A DNA stretch of 64,000 nucleotides, taken from positions 9,932-73,931 of the forward strand of contig DASZAB010000134.1 in NCBI GenBank assembly GCA_035945675.1, written 5' to 3'. Of this stretch, positions 1 to 64,000 are shown one piece after another (position 1 is the first letter of the stretch; every line of letters starts with the position of its first letter). Source of the stretch: Verrucomicrobiia bacterium. GTDB lineage: Bacteria > Verrucomicrobiota > Verrucomicrobiia > Limisphaerales > UBA11358. The notes below the pieces were generated by a model that was given only the letters and a program-made list of their open reading frames with translations, did not search any database and had not been told where the DNA came from. Both the position numbers and the translations under genes were made by a program.

Positions 1-69
1 GACTGCGAACTGTTCGGGCGTTAATTTCTGCTTCAACTCGGCGGGTGACGGCTTTTTAAAAGATTGCAT
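1..69 (-). CDS. msrB: Peptide methionine (R)-S-oxide reductase MsrB, N-terminal 23 codons only (gene runs off the window start)
   Basis: The reverse complement of 1-69 reads MQSFKKPSPAELKQKLTPEQFAV. The L-TPEQ-[FY]-V segment is the conserved N-terminus of MsrB/SelR proteins. The start ATG is the complement of 67-69. Confidence 0.5.
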   Translation of the reverse strand, partial: MQSFKKPSPAELKQKLTPEQFAV

Positions 70-338
70 GGTGGTGGATGATGGATGGTGGGTGGCAGTT
101 GCCGGGGGGTTGGCCGGCGGTGAGGCCGAAGGCTGTGAGCGCAAAGCATGAACGGGATACAGCGCCAGCCCGCACGCCAGCAACCCGGCGGGAAACGTTT
201 TAATCTGCACTCGCATTTTGTGAAAATAGCATATTGGCTGGTCTCAAGCGAACGGCGATAAAATGAAGTTCGATTTGCCCGTTTATGCCGGGACTGTTAT
301 GGTTGCTTATGGTCGTCCTCCGGAAAATCGGCGCGTTG

Positions 339-1649
339 ATGGCGCAATGTGCCACCGTTCTGTTCCTTGCCGGCTGCTCAGGCAAGGGTCACCCCACCAC
401 CGGCATCCTCATCACCAACCTGCCAGCTTATGGTTCCAGCGATGATCTCGGCGGAATGGTGTTGGGGGCGGACCCGACGGCGTGCCGGGTCGCCGTGTTC
501 ATTAATGTTCCGCCGTATGGCTGGTTTTCCAAACCCACCTGTGCGCTCGCCCTCACCGCGATTCATCCCGACGGGAGCTGGTCCGCGGACATCACCACCG
601 GCGGAGCGGATACCAACGCCACCCGGATTGCGGCCCTCCTGGTCAGCACCAATTACGATCACCCTTGCGTGCTGGGGGAACCGTTTCTGCCCACCAACAT
701 TTTTTCCGGGGCGATGGCCAGCGCCGTGGTCACGCGCGAATATCCGGGCGTTCGCTGGATTGGCTTTTCGGGTTACGACTGGTGGGTGAAGGCCAGTTCG
801 GGCACCAACCAGCTCGGCCCCGGGCCAAATTATTTTTCCGACAGCACCAATAACGTCTGGACGGACGCGCAGGGCTGGCTGCACCTGCGCATCACCCACC
901 GGTCCAATCAATGGCAATGCGCTGAAATCGTCTCCGCGCGCACATTCGGTTACGGCAGCTACCGGTTTGAACTGGGTTCACGCGTGGATGACCTGGACAC
1001 CAATGTCGTGCTCGGCATGTTTACCTGGAGTGACGACCCGGCGTATGCGGACCGGGAAATGGATGTCGAATGTTCGCGCGGTTTCGCGGCGGATACGAAC
1101 AACACGCAATTTACGGTCCAGCCGTATTCTCTCAGCGGCCATGACTCACGCTACCGGGTGCCGGCCGGACTGGCGGATTCGACCCATCTGTTCATCTGGC
1201 AAAGCAACTCGGTCAGTTTTCAATGTCAGAGCGGCAGCTACTCGCCCAATCCAAACCCGACCAACGTGCTCGGCGCCTGGACATTTGCCAACGCCGCCGC
1301 CGTGCCCCAAACCGGCGATGAAAACGCGCGAATAAATCTCTGGCTGCTTTTCGGTCGCCCGCCATCGGACGGCCGGGAAGTGGAATTGGTCATCAAAAAT
1401 TTCCAGTTTGTGCCGCTGGGTTCGCCGCCGCCGGCATCGCTTGCCGGCCTCAGCGCGCCTTCGAACGGGCCCGTCCAGTTCGCCATCGGCGCCGAACCGG
1501 ATTGGCGGTATCTGGTGCAGGCGTCAGCGAATTTACTCGATTGGCAGAACCTGACGACCGTTCTGGCGACCAACACGCTTGTGCCATTCCGGGACAACCG
1601 TCTGATGGGTGCAGGCCAGCGGTTCTATCGAACGGTGACGCTGCCTTGA
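339..1649 (+). CDS. Lipoprotein with a GH16-like (concanavalin-type glucanase) domain
   Basis: ORF 285-1649. I moved the start to ATG 339, which gives the signal MAQCATVLFLAGC with lipobox LAGC. EMDVE fits the GH16 ExDxE catalytic motif, within GYGSYRFEL...VLGMFTW. A C-terminal beta-sandwich-like tail follows. Confidence 0.6.
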   Translation: MAQCATVLFLAGCSGKGHPTTGILITNLPAYGSSDDLGGMVLGADPTACRVAVFINVPPYGWFSKPTCALALTAIHPDGSWSADITTGGADTNATRIAALLVSTNYDHPCVLGEPFLPTNIFSGAMASAVVTREYPGVRWIGFSGYDWWVKASSGTNQLGPGPNYFSDSTNNVWTDAQGWLHLRITHRSNQWQCAEIVSARTFGYGSYRFELGSRVDDLDTNVVLGMFTWSDDPAYADREMDVECSRGFAADTNNTQFTVQPYSLSGHDSRYRVPAGLADSTHLFIWQSNSVSFQCQSGSYSPNPNPTNVLGAWTFANAAAVPQTGDENARINLWLLFGRPPSDGREVELVIKNFQFVPLGSPPPASLAGLSAPSNGPVQFAIGAEPDWRYLVQASANLLDWQNLTTVLATNTLVPFRDNRLMGAGQRFYRTVTLP

Positions 1650-1723
1650 GGAAGCCGGAGCCGCCTCGGTTGATTTAATGGCCCCAAGAGAAAATGCCGA
1701 CGGTTCACCGAGTGGTTGTGAGT

Positions 1724-2878
1724 TCACAACGCGAGGTGCAGCGTTTCGGCCAGTTCCTCCGGCGTGAGCACGATGGGATTTGCCTTCATACTGCTGGCAT
1801 TCGCTGCTTTTGTGACAATCTCCGCGATGTGCTCGGTTCGAATGCCGTAAGTCCGCAGCGGCGGAATCTGCAAATCGGCCACCAGCTGGCGAACCCACTC
1901 CACGCCTTCATCCGCTGTGGCTGCCCCTTTACCAATCAGCAACTGCGCCACCTCATCGTAGCGTCGCAATGCCGCACTGTCCGGCGCGCGTTGCCGCAGC
2001 GTATGGATATTGGTGTTCATCACCTGTGGCAGCAGGGCCGCGCAAACCGCGCCATGCGGCGCGGGAAACATTCCGCCCATGGGCCCGGCAAACCCGTGAA
2101 CGGCGCCGAGGCCCGCGTTGGCCAATGCCAGCCCGCCGAACAGGCTCGCGACGGCCATGTCTTGACGGGCGGACTTGTTTTGACCGTCCCCGAACGCGAC
2201 CCGCAGGGAACGCGCGGCCCGGCGGATGCCCTCAACACATAATCCGTCCGTCATCGGATTCGCCCGCGAACCGACGTACGGTTCGATGAGCTGCGTCAGC
2301 GCGTCCAGACCGGTGCTGGCTGTGAGGGCCGGTGGTAAATCATGGGTGAGTTCAGGGTCAACCACCGCCAGCCGCGCCAGCATGAGCGGGCTGCGCAGGC
2401 TGACTTTGACCTGGTGTTCCGGCGAGGACAACACCGCGTTGCGCGTCACTTCCGAACCCGTGCCGGCGGTCGTCGGAATCGCGATGAAGGGCGCAGATCG
2501 CTTTTTCAAGGCCTGGCCGCGACCGACAATCTCCATATAATCCAGCAACTCACCCTCGTTCGCCAGCATCGCCGCGATGGCCTTGGCGGCATCCAGCGCG
2601 CTGCCGCCGCCAAACCCGATGACAAAATCGCAATTTTCATTTTTAGCAAAAGCCGTGCCTCGCTCAATCGTGGAGATTTCCGGCTCGCCAGAAACAGGAA
2701 AGGCCGCCGCCCTGACGCCAGCCCCGCGGAGCGGTGCCAGCAATTTTTGCGCCCGCGACAAATCGCGCCCCGTCACCACCAAGGCGCGTGAACCAAATTC
2801 CCTGGCCAGGGCGCGGATTTCGCTCAGCGTGCCTGCGCCAAAAATGATTCGTGTCGCCGTTGCAAATTCAAATTTCAT
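1724..2878 (-). CDS. Iron-containing (group III) alcohol dehydrogenase
   Basis: Start set at MKFEFATATRIIFGAG (complement of 2876-2878). GGGS motif VIGFGGGSALDAAK. His-rich metal site GAVHGFAGPMGG...PHGAVCAALLP. Confidence 0.85.
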   Translation of the reverse strand: MKFEFATATRIIFGAGTLSEIRALAREFGSRALVVTGRDLSRAQKLLAPLRGAGVRAAAFPVSGEPEISTIERGTAFAKNENCDFVIGFGGGSALDAAKAIAAMLANEGELLDYMEIVGRGQALKKRSAPFIAIPTTAGTGSEVTRNAVLSSPEHQVKVSLRSPLMLARLAVVDPELTHDLPPALTASTGLDALTQLIEPYVGSRANPMTDGLCVEGIRRAARSLRVAFGDGQNKSARQDMAVASLFGGLALANAGLGAVHGFAGPMGGMFPAPHGAVCAALLPQVMNTNIHTLRQRAPDSAALRRYDEVAQLLIGKGAATADEGVEWVRQLVADLQIPPLRTYGIRTEHIAEIVTKAANASSMKANPIVLTPEELAETLHLAL

Positions 2879-2936
2879 GGCAACATTTTGCGGCAGGAAC
2901 GCGCTGCCGCGCGTCCTGGCCAACCGGCGGCCAGCC

Positions 2937-3242
2937 CTACCATTCCTTATCCCCGGAAAACACGTTATCGAACTTCACGCTGCGGCGTGGCTCGGCCATC
3001 ATGGGCGCGACCGCGTCACGCCAGACTGGATAATGCGCCGTTTCCTTGTGCGCGGCGGCGGCGGCGGCATCGCGATACCCCTCTACCAATACGAATCGCG
3101 CGGGATCATCCTGTTGCTGAACCACGTCAAAACGCGCCACGCCAGGTTCCTGCACGCTGGCGCGCGCATTGGCCAGCGTTGCCTGTTTGAAAGCCTCCAC
3201 ACATTCCGCTTTGACGTGAACCTGAACGTGAACAATAAGCAT
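2937..3242 (-). CDS. Antibiotic-biosynthesis-monooxygenase (ABM / YgiN-like) domain protein
   Basis: 101 aa. [22 protein letters not shown]...[20 protein letters not shown] is the typical ferredoxin-fold ABM pattern. Confidence 0.7.
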
Positions 3243-3306
3243 GACTGACGGATACGCGAAACCGGCGCAGACCTCAAGCGTTACGACTGGCCGACAACGG
3301 TGCAGT

Positions 3307-3386
3307 GGTGGGGCGAGGCTGCTGGCGGGTTGTCGCCGCTTCGCTTCGGCGTGCCAAGTCCGGCTCGCGGGGACGCTCGCCCCCCC
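3307..3386. repeat. GC-rich nested palindromic element (GGGGCGAG...CTCGCCCC family), intergenic copy
   Basis: GGTGGGGCGAGGCTGCTG...GGCTCGCGGGGACGCTCGCCCCCC. The reverse complement of the purL copy at 14528-14599 aligns to it at both ends. Confidence 0.7.
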
Positions 3387-3430
3387 GAATTTCCAAACTC
3401 AGTTTCACCCAACGATCGTGCCGAAACCGG

Positions 3431-5644
3431 TCATTCGGTTTCAAACACGACCACTGCCGTTTGAACCGGATCGGGACTGGAACGGATCACTTCCGGCGCC
3501 GGCATGGCTTCCACATTGAACCGGCGGGTTTTGGGATCAAAGGTGACGGTCCCGACCGACCCGCTTTGCGCAACGGCTTTCGGCTTTGTTTTGGCGTAGC
3601 CAAACAGACGGACGGGTTTTTCGCCGGCCGCGAATGTGGTGGTGACGGTCAGTTTTCCTTTTGCATCATCCAACGCGGCGATCCGCTGGCGGCCATTGGA
3701 CACGTATTTTCCCGCGTCACCAAAAAACGCCAGACCTGACCGGCCAACGGGTGTGACCATGTAATAAGCCGTGCTTCCCGGCTTGAATGAAAGTTCGACG
3801 CGTTTGCGGGCGGACTGGAATACCGCGTCGCCCGAGCGTGCGTCCAGAACACACACTTTTCCGCTCAACCCGAATTCTGTCGGGGTGAAATCCGCTTCGG
3901 CCTCTGACGGCTGGCGATTGTAAGCAAATACATAGGCCGTGCGCAGAGCGTTGTGATCGCTGTAGGTCCAAGCGACCATCGGGGCTTTGCGGCCATTGGC
4001 TTGGGCCACATAAACGGAATCCAAAGGCAACAACGATTCATCGGGCTTCACCAGGACGCCATCCGGTCGGGCCACGCGCAGGAGGTTATCCTTGTTTTCC
4101 TGCCCGATGGCATCGCCCGTGCCCACCATGCCGGCGGAGAGCACGCTGATCAGCAGGTTGTTGGTTTCACTGCTCATGAACACGTCCGCCCACGGCCAGA
4201 TGCCCGCCGCGCGTGCCAGTTGAGAATCATAGAGAAAATTGTCCCAGTGGCCGCGTTGAAAACGGTCGTCACTGGTGCGGATGGTGGTGAGATTGGCGTA
4301 ACGCGAGCCTTGCAGGAAGAACCGCGGCAACGCCATGCAATACTGGAGGCTGAGACCTCTTTCCCGTGCCGCCCGTGCCATGTTGTCCGTGAACGCGTCA
4401 CCGAGGCCCGGCGTGGTTTGAAGTTCCGGCGAATGATAATAAATTTCGTTCAGCCAATCCTGTTCGTAACAAAACACCCCACCGGCGGCGAGATAGCTCA
4501 TGATGTCGTTCCACCATTTTGGATCCACCGCGGCGACTCCGGAAATCCGGTAGTCCTTATGATAGGGACTGGTAGGATCGATCCAGCGGTTGTGCGTGAC
4601 CAGACCAAGGCCGATCTTCTGATGCAGGCCGGACAGCCCATCGGGGAGTATTGCCGGGTCCGCCGTGTATTGCATGAGTCCGCCGTAACGGTTCCATTCC
4701 CCTGCCGGCAGCCGGGGATTTTTCGTTTCCCCCGTTCCACCATCCGTGCTGGTAAACGTCTTCTCATACCACCAGCTATCGAGTTGAAGATAGCGGATGG
4801 GAATGCCCTCTTCCCGGTACTGCGCCACCAGTTTTTCCAGCGTCCCGGCATATCCCAACGCCGGATCGTAATTGTAGTAATAAAACGCCCCGTTGTCGGT
4901 CCAATAGCCCAGGTAGCGCAATCCCGTGTCTGCGTCGTTCGCCGGCGGCACCTTGCCTTGAAGCGCCATCAGTGCGCCACCCCAGGTTTGCCAGACGGCG
5001 TGAATGCCCGGCGCAAAGGCCATCAACGTACTGTGGGAAAAATGCGCCGGCAAATCATGCACGCCGGGGTTCAGCGTGCTGGCAATCTCGTGCACACCGT
5101 CGCCAGCCATCGTCGCCAGCATAAAATCGTCCGCCGGCGAAATCAGCGCGGCATTCGCATGGTCGTCGAACAAGAGCCACGGTGTGCCGTTGGTTTCGAG
5201 TTTGAAACGCGGCGGCGCAAAATTTTGATCAGCGAAACTAAAATGATGAAGCTTGGCGGGAAACGAGGTGAACTTCGGGAAAACGGCCGGCCATTTGTCG
5301 GCGGCCTGATCGCACGTCAGCGTGAAGCGCACGACGGGCCGCTGGTTGTAAACACGGATGGAACCCGTCACCAGCCCGCCCGCCCGCCACGAAAAGTGAA
5401 TTTCCTGATACGCCCCGATGCGGTCGGTGCCGCGGCTAACGTCTGCCTTTGCGACCCTCGCGCCAAGCTCACCGGCAAATCTCCAACCCGGACGGCGTGA
5501 CGCGATTTCATAATGACCGGAGGATTCGTCCAATCTCACGGCAATGCCGGCGGCGGACCGGACGTCAAAAGATTTGGCCACCCAAGGCGGCGGCAGGAGC
5601 AGGCCAAGGCTGACCATAAACGCAAAATGCAATTTGAATTTCAT
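3431..5644 (-). CDS. Secreted protein, possibly a TIM-barrel glycoside-hydrolase-like enzyme (family not recognised)
   Basis: Start set at MKFKLHFAFMVSLGLLL (signal peptide). High GC3 throughout. Segments YLGYWTDNGAFYYYNY, YLQLDSWWY and CYEQDWL resemble carbohydrate-active TIM-barrel enzymes, but I cannot name the family. Confidence 0.55.
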   Translation of the reverse strand: MKFKLHFAFMVSLGLLLPPPWVAKSFDVRSAAGIAVRLDESSGHYEIASRRPGWRFAGELGARVAKADVSRGTDRIGAYQEIHFSWRAGGLVTGSIRVYNQRPVVRFTLTCDQAADKWPAVFPKFTSFPAKLHHFSFADQNFAPPRFKLETNGTPWLLFDDHANAALISPADDFMLATMAGDGVHEIASTLNPGVHDLPAHFSHSTLMAFAPGIHAVWQTWGGALMALQGKVPPANDADTGLRYLGYWTDNGAFYYYNYDPALGYAGTLEKLVAQYREEGIPIRYLQLDSWWYEKTFTSTDGGTGETKNPRLPAGEWNRYGGLMQYTADPAILPDGLSGLHQKIGLGLVTHNRWIDPTSPYHKDYRISGVAAVDPKWWNDIMSYLAAGGVFCYEQDWLNEIYYHSPELQTTPGLGDAFTDNMARAARERGLSLQYCMALPRFFLQGSRYANLTTIRTSDDRFQRGHWDNFLYDSQLARAAGIWPWADVFMSSETNNLLISVLSAGMVGTGDAIGQENKDNLLRVARPDGVLVKPDESLLPLDSVYVAQANGRKAPMVAWTYSDHNALRTAYVFAYNRQPSEAEADFTPTEFGLSGKVCVLDARSGDAVFQSARKRVELSFKPGSTAYYMVTPVGRSGLAFFGDAGKYVSNGRQRIAALDDAKGKLTVTTTFAAGEKPVRLFGYAKTKPKAVAQSGSVGTVTFDPKTRRFNVEAMPAPEVIRSSPDPVQTAVVVFETE

Positions 5645-5908
5645 AAAAAGCGGTTGATGCAAAATTGTGTCCGAAGTTTGCCAACTCTTCAACCTCTGGT
5701 GGCAGGTTTCTCAACCCGGAGGCGGGACGGGACAGCTGCCGCGGCACAACGCACGAGGGAAAATCATTTTTTCGCGTCGAACAAACAGCCACGGCCGACC
5801 TGAAAGCCTTCACGTTTTCCGCTTTGACCCGAATGCGAGCGTGCATCGCAAGCCAAATCCGCAGCAGCCAAATCCGCCTTCCGTTTTGGGCCGGCCTCGA
5901 AATTTTAT

Positions 5909-6421
5909 TCAGGTCGCCGGACTGGTGTTCTTCTGCGATTCGCGGCGCAACCGGATCAAGGCCACTTCCTCCCGGATATTCAACAGCGAAAGCTGCGTGG
6001 CATGAAACAAATGCACGCAGCCGCCAATCAACCCGCCGACGCCCACAAAGCCGAGCAGCAGACCGGCGCCGATGATGACCCGGATCAGCATCTCATGGCC
6101 CAACTCCCCGAACAAGGCGCCAAGCAGCGTCACCAGGCTTGCCCCGGCGAATGCGCCCAGCGCCACATAAATCCAGCGCAACGAGCTCAGTAACAACATG
6201 GCTTGTTGTTCAACGCGGTCGGCTTTTTCAACGAATTTCGGTTCCTGCGCCGTGGCCGGGTCGGCGGATTCCTTGAGCAACTCGTGCATCCGGTCGCGGG
6301 TGCGCAACATGCGGTTGATGGTGCTCATCGCCAGCACGCTGGTCGCATTCGTCAAAATCGCCGGCGCGGCAATAAAGGTAAGGACCGCAAATGGATTGTT
6401 CGTCAGCAAATTGCCGCCCAT
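5909..6421 (-). CDS. DUF2721-like small membrane protein
   Basis: 170 aa. The N-terminal FIAAPAILTNATSVLAMSTINRMLRTRDR pattern plus two C-terminal TM helices resembles DUF2721. Confidence 0.55.
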   Translation of the reverse strand: MGGNLLTNNPFAVLTFIAAPAILTNATSVLAMSTINRMLRTRDRMHELLKESADPATAQEPKFVEKADRVEQQAMLLLSSLRWIYVALGAFAGASLVTLLGALFGELGHEMLIRVIIGAGLLLGFVGVGGLIGGCVHLFHATQLSLLNIREEVALIRLRRESQKNTSPAT

Positions 6422-6486
6422 AATTTCTCGATGATAAGAGCCAACGATCCGTTTAATACCGTTATTCCCCCCGCCGGGTCAAATCC

Positions 6487-7746
6487 TCAGATGCCGGCGG
6501 TGCGTTGGGTCAGGCGAAACTTTCCCGAAGCCGCCGGCACCAAAACCGGCATGGCTTCGGTTTTGATCTGTGCCCGGCATCCCAGCAACTCTCCCAGCCT
6601 TGAGGTGAGGCGCCCCAATTCCCTTTCCCCCGGCCCGGCGCCATCCGGCACGAATCGTAAAGTGCAATCTCGGTTCTGATCCTGTCGCAATTCATAATGC
6701 GCCATGCCGGCCGTTCCGGCGAAACATTGGTCTACCTGCCAGGTGGTAACGCGGCGCCCGTCACCCGCCGTCAGCGCGTCGCGCGACCGGCCATGAACCA
6801 CAAAGTTACTGGCGTAGGGACGTTCGATCCGTTCCGCAAGATCACCGATGCGATAGCGAAGCAGCGGCATGTAATCATTGGTCAGGGTCGTGACCACCAA
6901 ATCGCCGATGCCGTGTTCGTCCGCGTCCACGACCTCGAGAAACGCCGTGTCATAGCTGGGTTTCATTTCGCCCCGCTCATTTTCCATGAGCAGATGGCCG
7001 GTCTCCGTCGAACCATAAAGGTTGAAGACCGGCACGCCAAAGACGCGTTGCAGAATCCGGCGATGCACCACGCTGACAAATTCATAGCTGCACAACACAA
7101 ACCGTACCGACGGGAATTGGAGGCCGTGCTGCTCGCAATAGAGCGCGAAGCGGGTGCCGTGAACCGGGTCCAGGTCGAGAAATTGCGGCGCCCATTCGCT
7201 GATTTCCGAGGCCATGCGCGCCAGGTCCGCGTCGCCCAGCAGAAACGGAATGCGCGCCAGATTCAAGAACAAGGTGTTGCCCAATATCCGTTGTTCGCGC
7301 GAGATCCAGACCGTCGGGCACGTCAGGCCGTTGCAGGCGGGCGGCACCAGCGTGGCGCGCCGGGCGTCGGGATCTTCGTCCAGCACCCGGGCGACAAAGC
7401 CATTCAACCGCAGCGCGCATTCTTCCTGCGCATTCCACCAGCCGCGGCCGAAAATTACCGGCAACCGTTCCTCGGAAGTGCCGGAGGTGTGTTCCAGCTC
7501 CACCAGGTTTTTTTCCAGCAATGTTTCGAGCAACTGCCCATCGGAAAGAAAATTTTGTGGAAAGCCATTCCGCATGTCGCGCTTCGCCAGCAGCGGCAGG
7601 CCCTGGAAACACTCGAAATCAGGGCGTTGACACCCCGCTCGCGCCAGCGAATTGCGATAGAGCGGCACGTCCCGCCAGCGTGGGAGAAGCTCCTCCAGCT
7701 GCGGGATTTGCGCGGCTTCACGAATCAATTCGGGCGTTGCGAGCAT
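6487..7746 (-). CDS. Adenylate-forming enzyme of the phenylacetate-CoA ligase / coenzyme F390 synthetase (PaaK/CapK) family
   Basis: Start set at MLATPELIREAAQ (complement of 7744-7746). NLYGSTETGHLL is an AMP-binding core-like motif. The length and C-terminal KFRL end are typical of the PaaK-like family. Confidence 0.7.
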   Translation of the reverse strand: MLATPELIREAAQIPQLEELLPRWRDVPLYRNSLARAGCQRPDFECFQGLPLLAKRDMRNGFPQNFLSDGQLLETLLEKNLVELEHTSGTSEERLPVIFGRGWWNAQEECALRLNGFVARVLDEDPDARRATLVPPACNGLTCPTVWISREQRILGNTLFLNLARIPFLLGDADLARMASEISEWAPQFLDLDPVHGTRFALYCEQHGLQFPSVRFVLCSYEFVSVVHRRILQRVFGVPVFNLYGSTETGHLLMENERGEMKPSYDTAFLEVVDADEHGIGDLVVTTLTNDYMPLLRYRIGDLAERIERPYASNFVVHGRSRDALTAGDGRRVTTWQVDQCFAGTAGMAHYELRQDQNRDCTLRFVPDGAGPGERELGRLTSRLGELLGCRAQIKTEAMPVLVPAASGKFRLTQRTAGI

Positions 7747-7876
7747 GGGCGAAATATACACGCTTTTTGCGGAATGCAAATTCAGCAAATTGAGGTCCCG
7801 GCTGCTTGTGCGGTTCTGGCAGGACCAGCGTCGGCGCGCATTGGCTCGTCCGCAGCCCCGCCCCACCCAACCCGGG

Positions 7877-9151
7877 CTACCGTCGGAGGGCGGCCGGGGA
7901 ATTTTGGGGCGCGACCGTCGTCGCCCGGGCCTGACAAATGCCGCGGTAAAATTCGCCGACGCGCGTCATTTTGCGCGGAAGTCGTTCATCCGTGAAATCC
8001 ACCGCCAGCAACCCGAACTTTTTCGAGTAGCCGAATTGCCACTCGAAATTATCCAGCAGCGACCAGTAGAAAAACCCGCGCAGGTCCACGCCCCCCTTCA
8101 CCGCGCCGTGCATTTCACGCAAATGTTCCGTCAGGTCGAGAATGCGGAAATTTTCGTCGGACGAGGCCGAACCATGTTCGGTGATGTAAAGTGGCAGGCC
8201 GTACCGCCGGTGAAAATTCCGCAGGACGGTTCCCAGACCGCCGGGATGCCGCTCAAACATGTCATCGCAGACCACGCCCAGCTGCGCGAGTTGCTCGGGA
8301 CGGGCCCCGCCGGCGGGAACCATGGGTTCAAAATTTTTGAACCGCGCCAGTCCGTAATAGTTCACGCCCAGAAACGTGGACGCCGCCCGGCGCCGCCCGC
8401 CCAGAAACGCGTCGAGCACGTAACCATTGAAGGCGTGGTGGGAAATGGCCGCGAGCAAATGGTCCCACAGCGCGTGCCTTGCGAACGGCCGGAAAAAGGT
8501 CCAGTTTTTCGCGATACCGATCTCCGGCGTCCGGCCGCCGTTGCCGGCCTGCCGGATGACTTCACTGGCACGAACGTGCGCCCCCGCCATGTGCTGGATG
8601 CTTTTTCGATAGGACCGCAGCCGCCATTTGTGGAACGGCGGAAAGCCACCCAGCAGATAGGTCAACGACGCATACGTGTCCGGCTCGTTGAACGTGTTCC
8701 AGAGCCAGACCCGCTCCTTCAAGGCCGACACCAGCTTCGCCACATAATCCACGAACGCCGGGACCGTGGCCGGATTCAACCAGCCGCCCGCCGACGTGAT
8801 CCACGGCGGATTGGAGAAGTGATGCAGCACCACCATGGGTGTGATGCCCGCGGCCTTGAGCCGGTCGAGCAGGTCCGCGTACCGCTCCAGCTCCGGCCCA
8901 TTGAGCGGGGCAAAGGGCGCGGCCTGCAGGCGCGACCATTCGATGCCCATGCGGTAGGCATTCACGCCCAGTTGCGCCATCCAGTCGACGTCCTCGGCAT
9001 AGCGGTGATAATGATTGCAGGCCACGCGGCAATGTCCGCCATCCGACGCGACATAATCCGTCCATTCGTTGGCGACGTGGCCTTCCACCTGGGTCGGCGA
9101 CGTGGCCGTGCCCCAGAGGAAATTGTCCGGAAATTTCAAAACGCCTGCCAT
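7877..9151 (-). CDS. GH1 beta-glucosidase
   Basis: Start at MAGVLKFPDNFLWGTATSPTQVEG. Acid/base motif TFNEP. Nucleophile motif YITEHG. Confidence 0.85.
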   Translation of the reverse strand: MAGVLKFPDNFLWGTATSPTQVEGHVANEWTDYVASDGGHCRVACNHYHRYAEDVDWMAQLGVNAYRMGIEWSRLQAAPFAPLNGPELERYADLLDRLKAAGITPMVVLHHFSNPPWITSAGGWLNPATVPAFVDYVAKLVSALKERVWLWNTFNEPDTYASLTYLLGGFPPFHKWRLRSYRKSIQHMAGAHVRASEVIRQAGNGGRTPEIGIAKNWTFFRPFARHALWDHLLAAISHHAFNGYVLDAFLGGRRRAASTFLGVNYYGLARFKNFEPMVPAGGARPEQLAQLGVVCDDMFERHPGGLGTVLRNFHRRYGLPLYITEHGSASSDENFRILDLTEHLREMHGAVKGGVDLRGFFYWSLLDNFEWQFGYSKKFGLLAVDFTDERLPRKMTRVGEFYRGICQARATTVAPQNSPAALRR

Positions 9152-9339
9152 GGTTATGAACAATATGAGGCAAAATGAACCGGATGGCCAGTCTGGAGTC
9201 GCCCTGCGAGTCAACCCAGGGATTCCGGTGAATCCGTCAGCCGCAAATGAATCATGGACATTCCGCCCGTCGTGAACGATAGTAAGCCTGTTCCCGCCCA
9301 GCGCGCCGGATCAAGGTTTGTTTTCGACCCCAAAATTTT

Positions 9340-9768
9340 ATGGCCAAGAAACCAGCAATCATCAGCACGCCGTTGCCTGAAGTCACTCAGGTCGCGGAAT
9401 CGGTGGAGCAACATTTTGACCGCCTCCTGTCGCACGACCAATTCAAAATCCTGAAAGCCGTCCTGGACCAGTTGCAAATGGACGCCACGGCGATGCACGG
9501 CGCGATTGTCACGACCAACTCTTATCGGAATTTTTTGAGCAAGCTGGGGTATCGCCTCATCCTCGTGCCGCAAATCCATGAGCAGGACTGCTACTCCCGG
9601 ATGGGCCCGGCCGGCGGCATCCGCGCCGTGCTGCCGGTTCACGACATTGCCACCTACAGCACGCTGGTCACCCTCGTGAATTACGATACGACGGTGACCA
9701 CCACCCCGAAATCCATGGACTACTACGATGACCGGCTGGCGGAATTCAAGACCCAGCTGATGAAATAG
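9340..9768 (+). CDS. Hypothetical protein (142 aa), no recognisable domain
   Basis: High GC3 and a balanced amino-acid composition. The overlapping minus-strand ORF 9211-9846 is R/H/G-rich shadow-like sequence. The 3' end overlaps the convergent flavoprotein gene by 23 bp. Confidence 0.5.
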   Translation: MAKKPAIISTPLPEVTQVAESVEQHFDRLLSHDQFKILKAVLDQLQMDATAMHGAIVTTNSYRNFLSKLGYRLILVPQIHEQDCYSRMGPAGGIRAVLPVHDIATYSTLVTLVNYDTTVTTTPKSMDYYDDRLAEFKTQLMK

Positions 9769-11155
9769 ATCCGGAAACAACGGGAGACGAAACCTCGTCA
9801 CGTCCTGTCCCCCGGGCACCTTTTCCCGCCATGGCCCGTCCGGCAATCCAACCGGTCGTCCAGGCCGCCTGGAAATTGAAGCCCCCGGTCAGGCCGTCAA
9901 TGTCCAGCACCTCGCCGGCAAAAAACAGTCCGGGGCAAATCCGGCTCTCCATGGTGCTGAAATTTACCTCGCTCAACCGGACTCCGCCGCACGTCACGAA
10001 CTCATCCTTGTTCAGACTCTTCCCGCTCACGGTAAATTCCGTGCGCCGCAACTGGTCAACGAGCTTGTGCTGCGCCGCCCGCGAGAGCGCCGACCATCTC
10101 GTCGTGCGCGAGATACCGGAGGCCTGGACGAGCTGTGCCCAAAGGCGCGCCGGCAGCGAGGGGATGGGCGAATTGACGATCATTTTTGCCGACTGCGAAT
10201 TACGTCGCGATTGAAATTCCCCCGCGAGCTTTTCCGCGTTCAGCGGCGGCAGCCAGTTCACCTGGAGCGGAAAGGAATAATTCAGTTCGTGCAACTGCCG
10301 CGCGCCCCACGCCGACAACCGGAGAATGGCCGGGCCGCTCAGACCCCAATGCGTCACCAACAGCGCCCCGCGCTCGCGGAGTTTTGTTTCGGGCACGGAC
10401 ACTTCGGCCATTTCGACCGACACGCCGGCCAGCTCCCGCAGCCACGGTGTTTCGATGTGAAATGTGAACAACGAGGGCACCGGCGGTTCCAGCGTGTGAC
10501 CGAGCGAAACCGCCAGTTGCCCCAACGCGGGGGTCCGGCAGCCGCCCGTGGCCAGTAAAATTTTGTCACAAATGATTCCCTCCTTCGCGAATTCCTCTCC
10601 CGCGCCCCGCCTGGGCGGGGCGAGGGGATTTGATCTTAATGACCTCCCCGCCACGGCCCGCTCCTCCGGTGGCGGAGGAGCGGGGGAAACATTTCTTGCG
10701 AGCGTCATCTCAAAACGTCCGTCCGGCTTTCTGGTGACGTTTTCCACGCCGCAATTCGTGATCAACTTCACGTCCGCCCGGCGCGCCGCGCCGAGCAGAC
10801 AATCCATGATCGTCTGCGACGAATCCGTCACGGGAAACATCCGGCCGTCGCCCTCGGTTTTCAGTTTCACACCGTGGGCGGCGTACCAGGCCACGGTATT
10901 GCTCGCCTGAAACTGCTTGAACGGCCCAATCAAGGCCCGCTCGCCCCGGGGAAAACGGGCGGCAAATTCGCGTTCATCAAAACAGGCGTGGGTGACGTTG
11001 CACCGGCCGCCGCCGGAAATTTTGACCTTGGAAAGAAATTGCGATGTTTTTTCGAAGATGAAAATTTCAGCGCCGCTTTCAGCTTCCGCGCACGCCAGCG
11101 CGGCAAAAAAACCGGCCGCGCCGCCGCCGACAATCCCAATCCGCTTCGAGTGCAT
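9746..11155 (-). CDS. HI0933/BaiN-family NAD(FAD)-utilising flavoprotein carrying an internal repeat-element insertion
   Basis: Start at MHSKRIGIVGGGAAGFFAALACAE (dinucleotide-binding GxGxxG). GGGRCNVTH is the HI0933 family signature. The segment NVSPAPPPPEERAVAGRSLRSNPLAPPRRGAGEE is encoded by the hairpin element at 10596-10686. Confidence 0.8.
   Translation of the reverse strand: MHSKRIGIVGGGAAGFFAALACAEAESGAEIFIFEKTSQFLSKVKISGGGRCNVTHACFDEREFAARFPRGERALIGPFKQFQASNTVAWYAAHGVKLKTEGDGRMFPVTDSSQTIMDCLLGAARRADVKLITNCGVENVTRKPDGRFEMTLARNVSPAPPPPEERAVAGRSLRSNPLAPPRRGAGEEFAKEGIICDKILLATGGCRTPALGQLAVSLGHTLEPPVPSLFTFHIETPWLRELAGVSVEMAEVSVPETKLRERGALLVTHWGLSGPAILRLSAWGARQLHELNYSFPLQVNWLPPLNAEKLAGEFQSRRNSQSAKMIVNSPIPSLPARLWAQLVQASGISRTTRWSALSRAAQHKLVDQLRRTEFTVSGKSLNKDEFVTCGGVRLSEVNFSTMESRICPGLFFAGEVLDIDGLTGGFNFQAAWTTGWIAGRAMAGKGARGTGRDEVSSPVVSGSISSAGS
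10596..10686. repeat. Twin GC-hairpin element inside the HI0933-family flavoprotein CDS
   Basis: Hairpin 1 is CGCCCCGC-ctg-GCGGGGCG, flanked by CTCTCCCG/GAGGGGA. Hairpin 2 is CCCGCTCCTCCG-gtgg-CGGAGGAGCGGG. Both stems are perfect. Confidence 0.7.
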
Positions 11156-11263
11156 TGACGTCACGATACAGATTTTAACACCAGGGCGCAAAGACGCTAA
11201 ACACACCGGCGGAGGAACGGGCGACGAAAGGAAAAGACCGGGCGATGCCACAAGTGAATCCGC

Positions 11264-11836
11264 TCAATTCCGGGCTATGCGACAGGTGTGGGCGCCGGAG
11301 ATGCGTTGCAGGTAATCCTGATGGTACGCTTCCGCCGGATAAAATTCCGTGGCCGGCGCGATTTCCGTGACCACCGGGTTGTTCCATTTGCCCGATTGAC
11401 TGACTTCTTCCTTCACGCGCCCGGCAATCCGGCGTTGTTCCTCGCTATGGTAAAAGATGGCCGAACGATAGGGCACTTTCATGCTGTTGACCTGATGGCG
11501 GGGTGAGGTCGGGTCGTGGCTCTGGAAAAAATGGTTGAGCAAATCCTCGTAACTTAATTTCGTCGGATCAAAGATGACCTGTACCGCTTCCACATGGCCG
11601 GTTTTGCCGGTGCAGACCATCTCGTAGGTCGGATCCGGCGTGGTCCCGCCCGTGTAACCGACGGTGGTCTGGATGACCCCGGGAATCTGGCGCAGGGATT
11701 CCTGCAACCCCCAAAAACAACCGCCTGCCAGCGTCGCCGTTTCGTAATGTGCCGGCAGCTTCTCGCTTGGCGAACCGATGGCCAGCGCCGCGATCAAAAC
11801 AGCGGCCGCCGCCGACATTCGCGCAAGGTTTCGCAT
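11264..11836 (-). CDS. msrA: Peptide methionine (S)-S-oxide reductase MsrA, with a signal peptide
   Basis: GGCFWGLQ active-site motif. N-terminal hydrophobic signal MRNLARMSAAAAVLIAALA. Confidence 0.9.
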   Translation of the reverse strand: MRNLARMSAAAAVLIAALAIGSPSEKLPAHYETATLAGGCFWGLQESLRQIPGVIQTTVGYTGGTTPDPTYEMVCTGKTGHVEAVQVIFDPTKLSYEDLLNHFFQSHDPTSPRHQVNSMKVPYRSAIFYHSEEQRRIAGRVKEEVSQSGKWNNPVVTEIAPATEFYPAEAYHQDYLQRISGAHTCRIARN

Positions 11837-12316
11837 GGCAGTGAAGAGTAAACCAATTTCAACCGGCTGTCGAATGAACCCGGCGCGACTTGATGAATCG
11901 AGGCCAAACAGAGATGTCGTCGGTGTGCTGGAGGCAGGTCAACAAATTTATGCCACGTTTCCCCAGGCGCTGGACAAGGAAGCCGCCGCGTTGATTCAGG
12001 CCCGGAACTCGGTTGTGGCTGCCTGGCTCTGGCGTCGTTACGCCGCCGGCACACGGCTGGCCGCCAATGCCATCCGGATGGATCGCTGGTGCGGCACGGT
12101 TGGTTTGGACGGCACAGACGAAAAATGAAATTTATCCGGCGTGCGTCGCGGCTGGCCCTGTCGCGACCGCCGTGCTCCATGCCATGGTTTCCCGAGCCAT
12201 TTAAGTGACACGCTTTAAGTCGCGTCCCCAATCACCGCGGGCATTGCTTGATTTGCTTGTTTCGCACACGAAAATGGCGCATCTTGCGCCGACGTTTTGA
12301 AATAATTTATTGCCGA

Positions 12317-14830
12317 ATGACCGAACCCGCCATCACCCCCGAACTGGTTGCCCAACACAACCTCACGCCCGACGAGTATCAGAAAATCCTCGACCTGCTG
12401 GGCCGGGTGCCGAGTTACACCGAACTGGGCATCTTCTCGGTGATGTGGAGCGAGCATTGCAGCTACAAAAATACCCGCCCGCTGCTCAAAACCTTTCCGA
12501 CCAAATCCAGGAAAATCCTCGTCGGCGCCGGCGAGGAAAACGCCGGCATCATTGACATCGGCGACGGCCTGGCCATCGCCTTCAAGATTGAGTCGCATAA
12601 TCATCCGAGCGCGGTTGAACCGTTTCAGGGCGCGGCCACCGGCGTCGGCGGCATCGTGCGCGACATCTTCACCATGGGCGCGCGGCCGATTTGCTCGGTG
12701 AATTCGCTCCGTTTCGGACCGATTGTTAAGGATGTAGCAGCGGACGTTAGTCCGCTCACTTCAAATTCCGAAAAAAGTCAGAGCCGACTCACGTCGGCTG
12801 CTACGAATGGGGAAGCTGAAGCCGCCCTGAAGAACAATCGCCGGCTCTTTGCCGGCGTGGTGGCCGGCATCGCGCATTACGGCAATTGCTTCGGCATTCC
12901 GACCATCGCGGGCGAGGTCTATTTCGACAAATCCTACGAAGGCAATCCACTGGTGAACGCCTTTTGTCTGGGTGTGTTGCGGCACGAGCAAATTGCGCGC
13001 GGCGCGGCCAAAGGCATCGGCAATCCGGTTTTCTACGTCGGCCCGCCCACGGGCCGCGACGGCCTCGCCGGCGCCGCGTTCGCATCGCAGGATTTGACCG
13101 AGGAATCCGCCGAGCAACAGCGCGGGGCGGTCCAGGTCGGCGATCCGTTCATGGAAAAGCTCGTGTGCGAGGCGTGCCTCGAATTACTGGCCACCGGCGC
13201 GGTCGCCGGCATCCAGGACATGGGCGCGGCCGGGCTGACCTGCTCAACGTGCGAGACCGCCGCCCGCGCGGGCACGGGGATTGAAATCGAATTGGACAAG
13301 GTGCCGCAACGCGCCCCGAACATGACGAGCTACGATCTCATGCTGTCCGAATCGCAGGAACGGATGCTCATCATCGTCCATAAAGGCCGCGAGGACGAAG
13401 TCAAACGCATCTTTGACAAATGGGATTTGCCGTGGTCGGAAATCGGTTTCGTCACCGACACCGGCCGTATGGTCGTGAGACAGCACGGCCGGGTCGTCGC
13501 CGACATCCCGGCCAGAAAAATCGCCGACGAATCACCGGTTTATCAGCGTGAAGCACAGGCACCGCAGTATTTGAAGGAAGTGCGGGCGTTCCGACTTGAT
13601 GGGGTTGCCGATTGTCAAAGGCCGATGGCCGATTTGAAAAGGCTTTTGTCGTGGCCGACCATTGCCTCGAAGAACTGGGTTTACCGGCAGTACGACCACA
13701 TGGTGCGCGACGGTTCGGCGGTTTGCCCCGGCAGCGACGCCGCGGTGCTGCGGATTAAATCTGACTCTTTGCCTGAACTTGGCCGGGGCGGGCGGCCGCT
13801 CGGCCAGGACGCGCCGTTCACCCCGGATGCTTTCGGGGCGGGGCGCGTGCCGGCCGTCTCCGAAAAACTCATCGCGCTGACGGTGGACGGCAATGGTGCT
13901 TACGTCTATCTCGATCCCTACGAAGGCGGGAAAATTGTTGTGGCCGAGGCGGCGCGGAATCTGGCCTGCTCCGGTGCCGCTCCGCTGGGAGTGACGGACA
14001 ATTTGAATTACGGCAATCCGATGAAACCGGAATTATTCTGGCAGCTCAAGGAATCCGTGCGCGGGCTCGCGGATGCCTGCCGGGCATTCAACGCGCCGGT
14101 GACCGGTGGCAATTGCTCGCTCTATAATCAGAGTCCGGCCGGATCGATTGACCCCACACCGACCGTCGCGATGGTCGGCCTCATCGAAAAACCGGAGCAT
14201 ATCACGACGCAATGGTTCAAGGACGAAGGTGACACCATTATCCTGCTCGGTGAACCGGTTGACACCGACGATCCATTGCTCGGCCTCGGCGGCTCGGCCT
14301 GTTTACAGGCGATCCATGGAATGAAAACCGGCGTGCCGCCCCGTTGTGATCTGGAAACGGCAAAAACGCTGCACACGACGCTGCTCGGCTTGATTCAAAG
14401 CGGCCTGGTGAAAAGCGCGCACGATTGCAGCGAAGGTGGACTGGCGGTCTGCCTTGCCGAAAGCTGCATCAGCCAGCTCGTCGCGCGCGAAACGCCAAGG
14501 CTGATTGGGGCAACCGTGGATTTGTCCCCGGTGGGGCGAGCGTCTTCGCGAGCCGATGGACAAGGGAACGTCGGCTCGTCAGCAGCCTCGCCCCACCGGA
14601 TTGACGCCCTGCTCTTTGGCGAAACCCAAAGCCGCGTGGTCATCACCTGTCAGCCGCTCGATGCGGTGAAAGTAATCGAGCGCGCGAAGCTGATGGGCGT
14701 TCCGGCGGTGCCCATCGGCAAAGTCGGCGGTGACCGGTTGATGATCAAGACCGTCGCCGGCGAATTTGGCGCCCCGGTAACCGAATTGCACGACGCCTGG
14801 TGGAACGCCATCGCGCGGGCGATGGCATAG
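12317..14830 (+). CDS. purL: Phosphoribosylformylglycinamidine synthase subunit PurL (FGAM synthase II)
   Basis: Start at [24 protein letters not shown]. Motifs HCSYK, ESHNHPS and [13 protein letters not shown]. Full-length two-repeat PurM-like architecture. Contains three extra segments encoded by palindromic elements (see the repeat features). Confidence 0.92.
12734..12804 (+). repeat. Twin-hairpin element (GTAGCAGC...GCTGCTAC family), copy 1, in frame in purL
   Basis: GTAGC-AGCGGAC-gtta-GTCCGCT-C ... G-AGCCGAC-tcac-GTCGGCT-GCTAC. Two perfect 7-bp hairpins separated by 23 nt. Confidence 0.8.
13781..13860. repeat. GC-rich palindromic element, second insertion in purL
   Basis: Inverted arms GGCCAGGACGCGCC (13802-13815) and GGCGCGTGCCGGCC (13842-13855), with an inner hairpin CCCCGgatgctttCGGGG. 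Confidence 0.6.
14528..14599. repeat. GGGGCGAG...CTCGCCCC family element, third insertion in purL
   Basis: Perfect 13-bp terminal inverted repeat CCGGTGGGGCGAG / CTCGCCCCACCGG. Inner perfect hairpin CGAGCCGA...TCGGCTCG. Confidence 0.8.
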
Positions 14831-14842
14831 CAGGTCGTCGTA

Positions 14843-16972
14843 TCACCCGGATATTCCCCCCGCCGCCACGGCCATTTCCACCAATTGATCCACCATTTTT
14901 CGGTAGTCAACAAACCACCGGAGCGAATTTTGCCGGAGTGATTCAATTTCGTTCGAGTTCAGATGACTTTGCCGCCTGGCCAGTTGAAGCGCAGGCCTGA
15001 TGGTAACAGTCTTCGTTTCCCCTGGCGACTCGGCAACAAACGCATTGACTATTTTTTTCTGCGCGTCGAGCGCCTGCGACAACGCGGGCGTTTCGCCCGC
15101 CGATTTCGTGACCGCCACGACCCGGTCAAACACCGCCAGCGCATCCATTGTTTCAAGGTGATTTGCGTAATCGTCCGCAGCCCGGTTTAGCACCGACGCG
15201 AGTTCGCGCACGCGTTCCAAAGAACCGGAATCGGCGTCCGATTTCTCAGCGTCACACAGCCCGATGGCAAGCCCCAGTTGCATCCGGCGGTTCAGCGCGG
15301 CGGCCACTTCCCGGAGCGAGTGGCGCAGATCGTCACGCCCGGCGGCAGCTTCGGTTTCCGCAGCCTGCGCCGATTCCGGGGTCGCGTCGCCCAGGCCGAA
15401 AGCGTCCGGTTGAATTGGAACTCCCGCGTCCAGCAGCCGCTGTGCAGCGCGGGCCTGGATTAATTTCCGGGAAGCGTCCGTGTATTGCTCCGCGATTGGC
15501 GCGAGCCTGGCACTGATTTGCCGGAGGCTGGCGGAAAGTTGATTCAGCTCGGCGAGGTCGGCTTCGTAATTCGCACTGGGCGCAGGCGTTGCGAGCCGCA
15601 GTGGCATCAGCAGCGGGAGCACGCCGAGAAAAAAATCGTCCGCAGGGCTGTTGGCGGCAGCGGCATAGCCCTGGGCCGCCTTCGGCTGCGTGGATTCGAC
15701 GTGCAGCAACATCTGGCTGGTAACAGGAATGCCCAGATGGTCGGTGTAATGCAGCAACGTCACAAACCGCGCCGGATGCTCAAAACTGGCGAAGAGGGAC
15801 GAAGCGGGGCGGACGTTGTGAAAAATCCCCGCCTCGCCGGACATGCGCCCCCGGCGGATCCGATCGGCGGGCGACGGGTGCGAGTCAAAAAGACTGGTGC
15901 GGTGGAAACCGAGTGTGTCATCAATTTTTTGAAGGACGGCCGGCGGCAGGCTTTCATGGGTTTGACGCAGCAGTTCGCTTAAGTTGTCGGGCAAGTGATG
16001 GTCCTTTTTCCATCGCATCCGGATTTGTTGGTAAGTCCCCGCCAGCGCCGCTTCGAGCGTCGCCAGTTTGCGGTGGGTGGCTTCGAAGGTTTCACTGCCG
16101 ACGACTTTGATTTGCCAGGCGTCGGCGTCGTACTCCATCTGTCGCAGCATGAAGCCGGCAAGGATGTGGCCGATGAGCATCAGGAGTTTCAGAATCAGGC
16201 GCGAGAACCAGACGGCGATTTGCACCGACCAGACGAGGATCGCCACCCGGCCATCCCGCACTTCACTGGACCAATTTTCAAGGGCCTCATCCCAGGCATC
16301 GCGTTGGTAGGCGACGCGGGCAAACCAAAAATTGATCGAGCGGATGACGTAACACAACCGCATTCCCGCGCCCTGCGTGAAATGGCCGAACTCGTGGGCG
16401 ATCACGCCGGCCAGTTCGCGCGTCGAAAGATTCGCGACCAGGGGCAGACCGATGGTCAGTACCAAATCGTTGCCCATCATACCACGAAAACCGCGATGAA
16501 AGCTGGCGGAGGCGTTCAGTTGACAATCCATGTCAATCCGCTTTGGCGCAGGCGCTCCGACGATATCGCAGATTTTGGCGATGAAGGCGTAGAGCAGCGG
16601 ATTATCAGCTGGATTCATTGCCAGAGGCTGCGCCCGTTTTGGTCGTCCGGCCAGGAGTGGTTTGACCATGAAAAATAGAACGACGACGCCCGCAAACAGC
16701 GGGACGAAATAAATGAGGAATTTGACAATCATAACCCGCCCGCCGCCGGTGAAGTCACCGAAGTGCATAATGGGCGTCCAGTCGTAAACGGCGTGATAAT
16801 AAACCACCCACGCCAAAGCACCCAGCATGACAAGGTAAATCAGCGGCAGAATCAACATCGCGCCGGCAACCAGTAACAGGCAAGCATGATAAAGCAGCCC
16901 GGTTTTGGGACGCACGATGGTTCCCTTGAATTCGTCAAGAATGGAGTAGTCGGGATTGACGGTTCCGCTCAC
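14843..16972 (-). CDS. Membrane-embedded M48-family zinc metalloprotease with a ~300 aa helical C-terminal extension
   Basis: HExxH motif in AGVIAHEFGHFTQ. Several TM helices lie before and after the catalytic domain. GTG start (complement of 16970-16972). Confidence 0.75.
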   Translation of the reverse strand: MSGTVNPDYSILDEFKGTIVRPKTGLLYHACLLLVAGAMLILPLIYLVMLGALAWVVYYHAVYDWTPIMHFGDFTGGGRVMIVKFLIYFVPLFAGVVVLFFMVKPLLAGRPKRAQPLAMNPADNPLLYAFIAKICDIVGAPAPKRIDMDCQLNASASFHRGFRGMMGNDLVLTIGLPLVANLSTRELAGVIAHEFGHFTQGAGMRLCYVIRSINFWFARVAYQRDAWDEALENWSSEVRDGRVAILVWSVQIAVWFSRLILKLLMLIGHILAGFMLRQMEYDADAWQIKVVGSETFEATHRKLATLEAALAGTYQQIRMRWKKDHHLPDNLSELLRQTHESLPPAVLQKIDDTLGFHRTSLFDSHPSPADRIRRGRMSGEAGIFHNVRPASSLFASFEHPARFVTLLHYTDHLGIPVTSQMLLHVESTQPKAAQGYAAAANSPADDFFLGVLPLLMPLRLATPAPSANYEADLAELNQLSASLRQISARLAPIAEQYTDASRKLIQARAAQRLLDAGVPIQPDAFGLGDATPESAQAAETEAAAGRDDLRHSLREVAAALNRRMQLGLAIGLCDAEKSDADSGSLERVRELASVLNRAADDYANHLETMDALAVFDRVVAVTKSAGETPALSQALDAQKKIVNAFVAESPGETKTVTIRPALQLARRQSHLNSNEIESLRQNSLRWFVDYRKMVDQLVEMAVAAGGISG

Positions 16973-17170
16973 ACCGTGTTGTTGGGTTTTACCGGCTTGT
17001 GCCAGGAACTTAAACCAGCGTCAACACGATAATGGATTGGTCGGTCTTCATTTTGAACGAAACAGCGCTCCCGACGCTCCATTTTTCTGGAAACGCAATC
17101 ATGACCTGTGTGTCGAATGGATTAACCGCTGGCAATTTGTCGCCGGATTCGTAAGCTGTTCGGACTTTAA

Positions 17171-18133
17171 ATGCGACAATTTTTCACCATCGCCACCAAT
17201 GCCTTCATGGAATTGGTCCGGCAGCCGGTCTTTTTGCTGTTGATGACCGGGTCGGTGCTCTTTGAGCTTTTTTTGGCGGTGCCCTACTATTTCGCGTTCG
17301 GCGATGAATCGAAGCTGGTCAAAAACAGTGCGCTGGCGGTGATGCTGCTGGCGGGATTGTTCGGCGCGGTGCTGAGCGCCTCCGCGTCGCTGGCGCGCGA
17401 AATCCGTGTGGGCACGGCGCTGGCCGTGCTGTCCAAACCCATCGGTCGCGCACAATTTCTGCTGGCCAAATTCGCCGGGCTGGCGGCGGCGCTGACGGTG
17501 CTGGCGTACGTGGATCTGATCGGCGTCCTGCTCTGCAGCAAAATAGCGTTCGACGCCTATGGCAGCACGGACCTGGCGGCGCTCGGCATATTCGCGGCCG
17601 GGGTGGCCGTCGCCTATGCCCTCGGCGGGTTCAGCAATTTCTTCCTGCGCCGGCCGTTTGTCAGCGACGCGGTTTTCGCGCTGGTGGTGATGGCCACCAT
17701 TGCGGCGTTTGTGATCTTCCAATTCACACAATCGGATACCGGCTTTTATGCGCAGGGGCATGTGGACTGGCGGCTGGTGCCGGCCGGGATCCTGATCCTG
17801 TTCGCGCTGTGGATTCTGGCGGCGCTGGCGCTGGCGTGTTCGACCCGGCTGGACACCATCCCCACACTGGCGGTCTGCTCGGCGTTTTTTTTGATTGGCC
17901 TGATGTCGGATTATCTCTTTGGCCAGCGCGCGGCGGCAGGCAATTGGTGGGCTTCGACGCTTTACACGGTCATTCCAAACTGGCAACTTTTCTGGCTCGC
18001 GGATGCCTTGGATATGGGCAAAAGCACATTTCATTGGCATTATGTGGCCCGGGCGTTTGCCTATACCGTCGGCTACGCGGGCGCGGCTCTGGCCGTGGGC
18101 ACGGCGCTGTTTGAAGAACGGGAACTGAGTTGA
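17171..18133 (+). CDS. ABC-2-type (NosY-like) polytopic membrane permease homolog, with no adjacent ATPase
   Basis: Six or more TM helices. LAREIRVGTALAVLSKPIGRAQFLLAKFAG resembles the E-x-GT-x-E...P-x-R motif of ABC-2 permeases. Confidence 0.6.
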   Translation: MRQFFTIATNAFMELVRQPVFLLLMTGSVLFELFLAVPYYFAFGDESKLVKNSALAVMLLAGLFGAVLSASASLAREIRVGTALAVLSKPIGRAQFLLAKFAGLAAALTVLAYVDLIGVLLCSKIAFDAYGSTDLAALGIFAAGVAVAYALGGFSNFFLRRPFVSDAVFALVVMATIAAFVIFQFTQSDTGFYAQGHVDWRLVPAGILILFALWILAALALACSTRLDTIPTLAVCSAFFLIGLMSDYLFGQRAAAGNWWASTLYTVIPNWQLFWLADALDMGKSTFHWHYVARAFAYTVGYAGAALAVGTALFEERELS

Positions 18134-18136
18134 ATG

Positions 18137-18221
18137 AAAAATTCAAAATTAAAACTGCAGAATTTGGAACCCGACCGCGCGAACCACAGCTGCCAATTTT
18201 TAGTTTTTAATTTTTAATTTT
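18137..18221. repeat. AT-rich inverted repeat with a ~6-nt periodic arm (AAAATTAAAA type) between the ABC-2-like gene and the first SPFH gene
   Basis: The left arm AAAAATTCAAAATTAAAACTGCAGAATTTGG pairs with the right arm CCAATTTTTAGTTTTTAATTTTTAATTTT around a GC-rich loop. Confidence 0.65.
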
Positions 18222-18236
18222 GCATTATTTAATTTC

Positions 18237-20120
18237 GTGGAACGCAATGTTCAAAAACATGGGTTGGTAAATCTGGCCGCCGCGCTGGTGATTTTCCTGG
18301 CCGCATTTGGCGCGACCCTCTACGTGAACTCACAGGCGGGGCAGGCCGCTTCCCTCTTCCTGGGCCTGGGCGTATTGGTGGCGTTTGCGAGCTGGTTCCA
18401 GATGCGGCTCGAGGAGAACGAGCGGCTGGAAAAGCTGGAGGTGGAGGAACTCGCCCGCCGCCGGGGCGAAACCACGCTGTTTGAATCGAAGGACGCGGAG
18501 GTTTTCCCCGCGCAACGCGCCCGCGAACAATTCGAGAAATTTTTTGTGCCGGGCTTCAGCGTGCTGTTGTTGCTGCTGGAGGGCGGCGGCGCGTATCTGC
18601 TCTGGCGCTGGATTTCCCAAACGACCAGCGGCATGGCGCCCGAGCGGGCGATGCCGGCCCTCGCGTTTTTCGGCATTTTCGCGCTGGTGCTGTTCCTGGT
18701 TGGCCGTTTTTCGGTGACCATCGCGCGGCTGGAACAACACCGGCTGCTGCGGCCCGGCGCGAGCTTTTTGCTGGCCGGCGCCTATATTTGTTTTGTGACG
18801 GCCCTCGGCATTGCCGGCGTCAAGACGGAGTTTCCCCGGATTGATGCCTACCTGGCGCGGGCCTTGTGCGTCCTGCTCGGTTTGATGGCGGCGGAGACTT
18901 TCCTGACTTTACTGCTGGAAATTTACCGCCCGCGCGTGAAAGGCAAAGTCGCCCGGCCGCTTTACGACAGCCGGCTCGTCGGCCTGCTGGCCCAGCCGGA
19001 AAGCCTGTTCACCACGGCGGCCCAGGCGCTGGATTATCAATTCGGCTTCAAGGTATCGGAAACGTGGTTTTTCCAGATGCTCCGCCGCAGCCTGCCGGTG
19101 TTGTTCCTGGCACAATTGGCGGCGTTGCTCTTGTCCACGTGCGTGGTGTTCATTGATCCCGGCGAACAGGGTGTGTTGGAGCACTTCGGCCGGCTGGCGG
19201 CCCGGCCCGTCCTGGAACCGGGCGGGCATTTGCTGTGGCCCTGGCCCATTGACAAGGTCCGTCGCTATCGCACCGGCCAGATTCAGACCTTTGAGGTCGG
19301 CTACGTGCCCGATGCCCAAAGCCAGGCAGCCAAAACGCTTTTGTGGAGCGTGGCGCACTACACGACCGAGGTTAATTTCTTGGTCGGCAACCGGCAGCCG
19401 GCCACCCTTACCAATCAAACCGACAACAGCCGCGATCAGGTGAAGATGGCGCCGATCGGGCTGATCGACATCAGTATCCCGATCCAGTATCAGATCACCA
19501 ACGTGCTGGATTGGGCCTACCAAATCGCTAATCCGACCAACCTGCTCAAGGACGTGGCGACCCACGAGGTGGTCCGTTTCCTCGCCGGTTCGGACTTGAA
19601 TTCGGTTCTGTCCGAATCACGGGTGGAGGCGACCCGGCTATTAAGTGAACGCATCCAAAACGACGCGGACCGGCACCGGCTCGGCGTGAAAATCCTCTTT
19701 GTCGGCGTGCAGGACCTGCATCCGCCGGTGAAAGTGGCGGGTGACTATGAAAACGTGGTTGCCGCGGAGCAGGAGCGGATCGCCACAAATAATTTTGCCC
19801 ACGCCGATGCCATCCAAACCAATGCCCTGGCCGACGCGCAGGCGTTTGCTGACGTCAATCAGGCCCAGGCCGTGCGGCAACAGACCGAACTGTCGGCGTT
19901 TGCGCGGGCGGACTTGTTCACCAACCAGATCGCCGCCTACGAAGCCGCGCCGTCGGTTTACCGGCAGCGTGTGTATTTCCAGATGTTCCCCGAAGCCACG
20001 GCCAATTCGCGCAAATACATCCTGCTGGTGACCAACACGCACGATGTGGTCATTTTCGACCTGGAAGACAAAATTCGCGAAGACCTTTTGAACCTGAACG
20101 TCCCCACCAATTCGCCATGA
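18237..20120 (+). CDS. Polytopic membrane protein with a C-terminal SPFH/band-7 (HflK-like) domain
   Basis: GTG start. About 300 aa of TM helices, then an SPFH core (GEQGVLEHFGRL...LLWPWPIDKV...VGVQDLHPP) and a coiled-coil tail. The stop overlaps the next start (ATGA at 20117-20120). Confidence 0.7.
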   Translation: MERNVQKHGLVNLAAALVIFLAAFGATLYVNSQAGQAASLFLGLGVLVAFASWFQMRLEENERLEKLEVEELARRRGETTLFESKDAEVFPAQRAREQFEKFFVPGFSVLLLLLEGGGAYLLWRWISQTTSGMAPERAMPALAFFGIFALVLFLVGRFSVTIARLEQHRLLRPGASFLLAGAYICFVTALGIAGVKTEFPRIDAYLARALCVLLGLMAAETFLTLLLEIYRPRVKGKVARPLYDSRLVGLLAQPESLFTTAAQALDYQFGFKVSETWFFQMLRRSLPVLFLAQLAALLLSTCVVFIDPGEQGVLEHFGRLAARPVLEPGGHLLWPWPIDKVRRYRTGQIQTFEVGYVPDAQSQAAKTLLWSVAHYTTEVNFLVGNRQPATLTNQTDNSRDQVKMAPIGLIDISIPIQYQITNVLDWAYQIANPTNLLKDVATHEVVRFLAGSDLNSVLSESRVEATRLLSERIQNDADRHRLGVKILFVGVQDLHPPVKVAGDYENVVAAEQERIATNNFAHADAIQTNALADAQAFADVNQAQAVRQQTELSAFARADLFTNQIAAYEAAPSVYRQRVYFQMFPEATANSRKYILLVTNTHDVVIFDLEDKIREDLLNLNVPTNSP

Positions 20121-21022
20121 AACGGAACTTCATCACCCTCATCACCGCGGCAGTGCTGATCATTATTTTTGTGCTGCTGCTGTTCACCTTTCAAGTCCGC
20201 TACTCCGAAGTGGCCGTTGTGACGACGTTCGGGCGGATTACCGGTGCGCCGCGCGAGCCCGGACTGCACCTGCGCTGGCCGTGGCCGATTCAACAAGTGT
20301 ATAAATTCGACCAGCGTACCCAGAACTTCGATGACAAGTTCAGCGAGAACCTGACCGGGGACAGTATCACCCTGTTGAGCAGCGTCTATGTCGGCTGGCG
20401 CATTTCGGATCCGGCGGCGTTTTTGAATAGTTTCCGGAACGGCTCCGTGGCCGCGGCCCAAAGCCAGCTGCAAAGCATTCTGACCAGCGCCAAAAGCGCC
20501 GTGGTGGGCAGCAATACCCTCGCCGACTTTGTCAACGCGGACACGAAACAGTTGAGGTTTGATCAAATCCAAAATGAAATCGAACAGATGGTTCAGGACG
20601 AATTGCAGACCAACAGTTATGGCATTCAAGTCGTATTTCTGGGCATTAAACAGCTCGGTCTGCCCGAAAGCGTCACCCAGGCGGTATTCGACCGCATGAA
20701 GGCGGAGCGCAATATCCTCATCAGCCAGGCGCAGAATGAGGGCCAGAAGGAGGCCATTATGATCAGGGCCAATGCCGATCGGCAGGCCAACATCACCCTC
20801 GCCAACGCCCGGGCCGAGGCCACGCGAATTGAAGGCGAGGGCGTGGCGGAAGCGGCCCAAACCCTGCGCATCTTCCAGCAAAATCCCGATCTGGCGGTCT
20901 TCCTTTTGCGCGTCAACGCCCTGCAGCAATCGCTCAACCAAAAATCCACTTTGATCTTCGACCAACGCACGCCGCCGTTTGATTTGTTTCAGGGCATCCC
21001 GACCAATATGCCCGGCCACTGA
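20117..21022 (+). CDS. SPFH/band-7 protein, HflC-like
   Basis: Single N-terminal TM helix, then YSEVAVVTTFGRI...LHLRWPWPIQQV...GIKQLGLPESV and an Ala/Gln-rich coiled coil, as in HflC. Confidence 0.75.
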   Translation: MKRNFITLITAAVLIIIFVLLLFTFQVRYSEVAVVTTFGRITGAPREPGLHLRWPWPIQQVYKFDQRTQNFDDKFSENLTGDSITLLSSVYVGWRISDPAAFLNSFRNGSVAAAQSQLQSILTSAKSAVVGSNTLADFVNADTKQLRFDQIQNEIEQMVQDELQTNSYGIQVVFLGIKQLGLPESVTQAVFDRMKAERNILISQAQNEGQKEAIMIRANADRQANITLANARAEATRIEGEGVAEAAQTLRIFQQNPDLAVFLLRVNALQQSLNQKSTLIFDQRTPPFDLFQGIPTNMPGH

Positions 21023-21024
21023 CC

Positions 21025-22140
21025 ATGAGTGACGAACACGACCATCACGATCACGCGCATGAACCCCGCGCGACCGCGCCGACTCCGCTGACTCCGGCGG
21101 CGCCGGAGGACGCCGGTTCGCAGGCACTGGCTGAGGCTTTGCGCAGCAGCTTTGCCATCGTCAAATTTGTCATGGTGGTATTGGTGGTGATTTTCTTCGG
21201 TTCCGGTTTTTTCCAGGTCGGCCCCCAGGAAAAGGCGATCATTTTGCGTTTCGGCAAGCCGGTCGGCCAGGGAACGCAGGCGTTGTTAGGACCCGGATTG
21301 CACTGGTCGTTTCCCTATCCGATTGATGAAGTGGTCAAAATTCCGATTACGGAAATCCAAAAGGTTACCTCCAACATCGGCTGGTATGCGGTGACGCCGG
21401 AACAGGAATTGAGCGGCAACCTGCCGCCGCCCGGACCTTCCCTGACGCCAGGCGTTGACGGATATGTGATTACCGCCGACCGTAACATCCTGCATGTGCG
21501 CGCCACGCTTTATTATCAGGTGGACAATCCCATCCGTTACGCCCTGGAATTTGTCTCGGCTTCCAATACCGTCCAGAACGCGCTGGACAACGCGCTGTTG
21601 GAGACCGCCGCGCACTTCAAGGTGGATGACATCCTTTACTACGACTTTGCCGCGTTCAAGGACGCCGTCGAACTGCGCGTCAGCACACTCGCCGACGCGG
21701 AACGGCTGGGCATCACCATCAAACAATGCACGGTGGACAAGACGCCACCGCGGCAGTTGGCGGACATTTTTGCCAGGGTTACGGAAGCGCGTCAGAACCA
21801 GACCCGGGTGCTCGACGAGGCGCACTCTTACGAAAACGGCGCCACCAACAGCGCCGCCGCGCAGGCGGCCGCCATCCTCAACGAAGCCATCTACGCACGC
21901 TCCAATTATGTCGCCGCCGTCCAGGCCGACGCCCGGGCCTTCACCGCGCTGCTGCCCAATTACCGGATTAATCCGGGATTGTTTGAGCAGCAGGAACTGG
22001 TGCAAACGCTGGGCGCAGCGTTGACGAACGCGAATTTCAAGGCCTATTTGCCGACCTCGGCCAATGGCGAACCGGTCGAATTGAGGTTAATGTTGAACCG
22101 TGAACCGCCGGGGCCGAAAACGGGCGCGGCGGGCGAGTAA
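21025..22140 (+). CDS. SPFH/band-7 protein, HflK-like
   Basis: Disordered His-rich N-terminus, one TM helix, then VGPQEKAIILRFGKPV...GLHWSFPYPIDEV and a coiled coil. Starts 3 nt after the previous stop. Confidence 0.75.
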   Translation: MSDEHDHHDHAHEPRATAPTPLTPAAPEDAGSQALAEALRSSFAIVKFVMVVLVVIFFGSGFFQVGPQEKAIILRFGKPVGQGTQALLGPGLHWSFPYPIDEVVKIPITEIQKVTSNIGWYAVTPEQELSGNLPPPGPSLTPGVDGYVITADRNILHVRATLYYQVDNPIRYALEFVSASNTVQNALDNALLETAAHFKVDDILYYDFAAFKDAVELRVSTLADAERLGITIKQCTVDKTPPRQLADIFARVTEARQNQTRVLDEAHSYENGATNSAAAQAAAILNEAIYARSNYVAAVQADARAFTALLPNYRINPGLFEQQELVQTLGAALTNANFKAYLPTSANGEPVELRLMLNREPPGPKTGAAGE

Positions 22141-22171
22141 AATGATAAATTTGGCGTAGCGCGATAGCGCC

Positions 22172-22198
22172 CCGGGCGGCGGTCGCCGCCGGCGTTTT
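22172..22198 (+). terminator. Possible intrinsic terminator after the SPFH operon
   Basis: GC stem GGCGGC-gGTC-GCCGCC (22175-22190), followed by GGCGTTTT. The T-tract is short and displaced from the stem. Confidence 0.35.
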
Positions 22199-22226
22199 AA
22201 AATCGTAAATTATAAATCGTAAATCG
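22199..22226 (+). repeat. AATCGTAAAT-type leader element directly upstream of the P1B ATPase start codon
   Basis: AAAATCGTAAATTATAAATCGTAAATCGgtATG. The same motif in the same gene-relative orientation lies at 34387-34412 and 52858-52890. Confidence 0.7.
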
Positions 22227-22228
22227 GT

Positions 22229-24220
22229 ATGCAGGTCACATCACTTTTGAGCCACCACGAACATGGGCACGAACACGAAGCCGGGTCCGGCCACGACCAT
22301 GAACATTCGGTAACGCATTTGTGGCAGGCCATTGTCGGCGTTGTGCTCGTCATCAATGCCTATGTGGTGGACTGGCTGTTTGCGCAGGGCAGCGGCGTGG
22401 CCAGCGCCAGCGCCTGCCTCGGCTCAATTATTCTGGGCTATCCCATCGTCGTCACCGCCATCAAGGATTTGCGTGTCGGCCGCCTCAGCATCAACGAATT
22501 GGTGGCCATCGCCGTGCTCGCCGCGTTCGCGTCGGGGAATTACAAAATTGCCGGTGTCGTTGCCTTCTTCATGCTCACCGGTGAAATCATTGAATCCCGC
22601 ACCGCCGAAGGCGCGCGCCTGTCCATCGAATCACTCATCAAACTCACGCCCACCCGGGCGCGCCGACTCAAACCCGACGGCAGCGAAGAGGAAGTGGCCG
22701 CCAGCGAACTGGCCGTCGGCGACCTCATCCGCATCCGTCCGGGAGACAACGTGGCGGCGGACGGCGTCATTCAGAGCGGCCAGGGTTCATTCAATGAGGC
22801 CACCATCACCGGCGAATCGCTCCCGGCGGACAAGAAGGCGGGTGACGACGTTTTTGCCGGCACGCAAAACCTGACCGGGGTGCTGGAGATCAAGGTCAGC
22901 CGCGCCGGCCGGGACACGACCCTGGGCCGGGTGCGCGAACTGATTCTGGCGGCGGAGAAAACCAAGCTGCCCATCATGAAAATCGTGGACCAGTACATGG
23001 GCTTTTACACACCGCTCGTGCTGGTCATCGGCGCCCTCGTCTGGGCGTTCACCCACGATTTGAACCGCGTCATTGCCGTGTTTGTGGTGTCCTGCCCGTG
23101 TGCCTTCATCCTGGCGACGCCGACGGCGATGGTCGCCGCGCTCTCGGCCGCCGCGCGTTTGGGTATTTTGATCAAAAACGTTGCCGATATTGAACTGGCC
23201 GCCCGGATCAACGCCTTCGTTTTTGACAAGACCGGCACGCTGACCACCGGCCAACTCGCTGTCAGCCGCCTGGCCCCGGCCGCCGAAGTCAAACCCGCTG
23301 AACTGCTGCGCCTGGCGGCGTCCGCCGAAAAGTACAGCAATCACCCGACCGCCAAGGCGCTCGCGCAACTGGCGAATGAAGCCAGCGTGCCGCTCATCGA
23401 ACCCCAGGATTTCAGCGAAGCCGCCGGCCGCGGTGTCAAGGCGCAGGTCAATGGTTCCACCGTGCTCGTCGGGCGCGCCCAATGGCTTAAGGACAACGGC
23501 GTGACGGAGGATTTTCTCAAATCCGTTGACCTGAACGAAACCGAAGGGTGGAGTTTGATTTTTGTGGCCCGCGACCATCACTGCGTCGGCTGGGTCGGTT
23601 TGCAGGACAAAACCCGCGCCGAAGCCAGGGAATCGCTCGCTGACTTGAAGGAGAGTGGTGTCCGCCGCGTGGCGATGATTTCCGGCGACCGCCAGCCGGT
23701 GGTGACGCGGGTGGCCGCTGAAATCGGCTGCGAAGAGGCGAAAGGCGATTGTTTGCCGCAGAACAAAGTCGAATTCGTCCGCGGCATGAAGGCGCGGGGT
23801 TATCGCGTGGCGGTGGTCGGCGACGGTGTCAACGACGCGCCGGCGCTGGCGGCGGGCGACATCGGCATTGCCATGGGCGCGGCGGGCAGCGAAGTGGCCA
23901 TCCACACCGCGACCATTGCGCTGATGAACAATGACCTGCGCCGGCTGCCGTTCCTGGTAAAGCTTTCGCGCAGCACCCGCGCCGTCATCAACCAGAACTT
24001 CCTGTTCGGCCTGTTGTTCATCGTGGTCGGCCTGACGGTCACGTCGCTCGGCTATATCGGCCCGATTCCCGCGGCCATTCTACACAACGTCGGTTCGCTG
24101 ATTGTGATTTTCAACAGCGCCCGGCTCGTGCGCAAAGGCGAGGAACTGGAGCATTTCCAGCCCGAACCGACTGCACCGCCGCGCGCCCCGACCGGTCAAT
24201 TAACGCCGAAGATGGCGTAA
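22229..24220 (+). CDS. P1B-type heavy-metal (Zn/Cd/Co-type) translocating ATPase
   Basis: His-rich N-terminus HHEHGHEHEAGSGHDHEH. CPC motif in VSCPCAFILATP. DKTGTLT phosphorylation site. GDGVNDAPAL hinge. Confidence 0.9.
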   Translation: MQVTSLLSHHEHGHEHEAGSGHDHEHSVTHLWQAIVGVVLVINAYVVDWLFAQGSGVASASACLGSIILGYPIVVTAIKDLRVGRLSINELVAIAVLAAFASGNYKIAGVVAFFMLTGEIIESRTAEGARLSIESLIKLTPTRARRLKPDGSEEEVAASELAVGDLIRIRPGDNVAADGVIQSGQGSFNEATITGESLPADKKAGDDVFAGTQNLTGVLEIKVSRAGRDTTLGRVRELILAAEKTKLPIMKIVDQYMGFYTPLVLVIGALVWAFTHDLNRVIAVFVVSCPCAFILATPTAMVAALSAAARLGILIKNVADIELAARINAFVFDKTGTLTTGQLAVSRLAPAAEVKPAELLRLAASAEKYSNHPTAKALAQLANEASVPLIEPQDFSEAAGRGVKAQVNGSTVLVGRAQWLKDNGVTEDFLKSVDLNETEGWSLIFVARDHHCVGWVGLQDKTRAEARESLADLKESGVRRVAMISGDRQPVVTRVAAEIGCEEAKGDCLPQNKVEFVRGMKARGYRVAVVGDGVNDAPALAAGDIGIAMGAAGSEVAIHTATIALMNNDLRRLPFLVKLSRSTRAVINQNFLFGLLFIVVGLTVTSLGYIGPIPAAILHNVGSLIVIFNSARLVRKGEELEHFQPEPTAPPRAPTGQLTPKMA

Positions 24221-24237
24221 CGCGGTAATGCCCGCTT

Positions 24238-25458
24238 TTGTATATGCCCGTTGCTGAATTAAATCCGCAATCGCCGGTTGCCAATTCGAAATCGCCAGAG
24301 GTTGTCGTGTCCGTGCGCGGGTTGACGAAAATCTTCAAGGATTTCTGGAACCGCCCGAAGGCCCGCGCCGTGGACAATGTGGATTTTGAAGTGCGCCGGG
24401 GCGAGGTGTTCGGCCTGCTCGGTCCAAACGGCTCCGGCAAGTCCACGACGGTGAAGTTGATTCTGGGCCTGTTGTATCCGACGAAGGGGCACATCGAGGT
24501 CTTCGGCCATTCGCCGCGGCACGTGCAGACCAAATCCCGCATCGGTTATCTGCCGGAGGAATCGTACCTCTATCGCTATCTCAACTCGCGCGAGACGCTG
24601 GACTTTTTTGGGAACCTGTTTCAGCTGGCCCGGGGTGAGCGCAATAACCGCACCGAACAACTGCTGGAAATGGTCGGGCTGGGCAAGGTCCAGACGCGCG
24701 TGGTCGGCGAATTTTCCAAGGGCATGCAGCGCCGCATCGGCCTGGCCCAGGCGCTGATCAACGATCCCGACCTGGTGATTCTCGATGAACCGACCGCCGG
24801 CCTCGACCCGATTGGCTGCCGCGAAGTGAAGGATTTGATTCTCGCGCTGGCGCGCCGCGGCAAGACGGTGCTCCTGAGCAGCCATCTGCTCGCGGATGTG
24901 GAGGACGTCTGTGACCGCGTGGTGATTTACTACGGCGGCAAAATCCAGGCCATGGGCACGCTCAAGGAACTGCTCGCCAAGCCGGACACCCTGCGCATCA
25001 CGACGCCGGTCCTGCCGCGCGAAACCCTGGAGCGCGTCCTGGATATCATCCGCCGGGACACCGCCGCCGACAAGGTGCGCGTGGACAACCCGACGCAAAA
25101 TCTGGAGAGCTATTTTCTCGATGTGGTGCAACGGGCCCGCCAGGCCGCCGCTGAAACGAGCGGCGCGATTTCCGGTGCGCGGGTGGCGGCGTATTTGCGC
25201 GCGGGCGCCCAGGAACAACCGCCGGCCGCGGAAAAAATCCTGGAACGCCTCACCTTGCCGGAAACCGCCCGACCGGTGGCCGAACTGCCGCCGGCTTCCC
25301 GGACCGAACCGGCCGTGAACGAACAAAAACTCGACATTCTGACCAAAGCGGAGGAAGCGCCCGCGTCGCCCGCCAAACCGGATGCCGTCAAGGCAGAGCC
25401 GGCGGATTTGACCAAAGCGGACGAGAAACTTTCGTCGCTGCTGGGAAACAAAGAGTGA
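24238..25458 (+). CDS. ABC transporter ATP-binding protein with a ~100 aa low-complexity C-terminal tail
   Basis: Walker A GPNGSGKST. Signature-like FSKGMQRR. Walker B LVILDEPTAGLD. H-loop SSHLL. Confidence 0.9.
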   Translation: MYMPVAELNPQSPVANSKSPEVVVSVRGLTKIFKDFWNRPKARAVDNVDFEVRRGEVFGLLGPNGSGKSTTVKLILGLLYPTKGHIEVFGHSPRHVQTKSRIGYLPEESYLYRYLNSRETLDFFGNLFQLARGERNNRTEQLLEMVGLGKVQTRVVGEFSKGMQRRIGLAQALINDPDLVILDEPTAGLDPIGCREVKDLILALARRGKTVLLSSHLLADVEDVCDRVVIYYGGKIQAMGTLKELLAKPDTLRITTPVLPRETLERVLDIIRRDTAADKVRVDNPTQNLESYFLDVVQRARQAAAETSGAISGARVAAYLRAGAQEQPPAAEKILERLTLPETARPVAELPPASRTEPAVNEQKLDILTKAEEAPASPAKPDAVKAEPADLTKADEKLSSLLGNKE

Positions 25459-25464
25459 TTTCAG

Positions 25465-25546
25465 CCACAGATTGACACACATGACGCAGATGAAGAAGTG
25501 GTTTGGTCGCGAAAATAAGTCTGTGTGGATCAGTATTCATAGGTGG
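25465..25546. repeat. Inverted-repeat element between the ABC ATPase and permease genes
   Basis: Arm CCACAGATTGACACACA pairs with arm TGTGTGGATCAGTATTCATAGGTGG (imperfect) around a ~40-nt loop. Confidence 0.55.
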
Positions 25547-25558
25547 CATTAACTTGAA

Positions 25559-26944
25559 ATGCAAAAGATTCTGGCCATCACCTGGTTGACCTGGAAAGCC
25601 GCGTTCCGTTTCCGGCTGTTTCTGGTCGTGGCGGTGCTGTTACTGGCGGCGGTCGTCGGGTTGCCGTTGGTGCTCAAGGACGACGGCACCGCGCGCGGGT
25701 TCACGCAAATCTTAATCACCTACACTTTAAGCGTCATCACCGCGTTGCTCGGCCTTTCGACGCTCTGGCTTTCCTGCGGCACGCTGGCGCGGGACATTGA
25801 GGAATGCCAGATTCAAGTGGTGGCGACCAAGCCGGTGGCACGCTGGCAAATCTGGCTCGGCAAATGGCTGGGCATCGTGTCGCTCAACGCGACGTTGCTG
25901 GTGTTGTCGGGGGCGTGCGTGTACGGCCTGCTGCAATGGCGCGCCACCCGGTTGCCGGCGGCCGAACAGGAAATTTTGCGCACGCAGGTGCTCGTGGCGC
26001 GCGGGCTGGCGCAGCCGCCGGATTACAACGCGGAAATTGACGCCCGCACAGAGCAACTATTGCAGGAACGCCTGAAACAGACCCAAATTTCAGGCGCGGA
26101 CCTGGCTTTGGCGCGGCAACAAATCCGCGAGCAGGTCAAGGCGTACTTTCAACTGGTGCCGCCGCAGTACACCCGCGAATGGCAGATAAATCTGGGGTTC
26201 GCCAAAAATTTCCTGCGCGGCAAGCCGCTGCAATTGCGCGTGAAATTCAACACCGCGCAAATCGGCCTGTCCGGCACCTTTGTTGGCCAGTGGCGCGTTG
26301 GCGAGCCGGGAACGGCAAACGCCTGGTATAGCGGACCGATGAGCCTGTCGCCGAACGCTTATCATGAATTTGAAATCCCGGCGGACCTTTTCGACAGCCA
26401 GGGCGTGCTGACGATCGATTTTTTGAATGCCAACAACACGACCCTCCTGTTTCCCATCGCGGACGGGATGGCGGTGTTATATCCCGAGGGCGGTTTCACG
26501 CTGAATTTCGCCCGCGGACTGGGGATCCTCTTTTGCTGGATGGCATTGTTGGCGGCGATTGGACTGGCCTCGGCCAGCTTCCTGTCGTTTCCGGTCGCCA
26601 CGTTTTTTTCGCTGGCGCTTTTGGTGGTCGTGTTTTCCAGCGGTACCTTGTCTGACGCGGTGGCCAACGGCACAATCACGGGCGTCAATGAAGAAACCGG
26701 CACGGCGGGACATTTCATCGCCGATTTTGTGCTCATCCCGGCTTTCCAGGGAATTGTCGCCGTCGTCAACGTCGTGAAGAATTTTTCGCCGATTGATTCG
26801 CTGAGCACCGGTCGCGCCATTTCGTGGGGCGAACTGGGCGCGGCGTTTGGACAGATTGTGCTCCTGTTCGGCGGTGTCATCAGTGCGATTGGCATCAGTT
26901 TGTTTGCGCGGCGCGAACTGGCCACCGCGCAGGGAAACCAATGA
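25559..26944 (+). CDS. ABC-2-like permease with a large extracytoplasmic loop
   Basis: TM helices at both ends. LARDIEECQIQVVATKPVARWQIWLGKWLG parallels the motif in the 17171-18133 protein. The stop overlaps the next start (ATGA at 26941). Confidence 0.65.
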   Translation: MQKILAITWLTWKAAFRFRLFLVVAVLLLAAVVGLPLVLKDDGTARGFTQILITYTLSVITALLGLSTLWLSCGTLARDIEECQIQVVATKPVARWQIWLGKWLGIVSLNATLLVLSGACVYGLLQWRATRLPAAEQEILRTQVLVARGLAQPPDYNAEIDARTEQLLQERLKQTQISGADLALARQQIREQVKAYFQLVPPQYTREWQINLGFAKNFLRGKPLQLRVKFNTAQIGLSGTFVGQWRVGEPGTANAWYSGPMSLSPNAYHEFEIPADLFDSQGVLTIDFLNANNTTLLFPIADGMAVLYPEGGFTLNFARGLGILFCWMALLAAIGLASASFLSFPVATFFSLALLVVVFSSGTLSDAVANGTITGVNEETGTAGHFIADFVLIPAFQGIVAVVNVVKNFSPIDSLSTGRAISWGELGAAFGQIVLLFGGVISAIGISLFARRELATAQGNQ

Positions 26945-28491
26945 AGAGCCGTTCAAAAAAAATTCTGCTGCTCGTGCTGGCGGCAGCGTTGCTGGCCGGT
27001 TCGGGCCAGATGCAAAAAGTCCTGAACCGCGACCGGGCGCAACTGGATCTGACGCGCACCACCCCGCTTAAAAGCGCGCCGCCGCTGCTGGCGTTCACCA
27101 CGGTGGCGCTGGGCGGTTTCCGGGGTTTGATTTCCAACTTCCTCTGGATTCGCGCCAATGACCTGCAACAGGCGGGCAAGTACTTTGAGATGGTGCAACT
27201 TGCCAGTTGGATCACGGATTTGGAACCGCACTACCCGCAGGTCTGGGCTTTTCAGGCCTGGAACATGGCCTGGAACATTTCGGTCAATTTCAAGGATTTT
27301 TCGGACCGCTGGCACTGGGTGGAGCGCGGGATGGAATTGCTGCGCGACGAAGGCCTGCGCTACAACCCCTACGAGCCGCTTCTTTACCAGCAGTTAAGCT
27401 GGATTTTTCAGAGCAAGATGGGGCAGAACATGGACGATGCCAATCTCTACTACAAGGAGCAGTGGGCGAATGAGATGATGCCGTTTTTCGGCCCGAACGG
27501 AACGAATTTTGACGAGTTGATTGATCCGCAGACCGCCGGGGCGAAGGCGCGCGCCAAATTGTTCCGCGAAAAATACAAAATGGATCCCGTTATCGCAAAA
27601 CAGGTTGATGAACAATGGGGGCCGCTGGACTGGCGCTTGCCGGAGGCAAGCGCGATTTATTGGGCCGCGCTCGGTCTGGAACAGGCAAAGCAACACCCCA
27701 GCAAGGTCAAGCAATCCGATTTGATGCAGCTCCGGCGTTCCATTTACCAATCCATGCTCCAGGCGCTGTATCATGGGCGGCTGGTCATCAATCCCTTCGA
27801 CAAATCTTACGACTATTATCCGGACCTCGACCTGGTTTCCAAGCTCAACGATGCCTACGACACCATGTACGCCGAAGAGCCCGACCCCGGTCAGAAGGAC
27901 AGCATCAAGCATGCGCAACGGAATTTTTTGCGGGATGCCGTTTATTTTCTTTACGAAGACAACCGCATTGCCGAGGCGGCCAAATGGTTCGCTTATCTCG
28001 GTCGTAACTTCCCCAACCAGCCTATCCTGGATAACGATCCCAATTCCTTGCCGTCGCAATTGACCCTCGACCAGTACGCCGTCGCGTGCGTGCAGGGAGA
28101 CGTCAAGGATATAGACCAGAACCGCACCCTGTCGGCGGTCGAAGGCTTGCTGGGCCGGGCCTATTACGAACTGGCCACGGGCGATGACAACCGCTACGCC
28201 GGCTTCAAGCTGCTCGCGAATAAAATTTACGACCGTTATTCGAAGCAGGTCGCCTCTTTTCAGGGGCAAGCGCGGGTCGGGCTGCCGCCGCTCGCCGACG
28301 TCAATCGCACGGTGCTCAATCAGCTGCTCGATCCGCAAAAAGGTTTGCCTTACGCAGCGCGCGCCGTGCTCCGCACGCAACTCCGCCTGCCGCCGGAAAC
28401 CGCTTCCACCAATACATCGCCGGCGGCGGCCGTTTCCACCAATTTGCCCGGAACCGGGGAGACGAACACCACCAGTTCCCTTGCCAAATAA
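26941..28491 (+). CDS. Membrane-anchored conserved hypothetical protein (516 aa), translationally coupled to the ABC permease
   Basis: Start chosen at MKSRSKKILLLVLAAALLAG (ATG 26941, signal/anchor). Helical, W/Y-rich body (FLWIRANDLQQAGKYFEMVQLASWITDLEPHYPQVWAFQAWNMAWN). No family recognised. Confidence 0.6.
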   Translation: MKSRSKKILLLVLAAALLAGSGQMQKVLNRDRAQLDLTRTTPLKSAPPLLAFTTVALGGFRGLISNFLWIRANDLQQAGKYFEMVQLASWITDLEPHYPQVWAFQAWNMAWNISVNFKDFSDRWHWVERGMELLRDEGLRYNPYEPLLYQQLSWIFQSKMGQNMDDANLYYKEQWANEMMPFFGPNGTNFDELIDPQTAGAKARAKLFREKYKMDPVIAKQVDEQWGPLDWRLPEASAIYWAALGLEQAKQHPSKVKQSDLMQLRRSIYQSMLQALYHGRLVINPFDKSYDYYPDLDLVSKLNDAYDTMYAEEPDPGQKDSIKHAQRNFLRDAVYFLYEDNRIAEAAKWFAYLGRNFPNQPILDNDPNSLPSQLTLDQYAVACVQGDVKDIDQNRTLSAVEGLLGRAYYELATGDDNRYAGFKLLANKIYDRYSKQVASFQGQARVGLPPLADVNRTVLNQLLDPQKGLPYAARAVLRTQLRLPPETASTNTSPAAAVSTNLPGTGETNTTSSLAK

Positions 28492-28532
28492 TTTTCGACG
28501 CCGCCCGCCGCCTCGCGTAGTTTGATCCGCCT

Positions 28533-30296
28533 GTGACGAAAAAACATTCCAGTGAACGCCCGCTTGCGGGGACAAGGCCACGTGGCAATAACCCGCTGCG
28601 GGTCGGCCTGATTTCGCTCGGTTGCGCCAAGAATCTCGTGGATGCCGAAATCATGCTTGGTTCGCTCCTGAAAAGCGGCGTGGAAATCACCAATGACGCC
28701 GCCCAGGCCGACGCCGTCATCGTCAACACCTGCTCATTCATCGACTCCGCGCAGGAGGAAAGCGTGGACGCCATCCTTGAATCCGCTGAAGTCCGCGAGG
28801 TGAACCATCGCGGCCAGGGCTTGATTGTCGCCGGCTGCCTGTCGCAGCGTTTCCGCGAGGAGCTGCCCAAACTCCTGCCCGAAGTGGATGCGTTCATGGG
28901 CATTGACCAGGTCGCGCAGGTCGCGGAGATCGTAAAGCAAGCAGTTCAAAACCGGCAAAACAAAATCGGCAAACATTCAACGTCCAACATTGAACGTCGA
29001 ACCTCAAAGGGAAAAATCACCGGACGATTGGCTGAATTGGAAAAAAAACGCGCCGATGGCGAATATGAAAAATCCGGGTCCGTCCGCCGTGCCGAAAAAG
29101 TTGGCAAAACCAAAACCGTCATCGTGCCGCCCTCGACCCTCGACTCTCAACCCTCGACCCTCCTGGATGTCAGCCGGCGCCCGACCTTTATCCCCGATTT
29201 TGCCACCCCGCGCTTCCGCCTGACGCCCAGGCACTTCGCCTACGTTAAAATCGCCGAGGGCTGCAACCATCCGTGCAGTTTTTGCATCATCCCGCGGATG
29301 CGCGGTTCGCACCGCAGCCGGCCACAGGCGGACATTGTCGCCGAGGCAAAGGCACTGCTCGCCGACGGCGTGAAGGAAATCAATCTGATTTCGCAGGACT
29401 CGACCTACTACGGACTCGATTTACGACCCGATCATTCGCGGGCAATTTCGTCGCCGGAGAAATTTTCCGCCGCTGCCGAATCGCTGGCCGCCGATGCCAC
29501 GACCATCTGCACGTTGCTGCGCGAGTTGAATTCACTGCCCGGCGATTTTTGGATTCGCCTGCTCTACACCCATCCGGCCCACTGGACAGACGAGCTCATC
29601 CGGACCATCGCCGAATGCCCGAAGGTCGCACGCTACGTGGACATCCCGCTTCAGCACATCCACGAAAACATGCTGGAACGGATGCGCCGCGAAACCTCAC
29701 AGCCATACATTGTGGATCTCATCCAACGCATCCGGGCCGGCGTGCCGGGGATCGCGTTGCGGACGACGTTCATTGTTGGTTTCCCGGGCGAAACCGGGGC
29801 GAGTTTTGAAGCGCTGCTCAACTTCATCCGCGAAACCAGATTTGAGCGGCTCGGTGTGTTCACCTATTCCAAAGAAGAGGGCACGCGCGCCGGCGCCATG
29901 GCCGGCCAGATTCCCGACAAAGTCAAGAGGCGCCGGCGCGAACTGGCCATGGCCGAACAGCACAAAATCGCCCGGCAAATTTGCGAATCCTTCGTCGGCC
30001 GCGAAATCAAAGTGCTCGTTGAAGGCAAAGCGGAGGCAAAACAGTTGCAGGCCGCGAAAGTCAGTTCCTGGGAGCACGGCCTCGTCCGCGAAGGTGATTC
30101 TCGACACTCGACACTCGACACTCGACACTTTTTAATGGCCCGAGGTCAGGCTGATGCGCCGGACATTGATGGGCGGGTTTATATCCGCGGCCGGTTGCCG
30201 ATTGGCGGATTTGCCCGCGTCAAAGTCATCGGCCACACGGATTACGATTTAGTTGCCGAACCGGTCTCTGCCGCCATACTGCGGCGGCCTAAATGA
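28533..30296 (+). CDS. rimO: Ribosomal protein S12 methylthiotransferase RimO (radical SAM MTTase) with large repeat-derived insertions
   Basis: GTG start. MTTase N-domain LISLGCAKNLVDAE. Radical SAM cluster CNHPCSFCIIP. C-terminal TRAM domain. An extra ~75-100 aa lies between the N-domain and the radical SAM core. Confidence 0.85.
   Translation: MTKKHSSERPLAGTRPRGNNPLRVGLISLGCAKNLVDAEIMLGSLLKSGVEITNDAAQADAVIVNTCSFIDSAQEESVDAILESAEVREVNHRGQGLIVAGCLSQRFREELPKLLPEVDAFMGIDQVAQVAEIVKQAVQNRQNKIGKHSTSNIERRTSKGKITGRLAELEKKRADGEYEKSGSVRRAEKVGKTKTVIVPPSTLDSQPSTLLDVSRRPTFIPDFATPRFRLTPRHFAYVKIAEGCNHPCSFCIIPRMRGSHRSRPQADIVAEAKALLADGVKEINLISQDSTYYGLDLRPDHSRAISSPEKFSAAAESLAADATTICTLLRELNSLPGDFWIRLLYTHPAHWTDELIRTIAECPKVARYVDIPLQHIHENMLERMRRETSQPYIVDLIQRIRAGVPGIALRTTFIVGFPGETGASFEALLNFIRETRFERLGVFTYSKEEGTRAGAMAGQIPDKVKRRRRELAMAEQHKIARQICESFVGREIKVLVEGKAEAKQLQAAKVSSWEHGLVREGDSRHSTLDTRHFLMARGQADAPDIDGRVYIRGRLPIGGFARVKVIGHTDYDLVAEPVSAAILRRPK
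28976..29001 (+). repeat. Short wobble-palindrome inside rimO
   Basis: TTCAACGTCCAAC-a-TTGAACGTCGAA. The arms are complementary apart from A:C oppositions on the + strand, which become G:U pairs on the - strand. Confidence 0.55.
29130..29163 (+). repeat. CCCTCGA(C) micro-tandem tract inside rimO
   Basis: CCCTCGACCCTCGACTCTCAACCCTCGACCCTCC, translated PSTLDSQPSTLL. Confidence 0.6.
30100..30129 (+). repeat. Perfect (CTCGACA)x4 heptamer tandem repeat inside the rimO TRAM region
   Basis: CTCGACA CTCGACA CTCGACA CTCGACA CT, translated SRHSTLDTRHF. Confidence 0.85.
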
Positions 30297-31741
30297 GTAA
30301 ACCATCCAAATCACAATGGGACTTCGGTGAGTTGTTTCCAACAGAAGCAACGCGAAAAGTTTTATCCGTCTCGGAATTGACGGCGCAGGTCAAGCGGTTG
30401 CTGGAAAAACAGGTCGGCTCGGTCTGGGTGACGGGCGAGGTCACCAACCTGCGCGCGCAGAGTTCCGGCCACATGTACTTCACACTCAAGGATGCCGAGG
30501 CACAATTGAACTGCGTTCTGTTCCGGGGCGAGGCGGTGATGAACCGCAGTGCGTTGCAGGACGGCCAAAAGGTTCTCCTGCAAGGCGATGTGACGGTTTA
30601 TGAGGCGCGCGGCCAATACCAGCTCATTGTGCGAGCGGTCGAGTTGCAAGGCGTCGGCGCGCTGCAAATCGCCTTTGAGAAGCTCAAACAAAAGCTGGCC
30701 GCGGAAGGATTATTCGCACCGGAACGGAAGCGTCCGTTGCCGAAATATCCGCAACGCATCGGCCTGGTCACGTCGCCGACCGGCGCGGCGATTCACGACG
30801 TGCTGCACGTCGTGCAACGGCGGAATCCGGCGCTGGAAATCATCCTCGCGCCATGCCGCGTGCAAGGCGACGGCGCGGCAGCGGAAATCGCGGCGGCCAT
30901 CCGGCTGCTCAACGAATTCAATTCCCGTGGCAGCGGACGTCAGTCTGCTCCATCTGAACGTGAGAGCCGACGCACGTCGGCTGCTACAACAGAAATAGAC
31001 TTAATCCTGGTGACGCGCGGCGGCGGTTCGCTGGAAGATTTGTGGGCGTTCAACGAGGAAGCCGTGGCGCGGGCAATTTTTGAGTCGACCATTCCCGTGG
31101 TGTCGGCGGTCGGGCATGAAATTGATTTCACCATCATCGATTTTGTGGCGGATGTACGAGCGGCCACACCGAGCGCAGCGGCGGAAATCGTTACCGAAGG
31201 CGTATTCGCCAGCCGCGAGTTCGTGGCCGAAGCACCGGGCGTGCTGCAGCGAATCGTCCGGCAACGGCTGGAAGGTGTCACCGCGGAATTCGAGCAGCTC
31301 CAGGGCCGGTTGACGCGGGCGCATCCCCGCCGGCGATTGAATGAATTCCTGCAACGGCTGGACGATTTGCATTCCGGCCTGTTGCGTTGCGCAAAACAGG
31401 GAGCCAAAGGGCGGCAGCTGGCCTGGCATAATCTGGCCACGCGGCTTTTGCGCGTGCGCCCGGCGCATTTGTTGAAGCAACGGCGCGAGCTGTTGCAGGC
31501 GACCCGGCACCGCCTGAGCGAACTGACGCAAGGCCATTGGCGAACGTGGCAAAATCGTTTCCACGCCACGGAGGCGCGGCTGCGTTTGCTCGGTCCGGAG
31601 CAGGTCTTATCACGCGGCTATTCCATCACGACGGACGCCGTGACGGGAACGGTTTTGCGCGAAGCCGCCAAAGTCAAAACCGGTCAACGCTTAAAAACGC
31701 GGCTAAAAACCGGCGAAATCTTCAGCCGGACCGAGGAATAA
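30293..31741 (+). CDS. xseA: Exodeoxyribonuclease VII large subunit
   Basis: OB-fold N-terminus (VWVTGEVTNL...SGHMYFTLKD). RGGGSLEDLWAFNEE motif. Start overlaps the rimO stop (ATGA). Confidence 0.9.
   Translation: MSKPSKSQWDFGELFPTEATRKVLSVSELTAQVKRLLEKQVGSVWVTGEVTNLRAQSSGHMYFTLKDAEAQLNCVLFRGEAVMNRSALQDGQKVLLQGDVTVYEARGQYQLIVRAVELQGVGALQIAFEKLKQKLAAEGLFAPERKRPLPKYPQRIGLVTSPTGAAIHDVLHVVQRRNPALEIILAPCRVQGDGAAAEIAAAIRLLNEFNSRGSGRQSAPSERESRRTSAATTEIDLILVTRGGGSLEDLWAFNEEAVARAIFESTIPVVSAVGHEIDFTIIDFVADVRAATPSAAAEIVTEGVFASREFVAEAPGVLQRIVRQRLEGVTAEFEQLQGRLTRAHPRRRLNEFLQRLDDLHSGLLRCAKQGAKGRQLAWHNLATRLLRVRPAHLLKQRRELLQATRHRLSELTQGHWRTWQNRFHATEARLRLLGPEQVLSRGYSITTDAVTGTVLREAAKVKTGQRLKTRLKTGEIFSRTEE
30927..30987 (+). 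repeat. Twin-hairpin element (GTAGCAGC...GCTGCTAC family), copy 2, in frame in xseA
   Basis: GTGGC-AGCGGAC-gtca-GTCTGCT-C ... G-AGCCGAC-gcac-GTCGGCT-GCTAC. The spacer is 13 nt rather than 23. Confidence 0.8.
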
Positions 31742-31805
31742 AAACGCGTGATGCGGACCCGACTCCAAGCTGGACGCATGCAGCGGCTTATTTTATCCTG
31801 CCGAC

Positions 31806-32066
31806 ATGTCAAAACCAGCCAAGGCCGAGGCCGCCAGGGGCAGCCTGCCGTTTGAGGATGCCTTGAAGAAGCTCGAAGGGATCGTCGAGGCGATGGAGTC
31901 CGAGGATTTATCTCTGGAAGCCTTGCTGGCCCGCTATGAAGAAGGCACCCGGCTCGCGAAAATCTGCCAGGAAAAGCTGGCCGAGGCGGAATTGAAAATC
32001 CGGCAATTGGAGAAGGATGCGGCGGGCGAAATGAAGTTGAAACCGTTTGAGGGAGAAAGTGAATGA
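31806..32066 (+). CDS. xseB: Exodeoxyribonuclease VII small subunit
   Basis: 86 aa. FEDALKKLEGIVEAMESEDLSLEALLARYEEGTRL is the canonical XseB helix pattern. Sits next to xseA. Confidence 0.85.
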   Translation: MSKPAKAEAARGSLPFEDALKKLEGIVEAMESEDLSLEALLARYEEGTRLAKICQEKLAEAELKIRQLEKDAAGEMKLKPFEGESE

Positions 32067-32150
32067 GTTAAATAAGTAATTGGTTAAATGAGTCTGGTCG
32101 GTCATTCGTTTAACCCCTTTAACCAGTGACTCATTTAACTGATTGAACCA
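32064..32150. repeat. Palindromic element between xseB and dxs
   Basis: Perfect 12-bp inverted repeat GTTAAATGAGTC (32083-32094) / GACTCATTTAAC (32128-32139), with additional TTAAA(T/C)-rich flanks. Confidence 0.7.
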
Positions 32151-32156
32151 ACAATT

Positions 32157-34145
32157 ATGAGCCGATATCTCGACATGGTGGACGGACCGGAACACGTGAA
32201 GAAACTCACGTTGCCGCAACTGCAGGAACTGGCCGGCGAAATCCGGCAGGACCTCATCTCGGTGCTGGCCCGGAACGGCGGGCACCTCGGCCCGAACCTC
32301 GGCGTCGTCGAACTGACCCTCGCACTCCACCGCGTTTTTAACACGCCCAAGGACAAGTTTGTCTGGGACGTGAGCCACCAGGTTTATGTGCACAAACTGC
32401 TGACCGGCCGCAAAAGCCGTTTCCCGGCGATCCGCCAGACCGGCGGCCTGAACGGGTTCGCGTTGCGAACGGAGAGTGAGCACGATTGCTATGGCGCCGG
32501 CCATGCGGGCACGGCGCTCTCGGCGGCGCTCGGCATGGCGGCGGCGCGCGACAAACGCGGCACCGATGAAAATGTTGTCTGCATTTTCGGCGACGCGGCG
32601 CTGACCAACGGCATCTCCTACGAGGCGCTCAACAACATCAGCCACACGACGAAAAAGTTCATCGGCATCCTCAACGACAACGAATGGAGCATTGCCAAGA
32701 ACGTCGGCGCGATTTCGAATTACCTCAACAAGCTCATCACCAACCCGCGTTACAACAAGCTGGCCACGGATTTCCAAAATTTCCTGCGGCGGTTTCCCAA
32801 GGGCGAGGTTGCCATCAAGCTCGCCCGCAAGGCCGAGGAAGGTTTCAAGGGCGCCATCACCGACGTCGGATTGCGGCAGACCGGCAACCCGGTGGACGCG
32901 GATGGCCGCGGCGGTTACGGCAGCCCGGTTATTTTCGAGGAACTGGGCATCCGCTACCTGGGGCCGATCAACGGACACGACCTGCCGCTGCTGATCAGCA
33001 CGCTGGAATTTGCCAAAACGTGTAATCATCCCATTGTTATCCACATCCTCACGCAAAAGGGCAAAGGCTTTGAAGCCGCCATCAAGTTCCCGGAAAAGTT
33101 CCATGGCACCGGCCCTTATGACATGAAAACGGGTGATTCCCTGCCCGCCAAGGCCGGCGCGCCGCCGATGTATCAGGACGTCATGGGGCAAACGCTGGTG
33201 AAGCTTTGCCAAAAGGACAACACGCTCGTCGGCATCACCGCCGCCATGCCCAGCGGCACCGGCATGAAACACCTGGAAAAGGCGATGCCCGACCGTTACT
33301 ACGACGTGGGCATCGCCGAGGAACACGCCGTCATTTTTGCCGCCGGCATGGCGACCATGGGATTCCATCCGGTCTGCGCGATTTATTCGACCTTTCTCCA
33401 ACGCGCCTACGATTGCCTTCACCACGACATTTGCCTCCAGAATCTGCCGGTGATTTTCTGCATGGACCGAGCCGGTCTTTCCGCCAATGACGGTCCGACG
33501 CACCACGGCCTGTTCGACATCGCGTACCTGCGTTGCCTGCCGAATGTCATCGCCATGGCGCCGAAGGACGAGGACGAGCTGGCAGATATGATGTTCACCG
33601 CCACGCACCAGAATCACCCCTCCTTCATCCGCTATCCCCGCGGCGCGGCGGAAGGCGTGCCGGTCAAGGAACAGCCGAAGCTGCTCGAAGTCGGCAAGGC
33701 GGAAGTCGTCCAGAACTTTTCCAGCACCGGCGGACGCAAGGTTGCCTTGTTCGGCCTGGGCCCGTTGAACACCCTCGCGCGCAAAGCGGCCGAGCAGCTT
33801 GTGGCGGAAGGCTTCGATTGTGCCGTCATCAATCCGCGCTTTACGAAACCGCTGGATGCCGGCACGCACGAATTTTTCGGCAAGGCAGCCGACGTGATTG
33901 TGACGTTGGAAGACCACGCGTTGATGGGTGGTTACGGTTCGGCGGTGCTGGAACTGTTCAGTGAAATAGGCGTGACCACGCCCGTCGTTCGCATCGGCTG
34001 GCCGGACCAGTTCATCGAGCACGCCACGACGCAGGAGGAACTTCGTCGGAAATACGGCCTGACGGTGGAGAACACCGTGGCCAGGGTGAAGGCGCAATTC
34101 GATGAAACTGCGACGAAAGTGACGAAGCTGATTGAGGTGGCCTGA
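32157..34145 (+). CDS. dxs: 1-deoxy-D-xylulose-5-phosphate synthase
   Basis: [21 protein letters not shown]-binding [22 protein letters not shown]. Full length, 662 aa. Confidence 0.95.
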
Positions 34146-34149
34146 TGGT

Positions 34150-34300
34150 CCTCCCTCATCCCGGCCTTCTCCCCAGGGAGAAGGAGAAACGTTTGCCGCC
34201 GCTTTGGAAATCTGCGCGACTGGATTTTGCCAAACTGTCATCCGCAAAGCGAGGAGCGGCCGATTGCTGTTCCTTCTCCTGGTGGAGAACGTCAGGTTGA
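34150..34300. repeat. Long GC-rich hairpin element(s) between dxs and icd
   Basis: Perfect hairpin CCTTCTCCCCagGGAGAAGG (34165-34184). A related arm TTCCTTCTCCTGGTGGAGAA lies at 34270-34289. Confidence 0.55.
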
Positions 34301-34386
34301 GGGCGGGCGTTCATCTCTCAATCAAATCAGTTTCTTTCCTTGCTTTCCTTGGTTTTCGACTTGATTCTACGCACCTTAAGGTTTTG

Positions 34387-34412
34387 AAAATCGTACATCG
34401 TAAATCATCAAT
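34387..34412 (+). repeat. AATCGTAAAT-type leader element upstream of icd
   Basis: AAAATCGTACATCGTAAATCATCAAT, 8 nt before ATG 34420. Confidence 0.65.
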
Positions 34413-34419
34413 TCCGACC

Positions 34420-35685
34420 ATGGCCTATAAAGACGTGACGCCGCCCGCGGGCGGGAAAATTTCAATCCAAAACGGCAAACTGAACGTACCGGATAACCCA
34501 ATTCTCCCGTTCATTCGCGGTGACGGTACCGGGCCGGACATCTGGGCGGCCAGTGTGCGCGTGTTTGACGCGGCGGTGCAAAAGGCTTACGGCGGCAAGC
34601 GCAAGGTCGCCTGGTTTGAAGTGTTCGCCGGCGAGGCCGCCAAGAATAAATTCGACAACTGGCTGCCCGACGACACCGTCGAGGCGTTCAAGGAATACCT
34701 CGTCGGCATCAAAGGCCCGCTCACCACGCCGGTCGGCGGCGGCATCCGCTCGCTCAATGTTGCGCTTCGCCAGATGCTCGACCTCTACGTCTGCCTGCGC
34801 CCGGTGCAGTATTTTCAAGGCGTGCCGTCACCGGTGAAACATCCCGAAAAAGTCAACATGGTCATCTTCCGCGAAAATACGGAGGACATTTACGCGGGCA
34901 TTGATTTCGAGGCCGGCAAGGAAGCGGCGCTCAAGACCGTTGAATTTCTCAAGGCGAACTTTCCCAGGGATTTCAAAAAGATCCGTTTCGGTGAAACGCC
35001 GGATGTGATCGGCGTCGGCATCAAACCCGTGTCGAAGACCGGCACCCAGCGCCTGATGCGTTCGGCCATCCAATACGCCATCGCGCAGAAGAAGAAGTCG
35101 GTGACGATTGTCCACAAGGGCAACATCATGAAATACACCGAAGGTGCGTTTCGTGATTGGAGCTATGAGCTGGCGAAGAGTGAATTTGGCGCCGTGGAGA
35201 CGGACGGCGGTCCGTGGTGCAAAATTCCCGAGGGCAAACCCGGCGCAGGTCTGGTCATCAAGGATGCCATCGCCGACATCACGCTCCAGCAGGTGCTCAC
35301 GCGCCCGACGGACTTCGACGTCATCGCCACGCTGAATCTGAACGGCGATTACCTGAGCGACGCGCTGGCGGCACAGGTGGGCGGCATCGGCATCGCGCCC
35401 GGCGGCAACATCAATTACATCAGCGGCCACGCGATTTTTGAGGCCACGCACGGGACGGCGCCCAAATACGCGAACAAGGACGTGGTGAATCCCGGTTCGG
35501 TGGTGCTTTCCGGCGAAATGATGTTCCGTTATCTGGGCTGGATCGAGGCCGCGGGTTTGATTCTCAAGGGCTTGAACGGCGCAATCGCCAGCCGTCGTGT
35601 GACCTACGATTTCGCGCGCCTGATGGAAGGCGCGACGGAAATCAAATGTTCGCAATTCGGGGATAACATCATTTCCCACATGTAA
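34420..35685 (+). CDS. icd: NADP-dependent isocitrate dehydrogenase (prokaryotic dimeric type)
   Basis: Start at [74 protein letters not shown]. Confidence 0.93.
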
Positions 35686-35733
35686 ACGGCGAAGACAAAA
35701 ATTGAAACTGTCAGTTCGACGGGCGGGCCCCCA

Positions 35734-36657
35734 ATGGTTCGCCCGTTGCGTTTTGGTCGGATGACCTGGATTGAAGCCAGCCTGGTATCGGCGCTGTTCC
35801 TGGGCGTGTATGATCTTTGCATCAAGCACGCCATCCGGGACAACGCCGTGCTGCCGGTGCTGTTCCTGAGTACGTTGACCGGTGCGGCAGCATGGACGGC
35901 GCTGCTGTTCGTGCAAGAGGCACACCCGGGACTGCTGCCGGCGGCATTGGTTCCCGACCCGCTGACGCCGGGGCAGCACCTGCAATTGCTGCTGAAGTCG
36001 GCCATCGTCACGGCCTCGTGGATTTTCACCTACTTCGGACTGAAACATCTGCCGCTGTCCCTCGCTTCACCCATTCGCGCGACGTCGCCGTTATGGACAT
36101 TGGCGGGTGCGCTGCTGATTTTGGGCGAACGTCCGACCGGGCTGCAATTGCTGGGCATCATCACAACGCTGGCTTCCTTCGTGGGACTTTCCGTTGCTGG
36201 CCGGCTGGAGGGAGTGCATTTTCATCGGAACAAATGGGTTTGGTTCCTGATGGCCGGCACGGTCCTGGGCGGGGTGAGCTCGCTGTACGATAAATATCTG
36301 CTGGGCCGGGCGCACTTTTCGGTGCCGACCGTGCAGGCATGGTTTTCCATTTATCTGGTGGTGTTGTTTACACCGTTCGCCATCGGCTGGCATCGGCGCT
36401 GGTGGGAGCGCAACGAGTTCCGCTGGCGTTGGAGCATCCCGGCCATCGCGCTGGCGTTGCTGGCGGCGGATTACGTCTATTTCGGCGCGCTGCGGCATCC
36501 GCACGCGCTGGTGTCGGTGGTGATGAGCCTGCGGCGAGGCAGCACGCTGGTGGCATTTGCGGGCGGGCTGTTGTTGTTTGGCGAGCGAAGCCACTGGCAG
36601 AAAATCGCCGCGGTCCTCGGCATTCTGGCCGGCATCGTGCTCACGGTGACAGGATGA
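35734..36657 (+). CDS. EamA/DMT-family transporter
   Basis: About 10 TM helices in two EamA-like halves. 307 aa. Confidence 0.7.
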   Translation: MVRPLRFGRMTWIEASLVSALFLGVYDLCIKHAIRDNAVLPVLFLSTLTGAAAWTALLFVQEAHPGLLPAALVPDPLTPGQHLQLLLKSAIVTASWIFTYFGLKHLPLSLASPIRATSPLWTLAGALLILGERPTGLQLLGIITTLASFVGLSVAGRLEGVHFHRNKWVWFLMAGTVLGGVSSLYDKYLLGRAHFSVPTVQAWFSIYLVVLFTPFAIGWHRRWWERNEFRWRWSIPAIALALLAADYVYFGALRHPHALVSVVMSLRRGSTLVAFAGGLLLFGERSHWQKIAAVLGILAGIVLTVTG

Positions 36658-36659
36658 TT

Positions 36660-37568
36660 TTAATCTGTTGTCTGTGTGGCAGCGGGAATCGGGGTTGGCG
36701 CCGGTTGGCCTTCCGCCTCAAACTGTTTAATCAGCACGGCGATGGTCAGGCCTGCCAACAGGGCGGCCGACAGTTTGAAACGGTCATGGGAATGAAATTG
36801 CAGTTCCGGCAGCAGATCGCTGCTGGCGATGCAAAGGAAGGTGCCGGCGCAGAAGGCCAAAGCGCAACCGAGGAAAATCGCATCTGATCCGGCAAATTCA
36901 CTCGCACCCAGATAGAACAAAACCGCGCCGATGGGACTGGCCAGCGCAAACAGACCGTTCAAGAGGTGGCGCGAGAATCGCGAACTGCCACCCGCCGTCA
37001 TCAACGTGGAGATGGCCATGGCATCGAACGGCTTGTGGAGAATCACGACCAGGGCCACGCCGAGGCCGGCCAGTCGGATGTGGCCATGCGCGCCAGCCTC
37101 GACCGCCGCGGCCAGGGCGAGACCGTCGAGCAAAGAATGCAGGGTCAATCCGAGCGCCGTGCCCACCCAGGAAAGTTGCTGCGCGGATTTGTCGGCCAGC
37201 GTGTGGGCATGGTGCGCAGGGTCATGACCGTGATCGTGGTCGTCCGACACGACCTGTCCGTGGTCGCAATCCTCCGGATCGCCTGCCGCCGAGTCGTGGT
37301 GGTGAAAATGAAAGAAACGCTGGAGAAAGAACATGGCCAGAAATCCGCCAAGCATCCAGGCCGCGGTCCGGTCCAGGGAATGCAATTGTTCATCGGCGTC
37401 CGGAAGAAAATGCAGCAGGGCGATGCCGAGCATCAGACCGGACACGAAACTGATGGCCATTTGGAGGCGCCGGTGGGTGGGTTGGATGATCAACAGCAAC
37501 CAGCCGCCCGCCAGCGAGGCCAGCAACACCAGCACACAATAAATCGTCAACAGACCAATCGGGGTCAT
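36660..37568 (-). CDS. ZIP-family divalent metal (zinc/iron) transporter
   Basis: Eight TM helices with a His-rich cytoplasmic loop (HFHHHDSAAGDPEDCDHGQVVSDDHDHGHDPAHHAH). LHSLLDGLALAAA and SSDLLPE are ZIP-like motifs. Confidence 0.78.
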   Translation of the reverse strand: MTPIGLLTIYCVLVLLASLAGGWLLLIIQPTHRRLQMAISFVSGLMLGIALLHFLPDADEQLHSLDRTAAWMLGGFLAMFFLQRFFHFHHHDSAAGDPEDCDHGQVVSDDHDHGHDPAHHAHTLADKSAQQLSWVGTALGLTLHSLLDGLALAAAVEAGAHGHIRLAGLGVALVVILHKPFDAMAISTLMTAGGSSRFSRHLLNGLFALASPIGAVLFYLGASEFAGSDAIFLGCALAFCAGTFLCIASSDLLPELQFHSHDRFKLSAALLAGLTIAVLIKQFEAEGQPAPTPIPAATQTTD

Positions 37569-37575
37569 GATTTTA

Positions 37576-37594
37576 ATTGCAAATCATTTGCAAT
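37576..37594. promoter_or_regulatory. Perfect 9-1-9 palindrome, candidate Fur-family (Zur-like) operator in front of the ZIP transporter
   Basis: ATTGCAAAT-C-ATTTGCAAT, 8-26 nt upstream of the ZIP start codon (complement of 37568). AT-rich and 19 bp long, which matches Fur-box geometry. Confidence 0.5.
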
Positions 37595-37698
37595 GTAGCG
37601 GAGGTCGGGCCTCCCGCAAGTCTTATTTTTGGCATGCCGCTGCGTTGGGGAAAGACGACAACCGGCTTTTTGCGCTTTTACCGGCGCGGGTATCGGGT

Positions 37699-40600
37699 TT
37701 AGCGGCCGCAACAGTGCTTGAACTTCTTGCCGCTGCCGCAGGGACACGGGTCGTTGCGGCCCACCTTGGGGCAGGTGCGGACGGGCTTGGCTTTTTCCGC
37801 CGCCGCCGCCGCTTCGCTGACCACGTCGCTGGGTCTGGCCGCCGGCGCGCCGCCGGAGCTGGCGGTGGTGGTGCCGCCGCCAAAGGCGCTGGTCTCCTGG
37901 TGCAACGTCTGGCGGGGGACGTTGCGCAGGAAATTCTCAAACGCCATCATGGAGGACGCGCTGCGGAAGACGTTGTGGCAGATTTCGCTTTTGATGTTGA
38001 CCATCAATTCGTCGAAAATCTTGTACGCCTCGGCCTTGTACTCGACCAGCGGATCGCGCTGGCCGTAGCCGCGGAGGCCGATGCTGTAACGCAGACTGTC
38101 CATCTCGTAAAGGTGCTCCTGCCAGAGCTTGTCAATCGCGCTCAGAATCGTGTAGCGCTCCACCACCGCGAGTTTTTCCGGGTCCTCAAAGCTGATTTTC
38201 AAGTCATACGACTGGCGGATTTTGTCGCTGATGAAATTGGAGACGGCAAACTGCGCGGGGCTGAGGCCCTCGAAAACCGAGCCGGACACGGGCGTTTCCT
38301 TGCCGGAGTTGGCGGCCTTGATGATTTCGGCTTCGGGCATGCCCAACGGAAAATTCAAATTCACCCAGTCGGCCAGCGGACGGATGTTCCATTCGTTCGG
38401 CTCGGCGTTGGTGTCGGTGAATTGCTCGACCTTCAGGATGACCACTTCCTCAATGATGTCCATGAGGCGGTCGCGCACGTCAGTAGAATCGATGATTTCG
38501 TTGCGGAAGCCGTAGATGACTTCGCGCTGCTTGTTCATCACGTCGTCGTATTCGAGCGTGCGTTTGCGGATCTGAAAATTATGCTCTTCGACGCGCTTTT
38601 GCGCCTGCTGAATGGACCGGTTCAACAGTGGATGCGACAATTCCTGGCCTTCCTCGAGGCCCATTCTTTCCATCATCTTGACGATGCGATCGGAGCCAAA
38701 CAACCGCATCAAGTCGTCTTCCAGCGAAATGAAAAAGTGCGACGACCCGGGGTCGCCCTGGCGCGAACAGCGGCCGCGCAACTGTCGGTCGATGCGTCGT
38801 GACTCGTGACGTTCGGTGCCGAGCACGTGCAGGCCGCCCACCTCGGTGACACCGAGACCCAGTTTGATATCCGTGCCGCGGCCGGCCATGTTCGTGGCGA
38901 TGGTGATGGCGCCGCGCTGGCCGGCGCGGGCGATAATTTCCGCTTCCTGTTGATGGTATTTCGCGTTGAGGACGGAGTGGATCAATCCGTCACGCTTCAA
39001 CATGCGCGACAGCATTTCGCTGGTCTCCACGCTGACCGTACCGACCAGAATCGGCCGGCCCTGCGTATGCAGCTGCTTGATTTCCGCCACCACCGCGTTG
39101 AATTTCTCGCGCCTGGTTTTATAGACCGAATCGTGCGTGTCCTTGCGGATGTTCGGCTGGTTGGTCGGAATCGTCAGCACGCCGAGTTTGTAAATGTCGA
39201 GAAATTCCGTCGCCTCGGTTTCCGCCGTGCCGGTCATGCCCGCCAGTTTCTGGTAGAGGCGGAAGTAATTCTGGATGGTGATGGTCGCGAGCGTCTGGGT
39301 TTCGTGCTCGATTTCGACACCTTCCTTGGCTTCAACGGCCTGGTGCAAACCATCGCTCCAGCGGCGGCCGCTCATCAGCCGGCCGGTGTGTTGATCCACG
39401 ATGATGACCTTGTTTTCCTGCACGACATATTCCACGTCCTTCTGGTAAAGGCTGTACGCTTTGAGCAACTGCGAGATGGAATGGATTTTTTGCGCCTTGG
39501 TCTCGAAATCCTGCTGCAATTTGGTCTTGGCCTCCATGCGTTTGCGCGGATCGGCTTCCGACCCGACATCAATTTCGTGCAGCATGGTCGTCAAATCGGG
39601 CAGCACAAAGGCATCCGGGTCCTTGGGGCTGATGGCGTTGCGGCCCTTTTCGGTGAGATCGGCGTCGTGGCTCTTTTCGTCAATGGCAAACAGCAATTCC
39701 TCCTTTTCCCGGTACAGGTCCACTTTCTTCTGGTCTTTGTGCAAATCCAGCTCGGCCTGGTTCATCAGCCGCAGGTTCTCAGGATTCTCCAGAAGTTTCA
39801 TCAAACCCTCGGATTTCGGCTGGCCGGTTTTGACACGGAACAGCAACCGGCCGATTTCATTTTCCAGCCCCGCGCCGTCCTGCACGTTTGAGCCGTCGGC
39901 CGGATTCAATTTCTTCATCAACGACTCGGCTTCCGACAGGAACCGGCTGCAAAGGCGTTCCTGCGCGCGGACCAGCGATTCGACCGTTGGCTTCCATTGC
40001 GCGTATTGCTCGTCAAAAGTGTGCAGGGACGGTCCGCTGATGATGAGCGGCGTGCGGGCTTCGTCGATCAGGATCGAGTCCACTTCGTCCACAATGGCGT
40101 AATGATGCCCGCGCTGGACCTGATCCTCCTTGCGCACGGCCATGCCGTTGTCGCGGAGATAATCGAAACCGAATTCGGCGTTCGTGCCGTAGGTGATGTC
40201 GCAATAATACTGCTCGCGCCGGACTTGCGGTGTCTGGTCATGCAAAATGCAGCCAACGTTCAGGCCGAGAAATTTATAAATCGCGCCCATCCATTCCGAG
40301 TCGCGCGCCGCCAGGTAGTCGTTCACGGTTACCACATGAACGCCACGGCCGGTGAGGGCATTGAGATAAATCGGCATGGTGGCGACGAGCGTTTTGCCTT
40401 CGCCCGTCGCCATTTCGGCAATTTTGCCTTTGTGCAACGCAATTCCCCCGATGAGCTGCACGTCAAACGGAATCATCTCCCAGACGACCGGGTGTCCCCG
40501 CACCACTACTTCCGATTTGCGCTCGGTCAACCGGCGGCAGGCGTTTTTGACGACGGCAAAGGCTTCAGGCAAAATTTCGTCGAGCGCGGCGGCCAATTCC

Positions 40601-40779
40601 TGCTTGTCCTGAATCTGCGCCAGGCGCGCCTTCCAATCGACGGTTTTCTGGCGTAGCTCGTCGTCGGAAAGGTTGTGAAGGCCGCTTTCGATTTTGTTGA
40701 TCTGATCAACAAATGGCTTCAGCCTGTTTACCTCGCGGTCATTCCTCGACCCGAAGATCATTTTTATGAGTCCAATCAT
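37699..40779 (-). CDS. secA: Preprotein translocase ATPase SecA
   Basis: Full-length 1026 aa. MATGEGKTLVA Walker A. DEVDSILIDEARTPLIISG. C-terminal zinc finger CPCGSGKKFKHCCG. Confidence 0.97.
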   Translation of the reverse strand: MIGLIKMIFGSRNDREVNRLKPFVDQINKIESGLHNLSDDELRQKTVDWKARLAQIQDKQELAAALDEILPEAFAVVKNACRRLTERKSEVVVRGHPVVWEMIPFDVQLIGGIALHKGKIAEMATGEGKTLVATMPIYLNALTGRGVHVVTVNDYLAARDSEWMGAIYKFLGLNVGCILHDQTPQVRREQYYCDITYGTNAEFGFDYLRDNGMAVRKEDQVQRGHHYAIVDEVDSILIDEARTPLIISGPSLHTFDEQYAQWKPTVESLVRAQERLCSRFLSEAESLMKKLNPADGSNVQDGAGLENEIGRLLFRVKTGQPKSEGLMKLLENPENLRLMNQAELDLHKDQKKVDLYREKEELLFAIDEKSHDADLTEKGRNAISPKDPDAFVLPDLTTMLHEIDVGSEADPRKRMEAKTKLQQDFETKAQKIHSISQLLKAYSLYQKDVEYVVQENKVIIVDQHTGRLMSGRRWSDGLHQAVEAKEGVEIEHETQTLATITIQNYFRLYQKLAGMTGTAETEATEFLDIYKLGVLTIPTNQPNIRKDTHDSVYKTRREKFNAVVAEIKQLHTQGRPILVGTVSVETSEMLSRMLKRDGLIHSVLNAKYHQQEAEIIARAGQRGAITIATNMAGRGTDIKLGLGVTEVGGLHVLGTERHESRRIDRQLRGRCSRQGDPGSSHFFISLEDDLMRLFGSDRIVKMMERMGLEEGQELSHPLLNRSIQQAQKRVEEHNFQIRKRTLEYDDVMNKQREVIYGFRNEIIDSTDVRDRLMDIIEEVVILKVEQFTDTNAEPNEWNIRPLADWVNLNFPLGMPEAEIIKAANSGKETPVSGSVFEGLSPAQFAVSNFISDKIRQSYDLKISFEDPEKLAVVERYTILSAIDKLWQEHLYEMDSLRYSIGLRGYGQRDPLVEYKAEAYKIFDELMVNIKSEICHNVFRSASSMMAFENFLRNVPRQTLHQETSAFGGGTTTASSGGAPAARPSDVVSEAAAAAEKAKPVRTCPKVGRNDPCPCGSGKKFKHCCGR

Positions 40780-40968
40780 GACAATTTGCGAAAATAGCAG
40801 GTGACACGCTACGCGAGGAATGGCCCACCGTCAAAACGAATCGACGGTGGCAGTGCAATGGTTTACGGGGGAGGAACGTGAGTTGTTTCAACTCACGCGA
40901 GTACTTACCGCTCCGGCGACTGCAGAAAGGGTTGATATTTCAAGCCGCTCCTCTGGCGGAACCGGCCC

Positions 40969-41547
40969 CTAATCCACCTTTTCCGGATGCAAATCGCTTT
41001 TGACGACCGAACCGTCGGTGGCGGAAAGAGTGACGACGCCGATGTCCACCTGCTTGTCCGGATTGTCCAGTTTGGCCGCCCATAATCGGACATTCCAAAC
41101 CGGTCCTTCGTCACCGCGTTGCAGTGTCAGTTGGGACGCCCTGAGGGTGAGCTTTTTCAGCAACGGTTGCGCCCGGGCGATTTTCAGCGCCTTGTCCGAG
41201 TCCACCTTGAGCTTGGACCGGTCCAATGCCTCGTGATTGCCGGCCATTTGAAACATCCGCATCGGATGCGAAGTTTCCATTTCCTTGCCCGCGCCAAATT
41301 TCACTTCCACGGACTTGAAAGTCGCGTCCGGATCATAATAAACCACCTGCCAGATGTCCGGGGTCAGGCCGGCCACGGATTTCTCGGAGTGGATTTCCAC
41401 CACCTTGTCCTTGCTCTGGATGCCCACGTACGGATCGCCGGCCTTGATTAATTCAAACGCCGTCAAATCACGCGCCGCCGCGCGACCGGCCACCGCCAGT
41501 ATCAGCGCCGCCATGAAAAAAGTTTTCATTCTCATGTTCATCAGCAA
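40969..41547 (-). CDS. Secreted hypothetical protein (possible PepSY-like repeats)
   Basis: Signal peptide MKTFFMAALILAVAGRAAA. Two similar ~80 aa halves ending in beta-rich segments (VWQVVYYD..., VWNVRLWAA...). Confidence 0.5.
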   Translation of the reverse strand: MLMNMRMKTFFMAALILAVAGRAAARDLTAFELIKAGDPYVGIQSKDKVVEIHSEKSVAGLTPDIWQVVYYDPDATFKSVEVKFGAGKEMETSHPMRMFQMAGNHEALDRSKLKVDSDKALKIARAQPLLKKLTLRASQLTLQRGDEGPVWNVRLWAAKLDNPDKQVDIGVVTLSATDGSVVKSDLHPEKVD

Positions 41548-41692
41548 AACTTAGGCACGATCTGCCAGGTTGACAACCCCAAATTTTCTGACCCTGGGGT
41601 GTCCGTGGAAGAAATTCCAGCGCGATTTCCGGCTTGCGTTGAAGCGGGTTACCTTACAGGCTCGGCATTCAAAATTGACGGCGTAATTTTCA

Positions 41693-41974
41693 ATGAGCAA
41701 TTCAGCGGAACTCAAAAAGCAAATCAAACGCATGCTGGTGGAAAACCTCATGCTGCAGAATACGGCGGATGAAATCAAAGACGACCAGCCGCTCTTTGGT
41801 CCCGGCGGCCTGGGGTTGGATTCCGTGGATGCGCTCCAGGTGGTGGTGGCGCTCGATAAAAACTACGGCCTGAAAATTCCCGACCCGGAAACCGCGCGAA
41901 AGGTCATTCACAGCGTCAATACCATCGTCGCCGCCGTTGAACATCACCATACTGAAGCCTCCCTTAAACGATAG
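41693..41974 (+). CDS. Stand-alone acyl carrier protein-like protein
   Basis: 93 aa. The phosphopantetheine attachment context GLGLDSVDALQVVVAL has Ser in the DS motif. No fab or other lipid-synthesis genes lie nearby. Confidence 0.65.
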   Translation: MSNSAELKKQIKRMLVENLMLQNTADEIKDDQPLFGPGGLGLDSVDALQVVVALDKNYGLKIPDPETARKVIHSVNTIVAAVEHHHTEASLKR

Positions 41975-42109
41975 CGGAGCTGGTAACCGCCGCGCGTTGG
42001 TGCTATTTCCCCGAAAAACAGGCAGCGGTCGCAGATAGCCGCTGGCATGGCTTCTGAATTAACTTGCCGTGCACCCTGCGCCGCCAATCATGCCCTGGCC
42101 GAGGGCATT

Positions 42110-42301
42110 TTACAGCCATCCCATGATTTCGCGCTCGGCCTGCAGCCAGTCGTCCAGTTCGTGGCCTGGTTCGCTGCCGCGGGCGAGATAAATTTCGTGC
42201 GCGCGGGCTTCGATCTGTTCGCGGAGAGAAGCGGTTTCAAACATCCCGTTCGTCTTGCGATTTTGCGATTTTCTTTCGTTCTTTTTGCTGGTTGTTTGCA
42301 T
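42110..42301 (-). CDS. DUF2934-like small protein
   Basis: 63 aa. IEARAHEIYLARGSEPGHELDDWLQAEREI is the characteristic DUF2934 helix pair. Confidence 0.55.
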   Translation of the reverse strand: MQTTSKKNERKSQNRKTNGMFETASLREQIEARAHEIYLARGSEPGHELDDWLQAEREIMGWL

Positions 42302-42521
42302 TGTTTGTCCTTCGCGTTGGGGTTAAGGCATTACTCTAAAAAAGTCGCTACAGCGGGAACGTTTTCAGCACCTTCCGTGCCGCTGCGGACCAAGTTTGAT
42401 GGAAATTAAAAGCCTCTGATTTGGCGCTTCTTGCGGTCCAGAACACCTCGAATTCAGACTTATGAAGCCCCTCCCCAGTGGCAGTTCTCCGCCAAAAGAT
42501 ACAAAAGGAAACAGAGGATTT

Positions 42522-42538
42522 TTGGCACGAGTGGTGCT
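42522..42538 (+). promoter_or_regulatory. Candidate sigma-54 (-24/-12) promoter for the REC/coiled-coil gene
   Basis: TTGGCACGAGTGGTGCT compared with the consensus TGGCACG-N4-TTGCW. The GG and GC dinucleotides have the correct spacing. It lies ~120 nt upstream of ATG 42660. Confidence 0.45.
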
Positions 42539-42659
42539 TTTTCTTGTGAAGTGAGAGACAGAAACGAGAGCTGTGCCTGCGCCGGGTCAACCATCCGGGG
42601 AGAAGTTGCCGAGTCCCACGCTCGCCGCAGAGTTGGTGTGCTGAAAGGCATTTAAAGCG

Positions 42660-45302
42660 ATGATGAGTGTTAAAACCATTCTCTTTGTTGAAAACGACGC
42701 GGTTTCACAAAGTCTGTACCAAAAACGCTTGGAGCGCGAAGGCTTTCACCTTGAATGCGCCCAGGACGGCCAGGTCGCCATCGATATTCTCTCCGACCAT
42801 GCTCCGGATCTGGTTTTGCTTGACCTGATGCTGCCGCGGGTCAGCGGCGCCGACGTGCTCAAATTCATGCACGCCGATCCACGCCTGACGACCGTTCCTG
42901 TCATCATTTTTTCCAACGCGGCGATGACAGAGGTGCCGCCGGACAGTCCCCTGGCCCAGGGCACCAAACGTTTGCTTAAAAGCGATTGTACTTTTCCCAG
43001 GCTGCTCGAAACCATTCAGGAGACGCTTGCCGCAACCCCCGAATTGGTGGTGGTCGAAGCCGGCAAAGCGTCCTCGGCCAAGCCAGTGCCGGCGCACAAC
43101 GGCAAAGGGGAAGGCAAAACCGCACACGCTCACTCCCTGCCGGCCACTGAACTTGAAGGCAAGGCCACGAAAGCGCGCGCGGATTTTTTAAAAGAAGCCG
43201 TGGCGGTCATGCCCAAGCTTCGGGAGCACAGCATGGGATACATAAAGGCACCCGACTCGGACGCAAGTCGGGCTCATTTATCCGGCCTTCACCAGCGTGT
43301 GCAGCTGTTGAATACCGCTGCCGCCCAGGCCGACTGCGCCCGCGTTGGGCTGCTGACCAGCGCATTTGATGCCTTGCTTTCGGGAATTGCGGACAAGCCC
43401 TCGACGATTACCCCATCGGTGTTGCAGACCATCGCCCAGGCGGTGGACTGTCTGGATGGCTTGTTGAAGAATACCGACGGTTATTCCATGGGCCCGGCAT
43501 TCCAGGCCAAGGTATTGGTCGTGGACGATGACGCCGTCTGCAATCATGTCAACGTGACCTCCCTTAAGCGGGCCAATTTCGATACCGTAGGGATCAAGGA
43601 TCCGGCGGCGGCCCTGAGCCTGATGGAAACCACCCAATACGATCTGGTCGTCCTGGACATCAACATGCCCGGCATGACCGGTTTCGATGTGTGCGAGAAA
43701 CTGCGCCGTTTGCCTCATTGCAAGAAAACGCCGGTGATTTTTGTCACGGCCTTCAGCAATTTCGACAACCGCAAACAGAGCGTCCTCAGCGGCGGTAATG
43801 ATTTCGTCTCCAAGCCGGTTTCCCCCGTGGAACTGGCGCTGAAAGTAAGCGTCAATTTAATCAAGGCGCGAGTGCAAGGCACCCAGGCTCCACAATTGGA
43901 GGCCCCGGCCGCTGCGGCCAACGGTTCCTCCCACAAACCTCAACCTGTAGCCAAGACCAAAACGGATCGGCAAATCTCAACCGAAGTGCCACCCCCGGCA
44001 CCCCCCTCGCATATGACACCAACTCCTGAGCGGAGCACCAGAAACCCCAGAACGGCTGGTCCTCTTCCCGAGATACAGTCCGAACCTGAACCGCATCCCG
44101 CTGACCCGTCCGAATCCACCCCACGACCGAAGGCTGCCGCTCGAACCGGCCCGGAGGACAATGGTGGAACCCCCAGTGCGGAAATTCATGAGCGCCTGCG
44201 CCGAAGCACCGCAGGATTGGAAAACGCCAAAGCCAATCTGGAACAGGAATCGGCGGAACGAACGCGCATTGAATCGCAATGGCGCGAACAATTGAATGCC
44301 GCCAAGGCACTGATCGGGCAAACGGAAACCATTCTCAAGGAAAGGGAGGCCCGGTGCAGCAAGCTGGAAGAGGAATTGGCCGGTTTGCGAAATGTGCGGG
44401 ATGAACTCCAGGGCAAACTTGCGGCCGAACAACAAGCGATTGCGAAGTCCCAACTGGAAATCAAGGCTTTCCAGGAACGCCAAAGTCAGAGTACCGCGGA
44501 ATTAGCGCGCGCCAAAACCGCCCTGGAACAGCAATCCGCTGAGCGAACGCGTTTGGAATCGGAGTGGCGCGAGCAGTTGAATACGGTGAAGGCGGCAGCC
44601 GGCCAGACGGGAACCGCCCTGAAGGAAAAGGAGGTCCGGTGCAACCAGTTGGAAAAGGAGTTGGTTGAATTGCAGGAAGCACGCGACGAACTTCAGAACA
44701 AGCTCGTCACCGGGCAAAAGACGACTGAGAAGTTGCAACAGGAAATCAAAGAACTTCAGGCCGGTTTGGGGCAGCAAACGGCCGAACGAATGCGCCTGGA
44801 ATCAGAATGGCGCGTGCAACTGAAGGCGGTGCAGGCGGCCGCCACCCAAACGGAAACCGCGCTCAAGGAAAAAGAAGGCCGGTGTGGCCAGTTGGAAAAG
44901 GAATTGACCGGATTGCGTCAGGTTCGTGATGAACTTCAGAGCAAGTTTGCGGCCGAACAACAGGCCGTGACGAAATCCCATCAGGAGATTAAAGAACTCC
45001 AGGAACGGTTGCGCCAGGGCGGCGCAGATCTGGAACGCGCCAGGGCCAGCCTGGAACAGGAATCGACCAAACGGGCGCGCTTGGAATCGGAGTGTAAAAC
45101 CGTGGCGGATGCCAGGGAGGCGCTGAATTTGGAATTGCGCAGCTTGCGCGAGCGACAGACGGCACGCGAAGCCGAATTGCGGGACCGGCAAAAGAAACTG
45201 GTTGAGGGTTTGCGCGAAAATATGCACCACTTACAAGCGAGATTGCAGGAGGTGGAAACCTTTGGCAGCAATCTCGGTGACGCATCCGGCGGAAAAGCCT
45301 GA
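42660..45302 (+). CDS. REC - HPt-like - REC - Pro-rich linker - tandem coiled-coil repeat protein
   Basis: REC1 (LVLLDLMLP) is degenerate. An HPt-like four-helix segment follows (LSGLHQRVQLLNTAAAQA). REC2 is canonical (VLVVDDD...VVLDINMPGMTG...FVSKP). Four repeats of 81-95 aa (ERTR[IL]ES[EQ]WREQLN...) follow. Confidence 0.8.
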   Translation: MMSVKTILFVENDAVSQSLYQKRLEREGFHLECAQDGQVAIDILSDHAPDLVLLDLMLPRVSGADVLKFMHADPRLTTVPVIIFSNAAMTEVPPDSPLAQGTKRLLKSDCTFPRLLETIQETLAATPELVVVEAGKASSAKPVPAHNGKGEGKTAHAHSLPATELEGKATKARADFLKEAVAVMPKLREHSMGYIKAPDSDASRAHLSGLHQRVQLLNTAAAQADCARVGLLTSAFDALLSGIADKPSTITPSVLQTIAQAVDCLDGLLKNTDGYSMGPAFQAKVLVVDDDAVCNHVNVTSLKRANFDTVGIKDPAAALSLMETTQYDLVVLDINMPGMTGFDVCEKLRRLPHCKKTPVIFVTAFSNFDNRKQSVLSGGNDFVSKPVSPVELALKVSVNLIKARVQGTQAPQLEAPAAAANGSSHKPQPVAKTKTDRQISTEVPPPAPPSHMTPTPERSTRNPRTAGPLPEIQSEPEPHPADPSESTPRPKAAARTGPEDNGGTPSAEIHERLRRSTAGLENAKANLEQESAERTRIESQWREQLNAAKALIGQTETILKEREARCSKLEEELAGLRNVRDELQGKLAAEQQAIAKSQLEIKAFQERQSQSTAELARAKTALEQQSAERTRLESEWREQLNTVKAAAGQTGTALKEKEVRCNQLEKELVELQEARDELQNKLVTGQKTTEKLQQEIKELQAGLGQQTAERMRLESEWRVQLKAVQAAATQTETALKEKEGRCGQLEKELTGLRQVRDELQSKFAAEQQAVTKSHQEIKELQERLRQGGADLERARASLEQESTKRARLESECKTVADAREALNLELRSLRERQTAREAELRDRQKKLVEGLRENMHHLQARLQEVETFGSNLGDASGGKA

Positions 45303-45483
45303 TCCCGGATTGGATTCCGTTTTTTTCCGGCAGAAACAGCGGCCGTGTCTGGTCATCGTCTATAATTCTGTTCGAAGACTCTTACGAACGAGCTTGCCAG
45401 CGACCTCCATTCGTGTGAAATACACGCCTGATGGCGCATAGCCGACGGCTCAGTTTTTGGCCAAGCCATTGGTAATCAACGAT

Positions 45484-45559
45484 GTCCCCGTAGCTCAAAT
45501 GGATAGAGCAGCGGTTTCCTAAACCGCGTATCCCAGTTCAATTCCGGGCGGGGACGCCA
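45484..45559 (+). tRNA. tRNA-Arg (anticodon CCU), with genomically encoded CCA
   Basis: Perfect 7-bp acceptor stem (GTCCCCG/CGGGGAC). D arm GCTC-AAATGGATA-GAGC. Anticodon stem GCGGT/ACCGC with loop TTCCTAA. T loop TTCAATT. One A:C mismatch in the T stem. Confidence 0.8.
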
Positions 45560-45670
45560 TATTATGGCCCATTTGGCAGAATTTCCGTCATCCTTGAATA
45601 CTTTTATTGGCAACTGGTCGAATTAAATGGGTTTATATGTTATGGTGCAGACAACAACCAAGCCCCCCGC

Positions 45671-47488
45671 ATGAAAAAACCAATTTCAATTAAATTCCTT
45701 TGCAGTTCAGTAATCCTGGCCTGGGCATTGATTGGTGTTCTCTCAGTACAAAATTCCAATGCCCAGACACAACCGGCCCCACCGCCAAACGCCGATCTCG
45801 TCCCTGCGGCTCCGGACAACGCCTCAACGGCCGGCACCTTGCCGCCAGACATTGATCCCGACAGCCCGCTGGCACAAGTCATCCGGCTGGTGCAGGCCGG
45901 TGTCGAGCAAAGCGTGATTTTGTCGTACATCGGCAACTCCATGAATCCGTTCAACCTCAATGCGGACCAGATTATTTACCTGAATGACCTGGGTGTACCG
46001 ACAGAAATTGTCACCGCCATGCAGCAGCGTGATCTGCAATTGCAGCAGATGGGCGTGACGACGGCCGCCACGGCCGCGCCGCCTCCTGAAACAACCTCAA
46101 CCCCGACGACGCAACCGGCCGAGGTCACGGTGAATTATTTTTACGACAACCTCGCGCCCTATGGCGGCTGGGTGAATTTCCAGGGTTACGGCTGGTGCTG
46201 GCGGCCAACGATTGTCGTTTACAACACTGGTTGGCAACCCTACTGCGACAACGGACATTGGGTTTATACCGATTACGGTTGGTATTGGGTTTCAGGCTAT
46301 TCCTGGGGTTGGGCGACATTTCACTACGGTCGCTGGTTTCATCATCCGCGCTACGGCTGGTGCTGGCGCCCGGATACGACCTGGGCGCCATCCTGGGTGC
46401 TCTGGCGCCATGACCGGGATTACTGTGGCTGGGCGCCATTGCCGCCCCATGCGGTTTATCAATCGGGGGTTGGGTTCGTTTATCAAGGTCACGCGGTCAA
46501 CGCCGGTTTTGACTTCGGTCTGAACGCGGGCGCCTTTACGTTCGTGGCTACAAAAGACTTCTACGATCCGCATCCACGACGTCATCGCATCCAGGCGGGT
46601 GAGGTAGCGCGGATTTACAATCAAACCACAATGATTAACAACGTCAGATTTGACAGTCACCATCAGGGCATCGTCAATGCCGGCATCCCGCCGCACGACA
46701 TTACCGCTGTCACCCGGCGGGAGATTCATCCGGTCACCATTCAGGCCGGGAATGGCAATGTTGCGTGGGGCGGCCGGCATGAACAATTTGAGCGCAATCG
46801 AAACACACTGGTTGTGAATCGACCGCGCTTTGTCGGCACTCCGGTTCTGTCAGTGCATCAGGGAACTCCGCCGACAACCCAACCCCGGCAAAACACATTT
46901 CAGCCCGTGGTCCGCGGAAATGCAAACAACGGGCCTGCACACCAGGTGAATCCAGGGCAAATCAATTCGCCTCACCAGAATGTTAACCAAAATCCTTATC
47001 AAAATTTCAACCGGACCCCGCCGCGAATGCCGCAGACTCAGCAGCCGGTGGTTCCGCACGTCAACACGCCTGCCCCGCAGGCACCCAATAATTCAGCTCC
47101 TGCGCCGCACGGAAATTATTCGGGTTGGCCGGCTCAAAATCAGAGGCCGAACTACTATTACAACAATCCCGGCAACCGGGTTTTGACCCCGAGGGCGCGG
47201 GGTTTTGAACAACAGGCACCGCATGGGAACACCACGGTACCACAATCTCCTACCGGTTCCTCCACCGCCAATCATTATTCTCCGCCGGCTGGGCAGCCGC
47301 AAAATAATTATGCGCCGCCGTCGAATGAATCCCGTTACCAGAACCAGAATTCCAATCGTTCTGATTCTCATTCCGAGTCAACGCGGTCGGCGGTCCAGCC
47401 TCACGCGCCATCCCAACCTTCCCCGTCATCGTCGCCAGCGTCCGGTAAACCGGGCCAGAACCAGAACAACGGCCGGGGCGGACATTGA
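45671..47488 (+). CDS. Secreted protein with a W/Y/G-rich repeat core and a Q/N/P-rich low-complexity tail
   Basis: Signal peptide MKKPISIKFLCSSVILAWALIGVLSV. Core GWCWRPTIVVYNTGWQPYCDNGHWVYTDYGWYWVSGYSWGWATFHYGRWFHHPRYGWCWRP. The last ~200 aa are dominated by Q, N and P. Confidence 0.65.
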   Translation: MKKPISIKFLCSSVILAWALIGVLSVQNSNAQTQPAPPPNADLVPAAPDNASTAGTLPPDIDPDSPLAQVIRLVQAGVEQSVILSYIGNSMNPFNLNADQIIYLNDLGVPTEIVTAMQQRDLQLQQMGVTTAATAAPPPETTSTPTTQPAEVTVNYFYDNLAPYGGWVNFQGYGWCWRPTIVVYNTGWQPYCDNGHWVYTDYGWYWVSGYSWGWATFHYGRWFHHPRYGWCWRPDTTWAPSWVLWRHDRDYCGWAPLPPHAVYQSGVGFVYQGHAVNAGFDFGLNAGAFTFVATKDFYDPHPRRHRIQAGEVARIYNQTTMINNVRFDSHHQGIVNAGIPPHDITAVTRREIHPVTIQAGNGNVAWGGRHEQFERNRNTLVVNRPRFVGTPVLSVHQGTPPTTQPRQNTFQPVVRGNANNGPAHQVNPGQINSPHQNVNQNPYQNFNRTPPRMPQTQQPVVPHVNTPAPQAPNNSAPAPHGNYSGWPAQNQRPNYYYNNPGNRVLTPRARGFEQQAPHGNTTVPQSPTGSSTANHYSPPAGQPQNNYAPPSNESRYQNQNSNRSDSHSESTRSAVQPHAPSQPSPSSSPASGKPGQNQNNGRGGH

Positions 47489-47691
47489 AGTTCCGCTGTT
47501 TTGAAGGCACGGCCGGGTGGAAATCAAACGGCTTTTTTCTTTCGTAACTTTTCCGTGAGGGGCAAAATACGCGCGTGGGCATCACCCGGCGGCAATACGA
47601 ACAAATACAGCAGCGCCTCGGCGGCGCGACCGCGCGTGCCGCAGTGCCTGCTTTTGCGGCGAGCCTGCGGGTGCCGGCCTCCACTCACCGT

Positions 47692-48186
47692 GTGATTCTC
47701 GGCGTGGATCCGTCCCTGCGTGGCACCGGCTACGGCGTCATCCGGTGGGCCAAACCGCACCCGGTCGCACTCGGCCATGGGACGATTTCCTGCCCGCAAA
47801 ATTGGGAGCACTCCCGCTGCCTCGTCAAAATTGTGGAAACCCTGCGTGAGGTCTTGAAACAACATCACCCCGCCGTCTGCGTGGTCGAAGGGCTCTTCTT
47901 TGCGCAAAATCTCCAAACCGCCATCGTCCTGGGTGAAGCGCGCGGCGCGGCGCTCGCGGTCATCGCCGAAGCCGGTCTGGAAATTTTTGAAATCGCCCCA
48001 CGCAAGGTGAAGCAGGCCGTCGTCGGCTACGGCGCGGCGCAAAAATCCGCCGTTGCCAGAATGGTCCAGCGTTTATTAAACCTGCCCAAACCACCCGCAC
48101 CGGACGCCGCCGACGCTTTGGCGCTGGCACTGGCCCACGCGCAGGAAAACTCGCGATATAATTTAACGCCGCCAAAACGCATATGA
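47692..48186 (+). CDS. ruvC: Holliday junction resolvase RuvC
   Basis: ILGVDPSLRGTGYGVI is the catalytic Asp motif. I prefer the in-frame GTG at 47692, which gives a typical 164 aa protein. The ORF is open from 47575, so a longer N-terminus cannot be excluded. Confidence 0.82.
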   Translation: MILGVDPSLRGTGYGVIRWAKPHPVALGHGTISCPQNWEHSRCLVKIVETLREVLKQHHPAVCVVEGLFFAQNLQTAIVLGEARGAALAVIAEAGLEIFEIAPRKVKQAVVGYGAAQKSAVARMVQRLLNLPKPPAPDAADALALALAHAQENSRYNLTPPKRI

Positions 48187-48220
48187 ATCCTTTATCCGGC
48201 GTTGTTCATTCCGCCCCGGT

Positions 48221-48826
48221 ATGATCACCTTTCTTCACGGCAAACTCGTCGAGTCGCTGCCCACGCAGGTCATTGTGGATGTGAACGGCGTCGGCTACGA
48301 GGTTCTGATTCCGCTGTCGTCCTTTGACAAGTTGCCGCCGTCGGGCCAGGACGTGAAATTGCTCACCCAACTCGTCATTCGCGAAGACGCACACACGCTT
48401 TATGGCTTCATGACCATGGTGGAACGCGATTTGTTCCGCCTGCTCGTCAATACCGTCTCCGGCATCGGTCCCAAAACCGCGTTGAACATCCTGAGTGGCA
48501 TGAATCCGGTCGCGTTCCGTGGCGCGGTCGCCGGCGGCGATGTAAAATCGCTTTCACAAATCTCCGGCGTCGGCAGGAAGACCGCCGAGCGCATCGTTGT
48601 CGAGTTGCGCGACAAAATCGGCGCGGCGGGCGCGTGGGAAGCCGCCAGCGCCAAACACGCGCTTTCGCCCGACGACCAAAAAGTCAACGACGCCGTGCTG
48701 GCGCTCATGGCGCTTGGCTTTAAACAGGTTGAGGCGCACGACGCCGTCCGGGCCGCACAAACCATGCTCGGCGCAAAGGCAACCGTGGAAGAACTCGTGC
48801 GGGCTTGCCTGAAAAAAGGTGCGTGA
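48221..48826 (+). CDS. ruvA: Holliday junction branch migration complex subunit RuvA
   Basis: MITFLHGKLVE...VDVNGVGYEV OB domain. HhH motifs (VSGIGPKTALNIL, ISGVGRKTAERIVVEL). Domain III. Confidence 0.9.
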   Translation: MITFLHGKLVESLPTQVIVDVNGVGYEVLIPLSSFDKLPPSGQDVKLLTQLVIREDAHTLYGFMTMVERDLFRLLVNTVSGIGPKTALNILSGMNPVAFRGAVAGGDVKSLSQISGVGRKTAERIVVELRDKIGAAGAWEAASAKHALSPDDQKVNDAVLALMALGFKQVEAHDAVRAAQTMLGAKATVEELVRACLKKGA

Positions 48827-49551
48827 TGGATGCCGCAAACCTGCGACCACCAGCGCCGGTTACCCGTCACCGACGCCGGAAATCCGGCGTGGTTGTCCCC
48901 AATTCACCGAAATGGCATCAACGGCTCGGCGCCTGGATCATTTGGGCCATGCTGCGCGCAGTGGCGGCGACGCTGCGTTACCATGTCAATGATCCACACG
49001 GGTTCACCGCGCGAAAAGATTTCGAGCAGGCGATTTATTGTATCTGGCACAACCGCCTCGCGCTTTCCCTGAAATTATACTTCGCCTTGGGGCGCAGGTA
49101 TCATCAGTCGGCCGGGCTGGCCGGCCTGGTGAGTGCCAGCAGGGACGGCGCGCTCCTCGCGGCGATCCTTGAACGTTTCGGTGTGCTGCCGGTGCGCGGA
49201 TCCAGCAGCCGGCGCGGTCCGCAGGCGCTGCTGGAATTGACCACCTGGGCGGAGCGCGGTTATGACCTGGCCATTACGCCAGACGGCCCGCGCGGCCCGA
49301 GTTATGTGGTCCAGGAAGGCGCCATGTCGCTGGCGCAAGTCACCGGCCTGCCCGTCGTGCCGGTGTCCTATTACTTGAGCTGGAAAATCCGCGCCAACAG
49401 CTGGGATCGTTTTCAAATTCCCCTGCCGTTTTCACGCTGTGAAGTCACCGTTGGCCATGTCCTGCGCGTTCCCCGCGAGGCCACCGATGCCGAACGCGAG
49501 GCTTTGCGCCAGCAGCTTGAAGCCGACCTGGTCGCCATTTCGCGGGATTAA
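48826..49551 (+). CDS. DUF374 (lysophospholipid-acyltransferase-like) protein
   Basis: Start at ATG 48826, overlapping the ruvA stop (TGATG). IWHNRLAL...SASRDGALLAAILERFG...RGSSSRRG...ITPDGPRGP is the DUF374 pattern. Confidence 0.7.
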   Translation: MDAANLRPPAPVTRHRRRKSGVVVPNSPKWHQRLGAWIIWAMLRAVAATLRYHVNDPHGFTARKDFEQAIYCIWHNRLALSLKLYFALGRRYHQSAGLAGLVSASRDGALLAAILERFGVLPVRGSSSRRGPQALLELTTWAERGYDLAITPDGPRGPSYVVQEGAMSLAQVTGLPVVPVSYYLSWKIRANSWDRFQIPLPFSRCEVTVGHVLRVPREATDAEREALRQQLEADLVAISRD

Positions 49552-49553
49552 AA

Positions 49554-49633
49554 ATGTGACCTGTGAGAAGTGACATGAAAAATGCCAGCGCGACCTTGTT
49601 TGTTCTTGTCACCGGTCACCTTTCACGCGTGAC
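49554..49633. repeat. GTGAC-periodic inverted repeat between the DUF374 gene and priA
   Basis: The left arm ATGTGACCTGTGAGAAGTGACATG pairs with the right arm GTCACCGGTCACCTTTCACGCGTGAC. It ends 6 nt before the priA ATG. Confidence 0.6.
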
Positions 49634-49639
49634 CGGATT

Positions 49640-51973
49640 ATGATTGCCCGAGTCAGTCTGGAAATCGCGCTCCGCAAGGAATTTGATTATCTGATTCCGC
49701 CCGGATTAGCGGAACAAATTGAGGCCGGCAGCCGCGTGCAGGTGCCGTTTGGCGCACGGAAGGTTTTTGGGACCGTCACCGCACTCGTGGAGGAATCGGC
49801 CTTTGCGAAGCTCAAACCCATTCTGAAAGTCATCGGCGCACAATCGCTCGTCACGCCGAAAGTGTTGAAATTGGCGCGCTGGATTGCCGATTATTACTGT
49901 TGTGCGCCGGAAATCGCGCTGAAATCCGTCCTGCCCGAAGCCGTGCGCAAAAAGGAGGGAGGCTGGAAGAAACAACTATTCGTCCGTGCGCTGACGGTTG
50001 GCGGCGAATTTCCGAAGCTGCCGAAACGCCAGCAGGAAGTCTGGAACCTCATCGAAGAGCGACGCGAATTGCCGCTGACGGAACTGGTCGAGCTGGCCGA
50101 AACCACGGCCACCACCGTCCGGAAGCTCGAAGACCGCGGTCTGGTGGAAGTCACTGCGGAAATTTCCGAACGCGATCCCTACGCGCACGAACATATTCTG
50201 CCGACGCAACCGCTGTCCTTGAACCCGGCCCAATCCGTTGCGCTGGAGAAAATTAAAAGCCGGATATCGGAAGTCAGAAGTCAGAAGCCGGAAACCGGAA
50301 GTCTGACCTCCGACCTCCGACCACCGACTTCCGTCTTCCTCCTCCACGGCGTCACCGGCTCCGGCAAAACCGAAGTTTATCTCCAGGCCCTCGCGCACGC
50401 GCTCGAACAGGGCCGGGGTGCCATTGTGCTGGTGCCGGAAATTTCACTCACGCCACAGACCGTCGAACGATTCAAGGCGCGCTTCAGTTCCGGCAAACTC
50501 CAGACCCTCGTCGCGGTTTTACATTCGCATCTTTCCGCCGGTGAACGGCACGACGAGTGGCACAAAATTCGCCAGGGTCGTGCCCGCATTGTGATTGGCG
50601 CGCGCTCGGCAATTTTTGCGCCGGTCGAGCCGCTGGGGCTGATCATTGTGGACGAGGAGCACGAGCACACTTACAAGCAGGAGGAAGCACCGCGTTACCA
50701 CGCGCGCGACGTGGCCATCATGCGCGGCCGGATGGAAAACGCCGTCGTCGTACTCGGCTCGGCCACGCCGTCGCTCGAAAGCTATTACAACTGCAAAAGG
50801 GGCAAATACACCTTGCTCGAACTTCCGGAACGCGTGGATAACCAGAAAATGCCGCATGTCCGCGTCGTGGACATGCGGCAGGCGGCCAGGGAAAAAGGGC
50901 CGCCGATTTTTTCACCACAACTCAAGGAAGCTATCACGCAAAGGCTCGAGCGCGGTGAGCAGACGATTTTATTTTTGAATCGGCGCGGTTATTCCACAGC
51001 CCTGCAATGCCCGAAGTGCGGATTCGTTGCGAACTGCCCGAATTGCAGCCTCGCGCTGACTTACCATCGCATCGAACAAAGGCTATCCTGCCACATTTGC
51101 GGCCATAACGAGAAAGTTCCGTCCGTTTGCCCGAACGGGAAATGCAAAAACCCGGCCATCCGTTTTGCCGGCACCGGTACGCAAAAAGTCGAGGAAACGC
51201 TGGCGAAACTGTTTCCCGACGCCCGCGTCCGGCGCATGGACGCCGACACGATGAAACGCAAAGACGATTACCGGAAAACGCTCGGCGACTTTCGCGCCGG
51301 CAAGACCGACATCCTGGTCGGCACGCAGATGATTGCCAAGGGATTGCATTTCCCGAACGTAACGCTCGTGGGCATCATTTACGCCGATCTCGCGCTGCAT
51401 CAGCCGGATTTTCGCGCCGGCGAGCGCACTTTCCAGCTCCTCACCCAGGTGGCCGGACGCGCCGGACGCGGCGACGTGGAAGGCGAAGTGTTTGTGCAGG
51501 CGTTCGCACCGTTTCATCCCGCCATCCAATACGCGCGCCGCCATGATTTCACGGGTTTTTACGAACAGGAAGTCGAGTTCCGCGAGCAATTGAAATACCC
51601 GCCCGTCAGCCGGGTCGCGTTGCTCACGCTCAAAGGCCGCAACGAAGACAAGGTGAAATTTTCTGCCGAACATTTGAAACGCGAATTGGAGAAGAACCTG
51701 ACGGGTGTGGAACCCCTCTCCTGTCCCGCGGACACCCTCTCCCCACCCGGCGGGGAGAGGGCCGGGGCGAGGGGCGCATTCAAGGATTTAATACTCGCCG
51801 GACCCGCGCCGGCGCCGTTGTTGCGCGCGGAACAATATTATCGCTACCAAATCATGCTGCGAACACGCGCGATGAGCAAACTCAGCCAGAGGCTGGCGAA
51901 AATCATCGAAACACTCGCGTTACCGGACGATGTAACATTATCAGTGGACATTGACCCGGTGAATTTAGGATGA
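49640..51973 (+). CDS. priA: Primosomal replication-restart helicase PriA
   Basis: Walker A GVTGSGKTEVY. DEEHE box. Cys-rich zinc region CPKCGFVANCPNCSLALTYH...CHICGH. Two extra segments are encoded by repeat elements (50268-50333 and 51713-51774). Confidence 0.92.
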   Translation: MIARVSLEIALRKEFDYLIPPGLAEQIEAGSRVQVPFGARKVFGTVTALVEESAFAKLKPILKVIGAQSLVTPKVLKLARWIADYYCCAPEIALKSVLPEAVRKKEGGWKKQLFVRALTVGGEFPKLPKRQQEVWNLIEERRELPLTELVELAETTATTVRKLEDRGLVEVTAEISERDPYAHEHILPTQPLSLNPAQSVALEKIKSRISEVRSQKPETGSLTSDLRPPTSVFLLHGVTGSGKTEVYLQALAHALEQGRGAIVLVPEISLTPQTVERFKARFSSGKLQTLVAVLHSHLSAGERHDEWHKIRQGRARIVIGARSAIFAPVEPLGLIIVDEEHEHTYKQEEAPRYHARDVAIMRGRMENAVVVLGSATPSLESYYNCKRGKYTLLELPERVDNQKMPHVRVVDMRQAAREKGPPIFSPQLKEAITQRLERGEQTILFLNRRGYSTALQCPKCGFVANCPNCSLALTYHRIEQRLSCHICGHNEKVPSVCPNGKCKNPAIRFAGTGTQKVEETLAKLFPDARVRRMDADTMKRKDDYRKTLGDFRAGKTDILVGTQMIAKGLHFPNVTLVGIIYADLALHQPDFRAGERTFQLLTQVAGRAGRGDVEGEVFVQAFAPFHPAIQYARRHDFTGFYEQEVEFREQLKYPPVSRVALLTLKGRNEDKVKFSAEHLKRELEKNLTGVEPLSCPADTLSPPGGERAGARGAFKDLILAGPAPAPLLRAEQYYRYQIMLRTRAMSKLSQRLAKIIETLALPDDVTLSVDIDPVNLG
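50268..50333 (+). repeat. Heptamer-periodic hairpin element (AGAAGTC / GACCTCC family), in frame in priA
   Basis: Left arm CGGAAGTC AGAAGTC AGAAGCC GGAAACC; right arm GACCTCC GACCTCC GACCACC GACTTCCG. The outer 8 bp pair perfectly. Confidence 0.8.
51713..51774. repeat. GC-rich CCCTCTCCCC/GGGGAGAGGG hairpin element, in frame in priA
   Basis: Perfect hairpin CCCTCTCCCC-acccggc-GGGGAGAGGG, nested in CCCCTC...GAGGGG. Translated LSCPADTLSPPGGERAGARG. Confidence 0.75.
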
Positions 51974-52302
51974 ATCAGAAATTGAAACACTCAGTCTTTG
52001 AGTCATGTGAAGCGTGTGAAAGCGACCGCGAAGCGACGTGCCAAATCCGAGGCTGAATTGCTGGATTACGCCACGAACAACCTGTTGTGTGCACTCAAGC
52101 GATATGCAGAAGAAGAACTGCCGCGTGGACTGCGGCAAACTTCGCCAAGACGGCTACAGTGATCGATTGCTGACCCGGCTGGAACGCGCCTGATTTCTAC
52201 TCATTTCTGCGAAGTCGCATAAACTCCGAAACGGTATTATGGAGCAGCTGCGCTGCTTCGCGTGCCAGCGGCAAGGCAACCATATCGAATTTTGGGAGCC
52301 GG

Positions 52303-52857
52303 TCATTTTTTCAATCCCCTTTGCCACAAATCGAAATGATACAACGCGACGACGACAAGGGAATGGCCGATTTTTTCGTCGGAGACGAGTTTCGGAATTT
52401 CCGCCACCGGCACTAACCGCGTCACCAAATCCTCGGCATGGTCCCAATCCACCTTGTGTTTCAGCCGGCAATTTTCAATCAGCACGGTGTAGGTAAAGTT
52501 GCTCATGATGGCCGGGTTGGACCAGATTTTGCCGAGCAGGCGCGCGTTTTCACCTTCGTAGCCGGTTTCCTCGCGCAGTTCGCGCACGGCAGTCGCTACC
52601 GGTTCGGTCTCGCCCGGATCCATCATGCCGCCGGGAATCTCCAATTCGATGGTGTTCGAGCCGTGCCGGAATTGCTCGACCATCACGAGCTGCTGGTCAG
52701 GCGTAACGGCGATGACGTTGACCCAATTGACGCTGTCGAGAACATAAAAATCATGCGCCTTGCCGGTGCGCGGTGAAATGCTCACGTCGGAGCGCAGCTT
52801 GAAGACGCGGAAATCGCCGATGGGCGTCGAGCGGATTTTTTTCCAGGGCCTGATCAT
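52303..52857 (-). CDS. NUDIX hydrolase (ADP-ribose pyrophosphatase-like)
   Basis: Nudix box GGMMDPGETEPVATAVRELREETGY. Confidence 0.85.
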   Translation of the reverse strand: MIRPWKKIRSTPIGDFRVFKLRSDVSISPRTGKAHDFYVLDSVNWVNVIAVTPDQQLVMVEQFRHGSNTIELEIPGGMMDPGETEPVATAVRELREETGYEGENARLLGKIWSNPAIMSNFTYTVLIENCRLKHKVDWDHAEDLVTRLVPVAEIPKLVSDEKIGHSLVVVALYHFDLWQRGLKK

Positions 52858-52950
52858 TTACGATTTATGATTTACGATTGACGATTGACGTCAACACAAA
52901 CCGCTTCCGCCACGAAGGGCAATCATAAATCATCAATCGTAAATCATAAA
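52858..52950. repeat. Inverted pair of AATCGTAAAT-type elements between the NUDIX gene and the small gene
   Basis: The left arm TTTACGATTTATGATTTACGATTGACGATTGACG pairs with the right arm CAATCATAAATCATCAATCGTAAATCATAAA. Read on the minus strand, the left arm gives AATCGTAAATCATAAATCGTAA-ATG, directly before the NUDIX start. Confidence 0.75.
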
Positions 52951-53135
52951 TGTTTTGGCGCTGCCCAACCCTGACGCATAAGATTCAGCAAGTGTTTGAG
53001 CGCCTCGTCGTAGGAGCGGCCTTTTTGTTCGGCCAGCTGGCGGGCGCGCTTATCCAGTTGCGCGGCCATTTCGGCGGATTTTTCGGCAGGACAGCCGAGC
53101 GCTGCCAGGGTTTTGGCCAGTTCAGAAATTTCCAT
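52944..53135 (-). CDS. Small hypothetical protein (63 aa)
   Basis: MEISELAKTLAALGCPAEKSAEMAAQLDKRARQLAEQKGRSYDEALKHLLNLMRQGW. Helical, good GC3, no family recognised. The start was chosen to exclude the upstream repeat element. Confidence 0.4.
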   Translation of the reverse strand: MEISELAKTLAALGCPAEKSAEMAAQLDKRARQLAEQKGRSYDEALKHLLNLMRQGWAAPKHL

Positions 53136-53141
53136 AAAACT

Positions 53142-53212
53142 GTGGCAGTGGACGTCAGTCCGCTCCAATTTTGGACAAAATTCAATATGAGCCGACTCAC
53201 ATCGGCTGCTAC
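53142..53212 (+). repeat. Twin-hairpin element (GTAGCAGC...GCTGCTAC family), copy 3, intergenic
   Basis: GTGGC-AGTGGAC-gtca-GTCCGCT-C ... G-AGCCGAC-tcac-ATCGGCT-GCTAC. Lies between the ppiB stop and the small-gene start. Confidence 0.8.
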
Positions 53213-53216
53213 AAAA

Positions 53217-53732
53217 TCATTTCCCGGCGTCGGCGGAAACGATGTTGATGCTGATGACGCCAACCCGTTTCTGCGGCTTGCTCTGCTCGCCGGAACCACC
53301 GGAGCCCACCGGCGTGCCGGCGATCTTCGCCAACACGTCATCGCCTTTGATCAACTTGCCGAACGCGGTGTATTGGCGGTCCAGAAACGAGGCGTCGCCG
53401 TCACAGATGAAAAACTGGCTGCCGGCGGAATCAGGGTTCGCACTGCGCGCCATGGAAATGACACCGCGTTGGTGGGAGCGGTCGTTGAACTCGGCCCGGA
53501 TCTGGTAGCCCGGCCCGCCCGTGCCCCAACGATTTTCGGCAGCCGGATCTTTCGTCAGCGGGTCGCCGCCTTGAATCATAAAGCCCTTGATGATGCGGTG
53601 AAAACAGGTGCCGTCATAAAAACCTTTTTGGGCGAGGGTTTTGAAATTTTCGACGGTCTTGGGCGCAACGTCGGGCCAAAATTCAATGACCATTTCGCCT
53701 TCGGTGGTGGTGATGTGGGCAAGTTCACTCAT
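53217..53732 (-). CDS. ppiB: Cytoplasmic cyclophilin-type peptidyl-prolyl isomerase
   Basis: FHRIIKGFMIQGGDP and SMARSANPDSAGSQFFI motifs. 171 aa. Confidence 0.9.
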   Translation of the reverse strand: MSELAHITTTEGEMVIEFWPDVAPKTVENFKTLAQKGFYDGTCFHRIIKGFMIQGGDPLTKDPAAENRWGTGGPGYQIRAEFNDRSHQRGVISMARSANPDSAGSQFFICDGDASFLDRQYTAFGKLIKGDDVLAKIAGTPVGSGGSGEQSKPQKRVGVISINIVSADAGK

Positions 53733-53738
53733 AAATCA

Positions 53739-54452
53739 TTATCTGGTGGGGTTGTTCCTGTCGGGCAATTCCATTGATACGATGGTCGCGGACCTGATGT
53801 AATCCAGGTTGGGAAAATCCTTTTTCAAGTAGGCGTTGCCTTCCATCTGGATGCGGCCCTGATCCGGCCCGCGGCCGCCGGGAGCGCCTTCGCCATACTC
53901 GCCATTGATTTTGTCCACCACGTTCATCCCTTCACTCACTTTGCCGAACGGCGCAAAACCATCCCCATCGAGTCGGGAGTTGTCGCCATAATTGATGAAC
54001 AACTGCGTGGTGCGCGTGTTGGGGCCGGCGGTGGCGAAGGTGATGGTGCCCCGTGTGTTGCTGCCCTTGACGGGATCATCGGGAATCGTCGCCTCGCGCC
54101 ACTTCGCCGAGACACTCGGGTCACCGTGGATGCCGAACTGGCACATGAAACCAGGGATCACCCGGAAAAAGGCGACGCCGGTGAAATAGCCTGAACGAAC
54201 CAGGTTATAAAAACGGTCCGCACCGTTGGGCGCAAGCGAGCGGGTGACATCAATGGTGAATTTACCCTTGGTGGTATCGAACTGCACCTTGAACGTCTCG
54301 GGTGCCTTCGCGGTAAGTTTGGCCGGGTCGGCAAAGCCCGGTGAAGCCGCCGATGGCTTCTCCTTGGTTACCGGCGGCTTGGCATCTTCGGCTTTGGTCG
54401 CGACTACGGCGGCCAACAGGCCGAGCGCACAAAGTAAATTGATCATTTTCAT
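53739..54452 (-). CDS. Secreted cyclophilin-type peptidyl-prolyl isomerase
   Basis: Start at MKMINLLCALGLLAAVVA (signal peptide). FFRVIPGFMCQFG and FATAGPNTRTTQLFIN motifs. Confidence 0.85.
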   Translation of the reverse strand: MKMINLLCALGLLAAVVATKAEDAKPPVTKEKPSAASPGFADPAKLTAKAPETFKVQFDTTKGKFTIDVTRSLAPNGADRFYNLVRSGYFTGVAFFRVIPGFMCQFGIHGDPSVSAKWREATIPDDPVKGSNTRGTITFATAGPNTRTTQLFINYGDNSRLDGDGFAPFGKVSEGMNVVDKINGEYGEGAPGGRGPDQGRIQMEGNAYLKKDFPNLDYIRSATIVSMELPDRNNPTR

Positions 54453-54503
54453 GGCCGGAGAATTTTCCACGCACGCGGCGAAAAGTCACGCCCGGAATTC
54501 ACG

Positions 54504-55577
54504 CTATTTCATCGAGCGGGTGATGAGACTGCCGCGACCGCGCCGACGGGAACGAACCAGCGCGACGATGATTACCACGACCGCCACCGCCAACAGCACC
54601 GCGCCAATGGCCAGCGCGCCGTTGCGGCTCAGCCCGGAATTTTCCCCCGATAACGCCTGGGCGTTGGTCTGTGTTTCTGCCATTTTTGATGGCGTCGCAT
54701 TCGTTGGGCTTGCGTTTGTGGGCGTTGGCCGCGCTTCGGCAGGGGGCGGATTCGGTTCCAGCTGGACCGGCGTTGAATTGGACAGCACCGACCTGGCCGG
54801 GATGGGAGGAAGCAGATTGCTTACGACATTGGTGCCCACAATCACGAGCGGCGGCGCCGTGACGACCGGTGCCGGAGGCGGCGGCGGCGGCGGATTGGTT
54901 TTAGCCGGTGCGATGGGTTGAGGCGGCTGGGGCAAAGGAGGGAAGTCGGGGAAATTCACTCCAATCGCCGAGGAATTCACGGTATAACCGATGTATTGGC
55001 CAAACTGCGCTCTCAGCACCACAATAAATGTCTCGCCTGCCTTTTTCAACGCACTCTCGTTTTGTTTGAAAGTGGAATTGATCGCGTTGTCATACGGCGT
55101 TCCCTTGATGACTTCATTGCCGTCGCAGAAAATCAGCACGGTCAGCCGTTCCGACTTTTGCACCAGGTCGTTGACCTCCGGCATAAGCACGTCAAAGCGC
55201 GTGCTCCTCGAGTAGTGCTGGAGCCTGACACAGTTGGTGATGTTGGACGCAATCACCGCCGCGTTTTGCGGCAGCCAGCTTTGCAGCGGAAGTTCCCCCA
55301 GGCGCAATTTGCGGCCAAACGTCCACACGCCGATGGTGTCGCCCGACCGCAATTGCCCGTTCATCATGGAGAAGAACAAACGTTCCACCGCGTATTGAGT
55401 CGCCGGCACGCGCACTTTCATCGCCGCCGACGTGTCGAAGACAAGCAGAAAACGGCTGTCCACCCTGCTTGCCGTCGGTTGCGCCTGCAGCGTCGGGGTC
55501 AGCAGAATCCCGGTGCCGAACAGGGCGATGATTCGCGCGCACAGGGCAAACCGGTGTGAAAATGTCGGACTGTTCAT
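54504..55577 (-). CDS. Secreted, C-terminally membrane-anchored protein with a VWA-like domain and a Pro-rich stalk
   Basis: Signal peptide. FLLVFDTSAAM (degenerate MIDAS) ...LTVLIFCDG. PPPPPPAP stalk. C-terminal TM helix followed by RSRRRGR. Confidence 0.5.
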   Translation of the reverse strand: MNSPTFSHRFALCARIIALFGTGILLTPTLQAQPTASRVDSRFLLVFDTSAAMKVRVPATQYAVERLFFSMMNGQLRSGDTIGVWTFGRKLRLGELPLQSWLPQNAAVIASNITNCVRLQHYSRSTRFDVLMPEVNDLVQKSERLTVLIFCDGNEVIKGTPYDNAINSTFKQNESALKKAGETFIVVLRAQFGQYIGYTVNSSAIGVNFPDFPPLPQPPQPIAPAKTNPPPPPPPAPVVTAPPLVIVGTNVVSNLLPPIPARSVLSNSTPVQLEPNPPPAEARPTPTNASPTNATPSKMAETQTNAQALSGENSGLSRNGALAIGAVLLAVAVVVIIVALVRSRRRGRGSLITRSMK

Positions 55578-56059
55578 TGGCTCTTATTTTTATATGGGCG
55601 ACTGAAACGATTTCGTTCCGCCCGGTTGTGATTTCGCAATTCGTCCCGCAATTCCATCAGCGTGCCTTCAATCATGCGGATGAAGTTCGCACAGCTCGCC
55701 GTCATGCCGCCCATGCCCGCGACCGTGTCACGTTCGGCGCGGTCGTCGGTCACCACGAGCACTTCGCCATAGGCCTGAAACCGATGCGCCGCGCGTTCAA
55801 TCATTTGATCGGCCGTCTGCCCCGCTCGCGAAAATAAAACCTCCACCGGCGTGCTGGATTCCCCTGGCGGAACGCCAGGAGGCGCGCCGGCGCCGTCGAA
55901 AAAGATCGTAACCGGCTCACCGGTGGCGTCATGATAACGCGTCAGGACATAAATCAGTTCGTCACGTGCGCGCGCCGAATGGCGCGGCTGGCCCGGAGCG
56001 AGTCCCGGCCAGTTATGCAACAGGCTATAGCCGTCCACGAGGATGCGCGCCAACGCCAT
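55574..56059 (-). CDS. NYN/YacP-like (PIN-related) predicted RNA-binding nuclease
   Basis: Start at MALARILVDGYSLLHNW. The pattern ...FFDGAG...VLFS...ADQMIE...VVTDD is typical of DUF901/YacP. Confidence 0.7.
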   Translation of the reverse strand: MALARILVDGYSLLHNWPGLAPGQPRHSARARDELIYVLTRYHDATGEPVTIFFDGAGAPPGVPPGESSTPVEVLFSRAGQTADQMIERAAHRFQAYGEVLVVTDDRAERDTVAGMGGMTASCANFIRMIEGTLMELRDELRNHNRAERNRFSRPYKNKSQ

Positions 56060-56083
56060 GCGGCGAGGGTAGTGGAATAAGCC

Positions 56084-56262
56084 CAAAATCCAAAGCCTAA
56101 AGTCGCGGCCTGAAGTCGCGGTACTCTCCTGAATCAGCTCGGAGTTCCGCCTTTAGGCGGCCCGGAACCACGTAAACGCGGAACTCCGAACTTCAAATCA
56201 GGACACTACCCAAGTGGCGGTTGGCTTGACTTTGGACCTTGGACTTTGGACTTTAGACTTGA
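56084..56262. repeat. Composite nested palindrome filling most of the divergent gap between the NYN gene and lspA
   Basis: Inner inverted repeat TCCTGAATCAGCTCGGAGTTCCGC ... GCGGAACTCCGAACTTCAAATCAGGA (56127-56204, core 12 bp perfect). Outer arms CCAAAATCCAAAGCCTAAAGTCGCGG... and ...GACTTTGGACCTTGGACTTTGGACTTTAGACTT have ~8-nt periodicity. Confidence 0.7.
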
Positions 56263-56796
56263 ATGTTTGGCGCCAAATCCATTTTCCAGGCTTCGAACCG
56301 CCGCATCGCCGTTATCGCGCTGGTCATCCTCGCCCTCGACCAGTTCGCCAAATGGCTGGTGCTGCGGATGCTGCCGCCGTACCACGAGAAAATCATCATT
56401 GACGGCTTCTTTAAATTCGTTCATTGGGGAAACACCGGCGCGGCCTGGAGCCTTTTTCGCGGCAACAACAACACGCTCGCCCTGGTCGCATTGCTGGCGA
56501 TGGTTGCCCTCTTTCTGACGCGGCATCATTTCAGTTCCGAGACGTTGGCCGGCCAGATTGCGTTCGGGCTGATTTTTGGCGGCATTGCCGGCAACCTCAC
56601 CGACCGCCTGCTGCCGGGGCGCCATCAGGTCATTGATTTCATCTATTTTTACTTGCAGCAGCGCGGCGGCGACGAAATTGGCTTTCCCGCGTTCAACGTC
56701 GCCGATTCGGCAATTTGTACCGGCGTGGCGTTGATTTTTCTCATCACCTGGAGGAGCGAACATGCGCCGAAGAAAAACGCGGAAACGTCGCCGTGA
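56263..56796 (+). CDS. lspA: Lipoprotein signal peptidase II
   Basis: Four TM helices. NTGAAWS and FNVADSAI motifs. Confidence 0.88.
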
Positions 56797-57740
56797 CCGG
56801 ACGCACGGACAGTTTCGTCGTCGAGAAATCGCTGCCCGCCGAGCGGCTGGATGCGTTTCTACGCCGGCGATTTCCCGTTGCCTCCCGGGTTGCGCTGAAA
56901 CGGCTGATTGAACAGGGCCATATTTGCGTCAATGGCCGGACCGTCAAGCCCACGCATGCTCCCCGCGCCGGCGAAACGATTGAAGTCCACTGGCCGGAAC
57001 CCCAGCCTGCCAGGGCGCAGCCGGAGGAAATGCCACTCGACATCCTTTTCGAGGACCGGTCGCTGTTGGTGCTGAACAAACCTGCCGGTTTGGTGGTCCA
57101 TCCCGCCGCCGGACACGAGGAACACACGCTGGTCAATGCGCTGTTGCATCATTGCGGCGGCGACCTCAGCGGCATCGGAGGCGTGGCGCGTCCGGGCATC
57201 GTCCACCGGCTCGACAAGGAAACCAGCGGCTGCCTGGTCATTGCCAAAAATGATGAAACGCATATTGCGCTGTCCGCCCAATTCGCCGGACGGAAGGTCC
57301 GAAAAATTTACAGCGCCATCGTCTGCGGCGAATTGGCGCGTAATGCGGGTGAAATCCGCGCGTCGATCGCGCGGCACCCATCGCATCGCAAACGCATGGC
57401 CGTGCGCGACGACGATTCGGGCCGCGCCGCGCACACAACCTGGCGTGTGCTGGAACGATTGAATTCAGCCACGCTGGTGGAGGCGCAGTTGCATACGGGC
57501 CGCACGCACCAGATTCGCGTGCATTTCCAGTTCCTCGGCCATCCGCTCGCCGGCGACGAAACCTACGGTGCACGGCAAAACCGGAAGCTCACAGAATTGA
57601 CCGGTTACGAGGCGCCGCGGGTGATGCTGCACGCCCGCGAGCTTTCCTTCATTCATCCACGAACGGAAGAATCGTTGAGTTTTGAAGCGCCGCTGCCGGA
57701 GGATTTCCGGGAGGCACGGAAAATTCTAATGGTTGGGTAA
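56793..57740 (+). CDS. rluD: 23S rRNA pseudouridine synthase, RluD family
   Basis: GTG 56793 overlaps the lspA stop (GTGA). S4 domain. [16 protein letters not shown] catalytic Asp motif. GRTHQIRVH. Confidence 0.88.
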
Positions 57741-57876
57741 AGGTGCCCGCCGAGCGGCCAGGGAAGGAAAGCGGAATCCAGGTAAATCAAAATGAGGGTT
57801 CCTATCACTCACCCCTCCGGTTTGTCTCCACAAAATATATTCGCCTGCGGCGCGGGATTTTCGCATATTACGCCCG

Positions 57877-58758
57877 ATGAAATCCATGACGGGCTACGGT
57901 CGCGGCGGCTGCGCCCAGAACGGCTTCAAAATTACCGTTGAGTTGAGCGCCGTGAATCGCCGGCAATCCGAGATTTCCCTGAACCTGCCGCGGGAACTGG
58001 AGATGCTGGAAGCGCCGATTCGCGACGCCATCAACGCAAAAATCGCGCGCGGCCGCGTCATGACGCGAGTGTCGGTCCACGCGGGCGGAGACAAACTGTC
58101 CGCGCGGATGCACATCAATCTGCCGCTGGCCAGGGCGTACACAACGGAACTGAACCGGCTCGCCAAACAACTCAAGCTGGCCGGCCAGGTGACGCTGGAC
58201 CAGCTGATTCGCGCGCCCGGTGTCCTGCAGACGGATGAAGAACTGGTGGAAACCGAAAAAATCTGGCCGGTCATTGAAAACGCGTTGAAGCAGGCGCTGG
58301 CCGCGCTGGTGAAAATGCGCGAACGTGAAGGCGCGCATCTCGCGGACGATTTGGCAGCGCGCATCGCCCTCATGCGAAAGGCCGTTGCCAAAATTCAGAA
58401 GCAAGCGCCGCTGACGGCGGAAAATTACCGGCAGCAACTCGTCGAACGAATCAAAAGCGCCGGCCTGGAGTCGCCCTCACCGGATGACGAGCGCTTGTTG
58501 AAGGAAATCGTCCTGTTCGCCGACCGCTCGGACATCTCGGAGGAATTGACGCGGTTGCAGAGTCATTTTCAGCAGTTTGAGGATTGCCGGAAAGCGAAGG
58601 AGCCGGTCGGACGCACTTTGGATTTCCTCGCGCAGGAAATGAATCGCGAAGTCAACACCATCGGCTCGAAAGCCAACGATGCGGCCATCTCGCGCGAGGT
58701 GGTCACGCTGAAGGCGGAATTGGAGAAATTCCGCGAACAGGCCCAGAATGTCGAATGA
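57877..58758 (+). CDS. yicC: YicC-family stress-induced endoribonuclease
   Basis: MKSMTGYGRG N-terminus. C-terminal DUF1732-like FLAQEMNREVNTIGSKAND. Confidence 0.85.
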   Translation: MKSMTGYGRGGCAQNGFKITVELSAVNRRQSEISLNLPRELEMLEAPIRDAINAKIARGRVMTRVSVHAGGDKLSARMHINLPLARAYTTELNRLAKQLKLAGQVTLDQLIRAPGVLQTDEELVETEKIWPVIENALKQALAALVKMREREGAHLADDLAARIALMRKAVAKIQKQAPLTAENYRQQLVERIKSAGLESPSPDDERLLKEIVLFADRSDISEELTRLQSHFQQFEDCRKAKEPVGRTLDFLAQEMNREVNTIGSKANDAAISREVVTLKAELEKFREQAQNVE

Positions 58759-59453
58759 AAGCCGCAAAACAGAAGCCAGAGGCCGGAAATCAGAAGTCAG
58801 AAGCTCGAAATTCGACGTCCGACCTCCGCTTTCAGTCTTCTGACCGCCGACCGCTCCTCATCCTGATTTCCGCTCCCTCGGGCAGTGGCAAGACGACCTT
58901 GAGCCAACAATTGCTCGGGGCGCGCCCGGACATGACGCGCGCGATTACCTGCACCACCCGTCTCCCGCGACCGGGGGAAAAGGACGGCGTGGATTACCAC
59001 TTTTTCGCGCCGGCGGATTTTCAGCGACATGTCCAGGCCGGGGATTTCATCGAGCACGCCACCGTGTTTGGCCGGAGTTACGGCACGTTGCGTTCCGAAC
59101 TGCTCGACAAATTGCGGGCGGGCCGGGACGTTTTACTCAACGTCGATGTGCAGGGCGCGGCCACGATTCGCGAACGCGCGCAGGCCGAACCGGAATTGAA
59201 GCAAGCCCTGGTGACGGTGTTTCTGGCGCCTCCCTCGGTCGCCACGCTGGAGGAACGGTTGAACAAACGCAACACGGATGCACCGGAAGAAATTCAAAAA
59301 CGCCTCGCCTTCGCGCGGCGGGAGATCGCGGAATGGAGGCATTTTGATTATCTTTTGATCAGTTCGACCATTGCGGAGGACTTGCGGCGGATGCTGGCGA
59401 TTGTCGAGGCCGAAAAGCTGCGTGCGGCCCGGGCCACGGCGCCGGAGTTTTAG
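58755..59453 (+). CDS. gmk: Guanylate kinase with a repeat-derived N-terminal extension
   Basis: ATG 58755 overlaps the yicC stop (ATGA). P-loop SAPSGSGKTT. TTRLPRPGEKDGVDYHF. The first ~33 codons (MKAAKQKPEAGNQKSEARNSTSDLRFQSSDRRP) are encoded by element 58767-58853. Confidence 0.85.
   Translation: MKAAKQKPEAGNQKSEARNSTSDLRFQSSDRRPLLILISAPSGSGKTTLSQQLLGARPDMTRAITCTTRLPRPGEKDGVDYHFFAPADFQRHVQAGDFIEHATVFGRSYGTLRSELLDKLRAGRDVLLNVDVQGAATIRERAQAEPELKQALVTVFLAPPSVATLEERLNKRNTDAPEEIQKRLAFARREIAEWRHFDYLLISSTIAEDLRRMLAIVEAEKLRAARATAPEF
58767..58853 (+). repeat. AGAAGTC / GACCTCC family element at the yicC-gmk junction, encoding the gmk N-terminus
   Basis: ...CAGAAGTCAGAAGCTCGAA-a-TTCGACGTCCGACCTCCG...GTCTTCTGACCGCCGACCGC. 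Same heptamer units and same orientation as the priA copy. Confidence 0.7.
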
Positions 59454-59503
59454 GATCGGTGGTTTACGGTTGCGGATTGCGAATTTAGATTCAGATTGGT
59501 CAC

Positions 59504-60052
59504 ATGAGTGTTTCGCGAAACGTCATTCTGGGTGTGACCGGCTCGATTGCCGCGCACAAGGCGGTGGACCTGGCGAGCCTGTTGGCCAAACAGAAATGCC
59601 AGGTGCATGTGGTGATGACGGCTGACGCGCAGCGCTTCCTCACGCCGCTGCCCTTCAAGGTGCTGACGCGCCTGCCGGTCGTGACCGATCTGTATGACGA
59701 AGAGGAGGGCTGGCAGCCCACGCACATCCGGCTCGCAGACGAAGCGGACCTTTTGTTGATTGCCCCGGCAACGGCCAACGTCATGGCGAAGCTGGCGCGC
59801 GGCATGGCGGACGACGCATTGACCTGTATGGCCCTGGCCTTGAATCCGAAGGCAAAAATTTTGATCGCTCCGGCGATGAACGGAAAAATGTGGTTACATC
59901 CGGCCACGCAGGAAAACACCGCCACGCTCAAGGCCCGCGGCGCGGAATTCATCGGGCCCGATGCGGGAATGCTTTCCTGCGGTTACGAAGGCATCGGCCG
60001 CTTGTGGCCGGTCGAGGCCATTGCCGAACGTGCCGTGAAATTGTTGCGCTAA
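59504..60052 (+). CDS. coaC: Phosphopantothenoylcysteine decarboxylase (stand-alone CoaC flavoprotein)
   Basis: ILGVTGSIAAHKA. PATANVMAKLARGMADD. PAMN. At 182 aa it has no CoaB half. Confidence 0.85.
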   Translation: MSVSRNVILGVTGSIAAHKAVDLASLLAKQKCQVHVVMTADAQRFLTPLPFKVLTRLPVVTDLYDEEEGWQPTHIRLADEADLLLIAPATANVMAKLARGMADDALTCMALALNPKAKILIAPAMNGKMWLHPATQENTATLKARGAEFIGPDAGMLSCGYEGIGRLWPVEAIAERAVKLLR

Positions 60053-60075
60053 ATTTTCCGTTCCCAACCATTTTT

Positions 60076-61460
60076 ATGAAACCGAGCCATGAACAATGGC
60101 TGAAACGGTCGCTTGCGTTGATGGAAATACCTGCGCCGGACCCGCCGCGTTTGCTTCGCCGCATTGAAATCATGGAGCGGGACATCATGCTGCCGCTCAA
60201 GGCATTCGTCATCGGGATGATTCTTTATTCCTTCATTTCCACGCCCTGGTTTGGCTTGGCGTACAGCATGTTGGACATCACCGTGGAAACGATTCAGTAC
60301 CTCTTCTGGTTTTATGTGCTGGCCAACGTGGCGTTCGCCTTGTTGATGCTGAACCCGGCACGGTTGCCCCTGGCGATAGTGCAATGGACGACGGTCACCA
60401 GCAGTCTGGTGGACGGGATTTTCCTTGCGGGCATGGCGCTGTTGACCGGCGGCCTGGACAGCATTTTGTTCTGGCTGTTCGTAGGGTTGATTGTGCGAAA
60501 TGCCGTGAGCGTGCCGCCCGGTGTTTCGCAACTCATTTTGAATTTCGCCATCAGCCTTTGTTACGTCCTGGTGGGTGTGCTGGACGTTTCAGTGTTGAGC
60601 AATCTTGAGCCGAGCATGCAGCGGGTCCTGAATGTGACGCCGCACGCGGCATTGGGGCAGCCGTTCATGTTGCGGTTGGCGGTCCTGTGGCTGATGGCGA
60701 TTTCCTGCTATGGGACGCAGGCATTGCTCGAACGGCAACGGCTGGCCGTTGAGGAAGCCGATGAATTTGCCGCGCGCGAAGGACAGTTGCATTCCGCGGG
60801 CCGGCTCGCCGCCGAATTTGCCCACCAGATCAAAAATCCCCTGGCCATCATCAACAACGCAGCCTTCTCCATCCAGCGCGCCCTGCGCGAAGGCAAAACC
60901 GAGGCGGCGCAACAGATCGAAATCATCCAGGAAGAGGTTTCGCGGGCTGACCGGATCGTCACGCAAATCATGGGCTATGCGCAATTGACCGAAGGCCGGG
61001 TTGAAAAACTGGATGTAGTCGAAGAACTCAATCGCGCCCTCGCGCAGGTTTTTCCTTCGGCCGTGCCGACGGGCGTCCGTGTTCACCGTGAATTCGACCG
61101 GAGTTTTCCTCCTTTGCTGATGCAACGCCAGCATTTGGCCGAAATTCTGCTGAACCTGCTGAAAAATGCGCGCGAGGCCGTCGGCAAAAACGGACATGTT
61201 TACGTCACGGCCGGCAACCACCGCGATCATTCAGTGGAAATTTCAGTGCGAGACGATGGCCCGGGCATTCCCCCTGACAAAATCGGGCGCATTTTTGAAG
61301 CCTATTACACGACCAAGGAGCATGGCACCGGCCTGGGGCTGGCCATCGTCAAGCACAATGTGGAACTTTACGGCGGTACCGTGCGCGTCGAATCCGGGCT
61401 TGGAAAAGGGGCGGCTTTCACTCTACTCTTTCCGGCAAAGACACTGATGCAACCCAAGCG

Positions 61461-61464
<4 letters not shown>
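60076..61464 (+). CDS. Membrane sensor histidine kinase
   Basis: Start at MKPSHEQWL. About 6 TM helices. H-box EFAHQIKNPL. N-box LLKNAREA. G-boxes DDGPGIP and GTGLGLAIV. Confidence 0.85.
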
Positions 61465-62894
<1,430 letters not shown>

Positions 62895-62907
62895 TGGGTA
62901 AAACGCG

Positions 62908-63162
62908 ATGAATGAACTGCTGTCAGCCTGGGCCGGGGTGGTAATCGTCATGGGGACGGCGGTGTTGGTGACGCTGGCGGCCATGGTGTGGATCCTGTTC
63001 TTCCGAAAAAACGCGCGCCACCACCGCCGCCGCCGCCCTCAGCACCATGAACAGCTCCGGCCCTACCCCACCCTCGCGCAAAGTGGCGGCCTGCCACCGG
63101 CGCGCCGGGACGATAAGCTCTCCGAGGAGCAGCCAACGCCAACGTTAATCTCCCGCTTGTGA
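62908..63162 (+). CDS. Small single-pass membrane protein (84 aa), hypothetical
   Basis: One TM helix (AGVVIVMGTAVLVTLAAMVWILFF) followed by a basic stretch RKNARHHRRRRPQHH. The stop overlaps the next gene's GTG. Confidence 0.4.
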   Translation: MNELLSAWAGVVIVMGTAVLVTLAAMVWILFFRKNARHHRRRRPQHHEQLRPYPTLAQSGGLPPARRDDKLSEEQPTPTLISRL

Positions 63163-64000
63163 CGCACAGCCATGTGATCACCCGCAAAAGCGCCTCCAAT
63201 CTTGCGCTCGCTTTCCTGCTGCTGCCACGCGCCAAACGCGATGCCATGTCCGCGCTGTACGCCTTTTGCCGCGAGGTGGATGACGTCACGGATGACGAAT
63301 CCGCGCCGGTGCAGAAACGCCGTGAACAATTGGCGGCCTGGCGCGCCGATATTCGCCGGGCGTGTGCCGGGCAGACCCCGCAATTCACCGTCAACCACGA
63401 ACTCCAGCCGGTCATCGGGGAATACCGCCTGCTCTTTCCGTTGTTCGATGAACTGCTCCGGGGGTGTGAGATGGATTTCGACACCAAGCGCTATGAGAAT
63501 TTCGAGCAGCTTGAAATTTACTGCTATCGTGTCGCTTCGGTGGTCGGCCTTTTGAGCATCGAAATTTTTGGCTACCAGAATCCCGCCTGCCGCGATTATG
63601 CGGTTTACCTGGGTAAAGCGCTCCAACTGACCAACATCCTGCGGGACGTAAAAACCGATGCCGCGCGGGGCAGAATTTATTTGCCGCTGGACGAACTGAA
63701 GAAATCCGGCGTCACGCCCGGCGAAATCTTGCGGCACGAATACTCCGACCGTTTTGCGCAATTGGCCGCCGGTGTCGCCGGGCGCGCCAAGGATTTTTAC
63801 CGCCGGGCGCGGCAATCCCTGCCCGCCGAGGACCGTCACGCGATGGTCGCAGCCGAACTGATGGGTGCGGTCTATTGGCGGCTGCTGCAAAAATTGGAAC
63901 AACAACAATTCAATGTTTTCGGCCCGGAACCCGCCCGCCTGAACAAAGCGCAAAAAACGCTGCTGGTTCTCCGGGCCTCGTTCCGTCTTGTCTTTGGCGC
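63159..64000 (+). CDS. Squalene/phytoene synthase family enzyme (HpnD/CrtB-like), C-terminally truncated by the window end
   Basis: Not in the supplied ORF track because it has no stop inside the window. The frame from GTG 63159 (or GTG 63174) reads ITRKSASNLALAF...YAFCREVDDVTDD (first DxxxD)...YCYRVASVVG...NILRDVKTDAARGRIYLP, and stays open to position 64000. Confidence 0.8.
   Translation, partial: MTHSHVITRKSASNLALAFLLLPRAKRDAMSALYAFCREVDDVTDDESAPVQKRREQLAAWRADIRRACAGQTPQFTVNHELQPVIGEYRLLFPLFDELLRGCEMDFDTKRYENFEQLEIYCYRVASVVGLLSIEIFGYQNPACRDYAVYLGKALQLTNILRDVKTDAARGRIYLPLDELKKSGVTPGEILRHEYSDRFAQLAAGVAGRAKDFYRRARQSLPAEDRHAMVAAELMGAVYWRLLQKLEQQQFNVFGPEPARLNKAQKTLLVLRASFRLVFG

Follow-up and report, generated by a model that had tools for sequence, protein, structure and literature searches.

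How a 71-bp pair of hairpins came to lie in frame in purL, and what it means for the encoded enzyme, is the question raised by this locus, which was analyzed together with its surroundings (a stretch of 64,000 nucleotides, hereafter the window). The first-pass annotation had described this element along with two further copies, one in xseA and one between genes; all positions and sequences given there were borne out, and a covariance model built from 58 arms and run with filters off recovered exactly the three dimers that had been listed (Table 1), comprising six arms and zero solo copies in the 64-kb window. These six arms scored 32.6-43.3 bits (E 3e-7 to 6e-5), compared with at most 13 bits for everything else in the window, and two pattern searches returned 5 and 4 arm matches there versus 0.01 and 0.00 expected from shuffles. 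The element was unmatched by Rfam families, the sole window match at the gathering threshold being a tRNA (45484-45556). Its class had been left unnamed; it is very probably a non-autonomous mobile element, specifically a dimer of two inverted GTAG-type REP units (REPIN), with a likely cognate RAYT-like transposase in related DNA. Intein, intron, and CRISPR readings were also considered and rejected, as neither size nor architecture fits.

Each arm has the layout 5'-GTAG-C-(7-bp stem)-(4-nt loop)-(stem)-C, which corresponds to a GTAG-type REP unit, a class of 20-40 nt with a short stem-loop adjoining the GTAG end and here of 24 nt, and the two facing arms of each window dimer are separated by a spacer of 13-23 nt. 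The purL copy reads GTAGC-AGCGGAC-GTTA-GTCCGCT-C, 23-nt spacer, G-AGCCGAC-TCAC-GTCGGCT-GCTAC; its 7-bp stems, described earlier as local hairpins differing by C/G swaps, indeed differ by one G-C/C-G swap. The inverted REPs and short spacer can also fold as one long hairpin, as in REPINs, and this is the minimum-energy fold of the whole element as RNA (-29 to -35 kcal/mol, z-scores -4.5 to -6.7). On the plus strand, a CGGAC-type arm lies on the left and a CCGAC-type arm on the right in all three window dimers, in keeping with the shared orientation noted previously; relative to transcription, the third copy is inverted because the adjoining genes are on the minus strand. It lies shortly past the end of a gene, where REPs are usually found, and has on its other side a small ORF without a family match, whose possible ATG is near 53135.

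Table 1. REP dimers, the parts of copy 1, and the host or adjoining genes in the window.
Feature	Position	Strand	Basis or remark
REP dimer copy 1 (71 nt), in frame in purL, 24 residues	12734-12804	+	Sequence, covariance model
Left REP arm, copy 1: GTAG-C-AGCGGAC-GTTA-GTCCGCT-C	12734-12757	+	40.4 bits; folds alone at -12.6 kcal/mol
Spacer, copy 1, 23 nt, ACTTCAAATTCCGAAAAAAGTCA	12758-12780	+	L120 and L122 have similar spacers at this purL site
Right REP arm, copy 1: GTAG-C-AGCCGAC-GTGA-GTCGGCT-C	12781-12804	-	43.3 bits; -12.3 kcal/mol
REP dimer copy 2 (61 nt), in frame in xseA	30927-30987	+	Covariance model; E. coli XseA comparison
REP dimer copy 3 (71 nt), intergenic	53142-53212	+	Covariance model; 4 nt past cyclophilin stop
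purL (small PurL / FGAM synthase II), intact 837-codon frame	12317-14830	+	Pfam PF18072, PF00586, PF02769
xseA (exodeoxyribonuclease VII large subunit)	30293-31741	+	Host gene of copy 2
Cyclophilin gene	53217-53732	-	ORF; stop 4 nt from copy 3

Beyond the three dimers in the 64-kb window, a pattern scan of species genomes revealed at least 117 loci in dozens of MAGs, and almost all of those listed carried the label Verrucomicrobiota, Verrucomicrobiae, Limisphaerales, or Pedosphaera; among the matches listed, the copies come from independent assemblies by many projects. The loci listed contained 99-100 complete inverted dimers of 58-94 nt (mostly 70-71 nt) and ~37 unpaired arms. Across 243 arms, the GTAG end was strongly conserved (G1 in 237, T2 in 234, A3 in 212 with G in 29, G4 in 237), GTGG being the main variant, and the seven stem pairs were 93-99% paired; the middle pair (9-20) was C-G in 131, G-C in 103, and mismatched in 9. 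When reduced to 58 distinct arms, 97% of cells still paired, with changes on both sides in six of the seven pairs; none of 500 shuffles reached the observed pairing and covariation values, and slid controls paired at 24-37%. The covariation sits within each arm and not between arms. Among 99 dimers, 74 had one G-type and one C-type arm, 22 combined like with like, and the long hairpin has two built-in mismatches in the same number, 74 of 99.

A candidate mobilizing enzyme was recovered from related DNA. On one metagenome contig (L212), a gene at 255-860 encodes a protein (P0221) with an HUH motif (DHIHLVW) and a conserved tyrosine (FYILANPVR), both nearly invariant in 33 homologs; it matched the whole NCBIfam profile NF047646 (REP-associated tyrosine transposase) at E 1e-13, with 51.5 bits against a cut-off of 80, and its close homologs bear the JGI name 'REP element-mobilizing transposase RayT'. 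As a single sequence, P0221 had no Pfam match, and a PDB search gave nothing meaningful. Exact copies of the window REP lie upstream (121-144, 185-208) and downstream (866-889) of this gene, with more, slightly diverged copies on both flanks, such that a RAYT-like gene flanked by its own REP is present in related DNA. A second protein of the same cluster (P0204, on L213) is encoded between REPs that share this layout and have compensated stems, and RAYT-like genes of other clusters have different GTAG palindromes on their flanks. Within the 64-kb window, tblastn with E. coli RayT and a verrucomicrobial RAYT, as well as an HMM from 120 RAYT homologs, found no RAYT gene; the same searches of the 117 census loci listed found one only (L015; E 0.006 by tblastn with E. 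coli RayT, no Pfam match), which is flanked by a different REP. Judged from its flanking repeats, the P0221-type enzyme is the likely cognate transposase and mobilizer of the element.

By analogy with REP/RAYT systems, such a RAYT, an HUH/Y1 enzyme with a single gene elsewhere in the genome, would recognize the single-stranded hairpins and cut or join them, a type of transposition expected to leave no target-site duplication. In 99 copies, flank identity did not exceed the permutation expectation at any length from 1 to 8 nt, there were zero matches of 4 nt or more, and the flanks were biased as YY/GTAG...CTAC/RR. One copy would have landed in a PurL loop whose length varies widely between lineages and would have survived there because GTAG...CTAC, as read here, contains no stop codon and the insertion is of a length that leaves the downstream reading frame intact; the same reasoning may apply to the xseA copy. 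The purL segment would then be transcribed and translated as 24 extra residues, which are most probably a tolerated passenger.

Conceptual translation places these 24 residues between LRFGP and the next conserved PurL motif, a linker expected from the first-pass annotation to be short, and comparison with orthologs agreed. The linker is 41 residues long in the window PurL, compared with 13-20 in insert-free proteins (P0035, P0060, P0006) among relatives at 79-100% identity and mostly 8 in other phyla; the distance from LRFGx to LxxGVV is 8 residues in most distant metagenome PurL genes, and Thermus PurL (PDB 3viu) has ~5 residues at the aligned site versus ~38 in the window PurL. Thus, orthologs both with and without the insert exist, and the segment, which was looked for in PurLs of other phyla, is absent from them. 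A clean empty purL site was not found, as the insert-free linkers of L200 and L201 also differ elsewhere; because insert-free linkers differ in other ways, the exact inserted unit and its boundaries cannot be set. A neighbor-joining tree of 120 PurLs was nearly star-like and yielded no count of gains or losses. Modelling PurL with AlphaFold2 from 39 aligned sequences gave a mean pLDDT of 35.7, a low confidence arising because every aligned homolog was at least 79% identical; it is length variability, not a model, that suggests a surface-exposed loop. This loop also varies in length in several phyla, is filled by simple heptamer arrays in some relatives, and in others is occupied by quite different repeats.

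The copy in xseA, translated as (R)GSGRQSAPSERESRRTSAAT, corresponds to a clean 22-residue gain relative to E. coli XseA, and an orthologous xseA (L037) carries an element at the same site; in all, 18 XseA orthologs have the element. Elsewhere, it is found in genes for UvrA (in L013 and in L001, twice each), MutS, a DEAD-box helicase, and xanthine dehydrogenase. Of 99 sampled copies, 41 have an open frame extending at least 60 codons to either side, versus 66% of random windows from the same loci, and of the window copies just one in three is intergenic; intergenic placement, however, is a habit of REPs and not a structural criterion.

Other origins of the purL segment were weighed against a REP dimer. 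It could have arisen in place as low-complexity or palindromic sequence, with the likeness among copies due to convergence or assembly artefact, and the variable length of the loop in several phyla and the heptamer arrays of some relatives would be compatible with this; however, the six window arms and more than 240 elsewhere have a common 24-nt consensus, for which the chance expectation in the window is ~0.01, and copies recur in assemblies from many independent projects, such that the census already contradicts a local origin, which we regard as barely credible. A classical MITE, derived by deletion from an insertion sequence, bearing terminal inverted repeats, and mobilized by a target-duplicating DDE transposase, would account for 24-nt terminal inverted repeats, small size, many dispersed copies, and a whole element foldable as one long hairpin. 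MITEs have terminal inverted repeats derived from an insertion sequence and usually target-site duplications, but duplications are lacking in all 99 copies, each end is a GTAG-tagged hairpin with covariation internal to the arm, and the gene flanked by these ends encodes a RAYT-like HUH enzyme rather than a DDE transposase, making this origin very improbable.

A mobile arrival may also have been followed by co-option, with the hairpins in the purL and xseA messages, or the peptide, kept by selection for mRNA stability, translational pausing, or a useful linker. In agreement with this, ...SRLTSAAT is nearly unchanged in ~70 of 120 PurL orthologs (79-100% identical) while adjacent linker residues vary freely, the RNA fold is stable, and between the window and L120, whose PurLs are ~83% identical, the right arm is identical at 24 of 24 positions and the four differences in the left arm amount to two compensatory pair swaps. 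Such identity of the right arm is not obviously expected of a purely neutral passenger. Nevertheless, the sequence is also found in unrelated genes and in intergenic DNA, P0006, a relative whose PurL core is just 4.9% diverged, lacks the element, and other relatives hold different repeats at the same spot; moreover, the arm changes keep pairing and not amino acids (SPL to SRR), which argues against selection on the peptide, and both arm subtypes exist genome-wide, so copying from other copies explains the swaps equally well. We therefore consider co-option unlikely and favor a REP dimer carried as a passenger. Within that reading, the linker that follows LRFGP in PurL and the loop that follows AIRLLN in XseA may be long-lived docking sites, where a resident REP dimer is overwritten, arm by arm or whole, by the family that the lineage's RAYT currently propagates, so that the REP/RAYT system would drive loop hypervariability in essential enzymes; this is a tentative and rather doubtful proposal when set against independent chance insertion in each lineage.

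In-frame GTAG REP dimers in Verrucomicrobia are themselves already published (PMC3733652), and what is new here is probably the family, together with the finding that the same PurL and XseA loops hold different repeat families in close relatives. In that paper, Di Nocera, De Gregorio and Rocco (2013) described GTAG REP dimers that lie inside genes, encode 20-30 residues, and are most numerous in Opitutus terrae (families GTAG-17 to GTAG-20), along with exceptions to extragenic placement. The O. terrae repeats covered there resemble the window element in phylum, in having GTAG and a short stem-loop, and in forming inverted dimers that often join two unlike units, and their in-frame hosts include repair genes (uvrA, helicases, exonucleases) and a phosphoribosylformylglycinamidine synthase. 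By contrast, the stem and loop sequences differ, the O. terrae peptides listed there (VGPALAAG, HGRDARAT, VAGVADPG) are unlike those of the window, the host lineage is Limisphaerales/Pedosphaera-like rather than Opitutus, and the O. terrae PurL is a large, 1438-residue form with inserts at other positions; by stem, loop, and these peptides, the window family is probably distinct.

The REPIN-RAYT systems of Pseudomonas and Enterobacteria (Bertels and Rainey, 2011; PMC3116915, PMC3337134; E. coli RayT, b0228) likewise have inverted REPs with a spacer and a RAYT gene, single-copy there, flanked by its own REPs, each RAYT lineage having its own REP family. The RAYT-like proteins found here are remote from E. 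coli RayT, as indicated by the weak L015 match and the P0221 score below the NCBIfam cut-off, and about four in ten sampled copies lie inside genes, whereas REPINs of Pseudomonas and Enterobacteria are described as extragenic. Rickettsia palindromic elements (RPE) have different hosts, obligate intracellular Alphaproteobacteria. RPE-1 is longer, at about 100-150 bp, and RPEs are not known to be associated with a RAYT. They are unrelated in sequence to the window element. As described in PMC3733652, RPEs are similar as in-frame palindromic repeats whose host proteins likely still work, with RPE-4 and RPE-6 belonging to the CGTC class and not to GTAG. Bacterial MITEs that contribute peptides to proteins, such as those of Coxiella burnetii (PMC5896051), are also small, non-autonomous, hairpin-forming, and sometimes inside coding sequence; for the window element, unlike MITEs, neither an insertion-sequence parent nor a target-site duplication was found.

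These results give a name and a likely mobilizing enzyme to a repeat that is widespread among Limisphaerales-type Verrucomicrobiota and explain odd peptides in annotated proteins (VAADVSPL...SRLTSAAT, xSSGRESA...SRLTSAAT); they also mark length differences in purL, xseA, uvrA, and mutS as due to repeat insertion and not to errors or new domains. Most work on REPIN-RAYT systems concerns Proteobacteria. In this lineage, several RAYT clusters are each paired with a distinct REP family and the in-frame share is unusually high, and its orthologous intragenic copies with compensatory arm swaps could serve to test whether the transposase keeps REPs uniform.

The element in purL lies in frame within a length-variable loop of PurL, to which it presumably contributes 24 tolerated residues on translation. 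The first-pass annotation had described an in-frame insert at a normally short linker; this observation was confirmed and its interpretation supported by the Thermus structure and distant loci, as the site spans ∼38 residues in the window protein versus ∼5 in Thermus PurL (PDB 3viu) and the LRFGx-to-LxxGVV stretch measures 8 residues in most distant lineages (80 metagenome purL loci). Among 120 PurLs 79–100% identical to the window protein, this stretch ranged from 13 to 89 residues, and the element occupied the same place in ∼70; the shortest stretches were ITNGEPENANNRR (P0035), ITGENGAQSQVANNKR (P0060), and ITNGKSEIGNRKSEIANNRR (P0006), the last in a protein differing from the window PurL at just 4.9% of core positions. 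When PurLs of unrelated phyla were checked, the segment was not found in them, so that the reading stands; the segment is limited to this verrucomicrobial group. Six distant PurLs from other phyla (L170, L171, L182, L189, L194, L197; 45–47% identical) contain odd Pro-/Arg-rich linker peptides, for example ...GDSPVPVERSSAV... and ...SDADRNVRAT..., which resemble further repeat insertions, specific to their lineages, in this loop. The further copy claimed in xseA was also recovered: comparison with E. coli XseA (PDB 8txr) gave a clean break, with 22 extra residues between chain positions 196 and 196. The element was scored at this site in 18 of 120 XseA orthologs, with slightly altered versions in a few more, and was seen there at the DNA level in L037, a census locus 78% identical.

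By its anatomy, the element is a REP dimer of the GTAG type: GTAG followed by a short stem-loop, in inverted pairs with a spacer, is what defines such a dimer, or REPIN (PMC3733652; PMC3337134). The purL copy reads GTAGC-AGCGGAC-GTTA-GTCCGCT-C, a 23-nt spacer, then G-AGCCGAC-TCAC-GTCGGCT-GCTAC; its ends form mutual 24-nt inverted repeats with two mismatches, and each end has its own 7-bp hairpin. The three stretches annotated at first pass agreed with the window in sequence and position, and all lie alike on the forward strand; when set against transcription, copy 3 is inverted, unlike copies 1 and 2. The arm patterns matched 5 and 4 times in the window, compared to 0.01 and 0.00 in shuffled sequence. 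An unfiltered search of the window with a covariance model of 58 distinct arms returned six arms at 32.6–43.3 bits and nothing else above 13 bits, and thus exactly three dimers and no single units are present. No Rfam family was found for the twin-hairpin element.

Coordinates of repeats and associated genes in the window and in loci from other genomes or metagenomes (L numbers)
Feature	Location	Coordinates	Remarks
REP dimer, copy 1	window, purL	12734-12804	in 837-codon frame; read in frame as 24 residues
REP dimer, copy 2	window, xseA	30927-30987	61 nt; other permitted frame, read ...GSGRQSAPSERESRRTSAAT
REP dimer, copy 3	window, intergenic	53142-53212	4 nt past stop of cyclophilin gene (- strand); upstream of small ORF without family match
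Second palindromic block	window, purL	14528-14599	in frame; 29-nt inverted arms 14 nt apart
Copy of second block	window, intergenic	3307-3386	
Third length-variable block	window, purL	~13765-13870	
Part of third block	window, purL	13786-13814	29 nt; 86% complementary to 2909-2937
Part of GTAG-tagged palindrome	window, - strand	2909-2937	
HI0933-like flavoprotein gene	window, - strand	9746-11152	~70 extra residues between two Pfam domains
Palindromes in flavoprotein extra DNA	window	10599-10626, 10657-10684	short, nearly perfect; ~30 nt apart
7-nt-period short tandem arrays	window	18195, 22200, 29130, 30100, 50257-50333, 52856-52951, 56228	many in window
Tandem copies	window	44181-45094	three to four; 243-285-nt unit; 67-73% identity
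Heptamer array, purL linker	L201	10391-10477	
Heptamer array, purL linker	L124	339-425	
UvrA gene inserts	L013	695-765, 1646-1716	in frame
UvrA gene inserts	L001	237-307, 1706-1774	in frame
RAYT-like gene, cluster 1	L212	255-860	
Type-A REPs, upstream	L212	121-144, 185-208	
Type-A REP, downstream	L212	866-889	

A scan for either arm, with one genome per species, recovered at least 117 loci, nearly all labelled Verrucomicrobiota, Verrucomicrobiae/-iia, Limisphaerales, Pedosphaera, or subdivision 3. Twelve element-bearing contigs carry the labels Bifidobacteriaceae, Bifidobacterium, or Klebsiella (L010, L022, L029, L042, L043, L047, L051, L066, L073, L089, L097, L099); because the element is otherwise verrucomicrobial, these are probably mislabelled bins. 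The 117 census loci include 99–100 complete dimers of 58–94 nt, most commonly 70–71 nt, and ∼37 unpaired arms. Across 243 arms, GTAG is the opening tetranucleotide (GTGG in 29), pairing at the seven stem positions reaches 93–99%, and the central position alternates between C-G (131 arms) and G-C (103), leaving 9 exceptions. Formal counting gave 97% paired cells and two-sided changes in six of seven pairs, values reached by none of 500 shuffles, and slid partners paired at only 24–37%. The energetics of the purL copy favor one long hairpin (−35 kcal/mol, the lowest, versus −25 for the twin form). Covariation is internal to each arm, with none between arms, and 74 of 99 dimers join a G-type to a C-type arm, so that their long hairpin has two inherent mismatches; the conserved structure is therefore the pair of local hairpins originally drawn. 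No target-site duplication was found at the flanks of the 99 dimers. In L001–L117 and the window, pyrimidines predominate at the two positions preceding GTAG (83/99 and 76/99) and purines at the two following CTAC (80/99 and 79/99). This YY...RR bias adds 2 nt to the inverted symmetry and may correspond to a cleavage or target site.

REPs of the GTAG class are associated with genes for REP-associated tyrosine transposases (RAYTs), themselves REP-flanked. No RAYT gene was found within the 64-kb window. One census locus, L015, has a 192–206-residue ORF with an HUH motif (DHLHLVW) and a tyrosine motif (FYVLANPVR), flanked by a GTAG palindrome other than that of the window element; its protein has 1289 homologs, many named 'REP element-mobilizing transposase RayT' by JGI. 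Such proteins match NCBIfam NF047646 over the whole profile at E values of 1e-13 to 1e-15, below the curated cut-off. The best 120 of the 1289 homologs formed ∼15 clusters, and the representatives of nine, whose flanks were read, are each flanked by a GTAG palindrome that varies by cluster; the REP of the window element is the flanking repeat of cluster 1. Further, slightly diverged REP copies adjoin those detected at L212, and a second cluster-1 gene, on L213, has flanking REPs with the same layout and compensated stems. The REP–RAYT association is thus shown in related DNA, and the element has a putative cognate RAYT-like transposase in related genomes. Clusters with their own GTAG palindromes are represented by L015, L202, and L205–L213, with examples including GTAGCCGCGCTTGTGAAAGCGCGG, GTAGCTGCGTTTGTGAAAACGCAG, GTAGCCGCCGA(C/G)GT.A(C/G)GAGGCGG, and GTAGGAGTCGAGGTCACGAGACTC, which suggests that enzyme and repeat diversified together.

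Insertion into genes is not confined to purL and xseA: 41 of 99 dimers lie in frames that stay open for 60 codons or more to either side, compared to 66% of random 71-nt windows from the same loci, so that intragenic depletion is only about 1.6-fold. Two readings dominate, VAADVS[PR]L...QSRLTSAAT and xSSGRESA...QSRLTSAAT, and the G-TAG frame is closed. All nine of the largest host frames belong to real genes, among them UvrA, MutS, a DEAD-box helicase, xanthine dehydrogenase, a FabA-domain protein, and an M28 peptidase. The UvrA genes of two MAGs have two in-frame inserts each (L013, L001), echoing the double REP inserts reported in both Opitutus terrae uvrA genes (PMC3733652). [quoted passage not shown] The O. 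terrae GTAG REPs presented there encode peptides unlike those of the window element, which therefore looks like a further family, from a different order of this phylum. For palindromes in frame, the classical counterpart is found in the Rickettsia palindromic elements.

Other repeats were observed in the window. The second palindromic block of purL belongs to another dispersed family, found at unrelated sites in L007, L036, L064, and L095, and recurs at the corresponding position of purL in L123, L131, and L201. L120, L121, and L200 have sequence like the third block at the matching site of purL. The paired palindromes of the flavoprotein gene may represent a further twin-hairpin insert in frame, from a different family, and the long tandem unit presumably encodes a repeated protein domain.

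An observation that extends the published accounts is that the PurL and XseA loops each contain different repeats in close relatives. At the PurL site, the alternative insert VGDDVRSL...SLVTSTPT has arms matching the palindromes that flank another RAYT cluster (L206); others include PPHPGPLPP...GGEGRGEGE, GSARASRAA..., GRAGCPQP...GGDTAPYQ, ECGVRSAES..., and plain heptamer arrays. These arrays, (GGAAATC)n and (GCGGAAA)n, are like the 7-nt-period arrays of the window and occupy the linker in frame in close relatives without the REP dimer. The XseA loop after AIRLLN (P0241–P0360) has at least six alternative repeat-like peptides, including VAAVCDRR...MRRSQTAAT, SRSRGNETH...LLTSSPT, VGQASRLSP...RQAGSLSY, SQVGSSRCDDRTAQRAVPT, HISEGRVIRAPD...GARGARPS, and VGVQASAC...SKLKLELQ, and only 13 residues in some orthologs. 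In purL-site DNA from three lineages, the insertion point agrees at single-nucleotide level and the spacers resemble one another; relative to the window copy, L120 has two compensatory pair swaps in the left arm and a right arm identical at 24/24 positions, and L122 has sister-type arms. Spacers of like sequence are also present in unrelated copies of the family, so that the purL-site DNA (n = 3) is compatible both with repeated independent insertion into one of a small number of tolerant positions and with overwriting of a copy already in place.
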